64,000 nt of DNA from Hormiphora californensis (taxonomy: Eukaryota; Animalia; Ctenophora), in assembly GCA_020137815.1 (NCBI GenBank), contig CM035353.1, positions 2,294,001 to 2,358,000 on the forward strand. The letters run 5' to 3'. This document shows positions 1 to 64,000 of this stretch, in pieces (the first letter of the stretch is position 1; each line of letters opens with the position of its first letter). The notes beneath the pieces are model-generated. The model was not told where the DNA came from. It ran no database searches and was given only the letters and a program-made list of their open reading frames with translations. Position numbers and translations under genes: made by a program.

Positions 1-81
1 TTTTGAACGGTAAGAGCTGAGGGCGTCATTTGTTCATTACTGGTGTATTTTGAACTAATTAACTTTTCCATTTTTCATTAG

Positions 82-942
82 GCCATCTGATATACCGGAA
101 CCTAAAAACTTGGCACGGGGACAAAGGGCGGTTCAAACTTCAACTGACCTCGGAGGATATGCGTTTAAAGCAGTCGATGGAAATAGGAACGGAGTAAGTC
201 CCGAACACCATTCAATTACTACGCCCTAAATATAAAATAAACCCCTATTTTAACTTAATTAACAGAATTGGTTTTATGGATCGGTGACACACACAAAAAC
301 CGCTAAAGGGCAGTACTGGCTGACCGATCTTGGAAAAACACATTACATAGACCGTTAGTACATAATATATATATCTAACTGTATTCTGTTATATCATATC
401 TAAATCAGCAGTTCTGAGAATCGACAACAATCATATCTCTTGCCTAGCTCGACTGGGTTTTGCGTGCACCACAAATGTAAAGGAGGGTTAGAACACATTA
501 ATCATATCTCCAGATATCACGGTCTACAACAGAATAGATTGTTGCCAAACTCGGCTTGCTGGAGCTATGTTGCTGATAGACGAGAACTACACCGGTTTTG
601 TCTTTTCTTCTGATAACATCCAGACTTTCCACTTTGGAAAGAGGGGAAGGTAAGGCAGATAATTGTTAAATCAAGATTTTTGTAGCTTACACTTCATTTT
701 ATGTCATTTTGTGAGGGTAAAGGGTTCGATAGATCAAAAAAAGATCTCAATCGTGTCATACCCACTCAGGTATCTAAGAATTCTCCAGCGAAGAAACGAA
801 CCATTGTCGTTAGCAGAGTTTGAGGTATATGGTTCAGATGTCACATTTCTCTCAACAGTTCCATATTTTGATCGCTTTGGATTTCTTCATGTTGATGTAA
901 CGAAGAAACAAACGCTTAACTTTGGACACAACCTAATCTATG
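82..942 (+). CDS. F-type lectin (fucolectin/FTP domain) gene, partial; exons 82-193, 266-353, 514-649, 770-942
   Basis: GT-AG exons join in phase to NLARGQRAVQTST..AFKAVDGNRNG/..SVTHT..YWLTDLG../ITVYNRIDCCQTRL../RYLRI..LSLAEFEVYG. The H..RxDxxxxR fucose-binding motif is present. Gene ends are not resolved. Confidence 0.85.
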
Positions 943-955
943 GTAAGTGGGCCTG

Positions 956-1960
956 TAGTAGGGACGAATCTTAATTTTTTGACTCACTATTTGGTGGAAA
1001 GCAAATTCCGGTGGTAACCCACCTATTTTGACCCGCTGAACACGATCCCGTTCATAGGCAAGCTCGCAAAAGTGGAGAAAATGCCCAAATCGGCCACGCC
1101 CTTTTACCTGTATTTTCAGCCTGTAGCCAAAAACATAAATCCTCTTAGAATAGGAGTAGAGACAAATCTGAGGGCACTAAAGTGATCAGCGCCCTCGCAT
1201 TAGTGGGGGTAGGTGCTGGAATTAAGTCTCTATCTCATCTGGTTAATTAGATAATTGGATAATTAGGTTTGCACATAACCGTTTTTTGGCTATATGGCTA
1301 TAGCCACTTAGGAATGGTTTAGAGACTTTTCACTGGCGCCAGTTTGTAGGCAATGGCCAAGTTATGGGGGGTCGACGTCGGACTTTTAAGCTCTATCTCC
1401 AACCGTTTAGCCGTTATTGGGCTAAATCGATGCTCAAAATGAGCGAAAAAACGGTAAAAAGCCCGATTTTGAGCATCGTTTAGGCGCAATAACGGCTAAA
1501 CGGTTGGAGATAGAGCTTAAAAGTCCGACGTCGACCCCCCATAACTTGGCTATTGCCTACAAAATGGCGCCATTGAAAAGTCTCTAAACCATTCCTAAGT
1601 GGCTATAGCCATATAGCCAAAAAACGGTTATGCGCAAACCTAATTATCCAATTATCTAATTAACCAGATGAGATAGAGACTTAATTCCAGCACCTACCCC
1701 CACTAATGCGACGGCGCTGATCACTTTAGTGCCCTCAGATTTGTCTCTACTCCTATTCAAAGAGGATTTATGTTTTTGGCTACAGGCTGAAAATACAGGT
1801 AAAAGGGCGTGGCCGATTTGGACATTTTCTCCACTTTTGCGAGCTTGCCTATGAACGGGATCGTGTTCAGCGGGTCAAAATAGGTGGGTTACAACCGGAA
1901 TTTGCTTTCCACCAAATAGTGAGTCAGCCACTTCTTTTTATAAGAGATTCGTCCCTACTA
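956..1960. mobile_element. ~1 kb foldback (palindromic) non-autonomous DNA element
   Basis: Termini TAGTAGGGACGAATCT / AGATTCGTCCCTACTA, arms near-perfect up to ~1450, CTG on both flanks. Confidence 0.85.
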
Positions 1961-2221
1961 CTGGGTGGTAGGTCCGAATTGCCTGGCTGGACTGTGTTTC
2001 GGGAGGGTTAGAACATAACAAGGTCCGAAGACTGAAAGTCACTACACATTACAACCAATAACTTCAAAAGCCAAAAACTGAAGTTCGATTTTTCAGAGAA
2101 TGAAAAGCGGCAAGAGTGCTATTTTGATCTACCTCCCCGATCAGATGCTAACCTTTCTATCACTCAGACCACACGTAAGTGCCCTTATTAGTTCAACCCT
2201 TGACCACCAAGATTACGATTT

Positions 2222-2398
<177 letters not shown>

Positions 2399-2868
2399 AC
2401 CTTCTCAATTACATCCTTGATCTAGGTACGGTGAAACTGAGGACACGGCAGTACTGGGTAAACCCTCTTGAAAAGAAATGCTACAAAGATATTGAAACGA
2501 CAGCTACTTTAACAGTTGCTGGGGAGCATGCGTGTGAAATGACGACAGTTCCAATGGATAGTTAGTCTGGTTATTTCCATCCAATAATAATGTTGGTATT
2601 TGCTCATTTAATTAAAAATTATATTAATTAAATAATTAATTACCTTTGTTGCCATCCCCCAAAGTAGTTTGTCCACTTCCAAAGGTAGGCCTGGTACCCG
2701 TCATGTGTTACAGGCGACATTGCCGCCCCCAAGTATCAAACTCACATGCTAGACAGAGGTTAGGACGTGGTCATTTGTGTGTTTCGTGGTAGCATTAAAA
2801 ATAGAAGTTCAAGGTATACTTAAAAAATGAAATTTCATACACAAATATTTACAAAATAATAAAAAAAT

Positions 2869-3958
2869 TCACTCATCATCTTCGTCATCACCAAAAGACA
2901 AAAGAGTTTTATTTTTCACACCCTTTTTCTTCTCTTTATTTTTCCCCTCAACCTTAGCCTTCTTGCTCTTGTTGAAGCCCAACTCGTTACCTTCCCTCTT
3001 CTTAGGTTTTTTAAACCGAATCTTCCCATCCGCTGGGGGTTCTTCTTCTTCTTCTATCTCGGCTGAGGAAGAGAACAAACTGTTAGATCTATGTGTACAA
3101 ATTGTGTACAAAAAGCATACATGTGACAATAGTTTGTTTTTCTGTCTTGAGTCTTCACACCATGAGAGATAGGGTATCAAGATAAATAACAGTTCAGTTT
3201 GGTTTGCCATCAATCGACCCGGAAGGCGGTCTGAGATCCGCTAAACTACCGGTTTAATTTGATGGGGTACTGCAGAGCAGGAACCGACCGAAACAAGTAA
3301 ACAACCAATCAGAACTCGTTATTTAGGTCACGTGACTGGTTATCAGTCAATCAGGGACCAGTTTTTCCTGATTCGGTCGGTTCCTGCTGCAGAGATACAT
3401 GTGATACAGTAGCATACATTACATATATGAACTACTAACGAGTGTGAAAAATGGTATATATCTCAACTCACCTAGTACCGCTGCTGATTCAGTCCCCTCA
3501 TCTAGTTGCTTCTGTTCAGCGAGAAATGTCTTGGCCTCCTCAGCACTCAGATGTTCACTTGACAGCTGCACAACCTGCGGCTCCTCCTCTGCTCTATCAA
3601 TAGGTCTCTAAAGAGAGAGAGTTGAGGTTTAATAGCATAAATAGGTCTCCATAGAGAGTTTAGTAGGATCGGCGGGTCTCTATAGAAATAGCATCAATAA
3701 GTCTCTATAAAGAGTTTAATAGGATCGGTGGGTCTCTATAGAAATAGCATTGATGACTTGTTGAGGTATGTTGAGGTTAATGTCATGTAGAAATGAGGGA
3801 TAATGGCTAGCGAATAAATGCAGTAACCCTACCTTTTCTTTGTCCAATTTAGCTTGTTTATCCGTTACATCATGCTCAACGTATCCGGTCTCCTCCTTGA
3901 ATTTCCGCAGAAAACTAGGCTCCTTTTTCACATATGTCAATCCAGGCTCCCGTGGCAT
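2869..3958 (-). CDS. KIAA1143-like protein, copy 1; exons 3958-3833, 3607-3472, 3062-2869
   Basis: Phase-consistent exons give MPREPGLTYVKKEPSFLRKFKEETGY..EEEPQVVQL..ADGKIRFKKP..KNKTLLSFGDDEDDE, the KIAA1143 motif pattern. Confidence 0.85.
3278..3386. mobile_element. 109-bp hAT-type MITE (TIR CAGGAACCGACCGAA)
   Basis: 8-bp TSD CTGCAGAG on both sides. A degenerate equivalent lies at ~7890-7992. Confidence 0.9.
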
Positions 3959-5252
3959 ATTGTCTTCTGTACAAAATAGAGGATTGTTAAAAACATTATA
4001 ATATCGATCGGTCAACGATAAAAAATTAAAAATTTCAACATCGATCAGAAAAACAAACAGGTTGCATATAGGAAATGTATGTGAAAAGTATAACATTTTG
4101 ATGCACATACAAATGTTCGACAATTAATGTTCGACAATTTAATTACACGTAAAGGTGACTAAACACACAAAGGAAAATAACAAAAGTTCTTATCCTTTTT
4201 TTTGTCAAATTAGTCTGTCGCACACATACATTTTTCAGCCCGTTGTATATATTCTCTCCCTCGCACACTCACACACATGGCAAAACAAATAAATAGAAGA
4301 TGACAAAATAAAAGTCTTTAAAATACACGAGATCGTGTAGTAGAACAGTCAAACACACAGACTCAAACACCTCTATATAACATATGACATGTATTCCAAC
4401 AGTTTTGTGTATGTGAAAGTTGAACAACAACTCAGTTCCAGTTGTGGAAAAGTGAAAGTGTCACAAGAAGGTGAGAAAAACAAACCGGAACTCAATTTAT
4501 AACACCGCGCCTTCCATCCGTTGCACCGAACACAAAAAAAAACATGGGAAACAGTACTTTGGAGAGGGTAACAGTACTTTGAAGAAACAGAAACGAGATT
4601 GATGAGGTACAGTACAGTTTTAACAACAGCCTGTTAGGGGGGAACAAGTGTTAAATACAGCTCGACCTACAAAACTGTATTTCAAATACAGATAGACCTA
4701 TGATACTGTATTTCAAATACAGATAGACCTATTATAATACTGACACCCATTTCACCCAAGCAGCCCAATAAATGCAGATCTATCAGAATCTTACAGGATA
4801 AGTATCGGATAATTGTTTATGAGCCGCATGATAATTGTTTGTTGGGATGATATCTCCTTCCGGCTTCAATCAATCAGGACAAAATGAAAAGCGGTGTTTT
4901 TATTAACGAACAGTTTCGATGTTACAACATCTTCCTCAGCCTACAAAATTTGGAAAATTGGTTAAAATCAAATCACATAGCTGTACACACACTGCAATAC
5001 TAATATAAGACTAAAAATAAAGTACTAAATAACTAAATAACTAAATAACTAAATAAATAACTAAATAACTAAAATGGGTAATAACAAAATCTAATAATCT
5101 AAGTCTACAAATCTAAATATCTAAAATACCAAATAATGATAACTACTCAACATCTCAAACCTAGGGAGATGAGAAAAGATGATATTTAAACATCAACGCA
5201 GATATTTATACGACATCTTTTCTCTCTCTCTCTCTCTCTCTCACTCTCTCTC

Positions 5253-5298
<46 letters not shown>

Positions 5299-5631
5299 GA
5301 CTCTATCTCTTCCCTTCTATCTAAACTACTATCGAAAACTGGATCACGCGATCTAACTGGTAAAGTAACGGACATAAAGAAATCAGATCTGAATAATTAA
5401 TGAAATACATAAATTAAATAAATTAAATAAATTAAATAACTAAAAATCTGGTTAAATCTGTCATCTCTTCCTTTAAATTAATAGTCGGTTTCAATCTATG
5501 AATAAATGACGCTTCAATAATTTTCCTGTATAACATTTTAGTCTCAGTTGCTAATATACTAAAGCTAAGATTCGGAGTGGTGTTCGGAGCGTAGTTCATC
5601 CCCATCACATGTTGAACAGTCTCGGGAAGTA

Positions 5632-6273
5632 GTGGATAACCTGCTCCTGGCTAATGGATACACAGATCCCCGTACTTTTGCTTTCGACACCCATATCTCA
5701 AACCATCAACATCGGAACGAGACTACAGAGGAACAGGTGATTCTAAAGCTACCGTACATAACTGAGGGCTTCAGTGACCAGGTTACTCGGTTTGTCATTT
5801 CAAACAACCTTCCCATCAAGATTGTGTTTACGCCAGGCAGGAAGTTGAGAGAGATCTTCTGCTCTTCTAGACCTAGAGATGGACTACCAACTTGCCATCT
5901 AGCGAACTGTAAAATTTGCCCTATCCTTACAGACGGACATTGTCAAATTATTGCCCCTGTTTATAAAATTGAGTGTGTGTTATGTGGCGAAATGTATGTA
6001 GGAGAAACGGGCAGGACTGCCAAGGAAAGACTCTCTGAGCATCTTCGCTGTGCGAATTCTCCCTCAGCGAAGTCGTACAGAGAGAAAGCCCTTGCACTCC
6101 ATTACAGTACCTTCCACCCGAACACCACTCCGAATCTTAGCTTTAGTATATTAGCAACTGAGACTAAAATGTTATACAGGAAAATTATTGAAGCGTCATT
6201 TATTCATAGATTGAAACCGACTATTAATTTAAAGGAAGAGATGACAGATTTAACCAGATTTTTAGTTATTTAA
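5632..6273 (+). CDS. Penelope RT thumb remnant plus GIY-YIG endonuclease (truncated)
   Basis: LKLPYI..IVFTPGRKL..C..C..C..C..VYKIECVLCGEMYVGETGRTAKERLSEH..IIEASFIHRLKPTIN. Confidence 0.88.
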   Translation: MDNLLLANGYTDPRTFAFDTHISNHQHRNETTEEQVILKLPYITEGFSDQVTRFVISNNLPIKIVFTPGRKLREIFCSSRPRDGLPTCHLANCKICPILTDGHCQIIAPVYKIECVLCGEMYVGETGRTAKERLSEHLRCANSPSAKSYREKALALHYSTFHPNTTPNLSFSILATETKMLYRKIIEASFIHRLKPTINLKEEMTDLTRFLVI

Positions 6274-6406
6274 TTTATTTAATTTATTTAATTTATGTAT
6301 TTCATTAATTATTCAGATCTGATTTCTTTATGTCCGTTACTTTACCAGTTAGATCGCGTGATCCAGTTTTCGATAGTAGTTTAGATAGAAGGGAAGAGAT
6401 AGAGTC

Positions 6407-6450
<44 letters not shown>

Positions 6451-6756
6451 GAGAGAGAGTGAGAGAGAGAGAGAGAGAGAGAAAAGATGTCGTATAAATA
6501 TCTGCGTTGATGTTTAAATATCATCTTTTCTCATCTCCCTAGGTTTGAGATGTTGAGTAGTTATCATTATTTGGTATTTTAGATATTTAGATTTGTAGAC
6601 TTAGATTATTAGATTTTGTTATTACCCATTTTAGTTATTTAGTTATTTATTTAGTTATTTAGTTATTTAGTTATTTAGTACTTTATTTTTAGTCTTATAT
6701 TAGTATTGCAGTGTGTGTACAGCTATGTGATTTGATTTTAACCAATTTTCCAAATT

Positions 6757-6800
6757 TTGTAGGCTGAGGAAGATGTTGTAACATCGAAACTGTTCGTTAA
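6757..6800 (+). ncRNA. Putative minimal hammerhead ribozyme in the pLTR (mirror copy 4903-4946, minus strand)
   Basis: CTGAGGA-A-GATGTT gt AACATC-GAAAC. Core boxes and stem II are intact; stems I and III are weak. Confidence 0.6.
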
Positions 6801-7480
6801 TAAAAACACCGCTTTTCATTTTGTCCTGATTGATTGAAGCCGGAAGGAGATATCATCCCAACAAACAATTATCAGAATCTTAAACACACAGTAAAACTGA
6901 AAGACATACACCGCTTGAAATCCTAACATTTAACAAACCCTTTGGCTTTTGGGTGGTTCCCGTTTTTCCCGGGGGGTTACCTGTAGAGGTTTTTTTCCTT
7001 CCGTTTTACTTTAGTTTTATTTTGTTGGTTTTTGCTGGGGCCATTCCCTCCATCCTTTAACTGATATACGTAAACCCTCTTGAAAAGAAATGCTACAAAG
7101 ATATTGAAACGACAGCTACTTTAACAGTTGCTGGGGAGCATGCGTGTGAAATGACGACAGTTCCAATGGATAGTTAGTCTGGTTATTTCCATCCAATAAT
7201 AATGTTGGTATTTGCTCATTTAATTAAAAATTATATTAATTAATTAATTAATTAATTACCTTTGTTGCCATCCTCCAAAATAGTTTGTCCACTTCCAAAG
7301 GTAGGCCTGGTACCCGTCGTGCGATACAGGCGACATTGCCGCCCCCAAGTATCAAACTCACATGCTAGAGAGGTTAAGACGTGGTCATTTGTGTGTTTCG
7401 TGGTAGGATTAAAATAGAAGTTCAAGGTATACTTAAAAAATGAAATTTCACATACAAATATTTACAAAATAATAAAAAAT

Positions 7481-8726
7481 TCACTCATCATCTTCGTCAT
7501 CACCAAAAGACAAAAGAGTTTTATTTTTCACACCCTTTTTCTTCTCTTTATTTTTCCCCTCAACCTTAGCCTTCTTGCTCTTGTTGAAGCCCAACTCGTT
7601 ACCTTCCCTCTTCTTAGGTTTTTTAAACCGAATCTTCCCATCCGCTGGGGGTTCTTCTTCTTCTTCTATCTCGGCTGAGGAAGAGAACAAACTGTTAGAT
7701 CTATGTGTACAAATTGTATACAAAAAGCATACATGTGACAATATTTTGTTTTTCTGTCTTGAGTCTTCACACCATGAGGGTATCAAGATAAATAACAGTT
7801 CAGTTTGGTTTGCCATCAATCGACCCGGAAGGCGGTCTGAGATCCGCTAAACTGCCGGTTTAATTTGATGGAATACTGCATGCAGAGATAACAAGTAAAC
7901 AAGTAAACAACCAATCAGAACTCGTTATTTAGGTCACGTGACTGGTTATCAGCCAATCAGGGACCAGTATTTCCTAATTCGGTCGGTTCCTGCTGCAGAG
8001 ATACATGTGATACAGTAGCATACATTACATATATGAACTACCAACGAGTGTGATAAATGGTATATCCCAACTCACCTAGTACCGCTGCTGATTCAGTCCC
8101 CTCATCCAATTGCTTCTGTTCAGCGAGAAATGTCTTGGCCTCTTCAGCACTCAGATGTTCACTTGATAGTTGCACAACCTGCGGCTCCTCCTCTGCTCTA
8201 TCAATAGGTCTCTATGAAAGAGGTTAGGACGTGAAAATTAGGCGTGCCGGATGGGTCTACAAAGAGAGATCGATGGGTCTCTATAGAAATAGTCTTGAGG
8301 TACATGTATCAATAGGTCTCTAAAGAGAGAGAGTTGAGCATAAATAGGTCTCCATAAAGAGAGAGAGTTGAGGTTTAATAGGTAGCATCAATAGGTCTCC
8401 ATAGAGAGAGTTTAGTAGGATCGGTGGGTCTCTATAATGGCATCAATAATTCCCTATAAGAGCATCAATATGTCTCTATAAAGAAATTAATAGGATCGAT
8501 GGGTCTCTATAGAAATAGCATTGATGACTTGTTAAGGTATGTTGAGGATAATACTATGTAGAAATGAGGGATGGCTAGCGAATAAATGCAGTAACCCTAC
8601 CTTTTCTTTGTCCAATTTAGCGTGTTTATCCGTTACATCATGCTCAACGTATCCAGTCTCCTCCTTGAATTTCCGCAGAAAACTAGGCTCCTTTTTTACA
8701 TATGTCAATCCGGGCTCCCGTGGCAT
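7481..8726 (-). CDS. KIAA1143-like protein, copy 2; exons 8726-8601, 8211-8076, 7674-7481
   Basis: Same exon lengths as copy 1 (126, 136, 194 nt), with few substitutions. Confidence 0.85.
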
Positions 8727-9627
8727 ATTGTCTTCTGTACAAAATAGAGGATTGTTAAAAATATTTTAATATCGATTGGTCAACGATAAAAAATTTCAAC
8801 ATCGATCAGAAAAACAAACAGGTTGCATATAGGAAATGTATGTGAAAAGTATAACATTTTGATGCACATACAAATGTTCGACAATTAATGTTCGACAATT
8901 TAATTACACGTAAAGGTGACTAAACACACAAAGGAAAATAACAAAAGTTCTTATCCTTTTTTTTTGTCAAATTAGTCTGTCGCACACATACATTTTTCAG
9001 CCCGTTGTATATATTCTCTCCCTCGCACACTCACACACATGGCAAAACAAATAAATAGAAGATGACAAAATAAAAGTCTTTAAAATACACGAGATCGTGT
9101 AGTAGAACAGTCAAACACACAGACTCAAACACCTCTCCCTATATATAACATATGACATGTATTCCAACAGTTTTGTGTGTGTGAAAGTTGAAAACACAAC
9201 AACAACTCAGTTCCAGTTGTGGAAAAGTGAAAATGTCAAGCACAAGAAGGTGAGAAAAACAAACCGGAACTCAATTTATAACACCGCGCCTTCCATCCGT
9301 TGCACCGAACACAAAAAAAACATGGGAAACAGTACTTTGGAGAGGGAAACAGTACTTTGAAGATACAGAAACGAGATTGATGAGGTACAGTACAGTTTTA
9401 ACAACAGCCTGTTAGGGGGAAACAAGTGTTAAATACAGCTAGACCTACTAAACTGTACTTCAAATACAGATACACCTATAATACTGTATTTCAAATACAG
9501 ATAGACCTATTATAATACTGACACCCATTTCACCCAATAAATGCAGATCTATCAGAATCTAAAACACACAGTAAAACTGAAAGACATACACCGCTTGAAA
9601 TGCTAACATTTAACAAACCTCATGGCA

Positions 9628-11077
9628 TTAGTTGGGTCGGTTATACTGCTGTACACCAGGGGGTGTGGAGCTGTAGTAGTTGTTCATTCCACTTCCAAAG
9701 CCACTTGAGTTCATATTGTTGTTGTTGTTGGCAGGTGCAGCGGGGTTGTAAAATTCTGAGCTATTTCCAAACATTCCTCCCGGCTGGGCGCCCTGAGTGG
9801 TGAGGAGGTGGGGCTGAGTGGTGAGGTGGGGCTGTTAGGTGGGGCTGAGTGGTGAGGAGGTGGGACTGAGTGGAGGAGGGGGGCTAAGTGGTGATGCTAA
9901 CGAAGGTGAGAGTGGGATAAGGACTATTGAGGTAGCCCTGTGGCTTAACAATTGATCATCTTACGATTGTGGACATACCTGGTGATCGAAATTAGATGTT
10001 TTCTTGTTCAGATTATTTGCAACTGCCACCGACAGGCTACTAGCGATAGAAACCATTGCCGCCTGAGCAGACGTGGTATTCTCATGATGGAGTGCATTCA
10101 GAGCAATTTTAATGCTCTCTACTAACATCCGAGTAGTCCCCGGAGTGTTCTGTTCCGCGACCGTGGCTAATAGGGGTGTAAAAGCGCTGATTAGGGCAGT
10201 GGCAGTAGCGTTGTTGCCACCTCCATATTGGTTCCTATTTGGTTGCTGTTGAGGGGGTGGTGGAGCAATTGGATATCCACCTCCTCCACCGAACTGATTT
10301 CCACCACCATAGGGGTTGCCAAAGGATGCCTGCTGCTGCATTCCCCCTCCTCCTCCTGCACTGTTCCTAAAATGATTCCGTTTCGAATCCTCTCGTTCAT
10401 CAAAACCGGACGCATTTCGTTTCATTTTATCAGCGGGACTATCAGCATGTTTAACAACGATCGGAGAATTGCAACCATCCATGGTTTGTGATTGGTGCAT
10501 CTCCTTGATAGCTTGGAGGCACGAGCTAGCCTTGGCAAACTTGACAAATCCACATCCCCGGCTCGTCTTTTCGCCATTGATCACTGCAGAGAGGGGATAA
10601 TGGTAAGCAAACAAATACCAGACACACTCAAAAATGAAAGATCAGTGACTTACTAGATGTCAAGATGTTGCAGTCGATAACTTCGCCAAACTTTGCAAAC
10701 ATTGCCTTGAGTTCGTCGCCATTAAGACTCTTCGAGATCATCCCAACAAAGAGACGCTTATCGAACTTCTTGTTGTCATCATCGTGTACTGCCTTAATCT
10801 GCATCTCCTTCTTGGCGCCAGGTAGGGCAATACGATCATGCATTTCGTGCATTGCATTTTCAGCGTTGTCCAGATTAGCAAAGGTTACAAATGCGCATCC
10901 CTTATGAGTTTTAGTATCCCGGTCTCTACATACTTTGATGTTAACCAATGGTCCATATTTCTCAAAATACGGTTTTAAATCCGATTCCTCGAAGTTCTTT
11001 GGCACTTGCCCAACGAAGAGTTTTAGCGTCATGTCCATTACGACCTCATTGTTGTGATACTTAGCGATCAGGGACAT
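9628..11077 (-). CDS. CELF/Bruno-like RNA-binding protein; exons 11077-10654, 10583-9979, 9792-9628
   Basis: RRM1 KLFVGQVPK..HKGCAFVTF; RRM2 RLFVGMISK..SRGCGFVKF..MHQSQTMDGCNSPIVVKHAD; low-complexity tail; exon phases consistent. Confidence 0.9.
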
Positions 11078-11591
11078 TGCACTGACGGGGACCAGCGGTA
11101 ACGGGAAAAAGTTGAGTCTGTTGCGAAACAAACGTTAGAGAAACGCGTTGTGAGAAAATCCAAGTTTTCTGTTTTAAATTTTCAACGCGCGTGATGCCGC
11201 GGCAGATAAAAACATTCGCGCGGCGTCAAATTGCAGTTTAAAATAATTTTTTAAGCGCCCGTCTGCAGACATACTATGTACATTGTACATACCGTACAGA
11301 GCTGTTCAAGGATCTAAAAGGAGGCAGTCAGTGAGGCAGTCGAAGGACCATGAAAGGACCCACTTAGCAAATTTACTAAACGAGGTTTTGGCTAAGAAGA
11401 AAATAAGTTAAATTAAAAATGTCACTTCCGCAGATTTCTCTAAACAAAATTTGCCATCTTGGGCGGATATCAGAGACGTAATAAAGGAAACATACAACTT
11501 CGTCAATTATAAAAACCCCACGGCCTGTCCCAAGTGTTAATAAGTTAATACATGACGACTCATTTCGATGTAAAAAAGACAGTCTAAGCCC

Positions 11592-14500
11592 TTATTTCTG
11601 AACCTTCTTCTCTTTTTTCTTCTTTTTCTTTTCCTTCTTTTCCTTCACTGGCTTCACTTCATCCTCCTCAATTGGCTTCTCTGGCTCCTCCTCCACTGCT
11701 TCCATAGCTTCATCCGCTGCTGCTACTTCCGCATCTTCATCCGCTGCTGCTGTTTCCATCTCAGTGTCATCTGCTACCTCCTCTCCGACCTCTTCCTCTC
11801 CCATATCTTCCTCGCTCTCTCCGTCAGAACGGAACACCTCTTTAGGAGCTGAGGTAATTGGTTTGTTAGGGTTAGCATGATATATCTGAAACCAATCATG
11901 ACTATAATTCCAATTGCTGCATCTGCCACAGGTAAAACACGATATAAAATTAGGAGCTACTATTCATTTCTTACTTTTGATAGTGTTTGAGAGTTTTTGG
12001 AACCTCGCCACAAAGAATCCATCCATGTTGTGAGTGTGGGGGTAGTATCGTTTGGTGAGGGACACACTCGGATCAAACCTATACTTGTTTATCCTAGGAG
12101 AGAGAATTGTGATTGGTCACCCTCCCGGTCTGGTAATAAGCAATAGACAATAGTAGAACGGTGGGGGCACAATTACAATTACTGACTAATTAAAAACTAT
12201 CTCGTATCCTAGTAAATTAATTACTAATTAACAAGTCTCACCTAGTAAAGCCATCCTTTCCAATGTCAACACCAAGTGGCACCAGTTTCACATTTCTTCT
12301 CTTCAGGGCATAGTCCACCACCCATTCATTCTCTTGGATCATGACGCTGCACGTCGAGTATACTATCACACCTGAGGGGGGGGGGGGGGGGTGGAGTATA
12401 TAGGGGGGATATAGAGGTTGTTATGATTACGAAAAGAGGGTCGAGCTAGGCAAGGGAGGGGAGAATTCGATAAGGGGAGCTAAGCTGGGAGTGGATGAAC
12501 TTTGAAATTACAAGTGAATCTAACAGTGCACTAGATGTGGTCTGATTTCTGAATGATGAATATACCTCCAGTTTTGGATGTGTGGTCACATGAATCAATT
12601 GCAGCCAATAGAAGCCTTTTCTGGGCCTCCGCAATTTTCAGGATTTCATCCTCATCTTTCGACTGCTTCACACTCGCATCTTTACTGACCTATAAAGTAG
12701 AAGAATGATAATAGAAGAAAACTTTCTCTTTATCCTGTCTCTTCTTCTTTCTTCTCTTCTCTTTCTCTCTTCTTCACTTCTCTCTTTCTCTTTCTTCTCT
12801 CTTCCTCCTTTCTCTTCCTCTTCTCTTTCTCTTCGCTTTCTCTTGTTCTCTTTACTTCTCTTCCTCTTTCTCTTCTGTCTCTTTCTCTGTCTCTTTCCTT
12901 ATCTTTCTCTTCTCTTTCTCTTTCTCTTTCTCTTTCTCTTCCTATCTTTCTCTTTCTCTTCTCTTCTCTCATCCCACTGGCTCCTCCTCTCTCTCTCTCT
13001 TTCTCTCTCTTACCACTCCAGTTCCAGAGCATGGTGCATCCAGAAGGACCCTGTCGAAACTTCCCATCACTTTGGGGAAGGCCAGACCATCATAGTTACA
13101 AACGACAGCATTGTGTACACCTAAAGAGGGAATTCAAAAATAACATCATGTTTGACTTTGTAGATGGATTGCAAAAAGACGTTAAAGTCCATTTTTATTC
13201 AACTGTTCACCCCTCAACTCGTGCGTGTGCGATATTTTAATTTACGCTGTGCACGCTACACGTTAACATGTGATAAACGCGCAAAACAATTCCGCGCACG
13301 ACTTTGGGGGGTCAACAGTTGAAAAAAAATGGAGTATACAAAATGATGTTACAAAATGATGTTACAAAATGTTACCAAATGTTCCAAATGGTGTTCAACC
13401 CTACCCTTTCCGTGCCTAGTTCTTCCACCACTTACCTAGCAACTCCTTGTTAATATGCACCTACCTAATCGGTGAAGATTAGCAGATAAAGCCTTGGTCC
13501 TCTCTTACTAGCATCATTCGGACACCTGAATTTGTAACAAAATTGTGAGATTTTACTGAAAATTGTGAGTTTTTTCACCAGTAAATCGATCAAATGAAGA
13601 GGGTAAAAGGTACAGAACATTGTTACGCGTGAGGTAACAGTTGATCCGGTGCAGCAGTGTGAGATACACACATAAGCTGAAACTTGGTATGTTCTAACCC
13701 TCCTTTACATTTAAAAAGGGGCAACACAAGACAAGCTGTAACAACTTACCAGCATGCCTGTGTTTTTCATAAGCGCTGCTATATAGGCACTCTTTCCACC
13801 GGGGGCTGCACACATGTCCAGGACTCTCTCGCCTGTGAAATATAGAGGGATTAGGTGGATATCGCTCAGTCTCCCATGTCTGTGTCTGTGGGAATTATAT
13901 GAATGACAAAAACCAATAATTATTTCATTACTTGATCAAACATTTTGTTATAATGTCGATCAAGGAAAGTAAGTAAGTTTATTTTGTGATCGTAACAACA
14001 ATATATTCACTAGATCATGGGATCAACGGGCTGAGTTCCACTCTAGGAGTGGTAACCATAGGAACTCTAGGAGTGGTAACCATAGGAACTCTAGGAGTGG
14101 TAACCATAGGAACTCTAGGAGTGGTAACCATAGGAACTCTAGGAGTGGTAACCATGGGAACTCTAGGAGTGGTAACCACGGGAACTTATCGGGCTGAGTT
14201 CCACTCTATAGCCTATAGGAGTGGTAACCATAGGAACTCTAGGAGTGGTAACCATGGGAACTACCTTATTAGTATCCAGACACATATCAGTATTGGCTAA
14301 ACAATGTATCATATGGGTAGAATATGTGCGTGTGTGGCAAGGATTCGATAAGTGATACAAGGGAATGGTGCAGAACAAGGTATAAAACACTTCTCAAAGA
14401 TTCTGAAACATATCAAAATAGAAAGTATGTAATCATCACATGGCATGATAACTGTACTTCTCACTCGATAATGATAATACGTTGATAAACAGTCAGTAAC

Positions 14501-15478
14501 ACATCCAAATAAAAACTGTCAAAATGTTGGAAATTATCCACGATAACAGGGAGGAACATCTTGGAACAGTTCTGTGTAGCTTGGTGGTGGGGCTTCACCA
14601 CCCAACGATGACGTCATGATAAATGATGCTGGTTGCTGTGGTAACGGTTGCTGTGGTAACGGTTGCCCCATTACTGGTTGCTGTGGTAACAGTTGCCCCA
14701 TTACTGGTTGCTGTGGTAACGGTTGCCCCATTACTGGTTGCTGTGGTAACGGTTGCCCCATTACTGGTTGCTGTGGTAACGGTTGCCCCATTACTGGTTG
14801 CTGTGGTAACGGTTGCCCCATTACTGGTTGCTGTGGTAACGGTTGCCCCATTACTGGCTGCTTTGTCGGTATATTTCTTGATATTTCAATGGCTGGCCCC
14901 CTTTTTCTCATGGTTGGTTGTAGACCCGGTGCCTCATTTGTACCTGATGGCCTCGTTAGCACCTCACATGTACCTGATGGCCTCGTTAACACCTCACCAG
15001 AGGCCTGCCCCGGCTGCATTGTGATAACGAGGTCTACCTGGGCGGGTGCAGGTTCCCTACCATTGTATACCACACATGGGCCGTCAATCCACTCCCCACA
15101 ATTACTACAAATTGAAGAACAAGTTATATTAAACTTAACAATGATTGAGTAGATGGCAATACCAAGTCCAAACGCCAACCAAATAGCCACAAACCCAAAA
15201 AATGTTATGCCCCCTGAATCGTCTTCTTCACTGGACCGTTTTTCCATGGCTTCTACCAAGTTATAATGAAACATATCAAGACCAGATAGTGGTGAGGTGA
15301 TGCGGCATGTTGTCAAAGATGCGACTGTCACTTGTGTCACTTTTCACAGTGTAGGTAAGCTCATAGCTTGGATTTTGGAAGAAGAACACTAAAAATGCAG
15401 CAATAGTTTAAACAAACACTGAAAGTGAAGTGTGTAGATCAAACACGTACAAAGAGGGAGATCCCATGCATTAGAGAT

Positions 15479-15560
<82 letters not shown>

Positions 15561-15588
15561 GACAGAGAGAGACAGAGAGAGAGAGAGT

Positions 15589-15620
<32 letters not shown>

Positions 15621-18611
15621 AAGAGAGATGAGATAGCTCTATCGATAGAGAGATAAAAAAGATGGGGAATAGCACATGTATCACATTTACCGGGCCCCGA
15701 TTTACAGGGAGGATTTAAACCCTTTCCCCCGATCCTCCCGGTAAATCGGGGTCCGACTGTACTATACCCAGCCAAAGTGATTCTCACTCTCCCATTTTCT
15801 CATCCCAATATAACGGGCTGTCCTCTCCGCACGTGATGTTATGTGATACTTGTTTTATGCTTGTGCAATGTGCACTGAGCAGCCACAGCAAAATCACAGA
15901 CCCCCTCAGAATGCAGTGTGGCACAGTCGTAAGTGATGATTTTTCTGTCCATCTCACTTCGTCTCACTCCTTTTTTATTTAATAACCAGTTTCTTAAAAG
16001 AATCTGGTGATTAAGTAGAAAACGGAGAGAGAATTCAATTAAAATTGAATTCTAGTACTGTTGTTTTTCTATCAAAATACCTGGTTTAGCATCAAGAGCC
16101 ATGACTGGAACGAAACTGCTAGCACCTTGAAGCATGTAGTGACCGGCTAGGTACTCAGGCGTAGCTCCAAGGGGCACTGCTGTGTTATAGACAACCAGTC
16201 CAACCTGCGAGAGTTGTGGGTGGGGTGATTTAGGGTTTAGTTGGGGATACCGGAACTCTGTTCCGCCCCATATATGGGCATGTAAGAAGGACCCATATTT
16301 GGGCATCTAAGAAGAGAGTGTGAGTAGGGGGACAGTGAAAGATTAACTACCTTGCTCCATTTTCCTATCGGGTCTAAGTTGACCCCTCTGGTAATGAGAG
16401 CCTGTGCAAGATCCCTACGCCGGGTTTTTAGTGAGTTGGCTCTTATCGTTACTGGTCTCTTCGTCTCCTGAGCATCTGCAGAATATAATATGTTTTATTG
16501 AATCTCAAATATATAATACAGTCGGACCCCAATTTAGTGGCATCCTCGGGGGAAAAAATTCCTGCCACTAAATCGGGGTGCCACTAAATCGGGGTCAAAT
16601 AATGTTAATTTCCTATATCGGGAAAAAAAATCCTGCCACTAAATCGGGGTGCCACTAAATCGGGGGCCACTAAATCGGGGTCCGACTGTATGTTAAAACC
16701 CGCGTAAAAACATATAGTTAGAAGTATGTATAGTAGTTTGAATTGTTCTTGAATGCCCACGATCGGGAAATATACCAGGAACCGACCAAAACAAGTAAAC
16801 AACCAATCAGAACTCGTTATTTAGGTCACGTGACTGGTTATCAGCCAATCAGGGACCAGTCTTTCTTGATTTGGTCGGTTCCTGAAATATACCTAAAAGA
16901 TCAAGAAGTTCTCCAAAGGGCATGAGTTCCACAAGGTGGCTCATTAAGAACTCGTTATAGTCGTAATAGAGGCATAGATCACTCAACAGCAAACTGAAAA
17001 CAAGGGCATATTGTGACGAACATAATATCAGGGATAAAAGAGTAGCTTCTCTGTCAAAATTTCTCTCCAACCAGGAGGTTAAATTTCAGATATATATATT
17101 TGGTAATGCCACAGTGTCCCACTATACCTTCTGTACTCCTTCCTCTTCCTGCCCTCTTCCCTGAGAGTTTTAAAATCTGCCAAAACACCGATGATACCCC
17201 TAATTCGCTCCATCCTTTCGGTAGGTGCCATTATCTAGAAAAACATGATTTTAGGAACCGGCAAAATTAACCATGGCAACTTAGTGCAGCAGCAGTAGTT
17301 ACAATTTGTACTCCACAAAGTATGAATCAACAATAGAACTGAGTAGAGTACTGATCAGTAGAGTACTGAGTGGAATTTTGATAAGTATAGGTCGACTGAC
17401 CTGGTTTTGTTCCTCTGCCAATTCCTCCTCAGTGGGAAGGGTGAACAGGTGAACCTTCTTTGCTGCTTCCTGCCTCTCCTGTTCATCTTTTTTATCCTCC
17501 TGGGGAGAGATGATCGGGTATTCTCGGAAAAGTGAGTTTAGAGGATAATCGAAACAAGATAATTAGTTCAAGCTCCAGGTAACCCTGTCGAGCAGATTCA
17601 CCAGCATCACCTTCATATATACCAAGTAGATATTAATCTGTTTTTTTGTTGACTCGGTCGACAAATAACAAATGAACACCATGTATTCGGTCGACAAATA
17701 CAAAATGAACACCCTGTACGGGGGGGGGGGGGGTTGTACCTCTTCCTGGTCCACTGCCTCATCGTCATCGTCATCTCCAAATTCATCATCTCCAGATGCC
17801 TCCACACCGAAGTCATCATCCACAATTCCCATGTCATCATCATCATCACCTGCCTCCTTTAGCCAGGACTTGTTATCAGTGAAACCTAGATGTATGGGGG
17901 AGGGACTTGTTATCAATTAAACCTAGATGTGGGAGGGACTTGTTATCAGTGAAACCTAGATGTGGGAGGGACTTGTTATCAGTGAAACCTAGATGTGGGA
18001 GGGACTTGTTATCAGTGAAACCTAGATGTGGGAGGGACTTGTTATCAGTGAAACCTAGATGTGGGAGGGACTTGTTATCAGTGAAACCTAGATGTGGGAG
18101 GGACTTGTTATCAGTGAAACATAGATGTATGGGGGTTGTGTACTAAGATTTAGAGTTTTGCCTCTACGAATCGCAGTACAAACACACCTGTCGCCTTATC
18201 CAAAAGTGTTTGTTGTAGCTCTTCTAACTCATCCAAATTCTGATCACCCTCCACTTCTTCCTCTTCTTTCTCCTCCTCCGCAGGAGCGGCTGGTAATTCC
18301 TCTACCACTTCCTCTTCTTTTGGTGCTTCTTCTTCTTCTACCAGTTTGGGTTTCTTTTTTGCCTTCCCCTCTTTCGTTTTCCTCCGCTTTTTGTTTGGTT
18401 CTTTGTTCTCTGGGGGGATTTGGTAAAAAAGGTAACAAAACTGCGTGAGATATTACTTAGATTCACACCAAAACGTGGGGAAACCCGAAACAGGATCGAA
18501 CAAGGCAGTACCTGTATCATTTTTGAGGTGTTCTGGGTCTTGCTGTCGTTTGGCCTTTTTACCGGGTCCTTTCTCCTTTCCAATCAGTGACCTGTCCTTG
18601 GCTCGACCCAT
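11592..18611 (-). CDS. NOP2: NOP2/NSUN1 rRNA m5C methyltransferase, about 15 exons
   Basis: [14 protein letters not shown] start; GFTDNKSWL; [18 protein letters not shown]; [13 protein letters not shown]; [13 protein letters not shown]; [16 protein letters not shown]; [15 protein letters not shown]; acidic/basic tail. Confidence 0.93.
14040..14260. repeat. 24-bp minisatellite CTCTAGGAGTGGTAACCATAGGAA
   Basis: About 8 units inside a NOP2 intron. Confidence 0.9.
14534..15274 (-). CDS. Intronless single-pass membrane protein with [10 protein letters not shown] repeats and a PPSY motif, nested in NOP2 intron 13833-16080
   Basis: TM segment [25 protein letters not shown], juxtamembrane Cys cluster, 30-bp coding repeats, C-terminal APPPSY. 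Start is ATG 15274 or 15247. Confidence 0.7.
16519..16688. mobile_element. Tc1/pogo-like MITE (TIR CAGTCGGACCCC)
   Basis: TA on both flanks, internal TAAATCGGGG repeats. Partial copies at ~15685-15760, ~25245, ~49435. Confidence 0.85.
16776..16884. mobile_element. 109-bp hAT-type MITE
   Basis: 8-bp TSD AAATATAC. Confidence 0.9.
17865..18130. repeat. 33-bp tandem repeat of a NOP2 3' splice junction
   Basis: Seven intronic copies of GGACTTGTTATCAGTGAAACCTAGATGT plus the genuine junction at 17885. Confidence 0.9.
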
Positions 18612-19081
18612 AGCTATATATCGTGAGAAGGTTAACGTTAATTAGAAATTACAAAAGATGGAGTGAGTCAGAGATGATTTGGGAATTGGGTGGGAATGGT
18701 TTGGATCGGGAAGGTGTAGTCTCAGCCCCGCGCGGAGAAAGGGGTACCCCGTGCGGCGCGAAAACACTCTCTTCTCAGTAGTAAGGAGGATTTCGCGCGC
18801 TACGTAAAGTAACTTAACTTCGAAGTGAAACTTGCGTCAGTGGCACACAGTACCAATATACGTAATATCTAACTAAACCAGTCTAAAAAAGGCGGCTAGA
18901 TAAGATTGATTATCCCAAACTAAGATATATTGGAGGCGGGGTAATGAAAACTAAATCATCTAGACATCTAAGTATACATGGCAAAAGAAAATTGATATAC
19001 AGGCGACACAGCAACAAACAGAATATATTATGTATTTACACGTATGCTAACCCCACACACCCCGCTCCCCAATTATTTTCC

Positions 19082-19915
19082 TCACTCCAACCTGAGATCT
19101 AATATTTTCCCAGATATCCCTGCTAGCTGTGGGGTCCCCTGAAAGACCGATACGCTCTTGTCCATTGCCGCACAAACGTCAACTAGTGTCCTGTCCTTGA
19201 GACAAAGCAAGTAGAGGGCTTTGAGGAAGAGGTCTAGTTGGTGGATTTGGTCCGTGTTAAGACGGGATACTTCATCCGCAGTAGATGGGAGGGTGTAGAT
19301 CAGTGCACAGGCTACCTCCATCACCTAGGGAGAGAGGAGGATAGAGATGGAGTGGGGAAGGATAGAGAGATAGAACGAGGGATAGGAGTGGGATAGATAA
19401 AGATAGATCAAGGAGAAGGATAGATAGAGATCGAGCGAGGGAATTACAGTTAAATCGCTGTTCACCTGGTCAGGAGAGAGGGTAGCACCAGCAACATTAT
19501 AGGTTGCTCGGGCGATGTCTATAGTGGGGCCCTCTCTAATAAAGAAGGTTGTTCGTTTACAAAGTCGTTCAATAAACTCCCCATCGACACGGTCTATCTG
19601 GTTTAAACCTGGAATGACGACAGGTAAGACTATTGATTTGATATTTTATCCTCTTTATAGAACACATCAACAGGTTGTTATGTTCTAACCCTCCTTTAAG
19701 TTTGTAAGCTTGCGAAAAGAGGGTCGAGCTATGCAATCAACAGAATCGTTAGGTTTATTTGGGGGGAGAGTGGGTGACTTAGTACCTGCAATGAAGTTAT
19801 TACTCAACAGGTTCAAAGCGGTATCAGTATCCAAACTATCAGCAACTCCAGACACAATCAACTCCCTAACTCCAGTACAGATTTCAGGAAAGGTAAGAAG
19901 GAGCCGCATGAATCC
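19082..19915 (-). CDS. PUL/ARM-like terminal exons (~19915-19783, ~19608-19466, ~19324-19082), probably the 3' end of the DeSI gene
   Basis: ARATYNVA..DQVMEVACALI..FLKALYLL resembles the C-terminal helices of PPPDE-PUL proteins. Linking exons near 20-20.6 kb are unresolved. Confidence 0.55.
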
Positions 19916-20079
19916 TGAAAACAATCTAACGTCAAGCCTCGATGTAGAGGAATATCCTCGGGGAGTGTACTTTGATTGTAAAACAATGTTTCACCCAAAT
20001 ATCATCTCTTTGCCTTAACTACAGGGGACAGGGGTTAAAGGTTATAAACCCAAGTACAGTACTATGCTTTATATGTTGT

Positions 20080-20194
<115 letters not shown>

Positions 20195-20715
20195 GAGAGA
20201 GAGCTGAGCGCGCTCGAGAGCGACATCGATCGAGGAGACAGTACGCTCTCTCCTACGCGGCTCAGCTCTGCGCTACCTCCTCGACGCGGTCTCATCGTCG
20301 ATCCTCTCTTGGCCTCTCTCGAGTACTCTCGTCTCTCCTCTCTCGCCTCTCTCTCTCGATCTCTCTCTTTCTCTCTCTCGCTCTCTCGTCTCTCTCGTCT
20401 CTCGTCTCGGCTCGCTCTCCCTCTCGCCTCTCGCTTCTCTCTCGAGGCACCAGAGCTCTGACCTTGAAGATTCTCTACCGAGAAGAGAGCTTAAATATCA
20501 TAATGATATTGTCCACTGCCCAAGAGACACAACAAGCTGTGGATCCTTGGCAAAGATCTCTCCGTACGTGTTACTTTTCTGTGTTGCAAACAAGTAAAGG
20601 ATTTTATTTCAGCGGGTATTAATTTTCGCGATTAAATAAAAAAAATCGCGAAAATTAATTCTATATGATATAATTCCTCTCCCCCCTCTCTCTCTCACTA
20701 TTTCTATGTATTACT

Positions 20716-21070
20716 CAGGGCTGGCTCCAGCCCGATATTTCTGGGGGGGGGGTGCAGTGGCCGAAGGCCACTATTCCCTAATGGTAGCATTTGCGACCGG
20801 AGCGCCCGAAGGGCGTGTAGGGAGCTCCGCCCAGGGGGGGGGGTCCAGGGGGCGAAGCCCCCGGAAATTTTTTAACTAAATCAAGCAAATTTTAGGGATT
20901 TTAATCATTTGTGACGTCTACTTGTGATCAGTCAAAAATTTTACTGAAAATTTTGTATTTTTGGGGTGGTTTCCCAATCCAAATGGTCTCAGACAGTCTT
21001 GGCAGCTTCGCTGCCAAGAATTTTTGGGGGTGTGTGCACCCCCCGCATCACCCCCCTGGAGCCAGCCCTG
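20716..21070. mobile_element. hAT-type MITE (TIR CAGGGCTGGCTCCAG)
   Basis: 8-bp TSD GTATTACT. Confidence 0.9.
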
Positions 21071-21217
21071 GTATTACTCTCACTCTTTCTTTTGTTCTTA
21101 CTTTCTTTTAATTACATATGAGCTGTAATGAGGATTCTTGTGTGTTGTTCGTATTGCAAATAAAACAGGTTTCTCAATAGGATGAGAACATGCGACCTCT
21201 CACTGCAATGTATCAAA

Positions 21218-21875
21218 ATGATGATGCTTCTTGTGTTGATTCTTTTGCAAAATCCCACGCTAGTTTCCGGTGATTCGATGCAGTTGAGGATAACTAAAGT
21301 GACAGCAAGAAGTGAAGATAAGGTTGAAACAGGTCAGTATGTACCAGAAAACGTTATCGATAACGTAATGTCTACAACTTACCTGTCAAGCTACGCAAAT
21401 GTTGCGGAATGGATTAAACTAATGCTACCCCTTGGATCACATGTTGAGAAAGTTGTCATTATTAGTCATTGGTAAGTTCCAGTTACATATTTGTCGTTTT
21501 GTTTGAGAATCTATAGACGTGTAACTTACGCAGCGTAAGCCATTACTAGCGATAGATACTAGATAGCCTTATTAGTTATTATGATAAAGTGTATATGATC
21601 CAATAGGTTTATCAATCATGTCAAGGTTCGGAGACTCCTTGGGACACAAGTCTCTCTCATTGGGGCAACACTCAACACGACATGTGGGATCATCGACTCA
21701 GTTAATTCTGATCGTTCGACAGTAGAAGCCCAGACCTACACAGTTCCCTGTCCTGTTACCAAAGAACCGACCCTCGCAGTCTTTCTGTACGATGACGTTA
21801 TAGAGGAATCCTGGGACAAAAGCCGCAATCAAAATGTCATGGAAATTCCAGAGGTGATGGTGTACACACGATTGT
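21218..21875 (+). CDS. Secreted galactose-binding-like (discoidin/F-lectin fold) protein; exons ~21218-21471 and 21607-21875, 3' end unresolved
   Basis: Signal peptide, then ENVIDN..EWIKL..VEKVVII../RRLLGTQVS..TCGII..YTVPC..MEIPEVMVY. Confidence 0.65.
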
Positions 21876-22238
21876 GTAAGTTCATGTTTCAATGCTCTCA
21901 TTTGTTTCTTCTTTTGACTGACCATCATTGTATACTCCACTCACAAACGACTATTATACACAAACACCTCACTTCCCTGTATTACACAGCATGTATATTG
22001 TGCATACCCCTACTGAATTCTTTTCGATGGAACTAAGATATGTCAGAACTCAGATATCAGTACAAGAATATATACAATCTCTTAGTTCTCACATATATGT
22101 GAAACTAAGAGGATGCTTACATATTATTATGTTTTTCTTTGGGTATTATAAAATTCGTTTGTGTATAATTTTTTGGGGAAGATGGATGGGGAGGCCTTTG
22201 TCAGCGCCCAGCACAGTGAGTATCGTTATTTGACCTAC

Positions 22239-25200
22239 CAGATTTATGGGAGAGGGAGGCGATGGTTCTTGCGAATACAGCGGCATCTTTGCCCCGTACA
22301 ATGGGTAATAACCTGACGTCATCTGCAGTTATTGGACCATTCTGGACAGTCGCAGCGAGTCCTTTCTCAACCTGAAAAGGGAGGGGGTTAGATTAGGGAT
22401 GGCCGATGGGGTGATATAAAAGAAAGAATTTTAGCTCTACCGGTAGACAGAGTTATTGGGGGGAAGGACGAGAAGAACAGAGAGGGAGAGGTCAATATTA
22501 GAGAATGATCAAGAGAGATATATTGTATGGTTAAACAACACAAGCACACACACATATCATTGATTGCACATTTGCGAGGTTGGCCTCATCGAGTAACGGC
22601 TGTTTATCCTTTTCTCTCTCTCATATTATCTCTAGCACTCAGGTCTAGTCTCGTCGTTCATTTTCTTCCCACCTATTTAATATTATTGAACACGTCTTGT
22701 TAAACACCCCTTCTTGTGATGTCCAGAATTATACTTCTTTCCCTGCTCTGTCTCGGCTGCTTAGTGGTGGGAGACGTTGTTGAAGTTCGTGCTGAAGACA
22801 CTACTGAAGCGGCAACCGAAGCCTCGAACACGACAGTAGCGGCTACCGAAGCCTCGAACACGACAGTAGCGGCTACCGAAGCCTCGAACACGACAGTAGC
22901 GGCTACAGAAGCCTCGAACACAACAGTAGCGGCTACCGAAGCCTCGAACACAACAGTAGCGGCTACCGAAGCCTCGAACACGACAGTAGCGGCTACCGAA
23001 GCCTCGAACACGACAGTAGCGGCTACCGAAGCCTCGAACACGACAGTAGCGGCAACAGAAGCCTCGAACACGACAGTAGCGGCTACCGAAGCCTCGAACA
23101 CGACAGTAGCGGCTACCGAAGCCTCGAACACAACAGTAGCGGCTACCGAAGCCTCGAACACAACAGTAGCGGCTACCGAAGCCTCGAACACAACAGTAGC
23201 GGCTACCGAAGCGTCGAACACAACAGTAGCGGCTACCGAAGCCTCGAACACGACAGTAGCGGCTACCGAAGCCTCGAACACAACAGTAGCGGCTACCGAA
23301 GCCTCGAACACCACAGTAGCGGCTACCGAAGCATCTGCCTCTAACGACACTACAACTGCTGCAAATGAAGTTGAGGAGGTTGCCACTGAATCTGCAGATG
23401 GGAATGAGACTGCGACCGATGCACCAGACACCACGGCCACGGCATCAGGGTCTGCGTCAACAGGGGCATTTACAGTACCCTCCTCAGAGGGACCAGGAGA
23501 AGCTCGTGTAGAACCAGCACCAGAGGCAGGCAAACAATATGTAAGTTATCTTTTGAATTTTCTTCAAAAATGTTCTAACCCTCCTTTACACTGCTCTTAG
23601 TGGAAAAAAGTAAGGAAAATGGCAGTGATTCCTTGCACTTTACATGTGACGTGGTGTGCACAAATAAGAATAACAGATCGTAAACCCACTGATTCGTTAT
23701 TTCAAATGTATGAACACATTTAAATTTTTGTTTCACCACCCATCCAAAACATTTTCAGGACAGCGGATGCTCCCGTATGTTTGGGGGAACTATAACGATT
23801 CTTCTGGTGGCTGTTTACCTTGCATGATAAACTGGGCAATGGATTTTCCACATTTTTGAACTACCATTTTTGCATGAAGTGTGTGCGATTCAAAAAGTTG
23901 GTTTGATCGTTTCTAAAAGTGTTTCACTCGTTGTATGACTAGGGACAATGTAATGAACAGGCAAACAGACAATTTGATTTTAAGAAAGTACCAGAGTGTT
24001 CAATCATATAAAACGGTAACTAAACTACAATTAATCCTGATCAGATCTCATTATAATAATAAACTACAAACCTCATCTAGAACACTCTGATCCCGTTTCG
24101 TCAGCTTCACCTCGCTGAAACATGGGAAATACATGTTGTTCTGCTCCCACGATCCTAACGACATGTGGACTGTACCATTGGCCCTGCCCCCTGCTCCTGT
24201 TGTTGAGGACCCAGTAGTGCTGCCTCCATTGGCAGCAATGGCTGGTCCAGTACTTCCGTTCATAGTCCTTGTCCCGTGACCATCTGTCGGGGCTACGTTG
24301 CTCATCTTTTCCAGGTGGGGCCTGATGACCAGGGATATTACTGGATAAATATCACATTACAACAAGGGTCCCATGAGGCCCAACTACGAGAGTTAATTTT
24401 CTGTCAATAAATAGTGAGCTGTTAAATCAGCCCTTCCTCGTGCACCCCCCTCTATTTGGAATATACTTGGTACTGTACCTTATTAGAGGTCCCATGGGGG
24501 ATGAAAGGACACGCTGCGGTAACTTGACGATGTTTTCATCAATCCCCTTACCAACAAGAAACTTTGCAACTTCGTCACTGTGGTAAACAACATTTGAGTT
24601 CAGGAAGTAATTTTGATATCTCCTTCTGGAGCTGATACACACTCACACGCCCTCTGTAACAACAGATGAATGGGGAATCTCACACATACACGGACTGATC
24701 TCGGTTAAGGAGAGATTGATTTGTCATTCTGAAATTATTCAGAATAACATTTGAGTTCCTCTCATTATTTTCATCACCATCCCAAAACGTCCCCAAAAAC
24801 GATGTTTTCTGTTTTCCGGGACCCCAACACCCCAGACGAATTACATTTCCAGCTAATAGTGACGAGAAAATATATCACCTGTCTCTCGAATAATAGTATG
24901 TAATTCCAACTTGCAATTATATTCTCACCAGGAGATTCTCACCTAAAGTTGTTGCAATTATTCTCAAGGAGATTGTACGCCGACCCATGGAACTTTCCTC
25001 CACTATTCCCTATCAGATACTCCTCAAACACGTTCTGTTAAGGAAGCCATGTTATTAAGAGGAGAAGGGGGGTAGAGACACACGTTCTGCAGAAGCTAGG
25101 GGAACTGTTATTAAGAGGAAGAGAGGATGGGGGGGGGGCGAGGATGGTCGAGAAACACGTTCTGCAGAATTTATTTAATAATCAATAGTTGAAAAAGAAG

Positions 25201-28200
25201 TTATTTATTAAGGGGAGATGGCCATGGGAGGTTGCCCGAGCATCCCGGTAAATCGGGGTTCGACTGAAGTATAGCAAACTATTGTAATGTGTGTACCAGC
25301 CTGGTACTATCAGGTACACCAGGGTTAGAACATAACAAGTACCGCACATGTATAGCAACGAATTGTAATGTGTGTACCAGCCTGGTACACTATCAGGTAC
25401 ACCAGGGTTAGAACATAACAAGTACCGCACATGTACCTGGGTAACAGATGTGAGGCCAAGGAGTTCCTGTTTCAGTGGTGGTCCGAGTTGGGTGGTGCCG
25501 GGTATACAACATGCTATTCCATGTCCCCCAAAGAAGTACTCGTTACCATACACGACCACCGCTGTATGCCAAATACCCTCTATCCGTCTGTGTGGATTAG
25601 AGATTAGACACACTTTAGAGAGAGAAACACCCTCGATCCGTCTGTGTGGATTAGAGATTGAGATTAGAATTTAGAAAGAAACACCCTCGATCCGTCTGTG
25701 TGGATTAGAGATCGAGATTAGACTTTAGAAAGAAACACCCTCGATCCGTCTGTGTGGATTAGAGATTGAGATTAGACACACTTTAGAGAGAAACACCCTC
25801 GATCCGTCTGTGTGGATTAGAGATTGAGATTAGAATTTAGAGAGAAACACCCTCGATCCGTCTGTGTGGATTAGAGATTGAGATAATAGACACACTTTAG
25901 AGAGAAACACCCTCGATCCGTCTGTGTGGATTAGAGATCGAGATATTAGACACACTTTAGAGAGAAACACCCTCGATCCGTCTGTGTGGATTAGAGATTG
26001 AGATAATAGACACACTTTAGAGAGAAACACCCTCGATCCGTCTGTGTGGATTAGAGATTGAGATTAGACACACTTTAGAGAGACACACCCTCGATCCGTC
26101 TGTGTGGATTAGAGATTGAGATATTAGACACACTTTAGAGAGAAACACCCTCGATCCGTCTGTGTGGATTAGAGATTGAGATTAGACACACTTTAGAGAG
26201 AAACACCCTCGATCCGTCTGTGTGGATTATAGATTTAGATTAGACACACTTTAGAGAGACACACCCTCGATCCGTCTGTGTGGATTAGAGATTGAGAGAT
26301 TAGACACACTTTAGAGAGAAACACCCTCGATCCGTCTGTGTGGATTAGAGATTGAGATAATAGACACACTTTAGAGAGAAACACCCTCGATCCGTCTGTG
26401 TGGATTAGAGATTGAGATTAGACACACTTTAGAGAGAAACACCCTCGATCCGTCTGTGTGGATTAGAGATCGAGATTAGACACACTTTAGAGAGAAACAC
26501 CCTCGATCCGTCTGTGTGGATTAGATATTGAGATTAGACACACTTTAGAGAGAGACACACCCTCGATCCGTCTGTGTGGATTAGAGATTTAGATTAGACT
26601 TTAGAGAGAAACACCCTCGATCCGTCTGTGTGGATTAGAGATCGAGATTAGACACACTTTAGAGAGAAACACCCTCGATCCGTCTGTGTGGATTAGAGAT
26701 TGAGATTAGACACACTTTAGAGAGAAACACCCTCGATCCGTCTGTTTGGATTAGAGATTGAGATTAGACACACTTTAGAGAGACACACCCTCGATCCGTC
26801 TGTGTGGATTAGAGATTGAGATTAGACACACTTTAGAGAGAAACACCCTCTATCCGTCTGTGTGGATTAGAGATTGAGATTAGACACACTTTAGAGAGAC
26901 ACACCCTCGATCCGTCTGTGTGGATTAGAGATTGAGATTAGACACACTTTAGAGAGAAACACCCTCGATCCGTCTGTGTGGATTAGAGATTGAGATTAGA
27001 CACACTTTAGAGAGAAACACCCTCTATCCGTCTGTGTGGATTAGAGATTGAGATTAGACACACTTTAGAGAGAAACACCCTCGATCCGTCTGTGTGGATT
27101 AGAGATTTAGATAATAGACACACTTTAGAGAGAAACACCCTCTATCCGTCTGTGTGGATTAGAGATTGAGAATAGACACACTTTAGAGAGAAACACCCTC
27201 GATCCGTCTGTGTGGATTAGAGATTTAGATTAGACACACTTTAGAGAGAAACACCCTCGATCCGTCTGTGTGGATTAGAGATTGAGATTAGACACACTTT
27301 AGAGAGAAACACCCTCGATCCGTCTGTGTGGATTAGAGATTGAGATTAGACACACTTTAGAGAGAAACACCCTCGATCCGTCTGTGTGGATTAGAGATTT
27401 AGATTAGACACACTTTAGAGAGAAACACCCTCGATCCGTCTGTGTGGATTAGAGATTGAGATTAGACACACTTTAGAGAGAAACACCCTCGATCCGTCTG
27501 TGTGGATCACAGTGGGTAACGACCCTACAAAGTGGGAAAAAAGTTGTCTTTAAATTTGCTGAAATTTGGATATCGATTGTAAAAATAATCAAGGTTTCAC
27601 GTAAAACAAACCGCATCGAAAAATATTGAGATTTACAGATTTTATGTTAGTTTGAAGTTGAGGGAAATTGTGGGGTTTCATTTTGGCTGTGAAATTCGCT
27701 TAGATCCATGTGCACACTACTGCAATACCTTTCATTCTTTTTCTTTCATTTCTTTTGTATCGTGATGGTTGTTTTGTGTTCTTTTCAGTGACTAGGGTTC
27801 AATATGTCTTACTCTAACTGTTTTTTCTCAGTCGCGTGTGTCAAATTTAGGCTATTTTTAGGGTATGAATGACCAAAAAAAGTTACTTCGCCACTCGACG
27901 CCAAGATTTTCATTGTGATATTCTGACTCTCTGGACAATTTGGAACATTGTGGTGTCGCGGGAATTCCCCACTTTTCCCCCGTTTGAATTTTATAGCCAT
28001 TTAAAGTGCGAAATTTAAGCGATTTTTCGCTTTTTCGGCTTTTATGTGTAAAATGCCTGATCTAAAATGGCATATAACTCAAAAACGGTTTGATTTAGGC
28101 CATATGTTGCTTCATAAGTCCTATATAAACATGCACATTCCGGACAATTTGCATCAAAAATTGGATCTCTAAGTGGTTCCTGAGCCAAGTTACGTTTTTA

Positions 28201-28979
28201 CTTAATCAAGTTATTAATTAGCTAATTAATTTTCTTCAAATATCTCAAAAAGGTGGCATCTAAGCACTCTGAAAAGTGTCTAAATCGCTTTCTAGGCACG
28301 GTTTTAGTCTAGGAGAGGTCACTTTGGCCCAAAAATATGATTTCTACGGCATATATTTCATTTTGTAGGGTCACACAGGAAAATTACCCACTGTGTGGAT
28401 TAGAGATTTAGACACAGTTTAGAGAGAAACACCCTCGATCCGTCTGTGTGGATTAGAGATTGAGATTAGACACACTTTAGAGAGAAACACCCTCGATCCG
28501 TCTGTGTGGATTAGAGATTTAGATAATAGACACACTTTAGAGAGAAACACCCTCTATCCGTCTGTGTGGATTAGAGATTGAGATTAGACACACTTTAGAG
28601 AGAAACACCCTCGATCCGTCTGTGTGGATTAGAGATCGAGATTAGACACACTTTAGAGAGAAACACCCTCGATCCGTCTGTGTGGATTAGAGATTGAGAT
28701 AATAGACACACTTTAGAGAGAAACACCCTCGATCCGTCTGTGTGGATTAGAGATTGGGATTAGACACACTTTAGAGAGAAACATCCTCGATCCGTCTGTG
28801 TGGATTAGAGATCGAGATTAGACTTTAGAGAGAGATATTTTAGAAGAAAACACATAGACACAGTGATCTGCTAACATGTATTTTCACTGCACGATTTACC
28901 TGCCAAGGATGAACGGAGAGATATTCTTGGCCATCCCATTACTCAAGTCATACACGTAAAGGGTAACTGGTGTCGTCAT
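22239..28979 (-). CDS. DeSI1-like PPPDE isopeptidase with C-terminal extension; exons 28979-28900, 25587-25437, 25034-24943, 24577-24479, 24321-24072, 22371-22239
   Basis: VTLYVYDLSNGMA..LGRRIEGIWHTAVVVYGNEYFFGG..YNLLENNCNNFSDEVAKFLVG..LPQRVLSSPMG. Catalytic His and Cys present; phases consistent. Confidence 0.88.
22719..23827 (+). CDS. Mucin-like, probably GPI-anchored glycoprotein; exons 22719-23540, 23759-23827
   Basis: Signal peptide, 17 x EASNTTVAAT, tail DSGCSRMFGGTITILLVAVYLA*. Confidence 0.8.
25575..28835. repeat. ~58-bp satellite (~40 units) filling DeSI intron 1, split by a transposon
   Basis: Unit ACACCCTCGATCCGTCTGTGTGGATTAGAGATTGAGATTAGACACACTTTAGAGAGAA. Confidence 0.95.
27508..28395. 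mobile_element. Non-autonomous Transib/RAG-like element, 888 bp
   Basis: Termini CACAGTGGGTAA / TTACCCACTGTG; 5-bp TSD TGGAT (27503-27507, 28396-28400); bipartite TIR. Confidence 0.85.
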
Positions 28980-29199
28980 AGCAGCGGGTATAAGTGAAGC
29001 GTTCACTCCGCAACTAAGCCATGTAAATTTTAAACATGAAGCTAGAATGTACGGTGTTTTAGCGTGTACAGTGTAGTGTGTCTATCAATTCTATGTGTGT
29101 GTGTTGTAGTGTAAGCAAAGCAAACCCTTGCCAGTAGAAGAACAATATGGCAGATATCTTGACCCAAGTGTACCCATTGTTCGACAAATAAAAGGAGAG

Positions 29200-29400
29200 T
29201 TGAGCTCCGGCTTATTAAGCCAGAGCGAAGATATTATCTATCTTGTTCCAATCTTTGACTAGATACGGATAGTTTTCTGGGAGGGTAATGTGTTCCATAG
29301 CCGAGTCGCTCTACAGATGAACGAGTTGTGGTACTTCGTCGCGACTGACTTAAGTGTGATTGTGGGATAGATTGGTCCAGTTGGGGCAGATTCAGAACAC
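29200..29400 (-). mobile_element. Decayed CR1/L2-like LINE 3' fragment
   Basis: SVATKYHNSFICRATRLWNTLP, similar to 30180-30260. Confidence 0.6.
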
Positions 29401-30023
29401 CGCTCATCATCACCACAAAATACTTATTATTCTACTTTGTTGTGCTGGCTTGCACAAAGGTGACCCCCCCCCCCCCCCCCAAACCGTACATGCCATAATT
29501 TTCAGGAAAAACTACATGAGATACACTCGTTTGTTTCATTCGAAAGCGGAAAGATAATCATTCGGATTGTGTTATTGGATGGTTTTTATGTTCTAGGTCC
29601 TAGCAGAGCGCCTTAAAAACTGTCAATTTACACCCTGAAGACGGCTTCTGATTGAAAAAATGGAGACCACACTAACGAAAGATAATTGACTAAACTATCA
29701 GAAACATTATGGCGATTTTTTTGGAGGTTTGTTCGGGCAAAGTAACCCTGTATCAAAATTACTCTATCCACCAAAGTCTAAACCAATCAACCGTTTAATT
29801 ATTAAATCTGTTTACAATAATCTGACATTGTCAATATTGCCCTCCTATTTGCAAGGGTGGCTAGTTTAAAGTTTATCAGTCTTTTAAGGGGAGAGCGCTG
29901 AGCACTTCCGTAACTGAAAATCTTGATGCTCAGAACAAAACGGGGACCAGGGGCCGCCCCTGAGGGGTGGAGCTTGTAGTCTTGTAGTCCTCTTTGTGCA
30001 GATACTGCACAGGTGTCAGCTCC

Positions 30024-30630
30024 TCATAGAGCCTCCCCCTCCCTGGAAGCTATTCGTGCCCAGTCAAGAATTGAGTTATTATTCTGTCGAGAATATCCAG
30101 TCACCGGGGGACGGTCAGGGAATCTCTTCAGCCATTTACCAAGGAGAACTTTGAATGAGGCTAGGTCTTCTGCCGTATTCACGTTGCTTGGTAGAGTATT
30201 CCAAAGTCGAGCCGCTCTGCAGGCAAAGGAGTTATGGTACTTCGTAGCGACAGACACTTGTGTGGTGGTGGGGGATGTTGGAACCTCAGCTTTTCTTCCA
30301 AGTCTTGTATTATTGTGGAATGTCAGCCCAATGTTGTTAGGGGCACTTCCGTTCGCCATCTTCCACACCATGATGATAGAGTAACGTTCCCGACGTCGCT
30401 GCATGGAATGTAAGTTCAGTTTTTTTCAAGCGATCCCAGTAGCTCAGGTCGCTCATTCCAAGAATGCGTTTGGTGAACTTTCTCTGTACTGCTTCAACAC
30501 TATAATGTTAGAGATTTTGGGCGAGTCCCAGAGTGGGCAGCAATATTCCAGCTTGCTTCTGACAAGACTTCTGTAGATGATGAGCATTGTCTTGGGCTGT
30601 CTTGTTTTGAAAGCACGTAGAACCCATCCG
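30024..30630 (-). mobile_element. CR1/L2-like LINE ORF2 C-terminal fragment (frameshifted)
   Basis: GWVLRAFKTR..YRSLVRSKLEYCCPLW..QRRRERYSII..RLWNTLP..LKRFPDRP. Confidence 0.85.
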
Positions 30631-30765
30631 CCAGCAGGTCGCAGGAGTCAAGGGGCTACAATTTTCAGCTGAAATTGACATTTTTTACACAATCTGAGCG
30701 CGTTCCAGGCACTCGAGGAATGGCCTCATGTCTTCTAGGAAACAGCAATCCGACACCGTGGCTTC

Positions 30766-31161
30766 ATAAGGAACCATAATAAAGTTCAAGAGCCTCCAAG
30801 AGCGCACCACAATCAAGAGAGACCAAAATCAAGAGCACACCACAATCAAGAGAGACCAAAATCAAGAGCACACCACAATCAAGAGAGACCAAATCAAGAG
30901 CGCACCACAATCAAGAGAGACCAAATTCAAGAGCGCACCACATCTGGTATCTTCTGGATAGGGAGCTCTCTTGGATGAGGTGCGCTCTTGATTTGGTCTC
31001 TCTTGATTGTGGTGCGCTCTTGATTTGGTCTCTCTTGATTGTGGTGCGCTCTTGATTTTGGTCTCTCTTGATTGTGGTGCGCTCTTGATTTTGGTCTCTC
31101 TTGGATGGGGTGCGCTCTTGGGCGCTCTTGGAGGCTCTTGAACTTTATTATGGTTCCTTAT
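30766..31161. mobile_element. Palindromic MITE with ~31-bp internal tandem repeats
   Basis: ATAAGGAACCATAATAAAGTTCAAGAG and its reverse complement form the ends. Confidence 0.75.
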
Positions 31162-32425
31162 TTGGCAAACACAGCTGACAAGGCAGGGCTTTTCAAGGGT
31201 TTTATTTGGAATGCGCTGCAGCCCCCTCATGCGTGCACCCCCGCAACGAGGGGACTGGAGGGAATGCCGCGCGCGCGTTTGGCCTGAGCCCGGCTGGGTC
31301 GAAAATAACTTTGCGGTCGAAAAAACGGCGGTGCTTATAACTTTGGCCCCTGAAGTCCGTTTTGCTTGATTCTTTCACTAAAGTACTCCCCAAACTACTA
31401 TGTCCCTCACTCGGGTTTTGTGAAATTTCCCACGGTCATAATTCCACTCCCTGATGAGATAAAGACTTGAAATTTGTTTTGTGGGAAGAACTCGACATGA
31501 TCTCCTCACAAAACAAATTTCAAGTCTCTATCTTATCAGGGGGTGGAGCTATGGCTGTCTAAAATCCGGTCGCGCGCAGCAAGGGACATAATAGTTTGGG
31601 AGGACCTTTAGCTGTTAGATCTGACAATTATCTACCTTGCTGTTTTTGAGAGAAGTTAATTGGACTTGAGGAGGCTGAGCAATAGCCGTTCAAAGATTGG
31701 TTGTTTTCAAAAAGTGACGTCACAGGTCCCTGCAGGGACACTTTGTTTCAAATTTGAATTGAAATCTCGAATTTTTTTATTTTACCGCACTCGATTTTGC
31801 GGAGTTTGGTTCATATCTCCTGTTCCTGATAAGATAGAGACCTGAAACCGGTTGCATTTGAAAGCTTTTATCTTCCTCTTTCCAACGCTACCAAAACGAT
31901 TTCTGTACCTTATCTGGAACCGGAGATATGATTGATTATGTATTCCCCCTAGCGCGGTATTCCCTCCAGGCCCCTTATATTATATTATAAGGGGCCTGCA
32001 ACGTATGCCAAGGGTTTTATCGATTTAACAAAATTTTAAAATTTTCAAAAAGCCCGAGCGAGATTCTTTAAAGTCCGTTTCAAGCGACTTGACCCGTAAT
32101 TCTTGGAATTTGGCGCATTGCGCGTGTATTTACAAAGGGGAAATCCTGAATTTCCAGGAATCTCAGGTCAAGTCGTTTGAAACGCACTTTAAAAATTCTG
32201 AACTTTTTCCAATTGGAATTCACTAACCCCAACACCGATTGGCATCACTTTCCAACAGCCGAAGAGAAGCTGCCGAAGAGAGAAAGGGGGTAACCGTATG
32301 AAGAGTTAATCGCGATGAGTCTCATTCACATTGGGTTCGATCATTTGCCCCCGGTGTTGGGGTTAGTAATAAATAAATCTTAAAATCACTCACTCAAATA
32401 AACAATAAATGTTATAAATAAAAAG

Positions 32426-32725
32426 TCAGTCAGTAAAATCACACATTGCAATGGGTGGTGGAGTCGTGAACTTTTTCCTCGTGCCCCTGAGTGAGACCAG
32501 AGTACTTCTGAGGAGACAGAATCGTATCCGCGTTCTCAGGAAATTAATCACTTCAGCATATTTATCCTTGTGTTTGGTAGAGATGCGTGAAGCGAGCTTT
32601 TTGATTAGTCGTTCTGCCTCTAGTCCGGAACCTCCGGAAGTAGCCATAACAAACGGGGTGAAAGCCCCTCTCTCCGATTCTCTGATTCTTTGTTGGTAAT
32701 CACGTTTCTTCCGACTTTCATTCAT
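32426..32725 (-). mobile_element. 3' fragment of a CRE-like (RLE-type) non-LTR retrotransposon
   Basis: KKRDYQQRI..GAFTPFVMATSGG..LASRIS..RTRIRFCLLRS..LRGTR, typical of an RLE C-terminus. Confidence 0.7.
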
Positions 32726-32849
32726 TCATTCATTTTTCCAATCAGCGCGCGTACATCTTTCTCCGCTGCAAAAAAATGCGCGCGCCAAAAACTTCATTTT
32801 CGGCATTTTACATTGTAAAAAAAATTAAAAAAATTAAAAGAGAAAATTG

Positions 32850-33620
32850 GGGCGCCGTTTTACGATCTGGGTTTTTGGAGGCCTGTTTACAGGTGCGCGC
32901 TGCCAAAAAAGTTGATTCACTAAAATGGCTCTAACCGCCAAACCACTCAACCGTTTTGGCTGATTCAAAGTTTATCTGGTAGGGAATGTCAAGGCCTAAC
33001 CCCAACCCTAACCCTAACCCTACTTTAGCCCTAACCCTAAAAAACCGTTTGTCAGCACTCCCAAAACACCCAGATTTTAACGCTGGCCAGAAAATTGCCA
33101 CTTACACTTTTTAATTTTTTTTGAAGAAACAGCACCTTTTAACAAGTTTTTCCATGTAATGTCGCCTTGAGACTAGACCTATCGAGGGCCAGCAGCGTTT
33201 GCCAACATGGCGCCCAGCGTTAAAATCTGGGCGTTTGGAGGGCCAGCGTTAAAATCTGGGTGTTACGTGAGTGCTGACAAACAGTTTTTTAGGGTTGGGG
33301 TTTGGGTTTGGGTTGGGGTTAGGCCTTGACATTTCATACCAGATAAACTTTGAATTAGCCAAAACGGTTGAGTGGTTTAGCGGTTAGAGCCGTTTTAGTG
33401 AATCAACTTTTTTGGTAGCGTGCACCTGTAAACAGGCCACCAAACACCCAGATCGTAACGGCGCCCTGTTTGGAGTGTCAGAAGTTCTGACTCAAAACTC
33501 ACGGTTTTTTTAGGGTTAGGGCTAAAGTTTGGGTTTGGGTTTAGGTTAGGCATTGACATTTCCTACCAGATAAACTTTGAATTAACCAAAACTGTTGTGT
33601 GGTTTGGCGGTTACAGAGCC
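32850..33620. mobile_element. Foldback element with CCCTAA-like tracts plus a partial second arm
   Basis: GGCGCCGTT..ACGATCTGGG inverted at ~33447-33466. The same end recurs at ~39497-39535. Confidence 0.65.
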
Positions 33621-33683
33621 TACTTGAATCAGTGGTTAAAACGTTCATCCAACAAGTTGAGACAATCCAAAGTTGAGACAATC

Positions 33684-33721
33684 CAAACTTTTCAACACTA
33701 CTTTAAACAAATTAATTTGAG
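33684..33721 (+). other. Spliced-leader exon copy fused to the LINE 5' end
   Basis: CAAACTTTTCAACACTACTTTAAACAAATTAATTTGAG matches the ctenophore SL as recalled. It is not followed by a GT donor. Confidence 0.75.
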
Positions 33722-33757
33722 GCGGCACCCCCCCCCCCCCTCAAATCATTTGCAGCT

Positions 33758-35050
33758 ATGTCCGATGATGCAGGAATAGTGGAGACAGTGTTGGCGAACT
33801 TGAGGACAGCGGCTGGTGCCAAGGGTGCGAAAGCTGTCGAAGTTTACGAGTTTGAGGATAGCCACGAGGAAAACGTTAGCCGGATGAAAGTTAAGACTAA
33901 CGATGAACTGAAACCGGTATGTAAGGTTCTGGGAGTACCGCTGGTGGGACGGGACGGGAAATCTCGAGACAAGCGAGAGCTGGCGGACAAGATAGTTCTC
34001 CAGATAGAAACATTGTTTCCCATTGACTGTCAAGACTGCGGGGAAAAATACAGGATCGAACTTGGGAAAAAACCCATATTGAGGTGCTTTCTGTGTGGGC
34101 AAGGGGCACACGCATGTAAGTTCTCAGTAGAGGGAAGCAGACTTGGGTCTGTATGGTTATGCTTTTGCTGCTGGAAGAAAAATGAGGAAAATACCGACAG
34201 GGAGGAGCAGAACCAAGACCCGAATGAGACGGAGGATGAGAAGACAGTCGGCACCGAGAAGGATGGTGACGAGAAGGTCGACGCTGACGACAACAAGGCG
34301 GCAGAGAAAAAAGAAGATACGAGGAAGAAAGGTACAGAGGATGGGGACAAAACATTGGAAATTAACTCCGGAAATGTATGCAGTTACTTTCTGAACAAAA
34401 ATTGCAGACACGGCAGAAAAGGAGATCAGTTGGTGAACGGAAAGGCATGCCCAAAACTTCACCCGGTACTTTGCAAGAGATTCTGCAACTATGGAGGTTC
34501 CAAACGTTATGGCTGCATCAAGGGAACACAGTGCAAGTTTCATCATCCACCCCTGTGTAAGGGTTCCGATGCAAGAAGGGCGTGCTACGACAACCAGTGT
34601 AGAATGACACACCTATTGCACACTAGTAGGACGAGAGAGGAACCCCAGAACCCCTGGAAACCAGAAGGGTCAAAGCGGACAACGGCATGGAAACCCTCTG
34701 CTCAGGTAGGAGACACAGCAGACACGGCGTTTAGAGCTAAGCGGCAGAGGAAAATGCTGGAGACAGAAAAAGTGGGAGGACCAGTAACTAAGGAGTTTCT
34801 CCTGGAGACACTGGAAAAGATAAATGCCGAACCTCGTAAAGAGAAACCAGAAGTGAAGAGGGAAGAGCCCCTAACAAAGGATTTTTTACTGAAAGCACTG
34901 GAGGTCATGAAGGCAGAAATACAGCAATCGGTGGTTCTACAGTTGCTGGAGTTCAAGACTCAGGTGGTGGATCCGCTAGGGGGAGGAAATATGAAAACAA
35001 CTTGGGGAACAGCAGGAATACACCCCATACTTCAAAATTTCACCTCCTAA
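33758..35050 (+). CDS. LINE ORF1 with PHD-like finger and three CCCH fingers
   Basis: CQDC..CFLCGQGAHAC..WLCFCC; C..CRHG..CPKLH, C..C..CKFHH, C..C..CRMTH. Confidence 0.85.
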   Translation: MSDDAGIVETVLANLRTAAGAKGAKAVEVYEFEDSHEENVSRMKVKTNDELKPVCKVLGVPLVGRDGKSRDKRELADKIVLQIETLFPIDCQDCGEKYRIELGKKPILRCFLCGQGAHACKFSVEGSRLGSVWLCFCCWKKNEENTDREEQNQDPNETEDEKTVGTEKDGDEKVDADDNKAAEKKEDTRKKGTEDGDKTLEINSGNVCSYFLNKNCRHGRKGDQLVNGKACPKLHPVLCKRFCNYGGSKRYGCIKGTQCKFHHPPLCKGSDARRACYDNQCRMTHLLHTSRTREEPQNPWKPEGSKRTTAWKPSAQVGDTADTAFRAKRQRKMLETEKVGGPVTKEFLLETLEKINAEPRKEKPEVKREEPLTKDFLLKALEVMKAEIQQSVVLQLLEFKTQVVDPLGGGNMKTTWGTAGIHPILQNFTS

Positions 35051-37986
35051 ATGCCAGGAGTTTTTGTCCATCCGCGGAGACTACCTGGAAACTTGAGGTG
35101 GTACGAGACATGGTGGACGACGAGACCACTCCTGTGGCTTTCCTGGGCATAACGGAAACCTGGTGGAGAGGGTATATGGCGGAGGCCCAGCTGAAGATTT
35201 CTGGATATAACCTGGTGAGATGCGATAGGCAGGGCAGGATAGGAGGAGGATGTGCCCTGTATGTCCACTCTAGCCTCGCTATATCAGATCAAGTGGAGTA
35301 TTCGGACACAAGTAACAACCTGGCAGCCGTCTATATGGGCAACACCCACTCAATAGTGGCAGTTATATATCGAGCTGGTACAGATGCAACAGCTTTTCAG
35401 AGACTGGTGAAAAAACTGCAGACGTTTATTGATACTCATAGCTGGGAAAAAACAGTTCCGGACCTGTGGTTGATGGGTGATTTTAATCTCCCACTCCTGA
35501 AATGGAGAGGAGGGTTGCATGAAACTATTGACCATCCCTTGTACAATATTATGGGTAACTTGGTAGACGATAATTCTCTCAGCCAAATGGTCAATTTTCC
35601 TACCAGAGGAGAGAACGTCTTAGATCTGGTGCTAACCAACCGTCCCGATTATGTCCTTTCAACTAGGGGTGAGGACCTCGGGATTTCTGATCATGAGATG
35701 GTTACATGTACCCTGACCTACAATTGCACGGCGAAGCCTCCCATGGACGATCGTGTTATGTCAGACTTTGCGGAACTTAATCTTTTAAAAGCTGACTTTG
35801 ATAGGCTAAACTCTGTCTTTGACGAGGTGGAATGGGATCAGCTTCAACTACTGTGTACAGAAATGGAAGACCCCGATAGTAGCTTCTTAGAGGTAGTGAG
35901 ACTTACGGTCCTCCAGGTCTGTAAGATCTTCACTGAGCTGAAACGTTGGAAAAGTAAACGGAAGGACAAAACACTCCGGCACCTTCGTAGCAGGAGAAGA
36001 AAGTTGAACAAGAGAATGGTAAACGCAAAAGGCACGACGAAGCTGAAAATTGAGGAGTTGGCCGGGAAAATAACGCTCGCCATCAAAGCTCATGTTAAAG
36101 AAAAGGAGCAGGGGGATGAAGAACGAGCTGCTTCCGCAGTCAAAGTGAACCCTAAATTCTTCTACAGTCATGCTAAATCTCTATCCAAGGTCAAATCTGC
36201 GGTGGCTCCACTCGAGAGGCAGGATGGTTCGCTTACTACGAACTCGAAGGAGAAAGCAGAACTCCTACAGAGTCAGTATGTTAGGGTGTTTAGCAACCCA
36301 CTGGACGTGGACCCTGAAAAGGCAGTGGAGAACATTGAGGAAAAGGAAGCGGAAATAACTGACATCAGCTTCACGAAGGCGGACATTGAACAGGCACTAA
36401 AGGAACTGAAACCGAATTCAGCGGCCCCTCCTGGTGACATACCGTCCATAGTCTTGAAGAACTGCCGTCGAACCTTGTCCTATCCCATCTGGATTATATG
36501 GCAGTCCTCGTTTGAATCTGGTACAATACCACCCGTTATGAAGGAGCAGTTCATCTGCCCCATTTTCAAGAAAGGTGATCGTTCAGCACCAGGGAACTAT
36601 AGACCAGTATCACTGACGTCTCATCTTTCGAAAACCTTTGAGAGAATTATCAGGAATCATCTGACTGAGTTCCTAGAGAGGGCAGAACTACATTGTAACG
36701 GACAACATGGGTTCAGGAAAGGGAGAAGTACAATGACTCATCTGCTCGCACACATTGACAGGGTTCTCAAACATCTAACGGATAACAACGAAGTTGATGT
36801 GCTATATCTGGACTTCCAGAAAGCGTTTGACCGGGTTGATACTGGGGTCCTACTGAGAAAACTACAAAAATATGGTGTACGAGGAAAGCTACTTGCCTGG
36901 ATCAAGGAATTCCTAACAAATAGGAAGCAAGCAGTGCTAGTGGATGGGGAGCAGTCGCGGTGGGAGTGGGTCCTAAGTAGTGTGATCCAGGGAAGTGTGC
37001 TGGGCCCTATTTTGTTCATCTTTTACGTAATCGACTTGAAGGAGTCTTTGTCAAGTGCTGACGCTTTGTCGTTTGCAGACGACACGAAGCTCATACAGGT
37101 AATACGAACATTGCTAGACCAGGCAGAACTCCAGAAGGACTTGGGAAATGTGAGTCAGTGGTCTCTGACTAATAATATGAGACTTCACGAGGAAAAATTT
37201 CAACTGGTAAACTACTCGCTAGGCAGATCTAAACTCCTGAGAGAGCTGCCTTTCACTGCAGAAACCTTATCCTATATTACTTCGGGAGGAACTGTGGTGG
37301 AGCCAGAGCAGCATGTGAAAGATTTGGGCGTTTGGCTATCGGCGGATGGTACGTGGACTCATCACATTGGTGATATTGTGAGGAGAGCTAACATGATGGC
37401 AGGATGGATATTCTGTGCATTCAGGAGTAGATCCCGTGAGGTACTGCTAACCCTATATAAGGCGTTGGTTCGACCCATTTTGGAATACTGCTGTTTGGTG
37501 TGGTATCCAACGAGAATCGCTGACATCCAGGCAGTAGAGAACGTCCAACGGGCATTTACCCGGAAAATCCAAGGGATGAAGGAGCTGGACTATTGGCAGC
37601 GTCTAGAGGCGCTGGATCTCATGTCCCTCCAGAGAAGACGTCAACGATATGAGCTGATACACGTTTGGAAAATCTATCACGGGCTAGTACCCAACTGTGT
37701 GCAAATGGAGTTCCAGATTGGCCGGTTGGGAGTCCAGGCAAAGACACAGAAATACCCTTACTGGGCAGATTCCAAATGGGCAGGTCAGTTGTACAACTCT
37801 TTCAGCTTCAGGGCACCTCAACTATGGAACAGACTCCCTCGAGAGGTTACTCTTTCAGGAACACTTCCTGGGTTAAAGGCTAACTTGGGTGCATTCATGA
37901 AGCAATTCCATGACAGACCACCGGTGCGTGGCTACACGACGGTCCCAAATGATTTCAGAGAGGCAGGAAGAAAGAACTTTGTGTGA
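35002..37986 (+). CDS. LINE ORF2, APE endonuclease plus reverse transcriptase
   Basis: NARS, GITETW, MGDFN, LDLVL, SDH; NYRPVSLTS, QHGFRKGRS, LDFQKAFD, QGSVLGP, FADD, DLGV. Confidence 0.95.
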   Translation: MGNSRNTPHTSKFHLLNARSFCPSAETTWKLEVVRDMVDDETTPVAFLGITETWWRGYMAEAQLKISGYNLVRCDRQGRIGGGCALYVHSSLAISDQVEYSDTSNNLAAVYMGNTHSIVAVIYRAGTDATAFQRLVKKLQTFIDTHSWEKTVPDLWLMGDFNLPLLKWRGGLHETIDHPLYNIMGNLVDDNSLSQMVNFPTRGENVLDLVLTNRPDYVLSTRGEDLGISDHEMVTCTLTYNCTAKPPMDDRVMSDFAELNLLKADFDRLNSVFDEVEWDQLQLLCTEMEDPDSSFLEVVRLTVLQVCKIFTELKRWKSKRKDKTLRHLRSRRRKLNKRMVNAKGTTKLKIEELAGKITLAIKAHVKEKEQGDEERAASAVKVNPKFFYSHAKSLSKVKSAVAPLERQDGSLTTNSKEKAELLQSQYVRVFSNPLDVDPEKAVENIEEKEAEITDISFTKADIEQALKELKPNSAAPPGDIPSIVLKNCRRTLSYPIWIIWQSSFESGTIPPVMKEQFICPIFKKGDRSAPGNYRPVSLTSHLSKTFERIIRNHLTEFLERAELHCNGQHGFRKGRSTMTHLLAHIDRVLKHLTDNNEVDVLYLDFQKAFDRVDTGVLLRKLQKYGVRGKLLAWIKEFLTNRKQAVLVDGEQSRWEWVLSSVIQGSVLGPILFIFYVIDLKESLSSADALSFADDTKLIQVIRTLLDQAELQKDLGNVSQWSLTNNMRLHEEKFQLVNYSLGRSKLLRELPFTAETLSYITSGGTVVEPEQHVKDLGVWLSADGTWTHHIGDIVRRANMMAGWIFCAFRSRSREVLLTLYKALVRPILEYCCLVWYPTRIADIQAVENVQRAFTRKIQGMKELDYWQRLEALDLMSLQRRRQRYELIHVWKIYHGLVPNCVQMEFQIGRLGVQAKTQKYPYWADSKWAGQLYNSFSFRAPQLWNRLPREVTLSGTLPGLKANLGAFMKQFHDRPPVRGYTTVPNDFREAGRKNFV

Positions 37987-38144
37987 GGCTGTAAATGTTG
38001 TTTTGCTGCTCATGCTGTTTATGTTTTTATGTTAAGTAAGGGACTGTAAATAAACAATTTGACAAGGAGGACCCACGCGATGGGAATTTCATCACGTTTT
38101 ATGTATTGTGTAAAAATATAATTGAACTTGAACTTGAACTTGAA

Positions 38145-39250
38145 AATTCACAAAGAGAATCCAGGATATGTGCAAATTAAGCTATTGGGACCGAAACTAG
38201 GCATCCTCTCGCTTCAACGAAGGCGAGAACGCGACTTAGTCAGGACCACTATTGGTGCGCGGTCGTGCCCACGGAAGGAGTGCTTGGATCATCTTGAAAC
38301 CGGTTTTAAGTTCACTAATGCATGCCCAAAAGTGTATGTAGCCATTTGGGTGATGTTCTGACAATCCAATCACGAGTTATGACCGAAAGACAGTCAAAAA
38401 AGACGTTTTAAAGTGACAAAAAGGAGGATCTGAACACAGCCCTTATATGAAGGGCTGGGGCTTTGAAACTTCTTGTGTGGACAGAGAATCGTCCAAATTT
38501 GCAGTGTCAACTTTCAGATAGTTTCTATCTTTTGTAGTTATCTAATTAGAGTCGTTTAAACATGTGAGACAACCTATATGACCCTACAAAACAGGGTGAT
38601 TAGGTACTGCTTCCGTCTCATATTGCTTGCTCTCACCGCTTGTATGCTTTAATCCGCTCTCTAATTGGGCAAATCTCGTCAAGTGATCACTTCACAAGCA
38701 TTATTATAGGGCCCTTTAGCAACTTCTCACATGTTTAAACGACTCTAATTAGATAACTACAAAAGATAGAAACTATCTGAAAGTTGACACTGCAAATTTG
38801 GACGATTCTCTGTCCACACAAGAAGTTTCAAAGCCCCAGCCTTTCATATAAGGGCTGTGTTCAGATCCTCCTTTTTGTCACTTTAAAACGTCTTTTTTGA
38901 CTGTTTTTCGGTCATAACTCGTGATTGGATTGTCAGAACATCACCCAAATGGCTACATACACTTTTGGGCATGCATTAGTGAACTTAAAATCGGTTTCAA
39001 GATGATCCAAGCACTCCTTCCGTGGGCACGACCGCGCACCAATAGTGGTCCTGACTATACTCCATCATCATGGTCCGGAAAATGGCCAACGGCGAAACAC
39101 CAAACATTATCGGGATCTGCTTTTACCAAAATGATCGTCTCGGAATACAAGCGGAGGTGCCAACGTATCCCACTAGCACACAATCGTCGGTGGCCACGAA
39201 ATTCCAAAACTCCTTCCCGACTATGGAACACTCTCCCAAGTGATGTGAAC
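38145..39250 (+). pseudogene. Old LINE 3' fragment split by a foldback element
   Basis: LSLQRRRER (to ~38232) resumes as YSIIMVRKMANG..RLWNTLPS at 39058-39250. Confidence 0.7.
38237..39057. mobile_element. ~820-bp foldback element
   Basis: TAGTCAGGACCACTATTGG / CCAATAGTGGTCCTGACTA with arms of ~330 bp. A piece of the end recurs at ~42578-42636. Confidence 0.85.
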
Positions 39251-39554
39251 TCACTGCGTTTTTGTGCGTCACATCACAATATGTTAACGTGTGGTGTGCG
39301 CGTCAAAATTGATAAACTTCACATGCACGGTCATTTGGGGGTGACAACTTCAAAAAATCAGACTTTACAAGATTTACAAGATCCTTGGCTTAGTGGTAAA
39401 ACGTTCATCTTTCATGCGGACGACGTGAGTTTGAACCTGGTCATCTGCAGAAATATTTAATTTTAGTGCAGGGTACTTTTTTGGCAGCACACACTTGTAA
39501 ACAGGCCACCAACCACCCATATCGTAACGGCGCCCTTCTCTTCTTTCATACTGA

Positions 39555-39588
39555 CAAACTTTTCAACACTACTACAAATTAATTCGAG
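39555..39588 (+). other. Second, shorter spliced-leader-like relic
   Basis: CAAACTTTTCAACACTACTACAAATTAATTCGAG. Confidence 0.6.
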
Positions 39589-39659
39589 TTTCTGAATGAA
39601 GCCTCAAGGCCTCCAATGCGATTCTATATTGGATATATGGAGGCCCTCCATATCCAATA

Positions 39660-40992
39660 GAGGCACTGTTAGGAATGGCCGACACTAACAATTTTTTTGT
39701 TAGTGTTTTTTGTTAGTGACGTCACTAACAAAAAATTTGTTAGTGTTTTCACTAACAAAAAACACTAACAAAAAATTGTTAGTGTTTTCACTAACAATTT
39801 TCACTAACAAAAATTTTGTTAGTGTTTCTAATTGGGGTGATATATGGTTATGAGATACGATTCAGGGACGCCTTATTGGCAGTGTGAGACGATACGGGTT
39901 ATGGAACATGATTCGGTGAAGCTTATTAGGATGGTTAGGCGACATGAGACACGATTCGGGGAAGGTTTTCTTCGTTTTTCGAGTAACGATACATGGAAAA
40001 TGAAGATATTTGTGAGTAGACAAGAAATACACCAATTTCAAGAGAACAAAACTAAAAACACAAATCAAATAACTTGTCCACATTTAGTTGCTCTGTCCAA
40101 CAATTGGAGTACAATACGAACCGATTACCCCACCATATGATCCTATCACCCTGCCACACGAACCAATTACCACACCATATGATCCGGTTATCAAACAGAC
40201 CGATTACCACTGCACTTGAGGTATCACGTATCGGCATGAGGTACACCGAATCGTGAGCAGTATCCCGTATCGGTTGATGTTGTAAGAGGTTCCGCTGCTA
40301 ATGAGGCACACCGAATCGTGAGCAGTATCCCGTATCGGGGCTCAGTGCTCACGATTCGGTGTACCTCATTAGCGGCAGAACCGCTTACAATGTGAACTGA
40401 TACGACGGTATCCCAGTATATCGCTCCTACTTGATAATGAGGAAGTGAACTTACAAGAGAGTTTACAGGCCCATTGGACGACTCTTCCCCGACACCATAC
40501 ACAATCGGATGAACGAACCTGCCACAAAATCCGACAACCTGGCAATATCTCAAATGGAGAGCCTTTCAACAGAGCAACTAAATGTGGACAAGTTATTTGA
40601 TTTGTGGTTTTAGTTTTATTCTCTTGAAATTGGTGTATTTCTTGTCTACTCACAAATATCTTCATTTTCCATGTATCGTTACTGGAAAAACGAAGAAAAC
40701 CTTCCCCGAATCGTGTCTCATGTCGCCTAACCATCCGAATCATGTTCCATAACCCGTATCGTCTCACACTGCCAATAAGGCGTCCCTGAATCGTATCTCA
40801 TAACCATATATCACCCCAATTAGAAACACTAACAAAATTTTTGTTAGTGAAAATTGTTAGTGAAAACACTAACAAAATTTTTGTTAGTGAAAATTGTTAG
40901 TGAAAACACTAACAAATTTTTTGTTAGTGACGTCACTAACAAAAAACACTAACAAAAAAATTGTTAGTGTCGGCCATTCCTAACAGTGCCCC
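39660..40992. mobile_element. 1.3-kb long-TIR element, possibly Sola2-like
   Basis: G(A/G)GGCACTGTTAGG termini, 4-bp TSD AATA, CACTAACAAAA subterminal repeats. Confidence 0.75.
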
Positions 40993-41130
40993 AATATATT
41001 ATAATCTATTAAAATCCGCACTTTATTTCAACGTGTTTTAGCCGTCATGTAGAGCTACTGGTCGCACTGGTTCCTGCTGCAAGTGTGAATTATGAAGATA
41101 TTGATAATGTTATAGACAACCCCCGCTCTC

Positions 41131-63871
<22,741 letters not shown>

Positions 63872-63891
63872 GTGATTGTGCATGTGATTAC

Positions 63892-64000
63892 CAGGAACCG
63901 ACCGAATCAGGAAATACTGGTCCCTGATTGGCTGATATTAACCAGTCACGAGACCTAAATAACGAGTTCTGATTGGTTGTTTACTTGTTTCGATCGGTTC
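63892..64000. mobile_element. 109-bp hAT-type MITE, cut by the window end
   Basis: Same family as 42949-43057. Confidence 0.85.

Follow-up and report, generated by a model that had tools for sequence, protein, structure and literature searches.

Results

The window analysed here is a stretch of 64,000 nucleotides from Hormiphora californensis (contig CM035353.1, positions 2,294,001 to 2,358,000 of the forward strand). It contains an array of a 58-bp satellite interrupted by an 888-bp insertion. Both lie in the first intron of a gene encoding a PPPDE/DeSI-type peptidase. Coordinates below are those of the window.

25571..28823, no strand assigned: array of a 58-bp satellite, the target DNA that the element splits (repeat analysis)
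25588..28899, minus strand: GT-AG intron 1 (3,312 bp) of the PPPDE/DeSI-type peptidase gene, containing both the satellite and the element (exons joined on the basis of the open reading frame)
27508..28395, minus strand: probable non-autonomous Transib-type element, 888 bp (strand inferred from relatives, in which the end with the 1-nt spacer is the 3' TIR)
27503..27507, plus strand: TSD TGGAT, left copy (flank match)
28396..28400, plus strand: TSD TGGAT, right copy (flank match)

The original prediction placed this DNA in an early-branching animal, in agreement with the best protein matches. For the intronless LDLa-GPCR encoded in the window, 7 of 10 matches showed 61–74% identity, and the top matches that were looked up all belong to Pleurobrachia bachei (3/3, 64–74% identical).

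Insertion and target site

The element has a GC content of 36% and splits one unit of the satellite. CACAGTG heptamers start at 27508 on the plus strand and at 28395 on the minus strand. TGGAT is the sole match between the flanks among lengths of 2 to 11 nt. When the element is excised together with one TSD, the flanks rejoin as the satellite junction GTGTGGAT/TAGAG, which occurs intact 38 times in the array; the clean 5-bp TSD announced from comparison with the host satellite is thereby borne out. A direct repeat of 10 nt spans the junctions, as the five bases outside the left TSD are identical to the last five of the element, which makes the length of the TSD formally ambiguous. The 5-bp reading is the only one that leaves both 12-bp TIRs whole. 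Two of the five bases of this single insertion site are G or C, the known preference of Transibs being for GC-rich targets. A young insertion is suggested by the intact TSD and by TIR blocks that match one another, set in a uniform satellite, and recent mobility of the element is plausible.

Organization of the ends

Both ends are bipartite. They consist of CACAGTGGGTAA, a spacer of 1 nt (left, a C) or 11 nt (right), and a second block that begins with GACCCTACAAA. At both ends, five nucleotides (GGTAA) separate the heptamer from the spacer.

27508..27519, plus strand: block 1 of the 3' TIR, CACAGTGGGTAA (heptamer and 5 nt), 12/12 match between ends
27521..27534, plus strand: block 2 of the 3' TIR, beginning GACCCTACAAA, after the 1-nt spacer at 27520 (match between ends)
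28384..28395, minus strand: block 1 of the 5' TIR, CACAGTGGGTAA, 12/12 match between ends
28359..28372, minus strand: block 2 of the 5' TIR, after the 11-nt spacer 28373–28383 (match between ends)
27537..27545, plus strand: A-tract 22 nt past the heptamer, 7/9 match to the Transib consensus nonamer (consensus from PMC1131882)

Block 2 starts at position 14 of the left end and 24 of the right end. It is identical between the two over 11/11 positions, and over 13/14 when three more bases are included. No shared run of 11 nt was found in about 20,000 random pairs of interior segments (somewhat fewer in effect, as close pairs were skipped), so the inner block is not due to chance.

Comparison with 12/23 RSSs

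The two ends had been described as mimicking a 12/23 RSS pair. The elements of this description, namely the CACAGTG heptamers at both ends, the 12/22 spacing and the nonamer scores of 5/9 and 6/9, were all reproduced in the sequence. With a spacer of 12, the left end presents the 9-mer ACAAAGTGG, which matches the RSS nonamer ACAAAAACC at 5/9 positions; with a spacer of 22, the right end presents ACAAAATGA, which matches at 6/9. These spacings would fit 12 ± 1 and 23 ± 1, but the left end reaches the same 5/9 with spacers of 20, 21 and 22. With a tolerance of ± 1, 17.7% of the positions within the element reach 5/9 and 6.3% reach 6/9. The two scores are not independent, as both 9-mers are copies of one block: 11 of the 12 bases of the proposed spacer are common to both ends, and the proposed nonamer forms the end of the inner block. 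Given its scores with the longer spacers, to which is added a 7/9 match to the Transib consensus nonamer with a spacer of 22, the left end could equally be named a 23-like end. The right end scores 6/9 against this consensus with a spacer of 21. Both ends thus carry the A-rich, nonamer-like block expected about 23 nt past a Transib heptamer, the consensus (PMC1131882) providing a weak test in AT-rich DNA.

The adenines at positions 5 and 6 of the RSS nonamer are termed essential in PMC1131882. AA stands at these positions in the right 9-mer, and in the left 9-mer position 6 is a G. At the register of the short end, the RSS-nonamer scores of four ctenophore relatives presented below, read by eye, are 3/9 and 1/9 for PbaTransib_0868 and PbaTransib_8175 from Pleurobrachia, and 4/9 and 2/9 for MleTransib_3931 and MleTransib_2823; compared with the two Pleurobrachia elements, ACAAA at the nonamer register is peculiar to the Hormiphora element. 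The resemblance of ACAAA to a nonamer is likely to be fortuitous. By the nonamer test the ends are not an RSS pair, and the proposed mimicry through the nonamer is not supported: the closest relatives have not retained ACAAA, and position 6 fails in the left 9-mer.

The vertebrate 12/23 RSSs share with the element the exact heptamer and an inner block shifted by about one helical turn. They differ in that RSS spacers are variable, whereas 11 of 12 bases of the element's would-be spacer are common to both ends, and in an offset of 11 instead of 10. The element's nonamer match is at chance level.

Relationship to ctenophore Transibs

Six Transib-like proteins have been reported in ctenophores by Tao et al. 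2022 (PMC9435367), who defined a subgroup I in which all Transibs, including those of ctenophores, have asymmetric TIRs; the 11/1 spacing may already be given in their Fig. 1g or in the TIR alignments of their supplement. The published ends were read by eye in the text of this supplement, which prints five ctenophore records. Three of these enter the count of elements with both ends labelled, leaving out MleTransib_6236, which carries no TIR label in the text, and PbaTransib_8175, of which the 3' end only is given. The 11/1 spacer layout is found in 3/3 of the records counted, again by eye.

PbaTransib_0868, from Pleurobrachia bachei, has CACAGTGGGTAA at both ends, spacers of 11 nt (5') and 1 nt (3', a C), a second block beginning with GA and a 5-bp TSD, CTGTC (by eye). 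It thus shares with the Hormiphora element the whole outer block, both spacer lengths, the start of block 2 and the TSD length. It differs by its length of 3,582 bp with a transposase, compared with 888 bp without. The 3' end of PbaTransib_8175, which has the same outer 12 nt, single-C spacer and GA start of block 2, is identical to the left end of the element over 15 nt (by eye). With both Pleurobrachia elements, the sequence of block 2 (about 6 of its first 9 nt, by eye) and that of the 11-nt spacer are points of difference. From this divergence of block 2, the published elements are relatives and not the direct partner. An A-tract after block 2 is also present in both Pleurobrachia 3' ends (by eye). 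As the 3' TIR of the relatives is the end with the 1-nt spacer, the left end in the window is the 3' end, which places the element on the minus strand.

In MleTransib_3931 and MleTransib_2823, from Mnemiopsis leidyi, the inner block starts at positions 24 (5') and 14 (3') (by eye). These elements have in common with that of Hormiphora the initial CACAGTGGG, the 11/1 spacers and a block 2 of their own that is matched between ends (13/15 nt each, by eye). Positions 10–12 and block 2 are different, and predicted transposase genes are carried.

The similarity to PbaTransib_8175 extends beyond the TIR. A stretch of 27 nt, located 94–120 nt from its 3' end, matches the window at 24/27 positions, 101–127 nt from the left end of the element, a similar distance.

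27608..27634, minus strand: subterminal counterpart of a stretch near the 3' end of PbaTransib_8175, 24/27 (computed match)

This motif was matched in 0/100 shuffles, and about 1.6e-4 such matches are expected all-against-all, for a motif chosen after the likeness had been seen; it is the only computed comparison with the published ends, the others being made by eye.

Coding content

The element contains no open reading frame longer than 67 amino acids, and 0/28 of its frames match Pfam, which may miss short Transib remnants. Across the window, no RAG or transposase family was detected with Pfam in 104 of the 116 frames of at least 85 amino acids, the 12 simple-repeat frames being left out. 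Rfam gave 0 matches over 27400–28500. By gene content the element is not a RAGL transposon.

The original prediction expected an autonomous partner, possibly with a RAG2-like gene. The relatives speak against the latter part. The record of PbaTransib_0868 shows a single gene, the transposase, at 2273–4886 of the record, and the 394 and 574 nt that remain up to the TIRs leave no room for a RAG2L gene. Transibs encode no RAG2-like protein (PMC4840297, PMC10462144), and no ctenophore RAG2L appears in the text covered of Tao et al. 2022 (PMC9435367), which lists ctenophore Transibs. By analogy, a RAGL partner for the family of the element would be unlikely.

Search for further copies

A blastn search with the element found no second copy in the window. 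A scan of the window for CAC...GTG pairs with a 5-bp TSD and at least 11/14 TIR matches returned this element only. An isolated CACAGTGGGTAA at 43866 lies inside the GPCR reading frame without a partner end within 15 kb, and is attributed to chance. The 3'-end pattern had 0 occurrences in genome contigs and 0 in viral contigs, in collections with little animal DNA. The sole match to the two TIR blocks in metagenomes (L001:7151-7180) has a spacer of 7 and no partner end, and was likewise rejected as a chance match. The contig concerned has 54% GC and is prokaryote-like; the match is inside an ORF labelled by eye as primase-like.

Discussion

The 888-bp insert is best read as a non-autonomous addition to the subgroup I Transibs already known from ctenophores, with a probability of about 0.88. 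It would be mobilized in trans by a transposase that is predicted to act without a RAG2-like partner. The element is assigned to subgroup I on the basis of its DNA ends. Membership of the Transib/RAG1 superfamily, as originally proposed, is supported by the CAC ends, the 5-bp TSD and the match of the ends to those of transposase-bearing Transibs. The asymmetry of 10 nt holds as a trait of the family, with the same offset in the 3/3 published ctenophore records. Judging from these relatives, it has likely been inherited and kept by selection. The resemblance to the RSS signal is thus likely a known family trait and not a new system.

Other identities have to be weighed against this assignment. 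The exact RSS heptamer, the 10-nt offset and the A-rich 9-mer found with spacers of 12 and 22 could belong to a two-gene RAGL transposon (RAG1L and RAG2L) that uses a genuine heptamer-spacer-nonamer code and pairs its ends in the 12/23 manner; it would be the first in ctenophores. PflRAGL-A provides a model: besides its heptamer it has a spacer that is asymmetric by 10 bp and a nonamer-like, AT-rich block (PMC10462144). The same source describes an A-rich TR2 of 9–10 bp following the RAGL heptamer, where the 5 nt GGTAA stand here. The nonamer scores are at chance level, both the ends and the subterminal DNA resemble those of ctenophore Transibs with a single gene, the flanks of the PbaTransib_0868 gene are too short for RAG2L, and the text covered of Tao et al. 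2022 lists none from ctenophores; this identity is very unlikely. With a single copy available, it could be supposed that the TIRs are by nature symmetric and that the 10 nt are a private indel of this copy, but the inner block occupies the same positions 14 and 24 in all three published ctenophore elements with both ends labelled, and such an accident is even harder to credit. Equally improbable is an origin from another CAC-ended superfamily, Chapaev or CACTA, or by recombination at the 10-nt direct repeat. That repeat, which blurs the length of the TSD, is what such an origin has in its favour; against it, the two 12-bp TIRs are whole under the 5-bp reading only. Chapaev and CACTA elements make TSDs of 2–4 bp. 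When PMC1131882 appeared, 5-bp TSDs were known from no eukaryotic superfamily other than Transib, and the ends resemble those of transposase-bearing Transibs; the cognate enzyme is thus predicted not to be of Chapaev or CACTA type, in keeping with the first assessment of the locus.

For the preferred reading, that of a ctenophore subgroup I Transib, the following mechanism can be proposed. A RAG1-related subgroup I transposase encoded elsewhere would move the element in trans. As is established for HzTransib and RAG, it would cut at the border of the CAC heptamer by nicking and hairpin formation, and both ends would be joined to the target with a 5-bp stagger, the repair of which would yield the TSD. 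Cleavage by nick and hairpin and TSDs of 5 bp have been reported for HzTransib (PMC4840297). Block 2 may constitute a second protein-binding site, which the 5' end carries one helical turn deeper and therefore on the same face of the helix. Its offset would allow the enzyme to tell the ends apart and favour the pairing of a 5' with a 3' end. This role of block 2 has about even odds. Block 2 would then be the functional counterpart of the nonamer, with a sequence that drifts between families.

The offset may instead have no role in pairing within the same family. The enzyme would need only about 12 outer bases, and the inner block would be passive or a site for a host factor. Several observations make this a serious possibility, somewhat short of an even chance. 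The TIRs of HzTransib resemble the heptamer and hardly the nonamer (PMC4840297). RAG1 alone no longer requires asymmetric (12/23) substrates, an indication that the 12/23 rule stems from RAG2 (PMC4840297). Loss of the inner TR5 block has little effect on ProtoRAG cleavage in vitro (PMC8289069). On the other side, the asymmetric pair is the better substrate for ProtoRAG, and in cells its activity depends on spacer length (PMC8289069). Also, two ctenophore orders have retained the 11/1 spacing despite diverged sequences of the spacer and block 2, and block 2 stays matched between the ends within each ctenophore element.

A stronger proposition is that ctenophore Transib transposases, devoid of RAG2, enforce a one-turn rule through a domain resembling the nonamer-binding domain, cutting a 1-nt-spacer end only when it is paired with an 11-nt-spacer end. 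This is doubtful at present. If it were true, the 12/23 rule would be intrinsic to the RAG1 ancestor and older than RAG2, contrary to the view that RAG2 imposed it, and a still-mobile family with an inner block resembling the nonamer would be a natural substrate to show the rule. The Pleurobrachia Transib proteins, read by eye from low-scoring gene predictions, end without the Cys/His tail present in those of Mnemiopsis. CTT1 is assigned to subgroup I (Tao et al. 2022, PMC9435367), whose transposases are also characterized by an alpha11-alpha12 region. If the absence of the tail in Pleurobrachia is real, the closest enzymes would use another domain for the inner block.

Descriptions of 12/23-like ends in Transibs go back to 2005 (PMC1131882), and such elements are discussed in PMC8355894. 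The insect elements Transib5, Transib2_AG and TransibN1-N3_AG (PMC1131882) belong to the same superfamily, generate 5-bp TSDs and have one end longer by about a turn; non-autonomous families with 12/23-like ends are known among them. Likened by description, their 5' end is RSS12-like and their 3' end RSS23-like, whereas the short-spacer end is the 3' one here, according to the relatives. The RAGL transposons PflRAGL-A, AanRAGL and ProtoRAG also have bipartite asymmetric TIRs, a CAC start and 5-bp TSDs. Their asymmetries are of 10 bp in PflRAGL-A, 27/31 in ProtoRAG, and with spacers of 4/13 between blocks of 13 and 10 bp in AanRAGL. Unlike the element, they encode RAG2L, and in PflRAGL-A and ProtoRAG the heptamer is adjoined by a TR2 block. 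The ends of AanRAGL and FcoRAGL show no likeness to the element past the heptamer. The heptamer and the one-turn offset are probably shared with the RSS by descent, and the element would work like a Transib.

No functional test of the subgroup I asymmetry was found in the openly accessible literature, nor, in listings of that literature, any description of a non-autonomous ctenophore Transib family. The record itself is a modest one, a further Transib from a ctenophore that is non-autonomous and has a clean TSD. The 11/1 layout, fixed across ctenophore families while the sequence of the inner block turns over, argues that the spacing is kept and not the nonamer sequence. Should the cognate enzyme, without RAG2, need the offset, this would bear on whether the 12/23 rule originated with the RAG1 ancestor or with RAG2, the latter being favoured by PMC4840297. 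The element offers a substrate and not an enzyme, whereas the published elements of Pleurobrachia and Mnemiopsis offer both.

Insertion site within the satellite array

The five target bases adjoining the TGGAT target site duplication are identical to the terminal five of the non-autonomous Transib-type element, reading CACAG on the minus strand (27498-27507 and 28391-28400). The element was thus inserted 5 bp from a heptamer-like site. This is a single case, spotted post hoc, and may reflect either chance or a target preference. Relative to the consensus, the satellite unit to the right of the insertion (28396-28441) lacks 5 nt and carries one substitution.

Exon 2 of the PPPDE/DeSI-type peptidase gene has its 3' splice site and its first bases repeated in each unit of the satellite (window positions 25571-28823). 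The sequence CACACAG|ACGGAT is found in 40 copies on the minus strand of the array, from only the last of which coding exon 2 is reached.

Element interior and related proteins

Weak direct repeats with a spacing of 166-175 nt are present in the 5' half of the element (28142-28346), with 73-87% identity over 15-30 nt; they are possibly fortuitous. A palindromic repeat of about 615 bp occurs twice in the window (1141-1758 and 62593-63213), the second copy containing 163-bp subunits. Its comparison with the element interior yielded a 20-nt stretch with 17 matching positions, which is not significant (E about 7).

Among the predicted ctenophore Transib proteins compared by eye from the supplement of PMC9435367, a C-terminal Cys/His tail is absent from PbaTransib_0868 and PbaTransib_8175 (Pleurobrachia bachei) and present in MleTransib_3931 and MleTransib_2823 (Mnemiopsis leidyi).

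Other mobile elements and genes

Further features of the window are the following:
5569-6273, GIY-YIG ORF flanked by inverted repeats (unit 4829-6874)
9961-11134, minus strand, RRM-domain gene
33716-37986, plus strand, two-ORF non-LTR retrotransposon, apparently intact
43013-45298, plus strand, long intronless LDLa-type GPCR-like gene
52014-55181, minus strand, long intronless LDLa-type GPCR-like gene

ORF2 of the retrotransposon encodes 1,048 residues, including an endonuclease and a reverse transcriptase; the 444-residue ORF1 has no match in Pfam. The inverted repeats around the GIY-YIG ORF are 759 bp long and 99.7% identical, and the unit is presumably Penelope-like. The RRM-domain gene is taken to be CELF-like. 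The closest relatives of the minus-strand GPCR-like gene are from P. bachei.

Follow-up and report, generated by a model that had tools for sequence, protein, structure and literature searches.

Each time a LINE is copied, the element has to restore its own 5′ end, and two solutions to this problem are known: an internal promoter and a self-cleaving ribozyme. R2 carries an HDV-like ribozyme at its 5′ end, and spliced leader (SL) trans-splicing was described for the Penelope-like elements of rotifers and the LTR elements of Oikopleura. An HDV-like ribozyme or an internal promoter was described at the 5′ end of L1Tc/ingi elements (PMC3185411, PMC1874656), and L1Tc RNA was reported to be unspliced. 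The insertion of NeSL and CRE/SLACS elements into SL genes relies on a restriction-like endonuclease (PMC4640811). In Hydra, full-length CR1 transcripts, and also Tc1 transcripts, were reported to carry the SL, which was present on about 30% of transposon Iso-Seq reads (PMC12220107). An SL1-spliced subgenomic RNA was reported for the Cer1 element of C. elegans (PMC3315495), and SL relics were reported in dinoflagellate retrogenes (PMC12014239). The leader of the ctenophore Hormiphora californensis is given as 44 nt in length, present on 56% of Iso-Seq reads and represented by 718 genomic copies (PMC8527503). No description of LINE families with genomic copies beginning in an SL was found in the open-access literature that was searched.

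The window analysed in this study was a 64,000-nt stretch of H. californensis DNA (assembly GCA_020137815.1, contig CM035353.1, positions 2,294,001–2,358,000 of the forward strand), which contained a LINE with an SL exon as its 5′ end. The Hydra CR1 transcripts carry an SL, as would be expected of the RNA of the comb-jelly element; however, the observation described in PMC12220107 was made at the RNA level, whereas in the comb jelly most genomic copies of the family, and of several lineages, started with the SL in their DNA. As in the dinoflagellate retrogenes, a genomic SL remnant marked a copy derived from RNA. The retrogenes described in PMC12014239 carry host genes as cargo, with relics stacked behind a new SL, whereas the comb-jelly LINE was an autonomous element with one near-complete SL, unstacked in 12 of 12 copies. 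The NeSL and CRE elements are similar in that SL sequence adjoins the element end (PMC4640811), but the endonuclease of the comb-jelly LINE was of the APE type and the SL was missing from the empty site; the earlier note on this locus, made from the sequence alone, had set it apart from NeSL-type elements, and these two features bore this out. R2 and L1Tc face the same problem of defining a 5′ end, sometimes solved by release from a co-transcript. In contrast to these, the comb-jelly window gave no Rfam match at the gathering score, which a divergent 5′ ribozyme could escape, and the proposed release would use the host spliceosome. The element shared with CR1/L2 its two ORFs, APE and reverse transcriptase (RT) domains, short-repeat 3′ tail and lack of a target-site duplication, and differed from them by a 36-nt UTR located behind a host leader. 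New here is a genomic, family-wide and multi-lineage SL-led pattern in an animal, with an empty-site control.

Organization of the SL-led LINE

The element and its flanks were composed of the following features, in which X2, X3 and X7 are DNA sequencing runs and L062 is the SL RNA gene locus:

33656–33671, + strand: left-hand target DNA up to the insertion point, a single copy in the empty allele (joints of X2 and X3 at 33671 and of X7 at 33663)
33672–33687, + strand: 16-nt tandem duplicate of the left target, with its last 4 nt shared with the SL; skipped in the empty allele
33684–33721, + strand: SL exon, the last 38 nt of 43 (SL gene), forming the element 5′ end (compared with the published leader and the L062 exon)
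33722–33757, + strand: 5′ UTR, 36 nt, with a C run, an SL-complementary stretch and a CAG
33758–35050, + strand: ORF1, 430 aa, Cys/His-rich (ORF translation)
34840–37986, + strand: ORF2 frame from stop to stop, with APE endonuclease and reverse transcriptase (FADD) (Pfam)
37987–38121, + strand: 3′ UTR, 135 nt (sequence)
38122–38144, + strand: 3′ tail of 6-nt repeats, 3.8 copies (repeat finding and empty-site joints)
38142–38236, + strand: right-hand target DNA beyond the insertion point (empty-site joints)

The sequence at 33684–33721 was identical (38/38) to the final 38 nt of the 44-nt leader published for H. californensis (PMC8527503), and the same 38 nt ended the 43-nt exon of L062. The 38-mer was thereby confirmed as the ctenophore spliced leader, as the earlier note had stated, and its position 36 nt (33722–33757) ahead of the ORF1 ATG (33758) also agreed. 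The SL was directly followed by GC and not by a GT donor, and the L062 intron had no match anywhere in the window, including beyond the 3′ tail of the LINE, so that the claimed absence of both donor and intron was upheld. The matches between the window and the L062 unit were confined to the exon (33684–33722, and a degenerate copy at 39555–39588). At the element, the match stopped inside the exon without SL-gene upstream sequence, the flank was unlike that of L062, and neither the promoter or intron of an SL gene nor a 5S unit was found within the window. A 36-nt piece of the SL had a single occurrence in the window, whereas 0 of 100 shuffles contained it. With 718 copies in 110 Mb, a given ATG would have a same-strand SL in the 36 nt ahead of it with a probability of about 1e-4.

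A second, degenerate SL copy was located at 39555–39588 (+), 1.4 kb downstream of the LINE, with 33 of 38 positions matched and a 4-nt deletion. No LINE protein or UTR match was found behind this copy, and a foldback element started approximately 70 nt downstream of it.

The LINE had been described as intact. ORF1 and the ORF2 frame contained no stop and no frameshift, in agreement with that description; however, the ORF2 frame, which overlapped the end of ORF1, had its first AUG (35110) inside the endonuclease and none before the first endonuclease motif, and the word intact says nothing on how ORF2 is translated. ORF1 showed PHD-like and CCCH-like Cys/His spacing by eye and had no significant Pfam match. 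Its closest named relatives were proteins of Pleurobrachia bachei, one of which was 88% identical across 35% of the ORF1 length, and alignment of ORF1 with metagenome contigs gave no loci (0 confirmed of 157 pattern matches). The ORF2 frame matched N-terminal APE-type domains and RVT_1 in Pfam, with no RNase H and no restriction-like endonuclease. In a quick RT tree of 115 of 124 sequences, ORF2 of the window was located in a clade of 71 rows (SH-aLRT 100) together with two Mnemiopsis proteins; the sole named row outside was a bird protein labelled CR1 by inference. The LINE is CR1-group-like in its domains and 3′ tail. The C run of the 5′ UTR (33728–33740) was 13 C long in the window copy; the main contigs of three runs had 7 C.

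Empty allele, junctions and family-wide SL–UTR join

The empty insertion site was recovered from all three DNA runs with cover. The X2 contig (depth 50) joined 33671 to 38142 with 91 letters on the short side, and the X3 contig (depth 155) joined 33671 to 38143 with one letter between and 43 letters on the short side. The X7 contig (depth 70.5), from a different organism by code, joined 33663 to 38142 with eight letters between. The earlier note had considered that the empty allele might already have the SL; the SL was absent from it in 3 of 3 runs, and the 16-nt tandem duplicate was missing as well. Because the empty allele was without both, the SL and the duplicate arrived with the element, and the LINE was not inserted into an SL gene or relic.

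The 16-nt tandem duplication claimed at the 5′ junction was real. Its best register was refined to 33656–33671 and 33672–33687, and its final 4 nt coincided with the start of the SL match, a 4-nt microhomology. No target-site duplication was present, the longest word common to both flanks being 6 nt, and the last 3 nt of the LINE tail overlapped the right-hand target. A left join by microhomology and an overlap of the tail with the target fit known CR1/L2-type integration. No bridging read or contig for the left junction of this copy was among those listed; the junction rests on the window sequence, and the insertion is therefore likely to be recent or population-specific. A resemblance of the left flank to a tRNA was discounted, since it came from one 13-nt match only and ARAGORN and Rfam were empty in the window.

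The SL–UTR join was found in the same three runs. In X2, the SL–UTR contig (33701–33759) had a depth of 461, compared with 552 for the UTR contig and 436 for the ORF1-start contig. In X3, one contig (33711–33785) of depth 2182 carried all of the depth at 33736–33753, and in X7, two SL–UTR contigs had depths of 603 and 51, compared with 671 for the UTR. The SL-joined share of the UTR depth was 84% (X2), 100% (X3) and 97% (X7), at 9–14 times the depth of the empty-site contig; contig depth is not copy number, and these shares are a rough guide only. The SL–UTR contigs had only 10–21 SL letters on their short side, under the 31-letter bridging rule. A variant contig, the upstream end of which was unseen, was present at single-copy depth in X2 (58) and X7 (50). 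Among the loose ends listed, none lay before 33722, and the loose ends revealed sibling families with the same SL–UTR start. A 429-nt contig of X7, in which 195 other letters were followed by 37 SL letters and the UTR start, is an independent insertion of a relative. The SL was thus shown to be the 5′ end of most copies of the family. The run X15, classed as RNA by guess, covered 3 of 30 bins, with the ORFs and the empty site outside, and the RNA run X13 gave four SL-only contigs and likewise left the ORFs uncovered; neither result counts in either direction.

SL at the 5′ ends of mRNAs

An exact search of metagenome contigs with the 3′ 26-mer of the SL gave 97 stretches in 96 loci, with full flanks for the first 79 loci and flanks of about 300 nt for the remaining 17. 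The set was chosen by an exact SL match, so that full-length LINEs without an SL could not enter it and their share cannot be read from it. The SL pattern gave 0 stretches in viral contigs and 0 in prokaryote contigs. In 80 of the 96 loci, the sequence upstream of the 26-mer was 10 nt or less. Among the 85 loci of six mRNA-like assemblies, 66 of 84 scanned downstream ORFs matched host Pfam families, including Ras, dynamin, collagen, 14-3-3 and ribosomal proteins, and none matched RT. The occurrence of the SL at mRNA 5′ ends, which the earlier note had proposed to check, was thus observed: the 26-mer opened dozens of unrelated mRNAs. Locus L062 was an SL RNA gene in a 778-bp tandem unit, in which the 43-nt exon was followed by a GTAAG donor and which also contained a 5S rRNA gene; at 1–1945 of this locus, the SL RNA and 5S rRNA genes alternated on the same strand.

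Three SL-led contigs (L003, L032 and L034) contained two full ORFs in tandem, unrelated or paralogous, from chimeric assembly or polycistronic RNA. In addition, L067 contained an SL-led transcript at 244–1470 (+) with ORFs without a Pfam match, which we take to resemble Polinton/Maverick polymerase-region proteins.

SL-led LINEs in distant lineages

In two DNA-like assemblies, none of 11 loci combined the SL with a recognisable host gene, and one of the 11 was an SL gene. Across all assemblies, 11 flank-bearing loci other than the window copy had the SL behind sequence that was not SL gene (L016, L025, L028, L044, L057, L060, L088, L095, L049, L086 and L091). Loci L025, L028 and L044 contained ORF1 and an APE/RT ORF2 behind the SL, and L016 contained ORF1 and the start of ORF2. 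Locus L057, from an mRNA-like assembly, had 367 nt upstream, the start of an endonuclease, and an ORF1 that was 29% identical to that of the window. These were the 5 of 11 loci with endonuclease or RT evidence. Locus L060 was linked to the LINE loci by a homologous ORF1 (31–37%), and L088 and L095 by homologous UTRs (73–92%). The ORFs of L049, L086 and L091 are presumably similar to LINE ORF1. For these ORFs and that of L007, no significant Pfam match, no PDB match and no fused longer form supported an assignment to LINE ORF1; in the Atlas, they led to unnamed ctenophore clusters (0.93) and, at 0.87, to Baculo_FP_2nd (13% of members). Locus L007 was SL-led at 6–959 (−), in an mRNA-like assembly, and encoded a 318-aa protein of the unnamed ctenophore clusters, possibly as a LINE ORF1 transcript.

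The SL matches of the 11 loci were 28–43 nt in length, ended inside the exon in every case and never entered the upstream DNA of the SL gene. Their flanks were unlike the SL gene and unlike each other, three of them being only 1–6 nt long. The earlier note had suggested comparing the 5′ ends of the copies for zero, one or stacked SLs; exactly one SL match, and no stacking, was found in each of the 12 flank-bearing copies (the 11 loci, which were picked by SL presence, and the window copy). The SL was short of its 5′ end by 1–15 nt in 10 of the 11 loci, and the window copy was likewise short.

The ORF2s of L025, L028 and L044 were 24–26% identical to that of the window and formed a long separate branch in the RT tree. 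The SL-led habit thus spans at least two distant RT lineages. The 17 SL bases located 5′ of the search word, which were unselected, retained at least 14 bases in 8 of 11 loci, and four related UTRs differed by 8–27%. A drift test on these bases gave P values of 2e-4 at 11% per-lineage divergence and 0.22 at 4%, for loci that are not independent of each other.

A motif of about 25 nt with a small GC hairpin was located 15–40 nt after the SL in L007, L049, L086 and L091, and more loosely in L057. It was common to loci whose ORFs were about 25% identical or unalignable, and it was not found in the UTR of the window family. This motif could be a promoter element, a splicing signal or a packaging signal.

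Directly behind the SL, 3 of 13 LINE-type sequences (L049, L057 and L091) had the acceptor-like hexamer TTTYAG, compared with 0 of 83 host mRNAs. The L057 contig, with the SL on the − strand, began with a donor-like GTAAG and had an acceptor-like stretch 4 nt ahead of the SL-led LINE. This contig may represent a precursor made by read-through, or else stray DNA.

Acceptor candidates and predicted UTR hairpin

The terminal AG of the SL reads as GAG, and an ordinary-looking CAG was located at 33753–33755. GAG is a rare 3′ splice site. No join of the SL to the CAG (33755) was present among the joins listed. The stretch 33739–33752 was complementary to the SL 3′ end and was predicted to form a hairpin with 33708–33722 (z −2.86, 2 of 200 shuffles), in which the terminal GAG was paired with a probability of 0.97; the complementarity was matched in 4 of 5000 UTR shuffles. 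The complementary stretch could mask either the terminal AG or the CAG at 33753–33755, or it could base-pair in trans with the SL RNA over the donor of the latter. The hairpin came to light post hoc and is specific to the window family. The corresponding SL–UTR pairing was 0.01–0.73 in 12 other LINE-type loci and exceeded 0.8 in 2 of 83 host mRNAs, and the duplex energy was as good as that of the window UTR in 28 of 83 host mRNAs. The hairpin was rejected as a general LINE feature because of its weakness in the 12 other LINE-type loci.

Proposed renewal of the 5′ end and alternative explanations

These LINE DNAs very likely descend from SL-trans-spliced RNA. The earlier note had claimed that the LINE RNA was SL trans-spliced and then reverse-transcribed to its 5′ end, in agreement with an SL that is the 5′ end of the family and is absent from the empty site. 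Its further suggestions, a promoter-less element, excision from host read-through RNA and the terminal AG as the next acceptor, stand as proposals. The SL is probably renewed in each cycle from read-through RNA, because a promoter would hardly fit into the 36-nt UTR, the SL of most copies lacks a few bases at its 5′ end, and the SL is still identical to that of the host. In a wider reading, with a probability of roughly 0.55, several unrelated pleurobrachiid LINE lineages would have given up their promoters, and SL trans-splicing of read-through RNA would renew the 5′ end and the cap at each cycle.

In the proposed cycle, a neighbouring host promoter would drive transcription of a genomic copy that lacks one of its own. 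The spliceosome would then put a fresh 43-nt SL at the 5′ boundary of the element, and the upstream flank and the old SL would be discarded. An exact replacement of the SL would need its terminal AG (GAG) as the candidate acceptor. The capped RNA would yield ORF1 and ORF2, the latter of which would prime reverse transcription on the 6-nt repeat tail and create no target-site duplication; here the junction was observed, and the mechanism would follow CR1/L2 behaviour. Copying would reach a few bases short of the cap, and the 4-nt microhomology would join the left flank, with the 16-nt target duplication; this junction was also observed, and the order of its steps is the probable one. Trans-splicing would replace the internal promoter (L1) or the 5′ ribozyme (R2, L1Tc) in restoring a defined 5′ end.

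An unlikely alternative is that the SL was captured once per lineage and is now fixed, with the SL and a downstream motif acting as an internal promoter from SL +1 and selection keeping the SL identical to that of the host. Such a promoter would account for the clustering of 5′ ends at the SL start and for the lack of stacking, without a GAG acceptor. The conservation of the post-SL motif among barely alignable loci and the complementarity of the window UTR to the SL 3′ end point in the same direction, as does the promoter role proposed for the TTTT box of the SL in dinoflagellates (PMC12014239). However, an internal start should erode in copies short of the SL 5′ end, as 10 of 11 loci and the window copy were; an identical SL at 24–26% RT identity demands several captures, each strictly conserved; and the motif was absent from the UTR of the window family.

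We find it more doubtful still that the SL-led copies are dead ends, the many promoter-less daughters made from the trans-spliced RNA of one or a few masters in which the native promoter, outron and acceptor persist and which are renewed by rare unspliced RNA. The variant contig found at single-copy depth in X2 and X7, with its unseen upstream end, is consistent with such masters, and the locus set was biased to SL-bearing copies. In C. elegans, both SL1-spliced and unspliced RNAs were reported for Cer1 (PMC3315495), and in Hydra, DNA transposon RNAs get SLs too (PMC12220107), so that an SL can be incidental. Against the masters stand the single X3 contig, which ran from the SL through the UTR and contained all of the depth, although assembly can drop rare branches, and the lack of a loose end before 33722 among those listed. 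It is highly improbable that the LINE landed in or beside an existing SL gene or relic, by NeSL/CRE-like targeting or by chance, or that the arrangement is an assembly artefact. The 718 SL copies of H. californensis (PMC8527503), the degenerate copy near the LINE and the absence of the left junction of the window copy from the listed contigs of every run would suit such an origin, but the empty site without an SL largely refutes it. The window, moreover, had neither an SL-gene promoter or intron nor a 5S unit, the endonuclease was of the APE and not the restriction-like type, and three independent DNA runs showed the SL–UTR join at high depth.

If renewal by trans-splicing of read-through RNA is true, host trans-splicing would be a third solution to the 5′-end problem, and transposon activity would be tied to host transcription and the SL machinery. 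Many of the hundreds of dispersed SL copies of ctenophores would then be LINE 5′ ends. SL-led LINEs may explain part of the 718 copies in Hormiphora, which are left unexplained where PMC8527503 reports them. The SL is also a simple tag for full-length LINEs and marks insertions made via capped, processed RNA.

Other features of the window

Fragments of the 3′ part of related LINE ORF2s were located at 29988–30644 (−), 29277–29348 (−) and 39058–39216 (+). A GIY-YIG ORF at 5569–6273 (Pfam E 2e-4) lay inside 99% inverted repeats at 4829–6874 and is likely a Penelope-like fragment in a foldback element. Many long, near-perfect inverted repeats of foldback or MITE-like type were present, including 38237–39057, 39657–40995, 62278–63531, 980–1926 and 50056–51381, and a 58-bp satellite was located at 25571–27507. 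Two intronless genes for receptors with LDLa and seven-transmembrane domains were found at 43064–45298 (+) and 52014–55127 (−). A gene for an RRM protein at 9961–11134 (−) was composed of two slightly overlapping frames, which would fit a small intron, a frameshift or a retrocopy.
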